The notes beneath the pieces were generated by a model. That model was not told where the DNA came from. It was given only the letters and a program-made list of their open reading frames with translations, and ran no database searches. 39,788 bases of DNA from a virus (lineage: Duplodnaviria > Caudoviricetes), in the IMG/VR virus record IMGVR_UViG_3300016484_000793, positions 1 to 39,788 of that record; one strand, written 5' to 3'. Shown here in pieces: positions 1 to 39,788 of the stretch (position 1 is its first letter; every line of letters begins with the position of its first letter). Both the position numbers and the translations under genes were made by a program.

Positions 1-827
1 TCAACGGCCTTGCGTTTGTGAACGGCGTCAACGCTGCGAACAAACTCATCCTGATGCAAAAGGGTGACTTCGCCGCTGGTATCTGGGTCGGCACCGAAGG
101 CGCGATCGTCAACGAAATCGACGTGAGCGGTAACATCGTTCAGTCGGGTAAAGTCCTCTCCGTGGATCCCATCTACGGATACATCGGCGTGGACTTCACG
201 CCTACAGTAGCAAGCTCTGTAGGCTCTCACCGCATTTGTTTCCAAGGTCAGGAAGAGGCCCGCGATGCTCCTGGTATCGTGAAGATCATGAGTACCACCG
301 GAACGCTATTCGGTATTTCTACAACGAAATACTCTCTCTGGAAGGGCAACGCGATCAACCTCGGCGGCGCGGTGAAACTCCAGCTCGCGAACGTTCAGGA
401 TGCAATCGCTCAAGCCGTTGCACGCGGCGGTCTTGACGGCGACATCGATCTCTACGTCAACCCACGTAGCTGGGCGCGTATGATCACGTCTGAATCTGCT
501 CTTCGCGTGTACGATGAATCGTACAAGTCGAACAAAGCAGAGAACGGCTTCCAGTCGATCGTCTTCTGGTCGCAGACGGGCCGCATCACTGTCAAAGCTC
601 ATCGCTTTGTCATGGAAGGTATCGCTGTAGGCCTTCACCTTCCGGACTGGACACGCTCTGGCTCCGCGGAAATCAGCTTCACCGTTCCCGGTTCTCCCCA
701 AGAGCTGATCTTCCCTCTGCATGACCAAACTGCATGGGCATTCCGCTCTTACTCCGATCAGTACATGTTCTGCCACGCTCCTGCGAAGAGCTTTTACATG
801 TACGGAATCGACGACGAAGCAGCGTAA
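1..827 (+). CDS. Major capsid protein, C-terminal part (joins 39302..39788; about 437 aa in total)
   Basis: Last base G + first TC = GTC(Val), then AAC GGC CTT..., in frame with ORF 18..827; lies after the scaffold; followed by a hairpin. Confidence 0.85.
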   Translation, partial: NGLAFVNGVNAANKLILMQKGDFAAGIWVGTEGAIVNEIDVSGNIVQSGKVLSVDPIYGYIGVDFTPTVASSVGSHRICFQGQEEARDAPGIVKIMSTTGTLFGISTTKYSLWKGNAINLGGAVKLQLANVQDAIAQAVARGGLDGDIDLYVNPRSWARMITSESALRVYDESYKSNKAENGFQSIVFWSQTGRITVKAHRFVMEGIAVGLHLPDWTRSGSAEISFTVPGSPQELIFPLHDQTAWAFRSYSDQYMFCHAPAKSFYMYGIDDEAA

Positions 828-873
828 TCGTCAGGGTTTTTGCTTCAGCCAAAGTTTTCTTCAATAGCCTAAA

Positions 874-906
874 GGCGATCTCCCGGATTCCGGGGGATCG
901 TCTCTT
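874..906 (+). terminator. 13-bp hairpin after the capsid gene (weak terminator/attenuator)
   Basis: GGCGATCTCCCGG-ATT-CCGGGGGATCGTC followed by only TCTT. Confidence 0.55.
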
Positions 907-921
907 CCGGGAGAATCTGAG

Positions 922-3900
922 ATGTCTATTCTTCGTCGGCTTTCCTATATCGGTTTTCTTTTTGCATTTGCCTCATCCCAAATCGCAAATGGAGCGATTT
1001 CCGTAAGCTGGCCGAAGATAGGCGGCTCAACCTATTCGGTCCCGCAGGCGGGGGAAACAGGATGGGCTAACCTCACAAACTACTTGGTAGCGCTTCAGAA
1101 CGCGCAGGGCACGACAAGCCAGACAATCGGCGTGCGCACGGCGACCACAACCCCGGTCACCGTCTCATCGGCGAACGATACCGTCATTGCTGTAAAACTC
1201 GCGGTGCCAGGCGCTTCCACGGTGAACCTGCCCGCGGGTTACACAGGCCAATATTTTGCGATCGTCGATGCAACGGGTGATGCTGCTACAAATAACATCA
1301 CGATCGACGCGAACGGATCCCAGACGATCAACGGCGCGCTGACCCTTGTCCTGAATCAGAACCGCCAGGGCATAGTCCTTATCTGGACTGGCACAGAATG
1401 GATCGTCTACGCGCAGTTTGGATCGACCGCTGGCGGCGGCATGACCAACCCGATGACGACCCAGGGTGACATCATCATCGGCGGTGCATCGGGAACTCCC
1501 GTTCGCCTGGCTGCTGTCGCAACGGGAAATGCCCTTATCTCTGGCGGCGTGGGCGCTGACCCTGCCTGGGGTAAGGTAGGCCTTACAACGCACGTTGATG
1601 GAACTCTGCCCGTTGCTAACGGCGGTACAGGGGTCACGTCATCGACGGGTACGGGCAATGTCGTTCTGTCGAACTCCCCGGCCCTGGTCACTCCCGCGCT
1701 TGGTACTCCTGCATCCGGCACGATGACAAACGTTACGGGCCTTCCCCTTACGACAGGCGTCACTGGCACACTTCCTGTAGCAAACGGTGGTACTGGAGTT
1801 ACGACATCGACAGGCACGGGAAGTGTCGTCCTATCAAGCTCGCCAACGCTTGTTACGCCAGCCCTCGGCACTCCATCGTCTGTAACGCTCACAAATGCAA
1901 CCGGGCTCCCTCTTACTACCGGCGTAACTGGTACGCTTCCCGTGGCAAACGGGGGAACAGGTGTAACGACTTCCACCGGAACGGGAAACACGGTCCTTTC
2001 CAATTCTCCGACTCTCGTGACGCCAGCCCTAGGAACTCCCTCCGCGGCGGTCCTCACGAACGCTACAGGCCTTCCGCTGATCTCTGGCGTGACCGGAACT
2101 CTCCCGACGACGAACGGCGGGACCGGTCAGAGCACGGCAAACGCCGGCTTCAATGCTCTGGCTCCATCCCAATCGGGAAACTCTGGAAAGTACCTGACTA
2201 CCGATGGGACGAATACAAGCTGGTCTGCAGTTTCTGGTTCTGACAGCCAGGGCATCAACTACATCACAAACGGGAGTTTTGAAAACACCGCGAACGCGGC
2301 TCAGCCTTCCGGATGGGTCGGCTTTACGGATGCCGCGGCGACAACTCCAGCGGACGGCACAGGCGGCACGAATCCCCCGACAGGCGTGACTTTCCTTGCA
2401 TCGACGACCTCCCCTCTTCGCGGCCTGGTCTCTGCGGTCCTCGCAAAGGATGCATCGAACCGCCAAGGCGCTGGCTACTCTTTTGACTTCACGATATCCG
2501 CGGTCGATGTTTCGAAGAAATTCCAGGCATCGCTTGATATGTCGGTCGCGTCTGGAACCTATGCTGCTGGCGATGTTCGCGTCTATCTCTATGACGTGAC
2601 GAACTCCACGCTTTTGACTCCGCAGACCGTGAATCTTCCTTCCGCGACGACGAGTTTTGTCACGACTGTGGACACGACGACATCGACCAGCTACCGCTGG
2701 ATCGTCTATGTGTCCTCGACCTCGGCATCTGCATACTCGCTGAAGTTTGACAGCATGTATGTTGGGCCTTCGCAGGTCTACAACGGTGCAGCGATAAGCG
2801 ACTGGCAGAGCTTTACACCTTCTTGGACAAACCTTGCTGTAAACAACGGTACATCAACAGGTATCTACCGAAGAAATGGCTCTAACATCGAAGTGGAAGC
2901 CAGTATTACCTGGGGATCTACAACTGCACTGACGAGTACACTCGGGATTAACCTTCCATCAGGCGTAACACTTGGAACAGTTACTGGAGCTGGTCAAGCT
3001 GTTGGTAGCGCTCGATTGCGTGATGCAGGTGTCGTTACCTACATCGGTACTGTAGCAATTAACACTACAAGCGGTGCTTCGAACATCGCGACAGTTTCCC
3101 TTTACAACAACGCTGCAGACGTTTCCAACACAGTTCCCTTCACCTTCGCTACAGGCGATACGGTGAGTGTTTGGTACTCGGTCCCCATCGCCGAATGGGC
3201 TGGCTCTGGCACGGTAAACATCGGGCCGGGTGCGCAGGTCGAGTATGCTTACAACAGCTCCAGCTCAGACAGTGATGACACTACCTCCTTTGCTTACGGT
3301 CCTCAGGGTAAGCAAATGACGGGAGCGCTGACAGCTCCACGAACTAAGTTGGTACGCTTTCAGTATCCTATTCAGACTGACGATGTACTCGCGTTGGAAT
3401 TTTCCAATGCTGCTTCTGGCCCGTGGGTCGATGTTGGAACAAGTGTCGCGGCTGGACAAGAGATGCAGCCGTTCCTGATTCAAAACACCAACAGTTACGG
3501 GGTAAGGTTGGGACGTGTTGCAGGCGATGCTGCAACAGACATCCGTGTCCAATTTGGGCAGTATCGATATGCAGCGGGCGCAACTTTTGGAGCAGCAGGA
3601 GACGCGTGGTCTACACAGTTTTTCTGGCGCGTCCGCAAAGCCAAAGCCTCATCCCCCGTAGGCTTCGGTCTCGCATCCGCAACTGACAGCGGCCTTGTAT
3701 CAACCACAACGCAGAGCTTTGCGGGTAATAAGACTTTTACGGGCGATATATCTGCGGCGAATCTTGTTGCTGGTAGGTATACGCCAACGGTTACAGCAAG
3801 CACGAACGTCTCCGCTGTCAGTAGCGTTGGAAGCGCCCACTACTCGAGAGTTGGAAACATCGTGACTGTGTCTGGTATGGTGGACATCACTTGTTCAGCA

Positions 3901-4128
3901 GCAGCAAACACCGCTTCTAGATTCTTCGTCACTCTTCCGATCGCATCCAATCTTACTTCCTACTATGACCTTCAAGGCAATGGGACGCGTGGTGCTGGGA
4001 CTGGAACTGCGTATTCATCTGTGCAACTAGGTGCGGATAGCACCAATGACAGGGCTTCGGTCGATTTCAATGCAACTCAAACTGCATTGGCTACAACTCA
4101 ATTTACCTTTCAATACGAAATCAAATAA
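922..4128 (+). CDS. Tail fibre / receptor-binding protein (1068 aa) with an N-terminal signal-peptide-like segment
   Basis: T/G/S-rich; LPVANGGTG shaft repeats; fibre-type modules (LPA..G..IVDATGDAATNNITI; TNPMTTQGDII; YSRVGNIVTV); SD GGAG at 910-913. Confidence 0.85.
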   Translation: MSILRRLSYIGFLFAFASSQIANGAISVSWPKIGGSTYSVPQAGETGWANLTNYLVALQNAQGTTSQTIGVRTATTTPVTVSSANDTVIAVKLAVPGASTVNLPAGYTGQYFAIVDATGDAATNNITIDANGSQTINGALTLVLNQNRQGIVLIWTGTEWIVYAQFGSTAGGGMTNPMTTQGDIIIGGASGTPVRLAAVATGNALISGGVGADPAWGKVGLTTHVDGTLPVANGGTGVTSSTGTGNVVLSNSPALVTPALGTPASGTMTNVTGLPLTTGVTGTLPVANGGTGVTTSTGTGSVVLSSSPTLVTPALGTPSSVTLTNATGLPLTTGVTGTLPVANGGTGVTTSTGTGNTVLSNSPTLVTPALGTPSAAVLTNATGLPLISGVTGTLPTTNGGTGQSTANAGFNALAPSQSGNSGKYLTTDGTNTSWSAVSGSDSQGINYITNGSFENTANAAQPSGWVGFTDAAATTPADGTGGTNPPTGVTFLASTTSPLRGLVSAVLAKDASNRQGAGYSFDFTISAVDVSKKFQASLDMSVASGTYAAGDVRVYLYDVTNSTLLTPQTVNLPSATTSFVTTVDTTTSTSYRWIVYVSSTSASAYSLKFDSMYVGPSQVYNGAAISDWQSFTPSWTNLAVNNGTSTGIYRRNGSNIEVEASITWGSTTALTSTLGINLPSGVTLGTVTGAGQAVGSARLRDAGVVTYIGTVAINTTSGASNIATVSLYNNAADVSNTVPFTFATGDTVSVWYSVPIAEWAGSGTVNIGPGAQVEYAYNSSSSDSDDTTSFAYGPQGKQMTGALTAPRTKLVRFQYPIQTDDVLALEFSNAASGPWVDVGTSVAAGQEMQPFLIQNTNSYGVRLGRVAGDAATDIRVQFGQYRYAAGATFGAAGDAWSTQFFWRVRKAKASSPVGFGLASATDSGLVSTTTQSFAGNKTFTGDISAANLVAGRYTPTVTASTNVSAVSSVGSAHYSRVGNIVTVSGMVDITCSAAANTASRFFVTLPIASNLTSYYDLQGNGTRGAGTGTAYSSVQLGADSTNDRASVDFNATQTALATTQFTFQYEIK
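1600..2127 (+). repeat. 165-nt (55-aa) tandem repeat, 3 full copies plus a partial one, in the fibre shaft
   Basis: GTLP(V/T)xNGGTG starts at 1600, 1765, 1930 and 2095. Confidence 0.9.
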
Positions 4129-4137
4129 GGAGCAACT

Positions 4138-4497
4138 ATGAAGCGCTTTTTCATTCTTCTGATCATGGCCCTTTTTCTACTTTGCGAAACTGCGATGGCA
4201 GCAAACGCAGCCCAGTCCCTGAAGTCGGTTGCGGCTGCCGCGCGTGTCACAAACGCGGCGGCGATTAAAGCAAGGCACGATGCTGCGATTACTCGCATGA
4301 CAGCCCTGCTCGTTGCGGAAGCCAACAAAGGCGAAGAGCGTTTTGCCCTTCCGCAGTCTGACCAGGACTATGATCTTTGGTCATCCCCTGCAGGCCTTAA
4401 ATACATTGAAGGGCGCGGGTTCAGCGTCACTGACATTTCTTATGCAAGCGGTCGCGTTTTGGAAATTTCCTGGGCTAATCCAACTCCTGATCCCTGA
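4138..4497 (+). CDS. Small secreted protein (Sec signal peptide)
   Basis: SD AAGGAG; MKR + hydrophobic core + AMA|A cleavage motif. Confidence 0.75.
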   Translation: MKRFFILLIMALFLLCETAMAANAAQSLKSVAAAARVTNAAAIKARHDAAITRMTALLVAEANKGEERFALPQSDQDYDLWSSPAGLKYIEGRGFSVTDISYASGRVLEISWANPTPDP

Positions 4498-4541
4498 AGA
4501 TCAGCGGTTGATTTTCTATTTCTGATTTTCAAGGAGTTATT

Positions 4542-4916
4542 ATGCCACGTACCCTAGGACCGAATTTCCGATCCGCAGAATACCAGCCAGGCCAGCCTTT
4601 GGGCGCTTTGTCGCAGACGGCTTTGCTGGTAGCTGACAACACAGCCGTCTATCCGAATGCGAAGACTCAGTTCCTTCGCGTTGGATCGAACGACACGACC
4701 GCAGCAAACCGTACCTTCACACTCGGCAACGGTTATATCGATGGCCAGCTTCTTTATCTGGCATTCGTGACCGGATCATCGACCACGGCGCAACTCGCGG
4801 ACAGCGGCAATCTCAAGCTCTCTGCGGCTTGGGAACCAACGATTGACGACACACTGACTCTCATGTGGGACGACACCGATAGCGTCTGGCGTGAGATCGC
4901 TCGCGTGGACAACTGA
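4542..4916 (+). CDS. Putative virion structural/decoration protein
   Basis: SD AAGGAG; beta-rich, ends LMWDDTDSVWREIAR like small fibre/decoration domains. Confidence 0.6.
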   Translation: MPRTLGPNFRSAEYQPGQPLGALSQTALLVADNTAVYPNAKTQFLRVGSNDTTAANRTFTLGNGYIDGQLLYLAFVTGSSTTAQLADSGNLKLSAAWEPTIDDTLTLMWDDTDSVWREIARVDN

Positions 4917-4917
4917 T

Positions 4918-5208
4918 ATGGCATCACCGACAAGGCAAGTCATCGAATCGCTGCAAGAGGCGATCAAGATGAAGAAGAAAGAATTCCGAAACCAGCGTGG
5001 CAAAGCCTATTTGCCCGATGACGAGGAAGAAGAAGACGAGGAAGTCTCTGAATCCCAATCCTTCAAACGAAAGAAGGAAGAGGACGAGGAAGAAGAGGAA
5101 GATGACATCCAGGAGGATGATGACTTCCGCGCTCAGAGACGAGACTTCATGCAGGGCCGCAAAACGGCCCAAGATCCGAAAGCGAAGCCTGGCCAAGGAA
5201 AGGCGTGA
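4918..5208 (+). CDS. Highly acidic/charged small protein
   Basis: ATG at 4918 right after the previous stop; D/E runs flanked by K/R patches. Confidence 0.65.
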   Translation: MASPTRQVIESLQEAIKMKKKEFRNQRGKAYLPDDEEEEDEEVSESQSFKRKKEEDEEEEEDDIQEDDDFRAQRRDFMQGRKTAQDPKAKPGQGKA

Positions 5209-5213
5209 TTGAC

Positions 5214-6155
5214 ATGGCGATTACATCGGAAAGATTCATTGCTTCAGTGAAACGTTTGACGGTCATGCCGTCGAATCAGGTTCTGTATAAAGACAACTCT
5301 GACTTTCTCGAAATGATTCACGAGAAGATGACAGACAAGCTTGTGCCGATCCTCGATAAGCTGAAACAGGAATATTTCGTTGCAACGCCGGTCGATATTC
5401 CGCTTGAGACTGGGAAGTATGAATACCGCTTCCCGTCCCGCTCCTACGGGCGAAAGTTCCGTGAAATAAAGCTCGTGACCTCCGATGGAAACTGCATCGC
5501 AAACTTCCCGCAGATTCCATTGGAGCGCGAGCATCTTTATCAGGCAGTGTCCCTGCCTTGGGGATTTCGATTTCAAGGGGATCGGATCGTAATTGTAGGC
5601 GCTCCGGATCCTGGCTATATCATCCGGGTCTGGTGGTTCCTTCCCCCGTCTAAGCCAGTCCTGGCTTCCGCTGCGGGGGTCATCCAATCGATCGTCGGGG
5701 ATGACATTACCCTTACCGCAACTCCCCCAGACACCTTCGTTCCGAACGCGCTCTTTGATCTCATCGACAAAGACGGGATGAGCCAGTGCATCGCGATCGA
5801 TCAAGAGGCGACGAATGTTTCAGGCAACACAGTTTCCTTCGCCACGGGCACGGTCTCAACTCTCGACCTTAGGCCTGGCGACTATCTGGCGCTGGCGGGT
5901 GAAAGCCCTGTCCTCCAGGTTCCCCAGACAGCGATGCCCTTCTTGCGAACGCTTGTGGCCTATGAGGCTTTGCTATCCATTTCCGACTCCGAAGCATCTG
6001 ACCGACTCGAAAAACTCCTGAAGGCTGAAGAGAAAGAATTACTCGCGCTCCAAGCCAATCGCGCAGACGGCGAGCCGACGATCCTTATCAACATGAACGG
6101 CTTCGCTCGCAGAGGTCGCGGAATCCGCGGCATCGGCATTGGACGGGGATACTAA
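5214..6155 (+). CDS. Putative head-tail adaptor / tail tubular protein A-like
   Basis: About 313 aa; G..EYRFP and late helical motifs; immediately before the ~1000-aa nozzle-like gene. Confidence 0.6.
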   Translation: MAITSERFIASVKRLTVMPSNQVLYKDNSDFLEMIHEKMTDKLVPILDKLKQEYFVATPVDIPLETGKYEYRFPSRSYGRKFREIKLVTSDGNCIANFPQIPLEREHLYQAVSLPWGFRFQGDRIVIVGAPDPGYIIRVWWFLPPSKPVLASAAGVIQSIVGDDITLTATPPDTFVPNALFDLIDKDGMSQCIAIDQEATNVSGNTVSFATGTVSTLDLRPGDYLALAGESPVLQVPQTAMPFLRTLVAYEALLSISDSEASDRLEKLLKAEEKELLALQANRADGEPTILINMNGFARRGRGIRGIGIGRGY

Positions 6156-9100
6156 ATGAGCAATAAATTCCCGGAAATCAGAAGCTTTTCTGGCCTTCAT
6201 CTTCAGGCCAACTCTTTCAACGTTCCCGATGGAGCGATGGAAGAGGCGCATAACGTCTATCTTCCATCTGATGATATCGTTTCGAAGATTCCGGGATTTT
6301 ACACCTTTTCCGAATTGGATGATGGGTACGCTGTCAAATGGATGGCGAAATACCAGAAAATTCCTGTGGCTTTCGCTGCGGATTCTGATGGCCTTGGCCA
6401 GGTCGCTACCTATCCTCTCAAAATTTTCGTCGATGACTTCAACTTCGTCGCGGACCCATCCATTGCGTCCGGATTTGACCCAGGAGTTGTTTATGGCTCA
6501 GCAGAACAGAATAAAAACCTCTATTTTGCAGGCGAAAACGGGACTTTCAAGATTGAATCGGTCTTTCCGGCGAGCGTGCTTAAAGCCGGTATTCCTCCTG
6601 CTCTGGATCTTTCAGCTTCCCTGCTGAAGACAAACGCGGGCCCTCTGACTCCGAACGCTGTGTTTGGATATAGAGCCGTTTTCGGTCGCCGCGACAGTAA
6701 CAACAACCTCTTGCTGGGAGCGCCTTCGGACGTTCTCTATGTGAACGTCCCAGCGGCTGGCGTCGATGCAACATACACGTCATCGGGTGCCGGCCCATAT
6801 ACCGTGACGGTGACGAAGACAGCGCATGGTCTCGTGACGGGCGATGTCATCCTCGTGAGCGGTGCGACGAATGCAAACGCGAACGGATCGCAGACCATAA
6901 CCGTCATCAACGCCAACAGTTTCAGCTATTCTGTGGCTTCTAACCCCAGCAACGGCGACCTAGATTATACCTTCACGCGGACCGCTGTCCTTGAGGCAGC
7001 GATTCCATCGGAAATCGACGATGGGAACATCGGGTACTTCGTTAGGTTTTTCCGCACGTCTCCATCTGATGATCTGGGATCCGCTCCTGAGCCTGATTTT
7101 GCGCTCATCGAAGAGCGTCTGCTCACCGCCGATGAAATTAGCCTCGGACTCGTCTTCTTCACCGATGACGTTGACCAGGGATTGGAAGGCGATGAGCTAT
7201 ACACCAATCCGAATTCGCGGGAAGGCGAAGCAGCTGCGAATGTGCGTCCTCCGAAAGCCAAGGACCTTGTGCTTTACAAGGAATACATGCTCTATTTAAA
7301 CATCGAGACGCGGCATCGTCTCTTTGTGAATCTCTTCGATACTCCGAGCACACAGAACCTTTCCGGCATCGGCGCGACCGAATCTTATTCAGCAGTCAGC
7401 TCAGGCCTGGCTAATAAAACCGTGCCAGCAAATGCCGTTTCCGGTACCGGCACCATATCGATTACAACTCCTGGCTCCCATGGCTTTAGCACCGGATGGC
7501 AGGTCCTAATCAGTAACGTGACAGGATCCCTTCCAGCGGGCCGCTACACGATCACTGTAACCGGGGCATCGACCTTCACGATCTCCTCTCCTGGTAACTC
7601 GGCAACGGCTCTCACGCTCGAAGCCGTGAACAACGGAACGAACGCGATCTACTGGAACGACACGAGCTCCGCATCGGTCGCGACCCAGATCGCGAACACC
7701 GCGCAGGCCTTTGTCAGAGCGATTAACAGGGAGTCGGTGGAGTATTACGCAAACTACCTTTCGACCTTCGAGGATTCACCTGGCCAGATCAAGATCGAAT
7801 CCAAATTCTTCAGCGATGATCCTTTCGTCCTGACTCCTCTGGGAGGAAATCCATACCTTCAGGCGATGCCGGCGACATCGACCAATGACAAGTATGAAGA
7901 CGGGGTCATGTGGTCTAAGGTGGGCGAGCCGGAAGCCGTTCCTGTCGGGAACTTCAAAAGGTCAGGGGATCCCGGCCAGGACATCCTGCGCGGCTTTTTA
8001 AACAGAGACTCAGCGGTAATCGTGAAGTCGGAAGGCTTTTATCGCTTCTCAGGCGATACGGCCAGAGACTTCACCATAACGCCGATAGATTCGACCTTTG
8101 TCCCGATCTCTCGTAAAAGCTGGGCATCGATCAATAATACGCTCATAGGCCTTACAGACCAAGGCCTTGCTATGGTTACTGAATCGAGCGCCCAGCTCAT
8201 TTCGCGAAGGGTCGATGACCTTTTTCTTCCCCTGGTCGGATACGCAGAATCTGAGTCCTTTGAATTCAACGCAGCGGTCGCATCAGAGCACACGGCTCTC
8301 TACTACCTTACGATCTGGGGTGAAGTCGGGGAGACCCTTACAACGCGCGAGCCGCAGCCCATCCGGACGATCGTCTATAACGTCAAAAATCGTACGTTCA
8401 CGACCTCCGGCGAATTCCTCGAATGCGGGGTAGCGGTCGGATCTGAGCTTTATTTTGCGGATCAGACGCGCGAAGGCTTCATCAAAAAGCAGCATAACTT
8501 TGGGAACGTTGCTGACTTCACGGGTGAATTCCGGAAGATTTCCGCGGCCATCGCGGATGCTTCCCAGGTGACCGCAACGATAACTCTGTCAACGGTTACG
8601 TCCCCGCCGACCTACAGCGATGCGATCGAGCCGGAAGAAGGCGATGCGATTATCTATAACAACGCCATCTCAAAAATCATCGCGGTGACTGACCTCGGCT
8701 CTAATCAATATGAAGTCACCTTCTCCACCAAGACAAACATCTCAACGGTCAGCCCGGTGGAATGCTTTCTATATAAGGGATACAGGTCATCCTTTGTCAT
8801 GGCTCCCTACCACGGCGGCCAGGTCTCCCTTTCAAAGCAATTCAGCCAGCTCCAGCTTCATATGCGCCAGCCAGGTGTTTCGAAGGCTCTTCTTGAATTC
8901 TCGACGGGATATTTCGATGGCTCCGAGGTTACGCCCTGGGAACTTGGTGCCGTGGACGAAGACTCTGGCGGCTGGGGTTCAGGGCCTTGGGGACTTTTCC
9001 CTTGGGGACTTCAGGCGGGCATCGGACTCATGCCGGGCACGCTCGCATCCTCGATTGTCCGGATCTATATCCCCCAGGCATCCCAAAGAGCAACGTACAT

Positions 9101-9197
9101 ACGCGCTAAATTCACTCATGACGAAGCCTGTGAGCCCATGCTCATCCAGGCATTGGCCTACGCAGTCAGACCATATGGCGAGCGGGTGAGCCGTTAA
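6156..9197 (+). CDS. Putative tail nozzle / tail tubular protein B (P22 gp10-like)
   Basis: 1013 aa, beta-rich; N-terminal FSGL..PDGAMEEAHNV; MWSKVGEPEAVP; GWGSGPWG near the C-terminus. Confidence 0.7.
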   Translation: MSNKFPEIRSFSGLHLQANSFNVPDGAMEEAHNVYLPSDDIVSKIPGFYTFSELDDGYAVKWMAKYQKIPVAFAADSDGLGQVATYPLKIFVDDFNFVADPSIASGFDPGVVYGSAEQNKNLYFAGENGTFKIESVFPASVLKAGIPPALDLSASLLKTNAGPLTPNAVFGYRAVFGRRDSNNNLLLGAPSDVLYVNVPAAGVDATYTSSGAGPYTVTVTKTAHGLVTGDVILVSGATNANANGSQTITVINANSFSYSVASNPSNGDLDYTFTRTAVLEAAIPSEIDDGNIGYFVRFFRTSPSDDLGSAPEPDFALIEERLLTADEISLGLVFFTDDVDQGLEGDELYTNPNSREGEAAANVRPPKAKDLVLYKEYMLYLNIETRHRLFVNLFDTPSTQNLSGIGATESYSAVSSGLANKTVPANAVSGTGTISITTPGSHGFSTGWQVLISNVTGSLPAGRYTITVTGASTFTISSPGNSATALTLEAVNNGTNAIYWNDTSSASVATQIANTAQAFVRAINRESVEYYANYLSTFEDSPGQIKIESKFFSDDPFVLTPLGGNPYLQAMPATSTNDKYEDGVMWSKVGEPEAVPVGNFKRSGDPGQDILRGFLNRDSAVIVKSEGFYRFSGDTARDFTITPIDSTFVPISRKSWASINNTLIGLTDQGLAMVTESSAQLISRRVDDLFLPLVGYAESESFEFNAAVASEHTALYYLTIWGEVGETLTTREPQPIRTIVYNVKNRTFTTSGEFLECGVAVGSELYFADQTREGFIKKQHNFGNVADFTGEFRKISAAIADASQVTATITLSTVTSPPTYSDAIEPEEGDAIIYNNAISKIIAVTDLGSNQYEVTFSTKTNISTVSPVECFLYKGYRSSFVMAPYHGGQVSLSKQFSQLQLHMRQPGVSKALLEFSTGYFDGSEVTPWELGAVDEDSGGWGSGPWGLFPWGLQAGIGLMPGTLASSIVRIYIPQASQRATYIRAKFTHDEACEPMLIQALAYAVRPYGERVSR

Positions 9198-9215
9198 TAG
9201 GAAAGGATTTGGAAG

Positions 9216-11195
9216 ATGGCAGTTAGAGCGGCAAGAGATAGCTATTGGTGGTCAAGCCCTGACGTTCGCGATCTTGTAACTGAGCTGACTCCTAAGGATG
9301 ATCAGGCCTGGAGCCGGTCGGGCATGCTCCAAACGGCTTACCGCAATAGCTACATCTATTTCGCCAACATCATCGAAGCCAATGACTGGCTTTCGGGCCT
9401 TGTTTTCACGGGAAGTCAGGGAGAATTAATCCGCATGCTCATCCCGAAGGCCCGCTCTCTCGTCCGCCAGCTCATTATGCTTCAGACGAAAGAACGCCTT
9501 GTCTTCAATCCTATCTGCGACACGACAAAGCAGGAAACGCTTGAAGCGGCGCGGCTTGGAAAGGCTGTTTGCCGCTCCATCGTCCGGACCCAGCGCCTAA
9601 ACTCGGTCGTCGCCCAGGCCTATGAAAACCATTACCTGACTGGTCTTGGCTTTCTCTATTCCATCTGGCGAACTGATCGCGGCCAGCCCTTCGGATACGA
9701 TGAAAACGGCGTCATGCATTACACAGGCGACATCGAGATCACCGCGCCAACGATCTGGGATCTGAAGTTTGACGGGAAGATTGATAACCCTAAAGCCTGG
9801 AACTGGGTTAGGGTTCGCCAGAAGCATAACCGCTGGGATCTCATCGCGCAGTTCCCTCATATTCGCGATCAGCTGATGGCTTTGCCTTCTGTAAACCAAG
9901 GCGGGCGGCTCCTTACGGGCTATGACTCCATCGCGTCCGACAACGACCTGGTGTATGTCTATGCCGCCTATCACAAGGTCACGCCTTCGATGCCCGAAGG
10001 CCGCATGGTGGTTTTCGGTGATCGTGAAACGATCATGGTCGATATGGCAAACCCTTATAAGAAGCTTCCGCTCTTTGTTTGCCGGAACGAGGCAATTCCA
10101 AATTCCAGCTATGGCTATCCCTTCTTTAGTCAGCTCGTGCCTTTGCAGGAAATGTATGACTCGACGATGTCATCCATTGCGACCTCCATCGATGCATTTG
10201 GGGTCCAATCCGTTGCGGCTCCAGCAGGCACGAACATCAATCCCATGAACATCTTCGGGATGAACTGGTACGAGTATGACCCGATGCCTGGTATCCCGGG
10301 AGGAGGGAAACCAGAGCCTTTAAACTTCACGAATATTTCGGAGCATTCCTACAAGTTCAAGGACTTGATCGACAAAGACCTGATGGAGATTTCTAACATC
10401 GTCTCTGCGATGCGCGGAAATCCTCCCGAAGGCGTGACATCCGGTACGGCTTTCGCGACCCTGACAGCAACGGCTTTGGAGACGATCCATGCAACGGGTA
10501 TCGACGGCAGGGACATGACCCGGGATGCCGTGATGCAGGGGATCGACAACTACAAGATCTTTGGCTCTGCGGAGCGCTCTGTGCCCATGGGTGCTGGCCG
10601 TGGAAGCTATTCCAGGACCTTTACGGGCCAGGATCTGGATCCCATCAAAGAGCTGGAGCTCACCGAAGTCAATCCGCTCATGCAGACGATCAGCGGACGT
10701 GAAAGCGTTGCCGATAAGCTGGTCGCCATGGGCATCGTGAAAGACCAGAAGGCTTATTTCGCGGTTCTCGAAGGCGCACCGCCTGAGATCCTTTACGAGC
10801 TTGAACTCTCGCAGGAAGATCTTGTCCGCGTAGAGAATGAGCTGATGCTCAACGGCGAAGGCGCTGTCGTGATCGCGACCGATGACGATGCATACCACGT
10901 CATGATGCACACAATTCAGATGAATTCTATGCGCGTGCGAAATGACCCGCTCTTGCTTAAACTGCATACAGATCACATCGCGCAGCATCTGGAATCAGCA
11001 AGGGTCAAAGATCCAATTCTGATGGCCATGATTAAGACGGGGATGATGCCGCAGCTTCCTCCCCCAGGCGAGATGGGTCCGGGAGGAGAAGATGGCTCTG
11101 GAGTGAATTCAGGGCCCTCAAATCAGCAAGCAGGAAAAACATCGAAGCCAGCACAACCACAAAAAGACCCGGTTAGGGGAGTGAGGCCTGCGTAA
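9216..11195 (+). CDS. Portal (head-tail connector) protein
   Basis: 659 aa; podovirus-portal-like layout (G.QGEL, TGDIEI..PTIWD, LVPLQEMYD, His-rich helix and P/G-rich tail). Confidence 0.75.
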   Translation: MAVRAARDSYWWSSPDVRDLVTELTPKDDQAWSRSGMLQTAYRNSYIYFANIIEANDWLSGLVFTGSQGELIRMLIPKARSLVRQLIMLQTKERLVFNPICDTTKQETLEAARLGKAVCRSIVRTQRLNSVVAQAYENHYLTGLGFLYSIWRTDRGQPFGYDENGVMHYTGDIEITAPTIWDLKFDGKIDNPKAWNWVRVRQKHNRWDLIAQFPHIRDQLMALPSVNQGGRLLTGYDSIASDNDLVYVYAAYHKVTPSMPEGRMVVFGDRETIMVDMANPYKKLPLFVCRNEAIPNSSYGYPFFSQLVPLQEMYDSTMSSIATSIDAFGVQSVAAPAGTNINPMNIFGMNWYEYDPMPGIPGGGKPEPLNFTNISEHSYKFKDLIDKDLMEISNIVSAMRGNPPEGVTSGTAFATLTATALETIHATGIDGRDMTRDAVMQGIDNYKIFGSAERSVPMGAGRGSYSRTFTGQDLDPIKELELTEVNPLMQTISGRESVADKLVAMGIVKDQKAYFAVLEGAPPEILYELELSQEDLVRVENELMLNGEGAVVIATDDDAYHVMMHTIQMNSMRVRNDPLLLKLHTDHIAQHLESARVKDPILMAMIKTGMMPQLPPPGEMGPGGEDGSGVNSGPSNQQAGKTSKPAQPQKDPVRGVRPA

Positions 11196-12757
11196 TGGCA
11201 TATTTATTCGGTGAGCCGGAAGATGAGCAGCAGAAGACCAATATTTTCGGGGAAGGCCAGACTGTGGCGGCTCCCAACGCCCAGCAACCCGAAGCAATAC
11301 TCTCGAGTTCTGCGTCATATGGATCAGGAGGAGCAAGCGGCGGGGGAGCGGGATCCGCAGCGGGCGCGAGCGGAAACGGAGGGACCGCTGCGCAGGTCCC
11401 CAGTGCGGTTCCCCAGTCTATGCCCGGGACGATCAATCCATCGGTCAAGGCCCAGAAGGTCCAGTCGCTTGCCAGAAGGCAGGCGGCTCCAGATCTCTCC
11501 AGCTATTCCCAGAATCTTTCGTCGCAGGAAAAAAAGCTTCAGGACGAAGCCAATTCCTACACAGCGGGCGCGTATCAGAATGCTGAGAAGCAGAATTTCG
11601 ATCAAGGCCAGGCTGATAAAGCGATCGGCGGGGACATCGATGCCTATAAAGCCCTTTCCGGCAAGCTTTCCAAGACGAAGGCCGACCAGGTCGAAGCCTT
11701 CAAAGGCCTTGGCACGGTGGACGCCGGAACCGAAGTCCTCCAGGATCCGCGCTCCCAAGCATCCCTGATGCGCGGCTCAAACGCCGGCTATACGGGCGGC
11801 CAGCAAGCATTCGATGCGATGCTTCTCGGTCGCAACAAGGCTTTCCAGGCAGATGCCAAAGGCTTGGTGGACAGGCAAGCAGCTCTTCAGAAGGCGAGCG
11901 ACACCGAGGCAATCGATCGAACGAAAGCCGCGCAGGATCTCCAGCAGAGCTATCTCGATATCGGAAACGCTCAGACCAGGCAGTACCTGCAGAACTCCAA
12001 TCGTGACCTGCAGGCTGACCTCATGATTAGGGAAGCCCAGGAAGAGGCGAAGCGAGCGGATTTGAACGCATCCAACATCACTGGCGCTATGGCTCCTGAA
12101 CTTATTGCGCAGATCCAGAAAGACTTTGCTTCTGCGGCTCCTGGCTCCATCCAGGCCAGATCCATGGGAATGCTAAACCCAGCGCAGGATCTATCCGGGT
12201 ATCTGAACATCGACCGCGATGTCGATTGGCGCGAACTCGTTACGCAGGACGAAGCTGACCGTTTTAACCGGGTTATGGGTCTTATTGGCGATGGCGGCCA
12301 AAGCTGGGCTGCAGGCGCTGGCGCGGGGAATCCTTATAGCTTCGATCGTGCCGCAGCGATGGATTCTCTCCTTGGTGATGCCGTTACAAGGCGCACGGCT
12401 CAAGACGTTGAAGATCAAAAGGCTGCAGAAATCGCAGCTGCAAATGGCGGTCTTCAGCAGCAAATCCAGGCCTATGAAGCCGCGAAGAAAAACAGCCCGC
12501 GTGATTTCCTTTACGATCGCGTGAAGGAAGCGTCTGTGATGCCCTTTGAAGGACCGCGCCGGATCAACGAAACGGTTCTGGATCAGATTCCGAACAACAT
12601 CGAAGGCCGCATGGCCCCTATCATTGACCCTGTGCAGGAAGCAATCCAGCAGGCCGAGGATTACGCGCAGAAGATGGCCGGCAGGGCCGTTGATGAATCG
12701 AAGGAACTCCAAGGGCGTCTTTTGCCGCGTGGCATTCGTAAATCATTAAAATTGTGA
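11195..12757 (+). CDS. Putative internal virion / DNA ejection protein
   Basis: A/Q/G-rich, helical, Cys-free; translationally coupled to the portal gene. Confidence 0.55.
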   Translation: MAYLFGEPEDEQQKTNIFGEGQTVAAPNAQQPEAILSSSASYGSGGASGGGAGSAAGASGNGGTAAQVPSAVPQSMPGTINPSVKAQKVQSLARRQAAPDLSSYSQNLSSQEKKLQDEANSYTAGAYQNAEKQNFDQGQADKAIGGDIDAYKALSGKLSKTKADQVEAFKGLGTVDAGTEVLQDPRSQASLMRGSNAGYTGGQQAFDAMLLGRNKAFQADAKGLVDRQAALQKASDTEAIDRTKAAQDLQQSYLDIGNAQTRQYLQNSNRDLQADLMIREAQEEAKRADLNASNITGAMAPELIAQIQKDFASAAPGSIQARSMGMLNPAQDLSGYLNIDRDVDWRELVTQDEADRFNRVMGLIGDGGQSWAAGAGAGNPYSFDRAAAMDSLLGDAVTRRTAQDVEDQKAAEIAAANGGLQQQIQAYEAAKKNSPRDFLYDRVKEASVMPFEGPRRINETVLDQIPNNIEGRMAPIIDPVQEAIQQAEDYAQKMAGRAVDESKELQGRLLPRGIRKSLKL

Positions 12758-12766
12758 GGAAGTGAC

Positions 12767-13915
12767 ATGGTAGCGCCAGCAGTAGCAATCGCAGCGGTCG
12801 CCGCAGCAACGGCCATAGCACAAGCCTGGCAGTCGGAGCGTGCACGCGGCCAGAACGCAAAAGAGATGGAGCGCCTTCGGAAGGCCTTTGATTCCATCGT
12901 TCCTCCAGAGTATGGGCTGTCGGTCTCCGATGGCTCTGGAAGGCTTCAGCATACTATCCCGCAGCTGAATCTCGACTTCAGCTCCATCACTCCCGAAGCC
13001 TACCAGGTCATCGGAAATTACGCTCCGCAGGTCGCTCCGCTGATCCGCGAGCAAGCTCCCCAGCTCGTGACCGGGAACGCTGCGAGCCAGGAGGGACGCC
13101 AGGGACAGCTAGACGCTTATCGACAGATGCTTTCAATGGCGCGCGGCACCGATCCGACTCTAAAGATCAAACTCGACGAAGCTGCGGCACGCTCGCAGCA
13201 GGAAGCCCAGCAACGTCAAGGCGCTGTCCTGGAAGATGCACAGAGGCGCGGACAGTACGGCTCCGGTCTCCAGTTCCTCGCTCAACTCCAGGGCGCTGGG
13301 GATTCGATGTCGCGCGGTGCGCAATCGGGCCGTGATGCAGCGCTCGCTGCGTATCAGTCGAAACTCAATGCCATCAGGGATTCTGGGTCGATGGGCCGGG
13401 AGCTTGCAAATGACGAGTATTCCATCCAGGCTCAGAACGCTGCGATTATTAACGCATTCAATCAGCGGACAAGCGCTGCGGCTCAGGCCCAGATGAACTT
13501 GCAAAACCAGATCATGAACCAGGGACAGCAGTATAACCTCGATCGCGGCCAGGACGTTGCAAACAGGAACACCGCGTCCCGCAACGATGCCCAGCGCTAT
13601 AACCTCGAAAATAAAAACCGCCTGGCGACTCAGGCCTATAACAGCCAGATTGACGAAAGGCAGTACCAGAATAACCTTAAGCAGATGGCCTATAACGACC
13701 GTCTGAATCTTGAGCGATCGAAGCACGGTTTGTCTACGCAGCAGATCCAGATGAACAATCAGAACGCTGCGGATCGAAATCAAGCATGGCAGGGGCTCGG
13801 AAATGCTGCTGCTGGCTATTATCAGCAGCAGTATGCGGATGAGCGGTGGAAGGAAGAGCAAGACCGCGAAGATGCTCGACTCGATAAATGGATTGCTGCA
13901 CGGCAAGGAGCCTGA
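12767..13915 (+). CDS. Putative DNA ejection (pilot) protein
   Basis: Hydrophobic Ala-rich N-terminus, Q/N/A-rich coiled coil, GLGNAAAG near the end. Confidence 0.65.
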   Translation: MVAPAVAIAAVAAATAIAQAWQSERARGQNAKEMERLRKAFDSIVPPEYGLSVSDGSGRLQHTIPQLNLDFSSITPEAYQVIGNYAPQVAPLIREQAPQLVTGNAASQEGRQGQLDAYRQMLSMARGTDPTLKIKLDEAAARSQQEAQQRQGAVLEDAQRRGQYGSGLQFLAQLQGAGDSMSRGAQSGRDAALAAYQSKLNAIRDSGSMGRELANDEYSIQAQNAAIINAFNQRTSAAAQAQMNLQNQIMNQGQQYNLDRGQDVANRNTASRNDAQRYNLENKNRLATQAYNSQIDERQYQNNLKQMAYNDRLNLERSKHGLSTQQIQMNNQNAADRNQAWQGLGNAAAGYYQQQYADERWKEEQDREDARLDKWIAARQGA

Positions 13916-13918
13916 CTT

Positions 13919-15508
13919 ATGGGAATGCGATATCCGAATCAGATCCGAGATCCAGAGCGCGAAGAACGTCGTAAGCTCATTGAGCAGAAAATTCGCCAGG
14001 ATCGCCTAAGGCAGGATGAGAGGGACTTTGGCGGTCAGCAGCCCTACCAAGGTCAGAACTATGGTATCGGCGATGCTGCGATGGACATGGCAGGCGCTGT
14101 CGGTAGCGGGATCATGGAAGGTGGCTCATATCTTCTGGACAAGATCCTCCCGAGTCAACAGCCGCAGGCTCCCCAAGGCTGGCATCCTCCTATGGCGATG
14201 CCGCGTGACCCTGGAATGACGGTCGGTCATGCGAAGGCCTGGCCGCCAGCAACGCCTTCGAATCTTGGTCCGATGAATTTCCAGGATCCTTATGGAAGTG
14301 ATGACCCTGCTGGTCTTGACCCGTTCGATGTCGATCCTAATAGGCCTGAATTGAACGACAGCGATGTCGATATCTCGCCGATGGCTTACGATGACGAAGG
14401 CCTTGGCGATAGCCCTATGGCGCAAATGGACTTCGATCCGCGAGCAAATCAGCCAATGGCTCGCGCGCGCGGCATGTCTCCCAGCCAGATTCCTTATATG
14501 AACCTTCTCATGAAATCAGCCGCTCAAGCCGGAACGATTGGGAGCAAGGCCGCTGATACCAGCGGGTTTGACGAATACTCTGACAATCTCGTAAAGCAGG
14601 AAGATCAGAGGGAGAATCGTCGCAACGAAATAGAGAACTACATTCTTAAGGCGCGCGGCGCCGGGAAAGATCCCGCGTTTGAGCGCGAGAAGTTCGAGTA
14701 CCAGAAGACGAAGGATGACAAGGACCGCGAAGCTCGCGTCCAAGGTTACAACTCTCGGAACGATTACCAGAACGCTATGCTGGCTGCGACACTCGGAAAG
14801 AACGCGGACCAGGCCTATCTTGATCTTCAGAAGATTAACCAACAAGGTGAATTAGCCAGAGCTGATGACCGCATGAAGCGAGAGAGCATCGGAATCGACC
14901 GTGATCGCATGCGCGAATCAGAGCGCCACAACAAAGAAATGGAGAAAATCTCCTCGAAAAATGCAGAAACTGCTGCAGAGCGTGCGCGGAAGAATGGCGA
15001 GAACCTTGACCCATCGACGCGCGCTTACCTCACGGACCTTTCCAAACGCAACGCGCAGCGCATCGGCATCTTGAACGACATCAAGTCTTTCAAGCAGCAG
15101 TTCATTAACGCAAAATCGCCTCAGGAAAAATATAACGTGGGTCAGGCGATGCTCAAGACCATGAACTCTCTTCAAGGCCCTGATGCTCTGGGCGTTGATG
15201 AATCAAGGCGCATGGCGAGCGATCTTGAAAATGTCGATTTTGCCCGTCTCATGCGCGGGGAACGTCCCATTGGAATGAATGCGAACTCATTCCTAAAGTC
15301 GATCGACTCGCGAATCAACGCCATCGGTCAATCGATTCAAAGCTCTCAAGCTGAGATCGACAACATCACTGGCGGCGGTACTCCAGGTCAGACGACCAGG
15401 CAGCAAGGCGGCGGCTCAAAGCCGCGCGTGCAGTACAATCGGAAGACCAACCAGACTCGCTACATTTACCCTGATGGGCGCATTGAGGTGAAGAATGGCA
15501 CTCCGTAA
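13919..15508 (+). CDS. Putative DNA ejection protein
   Basis: Disordered P/D-rich N-half, coiled-coil C-half; position in the ejection cluster. Confidence 0.55.
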   Translation: MGMRYPNQIRDPEREERRKLIEQKIRQDRLRQDERDFGGQQPYQGQNYGIGDAAMDMAGAVGSGIMEGGSYLLDKILPSQQPQAPQGWHPPMAMPRDPGMTVGHAKAWPPATPSNLGPMNFQDPYGSDDPAGLDPFDVDPNRPELNDSDVDISPMAYDDEGLGDSPMAQMDFDPRANQPMARARGMSPSQIPYMNLLMKSAAQAGTIGSKAADTSGFDEYSDNLVKQEDQRENRRNEIENYILKARGAGKDPAFEREKFEYQKTKDDKDREARVQGYNSRNDYQNAMLAATLGKNADQAYLDLQKINQQGELARADDRMKRESIGIDRDRMRESERHNKEMEKISSKNAETAAERARKNGENLDPSTRAYLTDLSKRNAQRIGILNDIKSFKQQFINAKSPQEKYNVGQAMLKTMNSLQGPDALGVDESRRMASDLENVDFARLMRGERPIGMNANSFLKSIDSRINAIGQSIQSSQAEIDNITGGGTPGQTTRQQGGGSKPRVQYNRKTNQTRYIYPDGRIEVKNGTP

Positions 15509-17738
15509 CGACGAAGCTGACTGGGAAGATGTTGAAGATTCGGGCGACGATGGATGGGAAGACGTTGAGCCTGGTCAATCGATGGAAGAAATTCCCGAGC
15601 GACCTGGCGTCTTCCGGCAGATCGCGGACACGATCGGAAACTGGGATGGAGCCCGCTTCTCTGAAGGTCTCCAGCAGCCTGTTTCCTTTGGGGATGACAT
15701 CCCCATTTTCGGATCCGCGAAGAGATCTATCGGTAACGCATTCAACGCTGCGACCGAAGCTGACAGCTTTGAAGATTTCGGAAAGCGATACTGGCAGGCG
15801 CAAGATGCCGACCAGGTCCAAGATCAGGAATTCGCTCAGCGATACCCTGAAGCCGCTCTCACACGCGGTATTGCGAGCGGCTTTGCTTTTCCTGCTGGTC
15901 GCGCGGGCAACATGGTCAAGGGAACAGGCGTTGGTTCTGTCCTTGGTCGATACGGTGCGAATGTTGGCGAGAACGTTGCAGTCACGGCAATGGACACTGC
16001 GCTCCGCGGGGGTGATCCCTTGCGCGCAGCTCAGGATGCGGGCGAATTTTCGGCTGTTGTGCTTGGTGTGCCAACTGCGCTAAACCTAGCTGGGAGAGGA
16101 TATTCCCGCTTTGTTGCCGGTATCCCTGAAGAGACCCGGCAGAAGTATGTGCAGAATCGAGATCGCATCAACAACATCTCAGAAGAAACTGTCGTCGATG
16201 AGCTTGCCGGCGACATCGATAACGTCCGCGATCGGATCAGTCAGCGCGAGCAGTCCATCCATGGGAAGGCTGGCGAGTACCGCAAACATGCCGATGCCGA
16301 ATTCGCGGAACAAAAGGCCAACGCGGCTTCCACGGCCAAACAAAAGCAGGCTGAGATACGCCAATGGATCGCCCAGAAGCGCGCAAGCGACCAGGCGGGC
16401 GCGGATACAATTCGCCGCCAGGCTGCTGACCAGGCATTCGATACTATGAGCAAGGGTAAGGAACAAATCCAGAAGGGCTCTAAATTCGCCGCTCAGCAGA
16501 TTCCGGACGATCTGGAGATTCCTCTCAATCCCTACAAGAAGGGCCTGCGCAGGGCCATGAAGCAGGGCTCCATCAACGATGCCCCCGCGGAAGGACCCGG
16601 ATACTCGACAATCCAGAACTACCGCGACTTCCTCGGCAAGATGGGTGGTGAGTTTGTTGATAATGAGCAAGGAATTCCTGAATTCATTCCTCACGAGACG
16701 ATCTCTGGCGGCGACATCAAGCGACTCATCCAGAAGATCGACCGCGATCTTGAGTCATATTACGCCAACCCGCAGGGCTTCGCGGATCCGGGTGCGAAGG
16801 CCCTAGTTCGCATGCGGCAAGGCCTTGACCGCTCCCTTAAGCGCCAGAGTCCTGACTACCGAAACGCCATGGTTCCGGTCGCGAAGCAGTCGCGCGCACG
16901 ATCGAATTTCCAGGATCAATTCGGAAGCGATGCGGATTCCATCTACAGGCGCATGAACGACCTGGATGATGTCGGCGTGAAGGATCGCGCTCAGGCCCTC
17001 AGTGACTTCGACGATGCCTTTGGTAGCAAGACTTCCAAGACCCTGGAGACTTCCCGCGAATTGCCCTCCAAAAATTATGAAGGAATGCAGCGATTCCTGA
17101 ATGAGGGGGTCGCGGGCGAGGAAGCCTTCGCAAGATCCAAGGCGCAGCGGAAGTATGACGCGCGAAAGCAGAACGCGCAGCAGTACACCGACTCTCAAAT
17201 GGAGAAGGTGAACGCAGAAAAGAAAAAGTTCGCAGGCCTTGGCGCTGATGATGTTCAATCGAAGATTCGCCGCGTTGGTGGAAATCCAAAGGCGAACATC
17301 ATGGCCAAGCGGAAGATCGAAGCCGTTGCAAAAGCGAGCGGAAAGGATCCAGGCTATTACACACAAGCCGCCGATGACCTGGCCGTGCAGCGGGCGATGG
17401 AAGGAACATTTGTCCGCGGATCGCGCAACGTCAACATGATGCGAAGCTCCCTGTCAGGACTCGTGAAAGCCTTGACTGGTAGCGATTCCGCTTCGGCAAC
17501 CGCTGACAGCTTTGGATCGATCATCGGCGGCATTTCCGATATCGCTGGTCCCAAGCTTGTCAAATTTACGATTGATGCAGGTGAATGGCTCCCGAAAGGA
17601 GTCAAGAACACGCTTGCGGAATCTCTGAAGCGCGGTGCGCAGGCCTACGTCATCACTCACGAGATGTTGATGCGGAAGGATCCTGCGTACCGCAAGGCTT
17701 ACGAGTATTGGGAATCGCAGGAAGGCGATGATGAGTAG
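15495..17738 (+). CDS. Putative large DNA ejection protein
   Basis: Repeated (D/G)WEDVE N-terminus, G/A-rich membrane-interacting stretches; last gene of the virion module. Confidence 0.6.
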   Translation: MALRNDEADWEDVEDSGDDGWEDVEPGQSMEEIPERPGVFRQIADTIGNWDGARFSEGLQQPVSFGDDIPIFGSAKRSIGNAFNAATEADSFEDFGKRYWQAQDADQVQDQEFAQRYPEAALTRGIASGFAFPAGRAGNMVKGTGVGSVLGRYGANVGENVAVTAMDTALRGGDPLRAAQDAGEFSAVVLGVPTALNLAGRGYSRFVAGIPEETRQKYVQNRDRINNISEETVVDELAGDIDNVRDRISQREQSIHGKAGEYRKHADAEFAEQKANAASTAKQKQAEIRQWIAQKRASDQAGADTIRRQAADQAFDTMSKGKEQIQKGSKFAAQQIPDDLEIPLNPYKKGLRRAMKQGSINDAPAEGPGYSTIQNYRDFLGKMGGEFVDNEQGIPEFIPHETISGGDIKRLIQKIDRDLESYYANPQGFADPGAKALVRMRQGLDRSLKRQSPDYRNAMVPVAKQSRARSNFQDQFGSDADSIYRRMNDLDDVGVKDRAQALSDFDDAFGSKTSKTLETSRELPSKNYEGMQRFLNEGVAGEEAFARSKAQRKYDARKQNAQQYTDSQMEKVNAEKKKFAGLGADDVQSKIRRVGGNPKANIMAKRKIEAVAKASGKDPGYYTQAADDLAVQRAMEGTFVRGSRNVNMMRSSLSGLVKALTGSDSASATADSFGSIIGGISDIAGPKLVKFTIDAGEWLPKGVKNTLAESLKRGAQAYVITHEMLMRKDPAYRKAYEYWESQEGDDE

Positions 17739-17742
17739 CGGA

Positions 17743-18204
17743 TCATAAATAGGGAAATAGAACCTGCTCAAAGTTCTTTATTTCCGGCATGAAGCACTCT
17801 ATGCAATCCAGTTTCTCACAACCTTTTCGGCAGTTTGTCAGATTATCGTAACTGCATTTGAAGATCTTCTCGGTTACTTTTTCGAGACTGCAAGACAGAC
17901 CGTTCTTCACCGTCCGCTCAAGCTCGCTCATTTTCATCGAATACGTTAGCGTAGATTCGGGAAGTTGAGCGAGAGCACTCTCCCTTGTAGACGCTGAGCC
18001 ACGCTTGAAAGAAAGGGTGACGGAAACATCAAGGTCCGCTGGAGCGGCTTCTTTCTCCTTGTTCTGATAGAAATCATTCGGCGTAGCTTCCATTTTTTGT
18101 GGCTCAGAGATGTTTGAAGGAACAGGAGCAGCAGCCTGTTCGTTACTCTGTTTACGATTGCATCCGACCGCCAAAAAGCACAAGAAAATCACCAGATCGC
18201 GCAT
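17743..18204 (-). CDS. Lipoprotein moron (possible superinfection exclusion or host-surface factor)
   Basis: Lipobox LAVG-C15; SD AGGAGG; six further Cys in the C-terminal domain; AT-richer than its neighbours. Confidence 0.75.
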   Translation of the reverse strand: MRDLVIFLCFLAVGCNRKQSNEQAAAPVPSNISEPQKMEATPNDFYQNKEKEAAPADLDVSVTLSFKRGSASTRESALAQLPESTLTYSMKMSELERTVKNGLSCSLEKVTEKIFKCSYDNLTNCRKGCEKLDCIECFMPEIKNFEQVLFPYL

Positions 18205-18234
18205 CCCGAAAACCCTCCTACGCCTAGGCTAGAC

Positions 18235-18261
18235 GTATCGGCAATTCTCTGATGTTCTTTA
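18235..18261 (-). promoter_or_regulatory. Sigma28 (FliA)-type promoter for the lipoprotein gene
   Basis: Minus strand TAAA-gaacatcagagaatt(15)-GCCGATAC versus consensus TAAA-N15-GCCGATAA. Confidence 0.7.
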
Positions 18262-18317
18262 GGAATTTTTGATTTATTGTTAACGGCTTGTTCACATACT
18301 GAGTAAGATGGAAGTTC

Positions 18318-18357
18318 AAAACCCAGCCCTCGGGGAGAGGAGCTGGGTTCCTTTCTC
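18318..18357 (-). terminator. Intrinsic terminator of the early operon (possibly bidirectional)
   Basis: AACCCAGC-CCTC..GAGG-A-GCTGGGTT stem; TTTT follows on the minus strand and CCTTTCT on the plus strand. Confidence 0.7.
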
Positions 18358-18381
18358 GATCGCGGTACTCTGAATACCGGA

Positions 18382-19098
18382 TCAATATCCTGCTTGAATA
18401 CCTGCTGTCAGCCTGACCAAAACCCTTGCTAGAAAGAGCTTCAGCTTCTGCTTTTCGGGGAGCATCCCGTAAGTAACCATGTCCGGATGCTCGCGGTCTT
18501 CATGATTCACGATCGGCCCGAAGCGATAGCCTGCGGCCAGACGAGCTGCAAAGAGCTTGTCATGAATGTGCATCGCGTAGACCTTATCCTGCTCAGGCGG
18601 TGCTGACAGCGTGTTCCGGACGAAGTGAATCTCTTGATTCAGCTCAGTCTTAGCCTGCTCCGAAACAGTGTCCCAGGTCGTCTGAACTTCTTCGCCGACC
18701 ATGCGCATGTAGGCCGTCTTCACTTCATATATGAATTTCGCCAGGCGGTCGTCCGTTACCAGTTCCTTGAAAGCCTTCTGCTGCTGCTCATGGAACTCCT
18801 CGGTATGCTCGCCCTTGTCCTTCGCCTCATCGACGGTTTGAAGGTCCATCGTGTTCGGGACGACGATTTCCTTTTCCGCACCACAGTGCGTACAGAGATC
18901 ATCAACCCAATTGTGCTTTGGCCCCTCCTGGGATCTGGGAGCTTTCGGGCACGGGCTCATCTCCCAGGCAACTGTCTTCTCTTCCCCGCAGCGCACGCAC
19001 ACATGGGTTTTGCCCTCGCATTGCTCTGGGGGAAGGGCGTGCTTTTCCCAATCGTGCTGGCCGTCAACGGACTCGGCGCAGAGTTTGATGTCAGTCAT
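18382..19098 (-). CDS. Zn-finger + RyR-repeat-like domain protein
   Basis: N-terminal HDW..CxxC / HNW..CxxC; C-terminal H......AAGYRFGP....REHPDMVTY..LPEKQKLK matches the phage RyR-domain pattern. Confidence 0.65.
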   Translation of the reverse strand: MTDIKLCAESVDGQHDWEKHALPPEQCEGKTHVCVRCGEEKTVAWEMSPCPKAPRSQEGPKHNWVDDLCTHCGAEKEIVVPNTMDLQTVDEAKDKGEHTEEFHEQQQKAFKELVTDDRLAKFIYEVKTAYMRMVGEEVQTTWDTVSEQAKTELNQEIHFVRNTLSAPPEQDKVYAMHIHDKLFAARLAAGYRFGPIVNHEDREHPDMVTYGMLPEKQKLKLFLARVLVRLTAGIQAGY

Positions 19099-19438
19099 TG
19101 ACGGTTATTCCTCTCGCAAGCTGAACGCGTTTCCATTTTTCTTGGGTGGTATGCCCGTCCCAATTCCGCTCAATCTGTGGCAGGTTACCGACTTCAAAGT
19201 CATCGGGGACGTGGAAGGTCATGGATCCGTTTCGCAGGGATATGACGCGGCGCCAACCAGGATATCGGGGGGCCCAGTGTCCTTCGCCCGCGTTTCCAAG
19301 CGCAACTTCGTCATCGTTATACCAGCCATCGCCTTTGCTAGGATCCGCAAAAGCCAGGGCCAGCATGTTGCGCTCCCAGTACGCGAGATCTTTGGATTCC
19401 TTGTCGGTGAACGATTCGTTCCAAACTTTTACGGTCAT
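19091..19438 (-). CDS. WDGH-motif phage protein
   Basis: AYWERN..., GSMTFHVP, WDGHTTQEKWKRV. Confidence 0.65.
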   Translation of the reverse strand: MTVKVWNESFTDKESKDLAYWERNMLALAFADPSKGDGWYNDDEVALGNAGEGHWAPRYPGWRRVISLRNGSMTFHVPDDFEVGNLPQIERNWDGHTTQEKWKRVQLARGITVND

Positions 19439-19803
19439 GTTCTTGCCTCCGGTCCTTTGCCGACATGAGATCTGTGATCGACTTCGATGTGATCCAACAG
19501 CATCTCCTGCAACTGTTGAATGATCTCAACCGCATTGACGAGACTATCGCAAGTCGAATAGAGCATATGTACTGTGTTTTCCAGCTTCTTACCTTCAGCG
19601 GAATCCGACTTCCCTTTGGCCTTGATTCGGATGCCTCTTTCACCTTCAAAACTCAGGCATGACCAGGAAGGCTGATCCCAGCCATACCAGAAATGGGATC
19701 CCTTGTCGTTCGCAAGGAAGACCGTCGCGGCCATGTCGTACTTGGCTGCTATGGCCTTTATCTCATCGACCGCTTTCGCGAAGTTTTCGTCGATGACGTT
19801 CAC
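19435..19803 (-). CDS. Hypothetical protein
   Basis: GTG start overlapping the upstream stop (GTGA) with SD GAGG; coupled within the operon. Confidence 0.6.
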   Translation of the reverse strand: MNVIDENFAKAVDEIKAIAAKYDMAATVFLANDKGSHFWYGWDQPSWSCLSFEGERGIRIKAKGKSDSAEGKKLENTVHMLYSTCDSLVNAVEIIQQLQEMLLDHIEVDHRSHVGKGPEART

Positions 19804-19994
19804 AGCATCGCCCTCACTGCACAGTCTTTTGCTTCCAAAAGCTTGCGGAGAGCCCATTTGGTCTCTCCTTTATCCGGCTCGCGCTCAGCAACGACCTTCG
19901 CCAGTTCATAAAACGGCTTACTGATTTCTTGCAAGTGGGGAGGCAAATGCGCGAAATGGAAATACTTTAAGATTTCGTAAACACTCTGGCTCAT
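19800..19994 (-). CDS. Conserved small helical-hairpin phage protein (HLPPHLQ..SKPF..LRKLLEAKDCAVRA family)
   Basis: Recognisable widespread phage motif; ATGA coupling. Confidence 0.75.
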   Translation of the reverse strand: MSQSVYEILKYFHFAHLPPHLQEISKPFYELAKVVAEREPDKGETKWALRKLLEAKDCAVRAML

Positions 19995-20230
19995 CCGTCC
20001 TTCCTCTCTTCCTGCAATGGAGCAGATCCGTTGCGGGCGATCTGATCATCGCGGATTGCCTTGCCGACCCACATGTATGCTTCTTCTAGCTTTGTGAGCA
20101 CCAAGGCTTTTGCCCGTGGGGACTGGAGGAACTGATTTACGCCGCTTTCCAATTCTTCGAATTCTTGTTTGAACCATCCTTGTTGATCGATGGCTTTGTC
20201 ATCGTACTTCACATAATCAAAGCGGCTCAT
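19991..20230 (-). CDS. Acb2/Tad1-like helical-hairpin protein (putative immune-signal sponge)
   Basis: ATG at 20230 with SD AGGAG; motif SPRAKALVLTKLEEAYMWVGKAI. Confidence 0.65.
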   Translation of the reverse strand: MSRFDYVKYDDKAIDQQGWFKQEFEELESGVNQFLQSPRAKALVLTKLEEAYMWVGKAIRDDQIARNGSAPLQEERKDG

Positions 20231-20231
20231 T

Positions 20232-20432
20232 TCAACTCCTAAACTTTTTGTAAAGCACATCCGCATATTCAACTGCCTTGGTCGCCAGCTCATCGATGGG
20301 CAACTTGCAGGTGTTTACATTGGCCAGCATGCCTTGCAGGGCATTGCCTGCAAAGATCGCGCGGAGACCGATCGGGTCCTGCTTGTCCTTCTGCTGCGAG
20401 TTCAGATCCCGGAAAGGATCAACGTAGCTCAT
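20232..20432 (-). CDS. Conserved small phage protein (LRxxFAxxA(L/M)QG..A..AD family)
   Basis: GLRAIFAGNALQGMLAN..AVEYAD motif; coupled to recT. Confidence 0.7.
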   Translation of the reverse strand: MSYVDPFRDLNSQQKDKQDPIGLRAIFAGNALQGMLANVNTCKLPIDELATKAVEYADVLYKKFRS

Positions 20433-21262
20433 TGCTCTTCCTCCATAGCCATGCGGTCTGTGAGCGACGTATCAGACGCGCTCGCGCCAGATCGCGGGAT
20501 TTCTTTGCCGGTAGCGGCGTCTATCGTGATCCCAGCATCTCGTGCGAGCTTGCTGTAATCGGTCTTCACGTAGTCGCCATCTTCATCATCGAAGACGGCC
20601 ATCATCTCAGCGGACTTCGGTAGCAGCTTGTAAAGGCGACGAATTACGGTCTTCTTCGCCATCTCTCCCCAGTGCTTTCGCCATGCATCCGTTGAATCCT
20701 TGCCTTTGCGGTTTTCCGATTCGTTCTTCTGGATCTGCGCATTCGTCATCACAGCGTATACCGAGCCGCCACCAACAAGAACCGCTTGGGCATAGGCAAG
20801 CTTCACATTTGTCTGATCGCGAACGTCTATGTTCCAGTCGATTTCATGCTCGAAAATAAGGCCGTCCTGCGTTCTCTTGTGAACGAAGACATCGCTTTCC
20901 ACAACCAGATCAGCATCAAAAGACTTAATCTTTCCTGTTCGATAGGCAAGTTCAATCATGCCTTGATAGCCAAGCTGAAGCTTGATGCGTCCTTTGTAGA
21001 CGATCAGGTAGCAGTGCCCAAGCCCTGATCCTATCTCAAGTCCAAGCTGAGCAGCCTGAACTACAGCTCCAAAAAATTCGAGCGGGTTATCGTTCGCTGC
21101 AGCGTTAAGATCCGCGCTCTTTGAAAGTTCCGTAAGAGCGATTCGCTTGATCCTCTCGGCATCGATGTTTTTAGGAAGCGCGCGCTTCAGCTCCAAGAAC
21201 TTGTTCGGATCGTCCAAGAACTGCTGTGGCGTGACTTTGCGGACTGCTGCTGCATTGCTCAT
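20429..21262 (-). CDS. recT: RecT-family single-strand annealing recombinase
   Basis: AAQLGLEIG..LGHCYLIVY, LGYQGMIELAYRTG, W..HWGEMAKKTVIRRL.KLLPKS. Confidence 0.93.
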   Translation of the reverse strand: MSNAAAVRKVTPQQFLDDPNKFLELKRALPKNIDAERIKRIALTELSKSADLNAAANDNPLEFFGAVVQAAQLGLEIGSGLGHCYLIVYKGRIKLQLGYQGMIELAYRTGKIKSFDADLVVESDVFVHKRTQDGLIFEHEIDWNIDVRDQTNVKLAYAQAVLVGGGSVYAVMTNAQIQKNESENRKGKDSTDAWRKHWGEMAKKTVIRRLYKLLPKSAEMMAVFDDEDGDYVKTDYSKLARDAGITIDAATGKEIPRSGASASDTSLTDRMAMEEEQ

Positions 21263-22185
21263 ATCACATATTCCTTAAAGACAGAGGATGGGTGTTCGAT
21301 TTCCTGCATGCGCGCTTGCGCGGATGACCAGCGATTCGTTCTCAGGGCTTCGGCCAGGTCCGAGAGCGCGGTCTTGTAATCCATATGCCCAATGCTCATA
21401 GTTCGCTTGGAGATCTCGTAAACCGCGCATTCATAGGGTTTTACGGTCTGGACCGCGATGATGACTGTAGCGGATACAGGCGTCCCTGTGATGATCTCGG
21501 TGCCATCCGCATACATGGCGAGTGAGATATCGAAGCGCTCTTTCCAGAGCGTCCGGGAATAAGCGTTCCAGCTTATGTCTTTACTGGTCGTTTTGATGTC
21601 GATGATCGCGTTATATCGTGTGTTGTAGGAGTCGGGGCGAATTCTGCATGGCATGCCGGTTTCACGGTCGTGGAAGAAGCCGGATCTTTCTGCGATTCCC
21701 TTCTTCAGGAGCTTCAGCGCATTGGGATGGGAAGCCAGCGAATCCATCATCCAACGCATCTCATCGAAGCGCTTTTGGGTCAGGATCGTTCGTCCCTGGT
21801 TCTCTTCAAGCCAGGCTTTTTTCGCCTCCTGAACCTTCTTTGCATTCGCATGCAAAGGCTCGCCAGTCTTGGGATTTACGAAAGGTAGGCCTGTCTCAGG
21901 ATCGATGAACTCCCTCGGCATCACCGCGTGGAGCTTTTCGAATTGGTCGGGCTCCAATGCCGCCTGGTGGAAGGCAGTTCCGAAGTCCTTCAATTCTGTC
22001 GGCTCATCGGCAGAATTAAAACTCCATAAGAAAGACTTCCCGGACTTTGGGAACTTCCTTAGGCTGCTGCTTGATACGTGGGTCTTGAGCGCGTGATAGG
22101 CTTCGTTGCTCAGGTCTTCCCGCCAGTGCGGGTCTTCTCTTTCAGGCGAGAGAAAGCTCTGCCTCAGGGTCTCGATCGGCGACAT
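21259..22185 (-). CDS. RecE/exonuclease VIII-like PD-(D/E)XK nuclease
   Basis: LSNEAYHA..VSSSSLR, FGTAFH, CRIRPD, IIDIKTT; upstream of recT. Confidence 0.88.
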   Translation of the reverse strand: MSPIETLRQSFLSPEREDPHWREDLSNEAYHALKTHVSSSSLRKFPKSGKSFLWSFNSADEPTELKDFGTAFHQAALEPDQFEKLHAVMPREFIDPETGLPFVNPKTGEPLHANAKKVQEAKKAWLEENQGRTILTQKRFDEMRWMMDSLASHPNALKLLKKGIAERSGFFHDRETGMPCRIRPDSYNTRYNAIIDIKTTSKDISWNAYSRTLWKERFDISLAMYADGTEIITGTPVSATVIIAVQTVKPYECAVYEISKRTMSIGHMDYKTALSDLAEALRTNRWSSAQARMQEIEHPSSVFKEYVI

Positions 22186-22260
22186 TCAGAGTGTCTCCAT
22201 CAGATATTTGGTTTTCAGCACCTGCTGACATTGCGTTCGTAAAGATTTTTTGACAACTAT

Positions 22261-22276
22261 GTTCACGACTGTGAAC
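22261..22276. promoter_or_regulatory. Palindromic operator-like site GTTCAC-N4-GTGAAC in the divergent recE/int region
   Basis: Perfect 6-bp arms next to TTGACA (22250); near-copy at 31382. Confidence 0.45.
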
Positions 22277-22426
22277 GGTCTGCGAATAAAGGCTTTCAGG
22301 GCTCTTTGTGGGCGGGATGATTGCTAATTGCTATTGGTTAAAGTCTAAATCTTTTTCTGGGCGTGTCCGAGCGGTGGAAAAATGAGACAGCCAATTGCGT
22401 TAACAGATCGTTAACAAGAGGTTTGG

Positions 22427-23545
22427 ATGACTGATAAGCGCGTTCGCTTCAGGCTTGGATGGAAGGCTAATCAAAGGCTTTCGGCGATCTTCGAAGAGTA
22501 TAGCAGCTTCGTTAAGAAGGACAGACCGAGATCCGGGCATCAGGATGTCTGCATGCTCAGAAACTACGGAATCCCTTTTTTTGCTGATAATATGCGAAGG
22601 TCAGATCCGAACAAATGGGCCGACTTCGGGGAAGAGTTTCGAACCTGGCTGCAAGATGAGGCCTTGACGCTCAAGAAGAAACGCTTGTCTGTAGCGACTT
22701 GTAACCGTGTCGTAAGCTCCATGAATAAATTTCTGCTATGGATGAAACGAAAGAAAATCATCACTCATCGCAACTATCGACCTTTTGAAACCGTTGACCA
22801 GCGTGGACTTAGAAAGCGAGGCGTCCATGACCTTGTCTCCGATGCCGACTATGAGCTTGTGCGTAATCACATGCTTACAAACGATGGGCAGCTCTACGCG
22901 GACCTTTGGTTTACGCAAAGACGCATGGGCTTTCGAGTGATGGAGCTACTGGGCATTCCTTTTTGCTGGTTGTCAGACGATTGTCCTGACTTCATAAAGC
23001 AGGCTTTCGAATCCAAGGGCTGTAAGGTTTACGGGTCGATCTATCTTGAGAGTCAGCCGAAGTTCGACCATATAAAGCTGGTTAATGGGCTGATCGAAAG
23101 GGTCCCTTTGAAGGGGCGGCCATCGATCGGCGTGGACTTTTCCCGAACGGTTCCAGTCCTTTGTCCAAACCTCTGGGACATGCTAGTGGAGCGCTATGAG
23201 AGGCAGAGAGGATTGTTTGAATCTGCTTCACTTGGGCCGCTCGCTGTGAAAGAGTCTTACCTTCTCTTCGAAGGAGCGCAGAAGAGAAAATACCTGCAGT
23301 TCATTCGCGAGGCTTACAAGAAGGAGGGCCGTGAAGCCAGCGGCTCACATGTTCTTCGTCATACCGTGTCCACCGATTGGACCGCGTTAAAGATTGATTC
23401 AAGAACGCTAGAATTGGTTCTTGGACACAAGGAAAAGTCCCATGCAATCTATGTCCATATCGTCGGTCAGGTGAATGCTGAACGCCAGAAAGCTGCTCCT
23501 CTAAAGAGATTGCTGAAATCAGTAGAGAAAACTGGAGAAAGTTAG
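22427..23545 (+). CDS. int: Tyrosine recombinase / integrase
   Basis: GFRVMELL (R), SHVLRHT (HxxR), LGH and AIYVH (Y) catalytic residues. Confidence 0.9.
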   Translation: MTDKRVRFRLGWKANQRLSAIFEEYSSFVKKDRPRSGHQDVCMLRNYGIPFFADNMRRSDPNKWADFGEEFRTWLQDEALTLKKKRLSVATCNRVVSSMNKFLLWMKRKKIITHRNYRPFETVDQRGLRKRGVHDLVSDADYELVRNHMLTNDGQLYADLWFTQRRMGFRVMELLGIPFCWLSDDCPDFIKQAFESKGCKVYGSIYLESQPKFDHIKLVNGLIERVPLKGRPSIGVDFSRTVPVLCPNLWDMLVERYERQRGLFESASLGPLAVKESYLLFEGAQKRKYLQFIREAYKKEGREASGSHVLRHTVSTDWTALKIDSRTLELVLGHKEKSHAIYVHIVGQVNAERQKAAPLKRLLKSVEKTGES

Positions 23546-23660
23546 TAGAGTCACCAAACGGAATAAACTGCCAAGATTTAGATACGTCTCCAGTAAATGT
23601 CAAGGCAGTTTAATTAACAATCTGGCGTATTTATGTGCGCTAGAAATTGGCAGTTTTTAT
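23546..23660. other. Candidate attP / recombinase-binding region
   Basis: AT-rich non-coding region right after int; GGCAGTTT at 23565-72 (inverted), 23604-11 and 23649-56; dif-like 30-mer at 23612-23641. Confidence 0.4.
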
Positions 23661-23708
23661 CAGAGTTTATGATTCTTACGGAGTTATTGTGAGCTGAAGT
23701 AAGCAGAT

Positions 23709-23740
23709 AAAAAAAGAGCCGACTGTTGGAAGCAGTCGGC
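23709..23740 (-). terminator. Intrinsic terminator (minus strand)
   Basis: 8-bp GC-rich stem followed by 7 T on the minus strand. Confidence 0.75.
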
Positions 23741-23768
23741 GTCTTCAAAAACAAAATCAATAGTGAGT
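23709..23768 (-). ncRNA. Candidate ~60-nt antisense RNA to the replication-operon leader
   Basis: Minus-strand promoter TTGACG-N17-TAGCAT (23803-23775) and minus-strand terminator GCCGACTG-loop-CAGTCGGC-TC-T7 (23740-23709). Confidence 0.55.
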
Positions 23769-23774
23769 GAGGTC

Positions 23775-23803
23775 ATGCTAATGAAAAGCATAGTTCCCGT
23801 CAA
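23775..23803 (-). promoter_or_regulatory. Sigma70-type antisense promoter
   Basis: TTGACG-17 nt-TAGCAT. Confidence 0.55.
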
Positions 23804-23891
23804 GCCTTTGCGTCCCAAGATTTCCCGCACAATCAAAAATTCACATTCGACACGCGCAAAATTCCTCCCTGTCGCGGGAGTGATGCAATGA
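23781..23891 (+). CDS. Putative 36-aa leader peptide coupled to the replication initiator
   Basis: SD GAGG at 23769-72, ATG at 23781, stop TGA overlaps the rep ATG (ATGA at 23888). Confidence 0.45.
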   Translation: MKSIVPVKPLRPKISRTIKNSHSTRAKFLPVAGVMQ

Positions 23892-24793
23892 CAAAACCTA
23901 CCGAGCCGAATGACGCTGTTTTTGGCCCAGTTTTCATGCATTACGGCGATGTCATGGACATGATGGACGATATCGCGAACGCGTATGATCTCAGCTACCT
24001 AGAATTTCGCCTGCTGAGGCGTATTCTTCATACAATGCCAAGGCCTGGATACAGGACCTTTCTGCAGATGTCCCTCCCGCACAAAGTTGCATTTTACGCT
24101 GAAAAAATTGTGCGACCTAAAAACAAGATTTCCGAAGTTTTCACCAAGTTGGAAGAAAAGGGAATCACTGTCGGTGAAGCTCATGGCAGAGGCAAAGAGC
24201 GGGCATTGTCAGATCAATTCATAGCCCGTTTGATCTTCGGAATCCCGAAGCCAACCAAAAAGACGCGCGCTAAAAATGTCGAGAAAGGTCCTGAAAAAGG
24301 GACCTATTCCAACTTAGAAGTTATCCCCACAACTGGGGATTGTTTCGAAAACAGGTCCCCAAAACAGGACCCGTCAAGTCCGCTTTTAGGGACTATACAG
24401 GTCCCTGAAAACGGACATGACAGGTCCCCAAAACAGGACTTTGCATCTAATATAGAAGTTCTCCCTATTCTTTATCCCTCCCTCCTATCCCGTAGTCTTT
24501 CCCTACCCGGCCAGACTGTGGATAACCCGGATGCCGAAAATGACGCCCAAACAAACGTGACCAGCTTCCCTGCTGCACACATGGCCAAACGACTGATGGG
24601 CCATCATCACCTTCGCGAGCCCATGGAACGGGTTACGAGGTGGTTCTCCGATCTCATTGCCACCTACAACTTGGATCTCGCGGATGCCTTTCTTAGTCGA
24701 ACTTTGAAATTTGAACCGCATCACACGAACCTTCTGGACCTGGGTCGTGCTGCAGCGCGCTTCTGCGAAAAGATGATGGAGAGAGCGCAATGA
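23888..24793 (+). CDS. Replication initiator (lambda O / wHTH-like)
   Basis: N-terminal wHTH-like (KISEVFTKLEEKG); the central linker encodes iterons; helical C-terminal domain. Confidence 0.8.
   Translation: MTKPTEPNDAVFGPVFMHYGDVMDMMDDIANAYDLSYLEFRLLRRILHTMPRPGYRTFLQMSLPHKVAFYAEKIVRPKNKISEVFTKLEEKGITVGEAHGRGKERALSDQFIARLIFGIPKPTKKTRAKNVEKGPEKGTYSNLEVIPTTGDCFENRSPKQDPSSPLLGTIQVPENGHDRSPKQDFASNIEVLPILYPSLLSRSLSLPGQTVDNPDAENDAQTNVTSFPAAHMAKRLMGHHHLREPMERVTRWFSDLIATYNLDLADAFLSRTLKFEPHHTNLLDLGRAAARFCEKMMERAQ
24288..24439. repeat. Origin iterons GTCC-N8-GGAC
   Basis: Copies at 24288, 24355, 24378, 24401 and 24424 (last four with an exact 23-bp period; 24378 copy inverted); followed by an AT-rich and pyrimidine tract. 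Confidence 0.85.
24517..24525 (-). promoter_or_regulatory. DnaA box
   Basis: TGTGGATAA = TTATCCACA on the minus strand; one-mismatch box TTATCCCCA at 24321. Confidence 0.7.
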
Positions 24794-25014
24794 CAAAACG
24801 AGCGGTTAGCCAAACGGAGCGGTGCATCCGCGCTCTGCAAAAAATTCCGATGCTTTGGTTCGAAGCCTTTGAACTCATCGGCCCGATGGGCAGTTCTCCT
24901 GAAGAGACTCGTCGATTCCGGGTGCAGCTTCGCAATGCTGCAAATGCGGCTATGGAAATCATCGACTTCGAAGAACGATTGGAAAAGCTCACTCTTCCGG
25001 AGGATCGGATATGA
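24790..25014 (+). CDS. Hypothetical protein
   Basis: ATGA-coupled to rep and to the next gene. Confidence 0.65.
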   Translation: MTKRAVSQTERCIRALQKIPMLWFEAFELIGPMGSSPEETRRFRVQLRNAANAAMEIIDFEERLEKLTLPEDRI

Positions 25015-25337
25015 AAATCCCCTACCGCCAAGCCATCGGCGCAATCCTCGCGATGAATTCGGAATACCGCTTCTCCTCGATGGAGCTGACTCTGCTCATG
25101 CGTTTCATCGGTCTGCTGGGTGATGACGAAATCGATCTAGACGAGACGAACAGCACAGAGCGTCCGGACTGGAAGGAGCTTTTGCGCTGCACGAACGATC
25201 CGTACATCTCCCGGCTTTTCACGTCCCTTGTGGAAAAGGGCGTAATGACGGTGGAGCGAAAATACGAAAACAACGGCTACAGAGCCCACCGTGCGCTGCA
25301 TCCAGCGTTTCGGGAAGCGATTCGAACACACGCCTAA
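25011..25337 (+). CDS. Stand-alone wHTH protein resembling the initiator N-domain
   Basis: YISRLFTSLVEKGV..RALHPAF versus KISEVFTKLEEKGI..RALSDQF. Confidence 0.6.
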   Translation: MKIPYRQAIGAILAMNSEYRFSSMELTLLMRFIGLLGDDEIDLDETNSTERPDWKELLRCTNDPYISRLFTSLVEKGVMTVERKYENNGYRAHRALHPAFREAIRTHA

Positions 25338-25359
25338 CCAGCGTCAAAATGGAGAGAAA

Positions 25360-25545
25360 ATGTCAGAACCTCAAAAATCGGCATTACAGCGCCTTCGGGA
25401 TGCAATCCAGGGGAAGACCAGGGGAGACTCGAAAAAGAGAATCCTGGACAGACTTGGAGCCCTTCAATCAGGTCCCAGGGTGATCGGTGGACTCGACTTC
25501 TGGATGGCGAAGCAAACTGCGCAGAAAGAGAGCATCGGATCATGA
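25360..25545 (+). CDS. Hypothetical protein
   Basis: SD GGAG, ATG at 25360. Confidence 0.55.
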   Translation: MSEPQKSALQRLRDAIQGKTRGDSKKRILDRLGALQSGPRVIGGLDFWMAKQTAQKESIGS

Positions 25546-25555
25546 GGATTGAGAG

Positions 25556-26368
25556 GTGTTGAATGCCCTGGATCTATTTAGCGGAATCGCTGGGAATACC
25601 CTTGCGCTTCGAGACTACTGCAAAGTCATCGCCTACTGCGAAGCGGACAGGCACGCGCAAGCAGTCCTCATTTCGCGGATGTCCGATGGATCAATTCAGC
25701 ATGCACCAATCTGTACTGACATCCGAGAGCTTTCCGGGATTGAGCTTCGAGGAGTCATCGACATCATCGTCGGTGGTTTTCCCTGCCAGGACATCAGCGT
25801 TGCAGGCAATGGCAAAGGCCTGGAAGGCGAGCGAAGCGGACTTTTTTTCCAAATCCTGCGCTTGGCCGAAGAAATCGAGCCCGCATTCCTATTCCTGGAA
25901 AACGTTCCCGCGATCAGGACTCGTGGTCTGGCCAGAGTTATCGGAGAACTTTCCAGGATCGGGTATGACTGTCGCTGGACGATGCTTTCCGCTCAAGAGG
26001 TTGGGGCTCATCACAGACGCGAGCGTTGGTTTTGTCTGGCCTACCGTTCGAGCTTCGGATGGGGAGAAGGGAAGTCCGAATCAAAAGTTCTCAGCCGGTG
26101 GGATGACGCTTCCAGCGGCGGTAAGGCAGTGGCCAACGCCAATGTCCAGAGACTGGAAGTCCGGGAGCAAAGCGACAAAATCAAACAGCAGGCCGCTTTC
26201 AGAGGAAGTCGGTGGGAGCCTGAGCCCGATGTGGACAGAGTGGTTAATGGGCTTCCCCATCGGGTGGACCGAATTAAACGACTTGGGAATGCAGTGGTTC
26301 CAGCCCAAGCGAAAACAGCTTTTGAAATCTTAATGGGAATACGAAATGAAAATCCAAGTCATCAGTGA
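25556..26368 (+). CDS. C5-cytosine DNA methyltransferase, alpha (catalytic) polypeptide
   Basis: Motifs I LDLFSGIAG, IV GFPCQDIS, VI ENV, VIII HRRERWF, X LGNAVVP; no motif IX. Confidence 0.92.
   Translation: MLNALDLFSGIAGNTLALRDYCKVIAYCEADRHAQAVLISRMSDGSIQHAPICTDIRELSGIELRGVIDIIVGGFPCQDISVAGNGKGLEGERSGLFFQILRLAEEIEPAFLFLENVPAIRTRGLARVIGELSRIGYDCRWTMLSAQEVGAHHRRERWFCLAYRSSFGWGEGKSESKVLSRWDDASSGGKAVANANVQRLEVREQSDKIKQQAAFRGSRWEPEPDVDRVVNGLPHRVDRIKRLGNAVVPAQAKTAFEILMGIRNENPSHQ
25563..26333 (+). CDS. Nested +1-frame beta polypeptide of the methyltransferase (TRD-like WPT repeats + motif IX)
   Basis: 256-codon open frame, own SD GAGGTG, WPTVRASD, WPTPMSRDWK, LSPMWTEWLMGFPIGWT. Confidence 0.75.
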   Translation: MPWIYLAESLGIPLRFETTAKSSPTAKRTGTRKQSSFRGCPMDQFSMHQSVLTSESFPGLSFEESSTSSSVVFPARTSALQAMAKAWKASEADFFSKSCAWPKKSSPHSYSWKTFPRSGLVVWPELSENFPGSGMTVAGRCFPLKRLGLITDASVGFVWPTVRASDGEKGSPNQKFSAGGMTLPAAVRQWPTPMSRDWKSGSKATKSNSRPLSEEVGGSLSPMWTEWLMGFPIGWTELNDLGMQWFQPKRKQLLKS

Positions 26369-26540
26369 CTCACAGTCGCTCCTACTCGTCTACGAAGCCG
26401 CAGACGATCACGATTACCGCGCACGCTATAACGTGGAAGTCCCGGACGAACTCGGGGAGAAAGCCCTGCGCGTGCAGCGGGAATACGTGGAAATCCAATC
26501 GCTGCTGAAGAGCCATGGGATTGATGGGAAGGGATCGTGA
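26346..26540 (+). CDS. Hypothetical protein
   Basis: Overlapping start/stop chain of small genes. Confidence 0.55.
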   Translation: MKIQVISDSQSLLLVYEAADDHDYRARYNVEVPDELGEKALRVQREYVEIQSLLKSHGIDGKGS

Positions 26541-26773
26541 TGAATGTTCCAAGAATATTCCGATGCGAAGCCTGCAAAGGAAGGTTTTATTCCAACGCAG
26601 ACGGCAACTGGTCTAAGGAAGATCAGCTTAAGGAATTTGAAAACCTGTTTCCAGGTGAAGATCCTGAAGGGCAGGGATCTGTCTGCCATCAGTGTTGGCT
26701 GAAGATCATGAATAGCCCCGAAGGCAAAGCACTACGGGCGCAGCATGGCTGTCCGAATCATGAGGTGGAGTGA
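26537..26773 (+). CDS. Small Zn-finger protein
   Basis: CEAC...CHQC; coupled start. Confidence 0.6.
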   Translation: MMNVPRIFRCEACKGRFYSNADGNWSKEDQLKEFENLFPGEDPEGQGSVCHQCWLKIMNSPEGKALRAQHGCPNHEVE

Positions 26774-26997
26774 TGGAAAAGATAACGCCAGAAGAGCGAT
26801 GGAATAAGCTGAAAGAATTCGAAGCTCAGAACAAAGGAAAGGGCGTAACCATAGCTGATGCAAACGCCCTGATGCGGTCCCTGGGCATAGCTCCGCTGGG
26901 CTTTGGTGATAACCGAATGACCGAAGACGAAGCGGATGAATACTGCGACGAATGCAATTTGCACGAGTCCCAATGCGATTGTTTTGAGGAGGAGTGA
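26770..26997 (+). CDS. Hypothetical protein (C-terminal Cys cluster)
   Basis: SD GGAG; CDEC..CDC. Confidence 0.55.
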   Translation: MMEKITPEERWNKLKEFEAQNKGKGVTIADANALMRSLGIAPLGFGDNRMTEDEADEYCDECNLHESQCDCFEEE

Positions 26998-27197
26998 TGG
27001 CTAGAAAATGCACCGGCTGCAAAGAGGACATCAATCCCTTCGATCCTTTCGTCATCCCTCCGAACTTCCTTCGAGGTTGCGATGACTTCGGATATTGCTC
27101 CGAATGCAGCGATGACTATGGCTGGGATAGCGACGAACAGCGGGCCGAATGGAAACAGCACATGATTGATAAAGGTGAGAGGTTGATAGATGCCTGA
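26994..27197 (+). CDS. Small Zn-finger protein
   Basis: SD GGAGGAG; CTGC...CSEC. Confidence 0.55.
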   Translation: MMARKCTGCKEDINPFDPFVIPPNFLRGCDDFGYCSECSDDYGWDSDEQRAEWKQHMIDKGERLIDA

Positions 27198-27369
27198 AGG
27201 AACAGAGGTCTTCGATGCGATGCAAATCCTCCGTTCGTTTATGGGCTTCACGTTGGAGCTTGATGATCTGAACGTCGTAACCCTGGTGATTGAGCGCATT
27301 CATTCCTTAGAAAAGGAGGAAACTATGCTGCGGACGAAACTGAAAATCCTGGAGGGGAAGAATGCCTAG
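27190..27369 (+). CDS. Hypothetical 59-aa protein (below the ORF-track cut-off)
   Basis: SD GAGG, ATG at 27190 to TAG at 27369; overlaps both neighbours. Confidence 0.5.
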   Translation: MPEGTEVFDAMQILRSFMGFTLELDDLNVVTLVIERIHSLEKEETMLRTKLKILEGKNA

Positions 27370-27580
27370 AGCCAAAAAACTCCACAAAGCATCCAATCGC
27401 CTGGTCATGGAAGGCGACGAATTGAAAGCAACAGAATGCGGCCAGCCCACGCGGGATCTGGCAGAGGACTGGAAGGACGTGACCTGTAAGCGCTGCCTCA
27501 GGATGAAAAAGGAACCGGAAGCGGCTCCAATTCGTGCGTGGATCGACGAAAGCGGAAACCTGCATGAGGAGCCTGCATGA
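27362..27580 (+). CDS. Small Zn-binding protein
   Basis: H...CG...VTCKRC; SD GGAGG. Confidence 0.55.
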   Translation: MPRAKKLHKASNRLVMEGDELKATECGQPTRDLAEDWKDVTCKRCLRMKKEPEAAPIRAWIDESGNLHEEPA

Positions 27581-27659
27581 AGATCCGCGCGGTCATAGAC
27601 TTCCTGTGGTTCTTCCTCTTTCGAAGCGAGAGAAGGCCATGGGTGAAAGGGAAAAAGAG

Positions 27660-27920
27660 ATGAGCGAATTCATCATCACGCGAAAAGAGATCGACGACCT
27701 GGTCAAGGCTCTGCAGGAGCATAGGAATGATTTCTTTCTGGCCAAGAAGGCCTATGAGTCTTGCTTTGCAAGGCCTGTGGGGGAAGGGCGCTTCTTTACG
27801 GAGCAGGAATTCTTGGAAGCGAACATGCATTTTCCAAGGCTGCGCGATCCCATGGACTTCAATTATGACAAGCTCGTGAATGAGCATCTGGCGAAGTATT
27901 TCGGGAAAACCAGGGACTGA
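27660..27920 (+). CDS. Hypothetical protein
   Basis: Likely start MSEFII within ORF 27534..27920. Confidence 0.55.
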   Translation: MSEFIITRKEIDDLVKALQEHRNDFFLAKKAYESCFARPVGEGRFFTEQEFLEANMHFPRLRDPMDFNYDKLVNEHLAKYFGKTRD

Positions 27921-27962
27921 CCCAGGGACCTGCGTACCCGCCTGAATCAGCCTGTCCCCCGC

Positions 27963-28166
27963 ATGAACTCGGGGGAGAATTTATATGAGGGAGAAAAAGT
28001 GAAGAGGCAAGAATTTTTTATGTTTATAGGGATGTTGCTAGGCTCTATGGCGAGCGAAGGAAATAACTTCCTGGAAGAAATCAACTGCGATCCGGAGCAA
28101 ATCCGGGCGTTGAAAGAGGCTTTGCATCACATTTACAAGCAGACCTACGCCGAGGATATGAGATGA
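27963..28166 (+). CDS. Hypothetical protein
   Basis: ORF; the true start may be GTG near 27999 after GGAG. Confidence 0.5.
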   Translation: MNSGENLYEGEKVKRQEFFMFIGMLLGSMASEGNNFLEEINCDPEQIRALKEALHHIYKQTYAEDMR

Positions 28167-28531
28167 ACTTGGAACGACTCCGCGCGGTGCAGAAGGCGGC
28201 AACGAATCCTGGACCGTGGACAGTGCGAATGCAGCGCTACGGCGGATGCATTGTACAACAAGGCAATCGGATCAAAGAAGGGCCTGATGTTGCAGAAGTC
28301 ACCATGGAAAGTGACGGGACTTTCATTGCAGTGTTCAACCCCGAGCTGGTCGGGAAGCTGCTGGATATGATCGAGGAACAAATTCGCGTGCTGCGGGAGC
28401 TGAATGTACCGAAGTACAAGGCGTTTGTGGAAGCTTTTGACCAATGCCAGCATGTGAAGCCGGGAGACTTCGACGCTATGGAAAAGCTCAGCATCCTTAG
28501 TGCGGCCCGCAAGGCGCTGGAGGACGCATGA
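28163..28531 (+). CDS. Ead/Ea22-like protein
   Basis: LERLR..KAAT.PGPW...DGTFIAVFNP..V..LLD pattern. Confidence 0.65.
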   Translation: MNLERLRAVQKAATNPGPWTVRMQRYGGCIVQQGNRIKEGPDVAEVTMESDGTFIAVFNPELVGKLLDMIEEQIRVLRELNVPKYKAFVEAFDQCQHVKPGDFDAMEKLSILSAARKALEDA

Positions 28532-28887
28532 GCAAGCTGTCAGCTACACGCTGCGATGTATGCGGGGTTCGCAAATATGACGATGAGTCTTCCTATGATG
28601 GCTGGTATGGGCCAATTCTTCTGAAGATCGCCCAGAAAGGAGAGAGGGAACGAGTTCACAATTTCGAGCATGCTTGTCGCGATTGCGGGGTCCTGATTCA
28701 TCAGCATTTGAATAGCTGCACGCGGTCTACGTCCGTAAAAGAGGACAGAGAGGGTGATATCCGCGTGGCAAAGCGCGAGGCATTTTTCAAAGAAATGGAT
28801 GAGATTCTGGCGAACGGAACTTCGCATACGGCTGAACAGATCTACAAGATTGAAGCCGCGCGCAAGAAGATGTTGGAGGACACATGA
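28528..28887 (+). CDS. Zn-finger hypothetical protein
   Basis: CDVC...CRDC; SD GGAGG. Confidence 0.6.
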   Translation: MSKLSATRCDVCGVRKYDDESSYDGWYGPILLKIAQKGERERVHNFEHACRDCGVLIHQHLNSCTRSTSVKEDREGDIRVAKREAFFKEMDEILANGTSHTAEQIYKIEAARKKMLEDT

Positions 28888-29087
28888 TGACAACAATCCT
28901 GATTACTCTTATCGCGATATGGGCTGCAGGGTTTCTCCTGGTCCTGCTTGGTATCGCTGCATCAGAGTCTGAAAGCTTTGGGGAGCCAGGATTACGGCGA
29001 TTCATGACGCTTTTGTCCATGGCGATAATTTGGCCGCTGGTTCTTGGCCATATGATCCTGAAAGCGCTATGGGGAGCAAGGCAATAA
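28884..29087 (+). CDS. Small two-TM membrane protein
   Basis: Two hydrophobic helices, IIWPL motif. Confidence 0.6.
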   Translation: MMTTILITLIAIWAAGFLLVLLGIAASESESFGEPGLRRFMTLLSMAIIWPLVLGHMILKALWGARQ

Positions 29088-29119
29088 AAGTTAAATCGAT
29101 AACCGAAAAGGGGTGAAAA

Positions 29120-29365
29120 ATGTTCGCAACTCAATTCGCAGACATGATGCAGACGGTCCTTCATATCAGCAAAAAGCGTGAGATGACGATTCAGACTCCG
29201 CGGGTCGGCACGAGTCAGGTGGACAAAATCGTCGTCCATATGCTTCGGGATCTGGATGGAAGGCTGGATAAGCTCCAGGCTGAGAAAGAGGCGCTGGAGA
29301 AGGAATTGGAAGGCTTACGATTGAACTCGAAGCCGCAGCGAGAAGTCAGGGCGGGGGAGCTGTGA
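29120..29365 (+). CDS. Coiled-coil hypothetical protein
   Basis: SD GGGGTG; heptad pattern. Confidence 0.55.
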   Translation: MFATQFADMMQTVLHISKKREMTIQTPRVGTSQVDKIVVHMLRDLDGRLDKLQAEKEALEKELEGLRLNSKPQREVRAGEL

Positions 29366-29550
29366 TGGAAGAAACTCTCTGGATGGGAATCTGCCTGGTC
29401 GCGCTCATCGGTATGGCTGCATACTGCGTTCGAAGCGGCTGGAACGAGGCAGACTTCGAGGCGAAAAAGCGGGAGACGACCATGGAAATCTGTGCGCGGA
29501 AGGCTGAGACTGCTGGCCAGCTGGAGAAGTGTTTGAGGGAGAAGGAATGA
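29362..29550 (+). CDS. Small membrane-anchored protein
   Basis: N-terminal TM helix. Confidence 0.5.
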   Translation: MMEETLWMGICLVALIGMAAYCVRSGWNEADFEAKKRETTMEICARKAETAGQLEKCLREKE

Positions 29551-29801
29551 TGGAACTCGCTACAAACCCCAAGAAACTTTGCAAACGCTGTGGTAACGTC
29601 CATCCTTTAGACTGGTTCCGCATCCAGGCTCACACGCGGAAAGAGCATCCATGGTGCACGCCATGTGTGAGAGATGCGGCGAAGGTTTATAGGCTACGAG
29701 AGAAGGCTAGAAACGAGAATCAGCGAAGGATTAACGATGCAAGAGGACCCGCAATCGTCCGAAGATCAGCAGTGGGCGCTGAAGTTTCCCAACCAACCTG
29801 A
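29547..29801 (+). CDS. Zn-finger protein
   Basis: CKRCG..HPL..F...WCTPC. Confidence 0.55.
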   Translation: MMELATNPKKLCKRCGNVHPLDWFRIQAHTRKEHPWCTPCVRDAAKVYRLREKARNENQRRINDARGPAIVRRSAVGAEVSQPT

Positions 29802-30057
29802 TGTCACGATCGCCTTTATGACAAACATTGGCGGGAGCGGCTTTCCTGGCGTTGGCTTCATGCACGATGGATTGAAGAAGCCGGTGGGTTATGCGATGGC
29901 CCCACATGATATGGCTGACCTTGTGAATATTCTCTTTCTGATGATCGACAAGGCGAATAAGATCCTGGATGACGGCGACTATGAGAACCTGATGGAAGCC
30001 CTGAAAGCGAAGAAGTTGCCGGATAACGTGGTGCAGTTGTTTGGGAGGAAGAAGTGA
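29737..30057 (+). CDS. Hypothetical protein
   Basis: Likely start MQEDP after AAGGA. Confidence 0.5.
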   Translation: MQEDPQSSEDQQWALKFPNQPDVTIAFMTNIGGSGFPGVGFMHDGLKKPVGYAMAPHDMADLVNILFLMIDKANKILDDGDYENLMEALKAKKLPDNVVQLFGRKK

Positions 30058-30142
30058 GCTGGCGTGATATCACTTTGTTCCTGGCTGGATTTGTCTGCTA
30101 TCTGGTCGGATTCGTCATGGGCTACATGCGAGGGAGTAAGAA

Positions 30143-30433
30143 ATGACCGAAGTATTCCAAATCATCCTGGCCCTGGCATACGTCCTGGGTCTCTTGTTCA
30201 TCGCGGCTTTCATCGCATGGCAGAGGCAATGGATGCAGATCCTGAAAGAAAAGCGCGACGAAGTTCTGGAGAAGCAGGAGGAGTTGAAGGCGACTCTCGC
30301 GGCGATGAACAAATTCCACAACGAGAACATCGACCACAAAAAGCATGTCGATAAAACGCTGAAAGAGCACACGGCGCAACTCGGCTCCCTGACTCAATCC
30401 CAGGGCATGGCCAAGCCCAGCTTTATGAGGTGA
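30143..30433 (+). CDS. Membrane-anchored coiled-coil protein
   Basis: SD GGAG; N-terminal TM followed by a coiled coil. Confidence 0.6.
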   Translation: MTEVFQIILALAYVLGLLFIAAFIAWQRQWMQILKEKRDEVLEKQEELKATLAAMNKFHNENIDHKKHVDKTLKEHTAQLGSLTQSQGMAKPSFMR

Positions 30434-30436
30434 TCG

Positions 30437-30679
30437 ATGGAGCTTGTTGGACACAGCAGCAACTTTACTTGCGAGATTCAAAAAGCCGAAGGCATGCATT
30501 TCGGCGTCATGCGGGACACCAATGCTGGCGGTTCCGATTTCGTCGGTTTGATCCTGAAAAAGGCAGACATCGCTCTGGGTGCAGGATTCAACCTGGAGCA
30601 GGCGAAGACCCTGAAGGAGCAGCTTTCGAACGCAATTCTTGAATTAGAGAGGTTTGCGAATGCTCAGCGTATCGACTGA
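30437..30679 (+). CDS. Hypothetical protein
   Basis: SD GAGGTG. Confidence 0.6.
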   Translation: MELVGHSSNFTCEIQKAEGMHFGVMRDTNAGGSDFVGLILKKADIALGAGFNLEQAKTLKEQLSNAILELERFANAQRID

Positions 30680-30998
30680 AGAAAGAATGCCGCTTTCCTC
30701 TCCCTTCCCGAACAAGGTCATCGAGAAGTTCGAGAAGAACATCCAGACCATGGTCGATCACCTGACAGTCACGCGCGGCGGCTACCAGAGGGGCTTCGTG
30801 CCTGAGTGTCGCCGGCAGTTCGTCCTGCAGTACGTGAACTTTCGTCTGCGGGCAAACTGGGGTGTTCAGACTGAGCTGATCAAAGGTGAGCTGCATGTGA
30901 AAGAGATTGAGAAGAAGGAAAAGGACCTGGCTGAGATCGTGCAGACAGAGACCGCGATCGAGGAACAGGCTCCTGTGATTGGACTTGGGGAGCTTTAA
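30654..30998 (+). CDS. Hypothetical protein
   Basis: ORF in the coupled chain; exact start uncertain. Confidence 0.55.
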   Translation: MRMLSVSTEERMPLSSPFPNKVIEKFEKNIQTMVDHLTVTRGGYQRGFVPECRRQFVLQYVNFRLRANWGVQTELIKGELHVKEIEKKEKDLAEIVQTETAIEEQAPVIGLGEL

Positions 30999-31155
30999 AT
31001 GCGTGTGCTTACTACTTATGACGAGTACATGAATCCGAAAGATCAGTACCTTTCTGATGATGTGATTGTCTTGACAATCCCAGTACTCCGCAGCGTAATC
31101 AACAACCGGATCAAGGACAATCCAACAACAGATGACATCATCGAGGAGCTGCGGA

Positions 31156-31371
31156 ATGAAGCGGTTTGAGGTGAGCGGTCGCGACGATTTGCGGCTTGAT
31201 ATAGCGCTGATTGGAACCGGGTGGAAGGTGAAGCACGAAATCCCCGAAGGGGCGGTGTACCTGACTCGGGAGCAAGTGAGTGAAGCGATATCGCTTTGTT
31301 TCGAATATGGGAATGAAGGCATCTGCAATTACCTATTCGGAATGCCTAGCGTGCCAAGCGGTCCGGGCTGA
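31156..31371 (+). CDS. Hypothetical protein
   Basis: Start MKRFEV after GAGGAG. Confidence 0.5.
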   Translation: MKRFEVSGRDDLRLDIALIGTGWKVKHEIPEGAVYLTREQVSEAISLCFEYGNEGICNYLFGMPSVPSGPG

Positions 31372-31420
31372 ACTGACATCCGTTCACATCTGTGATCAGT
31401 ATTTACATCTTTTCTGATCG
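31369..31420. promoter_or_regulatory. Candidate res site / operator upstream of the resolvase
   Basis: Clustered inverted half-sites TGAAC..GTTCA, GTTCAC-N4-GTGATC and GATCAG..CTGATC in an AT-rich gap. Confidence 0.4.
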
Positions 31421-31462
31421 TAGCGTATTAAGTAGGCAATTTTCGGGCCTAAGGAGTCATAA

Positions 31463-32047
31463 ATGCGCTACGGATACGTGAGAATTTCAACGGACCTGCA
31501 AGAGTACAACGCCCAGAAGCAAGGCATTTCTAGCAAGTATGTGATTGATGAATGGGTGGAAGACACGGGAACGGGAAGGGTTACGCAGCCTAATCTTTCA
31601 AGGCTGATCTACAGAGCGAAGGCGGGTGATGAGATTGTTGTGTACGCTTTCGATAGGTTAGGCCGCAATACCCAGGCTGTCATTGGTATAGCGAATACTC
31701 TGCGAAATCGGAACGTGGGCATAATATCGATCAGAGAAGGGATTGATCTTAATAGTCCTTCGGGAAACATGGTCTTCCAAATGATGTGCAGCATTGCAGA
31801 GTTTGAGGCGTCTTTAATTGCCGATCGCGTAAGAGCAGGCCTTAAGGCTGCAAAGGAGCGCGGAGTAAAGCTTGGGAGAAAGCGCCTTGATGCAAACGCG
31901 GAAGCAATTCCATTCCTTGACATGGCTAAATCGTGGCGTAAAGAAGGTAAATCACTCAGAGCAATAAACGCTCTCATTCAAAGCAGAGGCGGAAAAATTA
32001 GCTATGGCGCACTTCAGAAGTATTTGGCAGATGCCGAGGCGCATTGA
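31463..32047 (+). CDS. Serine recombinase (resolvase/invertase family)
   Basis: YGYVRIST.LQ, GDEIVVYAFDRLGRN, IAEFE..LI..RV.AGL.AAK.RG..LGR, C-terminal HTH. Confidence 0.93.
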   Translation: MRYGYVRISTDLQEYNAQKQGISSKYVIDEWVEDTGTGRVTQPNLSRLIYRAKAGDEIVVYAFDRLGRNTQAVIGIANTLRNRNVGIISIREGIDLNSPSGNMVFQMMCSIAEFEASLIADRVRAGLKAAKERGVKLGRKRLDANAEAIPFLDMAKSWRKEGKSLRAINALIQSRGGKISYGALQKYLADAEAH

Positions 32048-32056
32048 GGTTTGCAT

Positions 32057-32338
32057 ATGAACATCCTCGATATCCTCCGCAAACACGAAGCATCCGACGA
32101 ATGCATCAACGCTGTGAAAGCCATGCTGCACGAGATCCCTGTCACCACGCGCATCAACACTGCTGAGGCAAACAGGGTCGGCATCGACAAGCTGAAAGAA
32201 TATCTGAAGCGCGATGCCGCCAGACAGATGGCCAGAGATTTAGAGAAGTCCGTTGCATCTTCGGAGATCAATGACGAAGATGGGAAGCTTACTGAAATGC
32301 GCTACACGCTTACCGTTGTAAAGGAGAGAGCACTATGA
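32057..32338 (+). CDS. Hypothetical protein
   Basis: SD GAGGT; coupled chain. Confidence 0.6.
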   Translation: MNILDILRKHEASDECINAVKAMLHEIPVTTRINTAEANRVGIDKLKEYLKRDAARQMARDLEKSVASSEINDEDGKLTEMRYTLTVVKERAL

Positions 32339-32550
32339 CTGAAGCAGCTAAGGTTATCTGCCGACACAAGGACATCGACGCGAATCATCTTGCACAGACG
32401 TACAAATGCAGGACTTGCGGAGAGATCTATTCGGGTGGTGGAGCGCTGGACCGCGCGCGGGATCTTGCATTCCAGGATACGCAGATTCAGCTTTTGGAGC
32501 AGGTCAACGCGAACTTGATCGCGCTTCAGACTCCGCAGGTGAAGAAATGA
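32335..32550 (+). CDS. Small Zn-binding protein
   Basis: CRH...CRTCG; SD AGGAG. Confidence 0.55.
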   Translation: MTEAAKVICRHKDIDANHLAQTYKCRTCGEIYSGGGALDRARDLAFQDTQIQLLEQVNANLIALQTPQVKK

Positions 32551-32747
32551 CAACCGAGGAGATGATCGCCTACCTTGAAAACGGTGAGAACGATCCTGCA
32601 GGTCTTCACGAAAAAACTTTCAATTCGATAGTTTACAAACTCCGCGCGGCTGAAGAGCTTGCGGCTTACTGCCGAGGATTTGACGGCTCGACCTGGAGCA
32701 CCATGATTGTGGAGCTGGCACGAGATTACGACAAGGCGGGAACATGA
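32547..32747 (+). CDS. Hypothetical protein
   Basis: ATGA-coupled start MTTEEM. Confidence 0.5.
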   Translation: MTTEEMIAYLENGENDPAGLHEKTFNSIVYKLRAAEELAAYCRGFDGSTWSTMIVELARDYDKAGT

Positions 32748-33637
32748 GCTGGATAAGCAAGCTTCTGCAGAAGATCTACAAGCGAAAGCAAAGGGAGCCG
32801 CTGAAGCCAAGGCCTGCGCAGCGCTGGGACGATCACAGCGCGCAGATCCAGCTCTATTTGCAGCTCATGAGGGATGGCGTCACGCCAGGCGAGAAGATGT
32901 TTCTTCAGGAGCAGATCCTTGCTCATTGCCAGTATCTGAACGAGCAACAAGCTCACTTGGTCGGCCAGGTCGAAGGTGATACCGTTGGGATGCAGCTCCG
33001 CGAGCGTGCCGACAACGTCATGGACCGCATGACCCAGGCCGAATACGAAGCCGACAAGCTGATCGATCATGTCAACAAACTCGACGGCACGGTTCCGGGA
33101 ACGAACAGCGTTCACGATCGCATCGCGAAGACCGATGACGAGTATAACAATCGGATCTTCCCATCTACGGGTAAGACCGAGGCGCAGATGGATGCCTGGA
33201 ATGCCCTGATGCTGAACGGCGGTAGGGTGATGCTCATGGGCCGGGACAAACCCGCCTACGTTGAAGTTAACCCCAAAGGATTCGTGTCTGAAGACAAGCC
33301 GCCGACTTTAGAAGCTCAGCTCGCGAAGGCTAACCGCCTGGCGAAGGAGAATGCGGAACGGCGCGCGGCATGGGAGAAGGAGAACAAGGAGCGCTTTCTC
33401 ACGAATCCCATGGAAGGCACGGTTCCCATGGATCAGGCGACCAAAGATATGGCTGCCAGGATTGAAGCCGGCATAATGAATCCAGCCCTGTTCGCGGCAT
33501 CAGTACAAGACCAGCTTCCCAGTCTTGAAGAGAAGCCGCTCGCTCTTTCGTCGCTTGACCAGGCCGGGGAGGACGACCTTTCCTCTGGTGGGGGTGCTTC
33601 CGTAGATCCAGCGGGGGAACTCGACCGCGGCGAGTGA
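32744..33637 (+). CDS. Hypothetical protein (3' end overlaps the endolysin in antisense)
   Basis: 297-aa ORF, ATGA-coupled start. Confidence 0.6.
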   Translation: MSWISKLLQKIYKRKQREPLKPRPAQRWDDHSAQIQLYLQLMRDGVTPGEKMFLQEQILAHCQYLNEQQAHLVGQVEGDTVGMQLRERADNVMDRMTQAEYEADKLIDHVNKLDGTVPGTNSVHDRIAKTDDEYNNRIFPSTGKTEAQMDAWNALMLNGGRVMLMGRDKPAYVEVNPKGFVSEDKPPTLEAQLAKANRLAKENAERRAAWEKENKERFLTNPMEGTVPMDQATKDMAARIEAGIMNPALFAASVQDQLPSLEEKPLALSSLDQAGEDDLSSGGGASVDPAGELDRGE

Positions 33638-33958
33638 CTTCATGCCTTCGTTCAATTGACGCAGCATTGTGGAGTCCAGGAACTTGCTGCGTTTGACGTT
33701 AAAGACGAAGCTGGCCAGGGCGTCATATTCATGCTGATGGAGTTCTGCTCTGACATGCCTTCCGATGAACTGATCGACCGATTCGATATCTTCCAGAAGG
33801 CGCATGCGCGCTTCCTCTTCTGTGATCGTCATCCCCAATTCAACGCCTCTGGTACTGCCCCAGCCAATCGTAGGCTTACCGGACGGGCAAAGGTATGCGG
33901 CCAGACGAAGGGCTTCGTAGTGCAGAATTAGGGCCTTTGTAATCGATGAGGATTGCAT
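33500..33958 (-). CDS. Endolysin, GH24 (T4/P21-like lysozyme), Cys variant
   Basis: E15-X8-C24-X5-T30 triad, TIGWGST, DALASFVFNV, LPGLVKRRKSE; SD AGGAGG. Confidence 0.93.
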   Translation of the reverse strand: MQSSSITKALILHYEALRLAAYLCPSGKPTIGWGSTRGVELGMTITEEEARMRLLEDIESVDQFIGRHVRAELHQHEYDALASFVFNVKRSKFLDSTMLRQLNEGMKSLAAVEFPRWIYGSTPTRGKVVLPGLVKRRKSERLLFKTGKLVLY

Positions 33959-33984
33959 GCGTCATCCTCCTGTACATAATGTGC

Positions 33985-34015
33985 AAAAGCGGCGAGCCCG
34001 AAAAGGCTCGCCGCT
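33985..34015 (-). terminator. Intrinsic terminator-like hairpin between the holin-like genes and the endolysin
   Basis: 11-bp stem AGCGGCGAGCC/GGCTCGCCGCT, loop UUUUCG, short U tract on the minus strand. Confidence 0.6.
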
Positions 34016-34063
34016 GCCGATGAAATTCGCCCTTGCTCATCCTGAGTCAGAGCATCCTAGAGC

Positions 34064-34261
34064 CTAAGCAGCAAGTTTAGCACGAACTTCAGCAGGCGAT
34101 ACCTTCCACAATTCCGCAAGAATCTCCACAAGGGCGTCATCGAGCTTGTTTTGTGTCTTGGATGCGTAGTCCATAAGAAGATCGATGATGATCTTGCGAA
34201 CGGCTGCGCTACCTGCCAGAGCCTTGATAATTGCCAATGCGGCTGCAACGATAGGGTTCAT
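34064..34261 (-). CDS. Small amphipathic/membrane lysis-associated protein
   Basis: ATG at 34261 with SD GAGG; hydrophobic N-terminus; KTQNKLDDALV motif. Confidence 0.6.
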   Translation of the reverse strand: MNPIVAAALAIIKALAGSAAVRKIIIDLLMDYASKTQNKLDDALVEILAELWKVSPAEVRAKLAA

Positions 34262-34335
34262 GAGGATTCCTCTCTTGGTGTGTTGTGCTGTTTTTAAGTG
34301 TCGATGATAAGACCTCGGCGGCAAATCGGCAACTT

Positions 34336-34626
34336 TTACCTATTCACCGTATTTTCCTCCTCTTTTCTCTCGCGCCCAAGGATTGCAATGCCTTCTATGG
34401 CATCGCCTTTCAGGAGCGCCAGGCTCACGTCTGTGATCACCGTGCATAGGTCCTTAACCCAGATGCAGTCGCCTTCCTGCATGCGACCGAGTTGTTTTAA
34501 GACAGCGCAAAGCATGATGAGAATGACGAGAATGGAGACCTTCACAACGGTAAAGGTCATGCCTTTGGTTTTGGTTAATAGCCCTATCCTGCAAGGCTTT
34601 GCTGGTTTTTTGGTTTTTTCTTCCAT
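34336..34626 (-). CDS. Putative holin
   Basis: SD AAGGA; basic N-terminus, TM helix, second hydrophobic stretch, charged C-terminus; upstream of the endolysin. Confidence 0.5.
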   Translation of the reverse strand: MEEKTKKPAKPCRIGLLTKTKGMTFTVVKVSILVILIMLCAVLKQLGRMQEGDCIWVKDLCTVITDVSLALLKGDAIEGIAILGRERKEEENTVNR

Positions 34627-34704
34627 GCCGATCCTTTATTTCCACGGCCAAAATGTTTATGCTTACCCAAGGTTACGAGGAAACACTTGACGTGTGAGGC
34701 GCAC

Positions 34705-35226
34705 ATGGCGACAGGGAAAAAAACGGGGGGAAAGAACTGGCAGAAAGGGCAGTCGGGTAATCCGTCTGGATATAAGGGCCTGACTGACATCCAGCTCACT
34801 AAACATCGTACCAGAGACGAGATCCTAAAGGCCATGTGCTCGCTTCTAATGAAGCCCATGACTGAAGTTCACGACCTCGCGACCAAAAACACTCCTACTG
34901 AATTCGGTGCGCCCACGACCGAAGATAAATGCGTTGATGTCCTTATTGCGAGCGTGATCAGCAAAGCCGTGGTCATGGGATGTCCATCTCGGCTCAACTA
35001 TCTTTTCCAGCATATAATCGGCAGACCGCAGACTGTGGAAGAGATTGACCTGCATGCGGAAGAACTCCTGCGAAAGCAGAAGAAGCTTCTTGAGCGCGAG
35101 CTTCCAGACCTGGCCGATATCGTCGGCGGTGCAATACCAGGCGCGAAGCCATCGGACCTTATGCAACTCTTCCGCGTCATCCAGCAGGTGAAAGAGAATG
35201 CAGTCCCAGCAGCTCCAACAACTTGA
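34705..35226 (+). CDS. terS: Terminase small subunit
   Basis: W.KGQSGNPSG N-terminal motif; immediately upstream of and overlapping terL. Confidence 0.7.
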   Translation: MATGKKTGGKNWQKGQSGNPSGYKGLTDIQLTKHRTRDEILKAMCSLLMKPMTEVHDLATKNTPTEFGAPTTEDKCVDVLIASVISKAVVMGCPSRLNYLFQHIIGRPQTVEEIDLHAEELLRKQKKLLERELPDLADIVGGAIPGAKPSDLMQLFRVIQQVKENAVPAAPTT

Positions 35227-36712
35227 TGACCTGGAAGACCGCGTCCGGGAAGAACTCTGGCTCCAAGGGGAGCTGGAGTTTTTGTTATGGCCGCAGCAGG
35301 TTCCAATTTGGAAGGCGATATTTTCGATTCCACCGGGCGTAAACGAATTTGTGAATGATATCTCTCGCCAGTTCGGAAAGTCGGTCATAGGCTGTAATTT
35401 CTCGCTTGCTCGCGCCATCCGCATGCGAAACAAAGGCTGGCTCATCGTCGGCCCAGACATCGACCAGACCAGAGAGATCGTGAACGACAAAATGCGGCTC
35501 CTTCTGGAAACCGCTCCAGATGGCCTTATCAAGCCAATCCCTTCCGAGAACAAATGGCGAATCTATCACGATCGCGATTGGTCAGCTCAGGACTACAGCG
35601 AGATCGGCATCACTGGCTTTAAGGAAGGCGCATCCTCCCGCCGTGGTAAAACCATACAGGACATCGTCTTCGAGGAGATCGTTGACGTTCATGAGGACGT
35701 TTTCAGCTATAAGGTACGCTCTGTCTTCGGCCCGATGATGACGCATTCCGATGGCGGCATCATGCTTTTCAACACGACCAGGCCGAAGCAGCCGCATCAT
35801 CCCTATCTCACTGAAGTCATGCCGCGCGCCAAGCTCAGAAAGGCTTACATCAAGCGCACCATTGACGACAACATCGCGCTTTCGGCTGAACAGAAGGCCG
35901 CAGCCATCGAGCGCTCAGGCGGTCCGGATTCCGATGACACAAAGCGCGAGCTTTACTGCATCACGGTTGTCGATAAGAAGCTCGCGTGTGTTCCTGATTT
36001 CAAACCAGATCGCGACATCGGGGAATTCGACCTTCCCCAATACTGGTTCCCCTTCGTATCCATTGACTGGGGAGGGGTGCGGGATAAGACATGCGCGCTT
36101 CTCTACACCTATGACTACATGCTGAACCTTCTTCTATTCATCGATGAACGCGTCTTTGATCCGAACACCGCAACATCGAAGATCATCCCCGAAGTCATGG
36201 AGATGGAAAAGCAATGGCTTCCCCTCTCGGGGCATGACCAGATCAGAAGTCGCTGGGTCGATGCTCCCCCAAACTTTGTCACGACAGACCTTTGGGCCGA
36301 TTATAAGTACCGGGCAAACATGCCTCTAAAGCTCGATTGGGAAGCGACCCTTAACGGGCTCAACAACGCCTTTCACAGAAACCAGGCGCGAATCCATCCC
36401 CGCTGCAGATTCCTCTCGGTCTCCTGCGAGTCCGGGATCCTGAATAAGAACCGGACAGATTTCGAGCGCACGATTGCCCTTGGGCATATGGATGGAGTTG
36501 CTGCGGCAATGTATGCGAACCGCATGCTGGACAAGTCCAACCCATTCCCCCAGCACGCGATCATCCCTGTGAGTCAGCAAATCTTGCAGCCTTCCCAGAG
36601 TCATGCGATTATTGGACAGAATCCGGCTCCCCATATGCAGCAGAAAAGATCTCTCTCGCAGATCGCTCAGCCTTTCAGGGAAACCAAAGGATTCGGAAAG
36701 CATCGGAGGTGA
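35198..36712 (+). CDS. terL: Terminase large subunit
   Basis: Walker A SRQFGKS, Walker B IVFEE, coupling motif FNTT, nuclease SIDWG..D, GHMD. Confidence 0.92.
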   Translation: MQSQQLQQLDDLEDRVREELWLQGELEFLLWPQQVPIWKAIFSIPPGVNEFVNDISRQFGKSVIGCNFSLARAIRMRNKGWLIVGPDIDQTREIVNDKMRLLLETAPDGLIKPIPSENKWRIYHDRDWSAQDYSEIGITGFKEGASSRRGKTIQDIVFEEIVDVHEDVFSYKVRSVFGPMMTHSDGGIMLFNTTRPKQPHHPYLTEVMPRAKLRKAYIKRTIDDNIALSAEQKAAAIERSGGPDSDDTKRELYCITVVDKKLACVPDFKPDRDIGEFDLPQYWFPFVSIDWGGVRDKTCALLYTYDYMLNLLLFIDERVFDPNTATSKIIPEVMEMEKQWLPLSGHDQIRSRWVDAPPNFVTTDLWADYKYRANMPLKLDWEATLNGLNNAFHRNQARIHPRCRFLSVSCESGILNKNRTDFERTIALGHMDGVAAAMYANRMLDKSNPFPQHAIIPVSQQILQPSQSHAIIGQNPAPHMQQKRSLSQIAQPFRETKGFGKHRR

Positions 36713-36826
36713 AGGCATGACAACGATTTTGAACATGCTCTTTCGTCGCAAGAAAAATCTCTGGGATCTCTCTGTGGAGCAGCGCCTGCTCCTGTCGTCC
36801 ATGAATCCGTATCGGGGCCTACTTGC

Positions 36827-37027
36827 ATGAGATCTTTGAAGCGCGTGGAAAAAGAAGTCTGGTCGCGATACCAGGATGGCCAGAACTATGAGCAAATTTC
36901 GCGTATGACCCGCATCCCGATCCGGGCTGTCCAGAATATCGTCGAAGAGTATATCGTGCTTGGCCCACCAGAAGAACGCGAGCGCGTGGAAAAATCGAAG
37001 AAGATGACCTCGCCGGCTGCTGGGTGA
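36827..37027 (+). CDS. Small HTH protein (sigma region 4/LuxR-like)
   Basis: EKEVW..Y.DG.NYEQISRMTRIPIRAVQNIV. Confidence 0.6.
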   Translation: MRSLKRVEKEVWSRYQDGQNYEQISRMTRIPIRAVQNIVEEYIVLGPPEERERVEKSKKMTSPAAG

Positions 37028-37078
37028 TATGCTACCAAACAGGTCACGAAACTTGTTCAACGCAGTCCCAAGGCCGCT

Positions 37079-37471
37079 ATGAAACTCTCCAGCTCCAAGT
37101 CATTTGACGTAAACGAAGTCCTTCAAGCTCTCCGCAAGGCGAAGCTTGAAGCGCTAGAACCGTTTATCGACACATTGGCTTCCCATATCTCCGAAGTCAC
37201 ATCCGCTCTGCGCAACAAGTTGACTGTATCTGAGAACTTGGCCGCGTTTGAAAGGGAGTACGAGCTTAAGCATGACAGGGACACGATCATTGACGTGAGC
37301 GCGCTTAACGCGACAGTCAACGCGATCGTTCCGCTAAAGGTCATGCCATACGCGAATCCCATCACTTCATTCGCTTGGGAATACACGATCACAGGTGAGC
37401 TGCGATGCCGCGCGAAGTTCGAAGGCGCTCCAGACACCGCTTGCAAGGTGAGGTTACGAATAGAGGCATAA
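37079..37471 (+). CDS. Putative virion (tail-associated) protein
   Basis: Helical N-terminus ending ALRNKLTVSENL, then a beta domain. Confidence 0.55.
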   Translation: MKLSSSKSFDVNEVLQALRKAKLEALEPFIDTLASHISEVTSALRNKLTVSENLAAFEREYELKHDRDTIIDVSALNATVNAIVPLKVMPYANPITSFAWEYTITGELRCRAKFEGAPDTACKVRLRIEA

Positions 37472-37485
37472 ACTGATTTTTCACC

Positions 37486-37536
37486 TTGATTTTTAGCAAA
37501 CTGGCTCAGCATAATTAGCCAGGCTATTCTTTTTTT
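37486..37536 (+). promoter_or_regulatory. Overlapping sigma70-like promoter and terminator-like hairpin before the scaffold gene
   Basis: TTGATT-N18-CATAAT; CTGGCT..AGCCAG stem followed by a T run. Confidence 0.4.
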
Positions 37537-37556
37537 GTCCGAAAAAGGTGAAGAAG

Positions 37557-38540
37557 ATGGAAAACCAAGGCTCTACGGCGCAGCAAACTCCTATTTCAAC
37601 GCCACAAGGCAATTCCCCTTCACCGAAGCAGACGCAGCAAAATCCCCCAGACATCCCCGACTTTCGCGGCACCAAACACAAATTTAAAGCAAACGGCAGA
37701 GAGATAGAAGTCCCATACGAGGACCTGATCACGCGTGCAGCGAAAGCAGAAGGCGCGGAAGCCAAGCTCCAAGAAGCATCCCGCTTGCGGAAAGCTGAGG
37801 AGGAACGGCGAAAGCGCTGGCAGTCTGAAGAATATGAGCTTTCAGATGACGAGATCATCGAGCAGTTCGGAAGTGTCGATCGCTTTCAAAGGCTTGCTGA
37901 AGAAGCGATCTGGAAGCGGATGAATTACGAGAAGCTTTCACCTGCGGAACGCAAAGCGCTCCAGCTTGAGCAGGAGAATAAGCGTCTCAAGGACGAAGAC
38001 GATCGCCGCAAACAGAACGAAGAGAAGTCCCGAGGCGATGCCATGCTTCAGGATTCTGTCAAGAGGATCGATCGACTTGTCACCGATGCTATCGAGGATG
38101 CGAAGGCGTCTGGTATCATGGTAGCAGATCTTCCAGAAGCCATGGAGCTGATGCTCGACGAATACATGGCGCACCTTGAATATCTCAAGGATCTAGACTC
38201 CCAAGGTATCCCCATCCCTAAAGATGAACTTTCGCATAAGAAGGTCCTGGAGAGAATCCAAGGCCGTTATAACGAAAGGACTCTTGGATATATCGGAAAG
38301 CTGCCGGCTTCCGAGTTGCGCAAAATACTGTCCAAGGAACAGATCGCAGCTCTGAGGCAGGAAGAAGTTTCATCACTGCATGGCGGGAATATCCTGCAGC
38401 CCAGGACCTCCCAGACCCAGCAGAAGGAACAAAGTGTCTTCGATCGAAAGAAGCCGGCTCCTGATCAGCGCCGGATGAAATCGAAAGACCTATGGGCAAA
38501 GATGGATGAACTCCATGGCGGCAAATCTACCAGAAGGTAG
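37557..38540 (+). CDS. Capsid scaffolding protein
   Basis: Disordered N-terminus, HKFKANGREIEVPYEDL, long charged coiled coil; upstream of the capsid genes. Confidence 0.75.
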   Translation: MENQGSTAQQTPISTPQGNSPSPKQTQQNPPDIPDFRGTKHKFKANGREIEVPYEDLITRAAKAEGAEAKLQEASRLRKAEEERRKRWQSEEYELSDDEIIEQFGSVDRFQRLAEEAIWKRMNYEKLSPAERKALQLEQENKRLKDEDDRRKQNEEKSRGDAMLQDSVKRIDRLVTDAIEDAKASGIMVADLPEAMELMLDEYMAHLEYLKDLDSQGIPIPKDELSHKKVLERIQGRYNERTLGYIGKLPASELRKILSKEQIAALRQEEVSSLHGGNILQPRTSQTQQKEQSVFDRKKPAPDQRRMKSKDLWAKMDELHGGKSTRR

Positions 38541-38580
38541 TTGGATTTAAACGGCTCTGTTTCTCGTTCTGCCTTTAGTT

Positions 38581-38697
38581 CGCGTCCTTGAACGCTTGCA
38601 TCCTATCCCCAACGCGGGACGGCCCAACGCCAAGACGGAAAGTAACTACGGCAAGTGAATTCGCCTGACGGCGCGTTTCTTGGTTCGGTTTCTTTTC
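38581..38697 (+). ncRNA. Candidate structured cis-regulatory RNA upstream of the capsid genes
   Basis: Nested stem GAA-CGCTTGC/GCAAGTG-AA-TTC enclosing two small hairpins with a repeated CCCAACGC; U-rich tail. Confidence 0.4.
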
Positions 38698-38727
38698 ATC
38701 AACAATTTGGCAAAAAAGGGCATTAGG

Positions 38728-39228
38728 ATGTCTAATACTCGTCCCAATGAATATTGGCAGGAACAACTCGGTTCGACTCAGCCTCACACTCTCAAGTTTC
38801 CATTTCAAATCACCGCAGCAAAAACTGTATCGCTTAAGCCGCAAGGCGTAGGCGCTGTTTTGTCGTTCTTCGATGCGCTCGCCAGCCAGGCGGTCATTGA
38901 CACCTTCTTCGACAGCACAAACGAATTCACGCTCGCCAAGTTCGATGCAACATCGATGGGCGCGGATACGTTCGGCGTTCTCGTGAACTGTGCGAAGCAG
39001 GTCAAAAAATTGGTCGCCGCTCGCGCTGTCTGCTACTCGGGCACCGATGGCCAGACAGTCGTCCAAACCGCGACCATGACCGCTTTGGCAGATTCGACGC
39101 TCGCATCGCAGGCAAGCGTTTCCTCCCTCGGAAACCTCGGCGCGAAATTCAACTTCGGGAACACGCCAGACTTCGATGCCCTGACAGCAGGGATCATCGT
39201 CGTCGAATTCGACGTGATCTTTAAGTAA
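38728..39228 (+). CDS. Putative capsid decoration/cement protein
   Basis: 166 aa, A/T/S/G-rich, beta-type; directly upstream of the capsid gene. Confidence 0.55.
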   Translation: MSNTRPNEYWQEQLGSTQPHTLKFPFQITAAKTVSLKPQGVGAVLSFFDALASQAVIDTFFDSTNEFTLAKFDATSMGADTFGVLVNCAKQVKKLVAARAVCYSGTDGQTVVQTATMTALADSTLASQASVSSLGNLGAKFNFGNTPDFDALTAGIIVVEFDVIFK

Positions 39229-39301
39229 GTCGCGGCGCAAGTCGCGTCATCGAATTCTCGCAACACGAAGAAAAAACGACAAAATAATAAGGATTTGAGA
39301 T

Positions 39302-39788
39302 ATGACATCTCCAGCAACGCCAGATACCGTCAATCTTTTCAAGGAATGCTATGGTGAACTGCAGGACATCCTGCCTCAAGACTTCATGCTCCAGGAAGAT
39401 ATTCCTTTCTCGGAAGCAGGCAAAGTCGGTGAGAAGTTCGTTGAAGCTGTAGTCCTCACGAACGAAACTGGCTGGTCCATCCTCGGCTCTGAAGCCGTTG
39501 CGATGACGATCAACCCAGCAATCGCAGGCGCAGTGCAGCAGTGCGAGATCACTCCATACCAGACCGTTCTTGCGTCTCTGGTTCCTTGGGGCATGATCAG
39601 CCGTACCCAAGGCAACAAGCAAGCTTTCTACAGCGTGACCAAACACACTGTGCGTAACAACATCCGTTCGCACAGTAAGCTCCTCGAAATTATCCGCCTG
39701 TACGGTCAGTCGGATAACCTCCTGGGCCGCGTGAGCTACTACACCGGCACCTACCGCGGCGCGGCTTTCACCAACGGTTCCGGAACCG
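39302..39788 (+). CDS. Major capsid protein, N-terminal part (continues at position 1)
   Basis: A-rich leader with SD AAGGA; MTSPATPDTVNLFKECYGELQDILP...; open to the window end; missed by the ORF track. Confidence 0.85.
   Translation, partial: MTSPATPDTVNLFKECYGELQDILPQDFMLQEDIPFSEAGKVGEKFVEAVVLTNETGWSILGSEAVAMTINPAIAGAVQQCEITPYQTVLASLVPWGMISRTQGNKQAFYSVTKHTVRNNIRSHSKLLEIIRLYGQSDNLLGRVSYYTGTYRGAAFTNGSGT

What the first reader, a model, noticed from the sequence alone, without database searches (positions are those of the whole stretch)
18382..20432. Candidate multi-sponge anti-defence operon downstream of RecET
Seen: six tightly coupled small genes follow recT, closed by one terminator. In order they are an LRxxFA-family protein, a Tad1/Acb2-like hairpin, a second helical-hairpin family, an unknown, a WDGH protein and a Zn-finger/RyR-domain protein. 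Known: Tad1 and Acb2 are small oligomeric sponges of Thoeris/CBASS signals, and anti-defence genes cluster in early operons. Inference: the uncharacterised neighbours are further binders or degraders of immune nucleotides, making this a compact discovery set.
Basis: partly seen in the sequence, partly recalled or inferred. Interest (0 to 1): 0.75.

Follow-up and report, generated by a model that had tools for sequence, protein, structure and literature searches.

The report
Acb2 sponge with two remodelled neighbours
Six small overlapping genes follow the recombination genes of an uncultured phage; one belongs to a known family that soaks up bacterial alarm molecules, two are altered relatives of such sponges that likely bind other signals, and the other three have little or no link to immune evasion.

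Summary
The six coupled genes and the closing hairpin are real, but only one is a firm sponge. G2 (79 aa) is an Acb2, not a Tad1: it passes the Pfam cut-off, and its subfamily's tested member (about 57% identical, counted by eye) inhibits type I Thoeris and cUA-CBASS. G6 carries a RyR domain, a family shown in 2026 preprints to bind or cleave cADPR signals, but it and its two close relatives lack the Trp and Asp needed for that. G3 is a very widespread, likely Acb2-derived hairpin family that is fused to other sponges, yet eight members were already screened and failed against five systems. G5 (WDGH-like) gives a confident model with no fold match and lies near sponges in 5 of 23 loci. G1 and G4 have no link to immunity. 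The six-gene order is not conserved in 154 related loci. Verdict: a mosaic anti-signalling cluster of a known kind, with two remodelled sponge folds and one unknown fold worth testing against signals outside current panels. 'All neighbours bind nucleotides' is not supported.

The parts
21259..22185 (-). RecE-like exonuclease VIII (DUF3799), first gene of the coupled run
   Evidence: Pfam PF12684 E 1e-27; PHROG 412; overlaps recT by 4 nt
20429..21262 (-). RecT ssDNA-annealing protein
   Evidence: Pfam PF03837 E 9e-39
20232..20432 (-). G1, 66 aa, unknown; no evidence for a sponge role
   Evidence: weak PHROG 2201, E 1e-4; 3 hits among 1.84 billion representatives, two real (74%, 48%) and one repeat protein; no viral locus found
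19991..20230 (-). G2, 79 aa, Acb2-family sponge
   Evidence: PF24729 31.8 bits, above cut-off; subfamily listed as Acb2 and one member active in PMC12393519 tables; best PDB hit of the family profile is Acb2 homolog 43, 9ptq, E 7e-5
19800..19994 (-). G3, 64 aa, widespread hairpin family (PHROG 1761), likely a diverged Acb2 branch with an altered pocket
   Evidence: 1728 homologues; hhalign 83.8% to a Pfam-positive Acb2; model pLDDT 94.7; 8 members negative in a published screen
19435..19803 (-). G4, 122 aa, orphan
   Evidence: no significant hit in Pfam, PHROGs, IMG/VR, ESM Atlas or GenBank phages
19091..19438 (-). G5, 115 aa, WDGH-like protein (PHROG 16023), no fold match found
   Evidence: PHROG E 3e-26; family profile reaches Pfam-positive WDGH proteins; model pLDDT 93.5
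18382..19098 (-). G6, 238 aa: Cys/His-rich N-terminus (predicted Zn sites, one in an insertion private to this copy) plus a divergent RyR/R12 domain lacking the Trp and Asp of tested members
   Evidence: PF02026 E 1e-4; 175 GenBank phage records match the C-terminal 129 aa; residues H179, L182, V197, H204, K220, L221
18315..18350 (-). terminator-like hairpin closing the run
   Evidence: fold z -4.6; consensus site 18327-18341

Best explanation
Six small overlapping genes follow recE-recT in a complete phage genome, and they likely form a mosaic early anti-immunity cassette in which G2, an Acb2-family protein, is predicted to sequester nucleotide alarm signals while G3 and G6 are remodelled sponge folds that likely bind signals other than the usual ones. 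Shown: gene coupling, family assignments and residue changes. Inferred from tested relatives: G2 forms a hexamer and traps 3'cADPR (type I Thoeris) and 3'3'-cUA (CBASS), and possibly cyclic trinucleotides. Inferred without a tested positive: G3 forms an Acb2-type hexamer whose pocket has Ser for the phosphate-binding Lys and a new set of invariant charged residues, and binds a signal outside the five screened; G6 keeps the RyR dimer scaffold but neither cleaves nor tightly binds 2'/3'cADPR. G5 is a weaker candidate binder or hydrolase of unknown fold; G1 and G4 are most likely passengers. Co-transcription with recET from a promoter near the integrase is inferred; no promoter was identified.
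For: G2: Pfam above cut-off. Acb2_30 of PMC12393519 (44 of 77 residues identical, counted by eye) was plaque-validated against type I Thoeris and Yersinia cUA-CBASS, negative against E. albertii cGAMP-CBASS. Y6/K21 and R39/T46 repeat the spacing of PaMx33 Acb2 Y11/K26 and R67/T74 and are kept in 30, 33, 32 and 31 of 33 homologues. G3: profile match to FTYH-type Acb2, whose tested member Acb2_27 inhibits Thoeris I and cUA-CBASS; groups with that clade in a tree, 99/98; predicted hexamers in 8 of 8 screened members; fused to Sequestin in 2 of 120 longer homologues, motif present in 22 rows of the published Sequestin table and in one Tad1 fusion. A 3+3 G2/G3 co-fold scored 0.48 against a best control of 0.00 (weak support; runs share at least 72% of contacts, partner pLDDT at least 76; the mark was reached by 116 of 157 solved and 2 of 215 mismatched pairs, but at 0.60 or under by only 18 solved and both mismatches; likely reflects likeness to solved Acb2 hexamers). 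G6: full-length match to phage RyR proteins including RyR Tad of Pectobacterium phage CB1; its relative lies two genes behind a Tad2. G5: known sponge within about 5 kb in 5 of 23 non-redundant loci, adjacent Tad1-like gene in 2; next to G3 in two unrelated loci. Sponges do cluster: 6 of 35 G2 loci hold a second sponge, all within 1 kb.
Against: G3: 37 of 40 member-by-system tests were negative and 3 transformations failed; only 2 of 51 members touch PF24729 (best E 0.064); the match to the G2 subfamily is poor (12.5%); only 3 of 63 G3 loci hold a known sponge within 5 kb, and many sit among lysis, packaging or tail genes. G6 lacks the Trp whose mutation abolishes RyR Tad activity and the catalytic Asp of RyDEP, both kept in 9 of 9 tested homologues (by eye), so it may bind nothing. 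Pfam enrichment near the anchors is weak: 5 of 409 near ORFs vs 0 of 285 far, p 0.07, and one far Acb2 was missed by that ORF list. Local profile seeds came from near genes, and no random-gene background was measured. None of 154 loci carries G1, G4 or G6 homologues by tblastn.
Confidence: 0.52

Rival explanations
1. Only G2 is anti-defence; the other five are unrelated accessory genes gathered in the recombination arm, G3 having a conserved non-immune job and G6 a non-binding scaffold.
For: G3 negative in 37 of 40 screen cells and seldom near sponges (3 of 63); G6 pocket residues lost; G1 and G4 without links; order not conserved.
Against: G3 resembles Acb2 and is fused to Sequestin and Tad1; the G6 clade is 60-65% conserved and its relative follows a Tad2; G5 loci hold sponges more often than G3 loci (5 of 23 vs 3 of 63, p 0.03, host range not controlled).
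Confidence: 0.3
2. All five neighbours of G2 are further binders or degraders of immune nucleotides.
For: Tight coupling; three of six genes derive from signal-binding folds; sponges cluster (PMC13251945).
Against: No evidence for G1 or G4; G6 lacks required residues; G3 relatives failed a screen; Bes1/Bes2 in a described hotspot are active yet do not bind or degrade signals.
Confidence: 0.06
3. G3 is a partner of G2: the two coupled hairpins assemble a mixed Acb2-type hexamer with changed specificity, which would explain why G3-family proteins fail when tested alone.
For: Adjacent coupled genes; co-fold 0.48 vs best control 0.00, rated weak support, contacts agree at least 72%, partner pLDDT at least 76; more often wrong than right at this score and possibly from likeness to solved Acb2 hexamers.
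Against: G2-subfamily and G3 genes never co-occur in the 154 loci; an Acb2 of another subfamily was seen in only 1 of 63 G3 loci, 4.3 kb away.
Confidence: 0.12

Closest known systems
Acb2 sponge family (PF24729; PMC12393519, PMC10312549), tested member Acb2_30
   Same: G2 is a stand-alone hairpin above the Pfam cut-off, in the subfamily of Acb2_30 (about 57% identical by eye), with Tyr/Lys and Arg/Thr at the spacings of the two ligand sites.
   Different: G2 itself is untested; its subfamily's tested member blocks Thoeris I and cUA-CBASS but not the cGAMP-CBASS that founding Acb2 blocks. G3 is related only distantly and has Ser in place of the key Lys.
RyDEP glycosidase and RyR Tad sponge (PF02026; PMC13232231, PMC13251945)
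   Same: G6's C-terminal about 125 aa align over the whole RyR domain and keep both His and the Lys before the Asp; tested homologues also carry N-terminal extra domains.
   Different: Trp78/132 is Leu, Lys147 is Val and Asp117/171 is Leu; the two close relatives also lack the Trp and Asp; the N-terminus is a Cys/His-rich region not seen in the nine tested proteins.
Anti-signalling hotspot of Migulavirinae/N4-like phages (PMC13251945)
   Same: Compact run of small genes with a known sponge, a RyR-domain gene and unknowns, next to recombination/ssDNA genes.
   Different: Here a 40-kb integrase-bearing phage, with Acb2 rather than Acb4-Sequestin; no conserved flanks shown; untested.
Candidate hexamers of the Tal et al. 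screen (PMC12265669, Table S2)
   Same: Eight screened candidates belong to the G3 family and were predicted hexamers with positive pockets.
   Different: All were negative against Thoeris I/II, cGAMP-CBASS and two Pycsar systems; the parts of the paper read here do not discuss the family or link it to Acb2.

Membership tests
Acb2 (G2) | Acb2/Tad1 hairpin above the Pfam cut-off, stand-alone and short | tested here: met
   31.8 vs 27 bits, 79 aa; subfamily in the published Acb2 homologue table
Acb2 (G2) | Ligand-site residues (Y11/K26; R67/T74 of PaMx33) | tested here: met
   Y6/K21 and R39/T46, kept in 30-33 of 33 homologues; mapped by local spacing, since PaMx33 Acb2 was not hit or 53
Acb2 (G2) | Homo-hexamer that sequesters signal and rescues phage | not testable with these tools
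   shown only for relatives
Tad1 (G2) | About 125 aa with an N-terminal region ahead of the hairpin | tested here: not met
   G2 is 79 aa and matches Tad1 chains only at residues 34-67, E >= 0.07
Acb2 (G3) | PF24729 above cut-off | tested here: not met
   no hit for G3; 2 of 51 members at E >= 0.064
Acb2 (G3) | Sequence kinship with validated Acb2 subfamilies | tested here: met
   hhalign 83.8%, E 8e-6 to a Pfam-positive FTYH-type Acb2; reciprocal HMM hits; only 12.5% to the G2 subfamily
Acb2 (G3) | Structural match to solved Acb2/Tad1 | tested here: inconclusive
   long antiparallel hairpin plus short N-terminal helix; fold searches dominated by generic helical bundles
Acb2 (G3) | Phosphate-binding Lys/Arg of the dinucleotide pocket | tested here: not met
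   aligned column is Ser in 51 of 51; the next residue is Lys/Arg in 43 of 51, so a one-residue shift is not excluded
Acb2 (G3) | Anti-defence activity | not testable with these tools
   published screen negative for 8 members on 5 systems; cUA, cA3, cOA and N7-cADPR systems were not in that screen
RyDEP / RyR Tad (G6) | RyR Repeat12 domain | tested here: met
   PF02026 E 1e-4 but below cut-off; 167 phage records cover >= 80% of the domain; PDB RyR chains
RyDEP glycosidase (G6) | Catalytic dyad H75 + D117 | tested here: not met
   H179 kept, Asp is Leu221 in 3 of 3 clade members
RyR Tad sponge (G6) | Adenine-stacking Trp (W78/W132) and K147 | tested here: not met
   Leu/Thr/Tyr and Val/Ile in the three clade members; W132A abolishes activity
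WDGH domain PF25311 (G5) | Pfam match above cut-off | tested here: inconclusive
   G5 14.2 vs 27 bits; its family profile finds cut-off-passing members at E 1e-23 and 7e-16; motif W93-D94-G95-H96 present
Phage anti-signalling hotspot | Known inhibitor clustered with unknown small genes near recombination/ssDNA genes | tested here: met
   G2 plus RyR gene after recET
Phage anti-signalling hotspot | Same site reused for inhibitors across related phages | tested here: inconclusive
   one fragment has Tad2 before the G6 relative; G1 and G6 relatives share a 5733-nt contig length; no full relative found
Phage anti-signalling hotspot | Deletion sensitises the phage to signalling systems | not testable with these tools
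   uncultured phage, host unknown

The most novel reading that the evidence does not exclude
G3 is the founding member of a very widespread Acb2-derived sponge branch (1728 database proteins, 296 GenBank phage records from Actinobacteria to Proteobacteria) that traps an immune signal missing from current test panels; the Trp/Asp-less RyR clade of G6 has likewise switched ligand, and the WDGH protein is a signal binder or hydrolase of a new fold. The cassette would then point to alarm molecules not yet countered, or not yet known.
Probability: 0.27. Interest if true: 0.78.

Novelty: new variant of a known kind. Interest (0 to 1): 0.47.

Why it matters
Clusters of phage sponges are known, and G2 is an ordinary Acb2. 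The value lies in three testable leads. G3 is highly conserved across host phyla (18 invariant columns of 64 in the 51 best hits aligned), passed a sponge-prediction pipeline eight times and failed all five systems tested, so finding its ligand could expose an unsampled immune signal. G6 is a natural RyR variant without the residues both 2026 studies call essential. G5 has a confident model with no fold match.

Tried and rejected
Whole-record family search with PF24729 over 50 G3 records rang nowhere, controls included; too insensitive, discarded. Fold searches: G3 gave only generic helical bundles (best Z 7.8, no Acb2 or Tad1 row), G5 nothing (best Z 2.8; no Foldseek hit at E <= 0.001); ESM Atlas gave no usable hit for G4 or G5. 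PDB sequence searches for G3 and G5 gave no credible relative. No IMG/VR locus for G1, G4 or the G6 RyR part. G3, G5 and G1 are not Sequestin (no PF21825 hit); G3 and G5 show none of the Lockin or Acb5 residue patterns read (by eye). Tad1 rejected for G2. Overlapping alternative ORFs rejected on codon score, all <= 0.014. One FTYH row in the tree (L015) was cut wrongly and fills 41% of columns; the tree assumes homology and G3 sits on a long branch. Not in print by my searches: 'WDGH' with 'phage' gave 0 papers; six WDGH/G1-type motifs gave 0 rows in the Tal screen table; a search for Acb6, Acb7, Tad9, Apyc2 and PF25311 gave 22 papers, the 15 listed irrelevant; searches listed no paper naming the G3 family. 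Subscription journals were not searched, and the published versions of the Tal and Hadary studies may hold more. Earlier scan findings gave nothing relevant.
Full report
Setting. The window is a whole IMG/VR virus record, 39,788 nt, estimated complete. It has an integrase (22427-23545, PHROG 1), terminase, lysozyme and a resolvase, so it is likely a temperate tailed phage; the host is unknown. The finding lies on the minus strand, in a run that begins with recE and recT and points away from the integrase.

Observation. The six genes exist and are coupled: gaps from recT onward are -4, +1, -4, -4, -4 and -8 nt, and recE overlaps recT by 4 nt, so the unit is probably eight genes. A hairpin at 18319-18350 follows G6 (z -4.6). 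Its U-tract is short, another terminator-like site lies inside G4, and such sites are only modestly above chance in this region (17 vs 11.4 +/- 3.3). No convincing promoter was found (6 sites vs 6.8 expected).

G2 is an Acb2. It passes PF24729 (31.8 vs 27 bits) and matches Tad1 chains only over the last helix. Its subfamily (43 IMG/VR loci) is in the Acb2 homologue table of PMC12393519. The tested member Acb2_30 is 44 of 77 residues identical by my count by eye; it was plaque-validated against type I Thoeris and the Yersinia cUA-CBASS and negative against the E. albertii cGAMP-CBASS, Thoeris II and IV and both Pycsar systems (rows; header). The family profile's best PDB hit is Acb2 homolog 43, the 3'cADPR binder (E 7e-5). 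Y6/K21 and R39/T46 repeat the spacings of PaMx33 Y11/K26 (dinucleotide site) and R67/T74 (trinucleotide site; PMC10312549) and are near-invariant; this mapping is inferred from spacing.

G3 is a diverged Acb2-like family with a negative record. It has 1728 homologues and 296 GenBank phage records; an alignment of 51 of the best 120 hits has 18 invariant columns, many charged. It misses PF24729 and matches the G2 subfamily poorly (12.5%), but matches a Pfam-positive FTYH-type Acb2 at 83.8%, with reciprocal HMM hits and a 99/98 split in a 32-row tree that assumes homology and has one badly cut row. A tested FTYH-type protein, Acb2_27, inhibits Thoeris I and cUA-CBASS. In these alignments the pocket Lys/Arg becomes an invariant Ser25, and the R67/T74 columns become mostly Pro/Ala and Arg50. 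In Table S2 of PMC12265669 two motif searches found 8 G3-family candidates, all predicted hexamers; 37 of 40 member-by-system cells were negative and 3 transformations failed. That screen had no cUA, cA3, cOA or N7-cADPR system, as its authors note. G3 passes the fusion test that revealed Sequestin: 2 of 120 longer homologues carry PF21825, 22 rows of the Sequestin table hold the G3 motif (2 rows seen, both fusions), one Tad1 fusion is listed, and 4 of 120 carry an N-terminal domain that by eye resembles the one on RyR Tad. The model is confident (pLDDT 94.7), but fold searches return generic bundles. A G2x3 + G3x3 co-fold scored 0.48 against 0.00 for the best of 3 controls, rated weak; it more likely shows likeness to Acb2 hexamers than a real mixed complex.

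G6 is a RyR-domain protein without the tested pocket. The C-terminal 129 aa match 175 phage records, including the Pectobacterium CB1 gene described as RyR Tad. RyDEP needs H75 and D117 for cleavage and uses W78 and H100 (PMC13232231); in RyR Tad W132A abolishes activity and the pairs H129/W132, H154/K147 and K170/D171 each matter about 100-fold (PMC13251945). With the same +3, +25 and +42 spacing G6 has H179, L182, H204 and L221, and V197 for K147. All 9 tested proteins keep His, Trp, His and Asp (by eye). The only two close relatives (3 hits among 323 candidates, self included) also lack Trp and Asp yet are 60-65% identical, so this is a conserved clade rather than a decaying gene (inference). 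One relative lies two genes behind a Tad2 on a fragment that shares another gene with this phage (48%). The N-terminus has invariant Cys/His residues and a second Cys/His set in an insertion of about 28 aa private to this copy; zinc binding is inferred.

G5, G1, G4. G5 belongs to PHROG 16023 and links to Pfam WDGH through distant members. Y20, E22, R23, W62, H76, W93, T98 and K101 are invariant in 27 of 27 aligned, which suits a ligand or catalytic site (inference). The model is confident (93.5). G1 has two real homologues and a weak PHROG hit; G4 has none (the large protein search was not run on G4).

Neighbourhood. Of 154 loci fetched around G3 (80), G5 (31) and G2 (43), none carries G1, G4 or G6 by tblastn and G2 never meets G3. 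After merging duplicates 121 remained. Pfam found sponge families in 5 of 409 ORFs within 1 kb and 0 of 285 beyond 3.3 kb (p 0.07); one far Acb2 was absent from that ORF list. Local profiles found a known sponge in 6 of 35 G2 loci, all within 1 kb; in 5 of 23 G5 loci, 2 within 1 kb; and in 3 of 63 G3 loci, 2 within 1 kb. Three Tad1-like calls near G2, one far from G5 and the Lockin-like call rest on the local profile or on residue numbers, not on Pfam. Seeds came from near genes, hosts differ between sets, and no random background was measured, so only the G2 result is strong. G3 and WDGH genes are neighbours in two other lineages (L060, L167). One of 8 GenBank neighbourhoods had a Tad2 within 1 kb of G3. 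G1 and G6 relatives each come from a 5733-nt JGI contig, probably the same one; it could not be fetched.

Comparison and verdict. The locus works like the anti-signalling hotspot of N4-like phages (PMC13251945), where a sponge, a RyR gene and unknowns sit together, and where two active neighbours did not bind or degrade signals. G2 is a member of Acb2. G3 likely works like Acb2 but fails membership tests. G6 has the RyR domain but is neither a RyDEP glycosidase nor a canonical RyR Tad. Interest 0.47.

Papers seen. PMC13232231: parts 1-2 of 6, passages, supplement 2. PMC12265669: parts 1-4 of 10, supplement rows. PMC12393519: parts 1-2 of 8, supplement 3 part 1 of 5 and rows. PMC13251945: passages and part 3 of 8. 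PMC13712596: parts 1-2 of 3. PMC13243611: part 1 of 9. PMC13728456 and PMC10312549: passages. One supplement file of PMC12265669 was cut when stored, so motif counts there are lower bounds.

Noticed in passing
window 25556-26368 and 25563-26333 (+): Two long overlapping ORFs in different frames both resemble DNA methyltransferases (Pfam C5 methylase E 4e-40; PHROG 1008 E 3e-17). This recalls two-subunit C5 methylases whose second chain is read from an alternative frame (recalled, not checked).
   Followed up: no
window 17743-18204 (-): 153-aa gene after the terminator with a lipoprotein-like N-terminus, lower GC (46% vs 53%) and a weak Rz-like PHROG hit (E 0.004); possibly a superinfection-exclusion lipoprotein (guess).
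   Followed up: no
window 22427-23545 and 31463-32047: The phage has both a tyrosine integrase and a serine resolvase.
   Followed up: no
window 19656-19688 (-): 13-pair terminator-like hairpin inside G4; if real it would lower expression of G5 and G6.
   Followed up: no
P0130 and 24 other longer G3 homologues: 25 of 120 longer G3 homologues share one uncharacterised N-terminal domain of about 45 aa without a Pfam family; a candidate by the sponge-fusion rule.
   Followed up: partly
L052:5009-6088: An Acb4-Sequestin fusion lies directly after a G3 homologue.
   Followed up: partly
L139:6192-6500: Lockin-like gene 961 nt from a G2 homologue; K35, K45, S46, T47 and K48 match the numbering (by eye).
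   Followed up: partly
L156:3167-3517: The nearest recT relative (45%) has an FTYH-type Acb2 upstream of recE instead of downstream of recT.
   Followed up: partly
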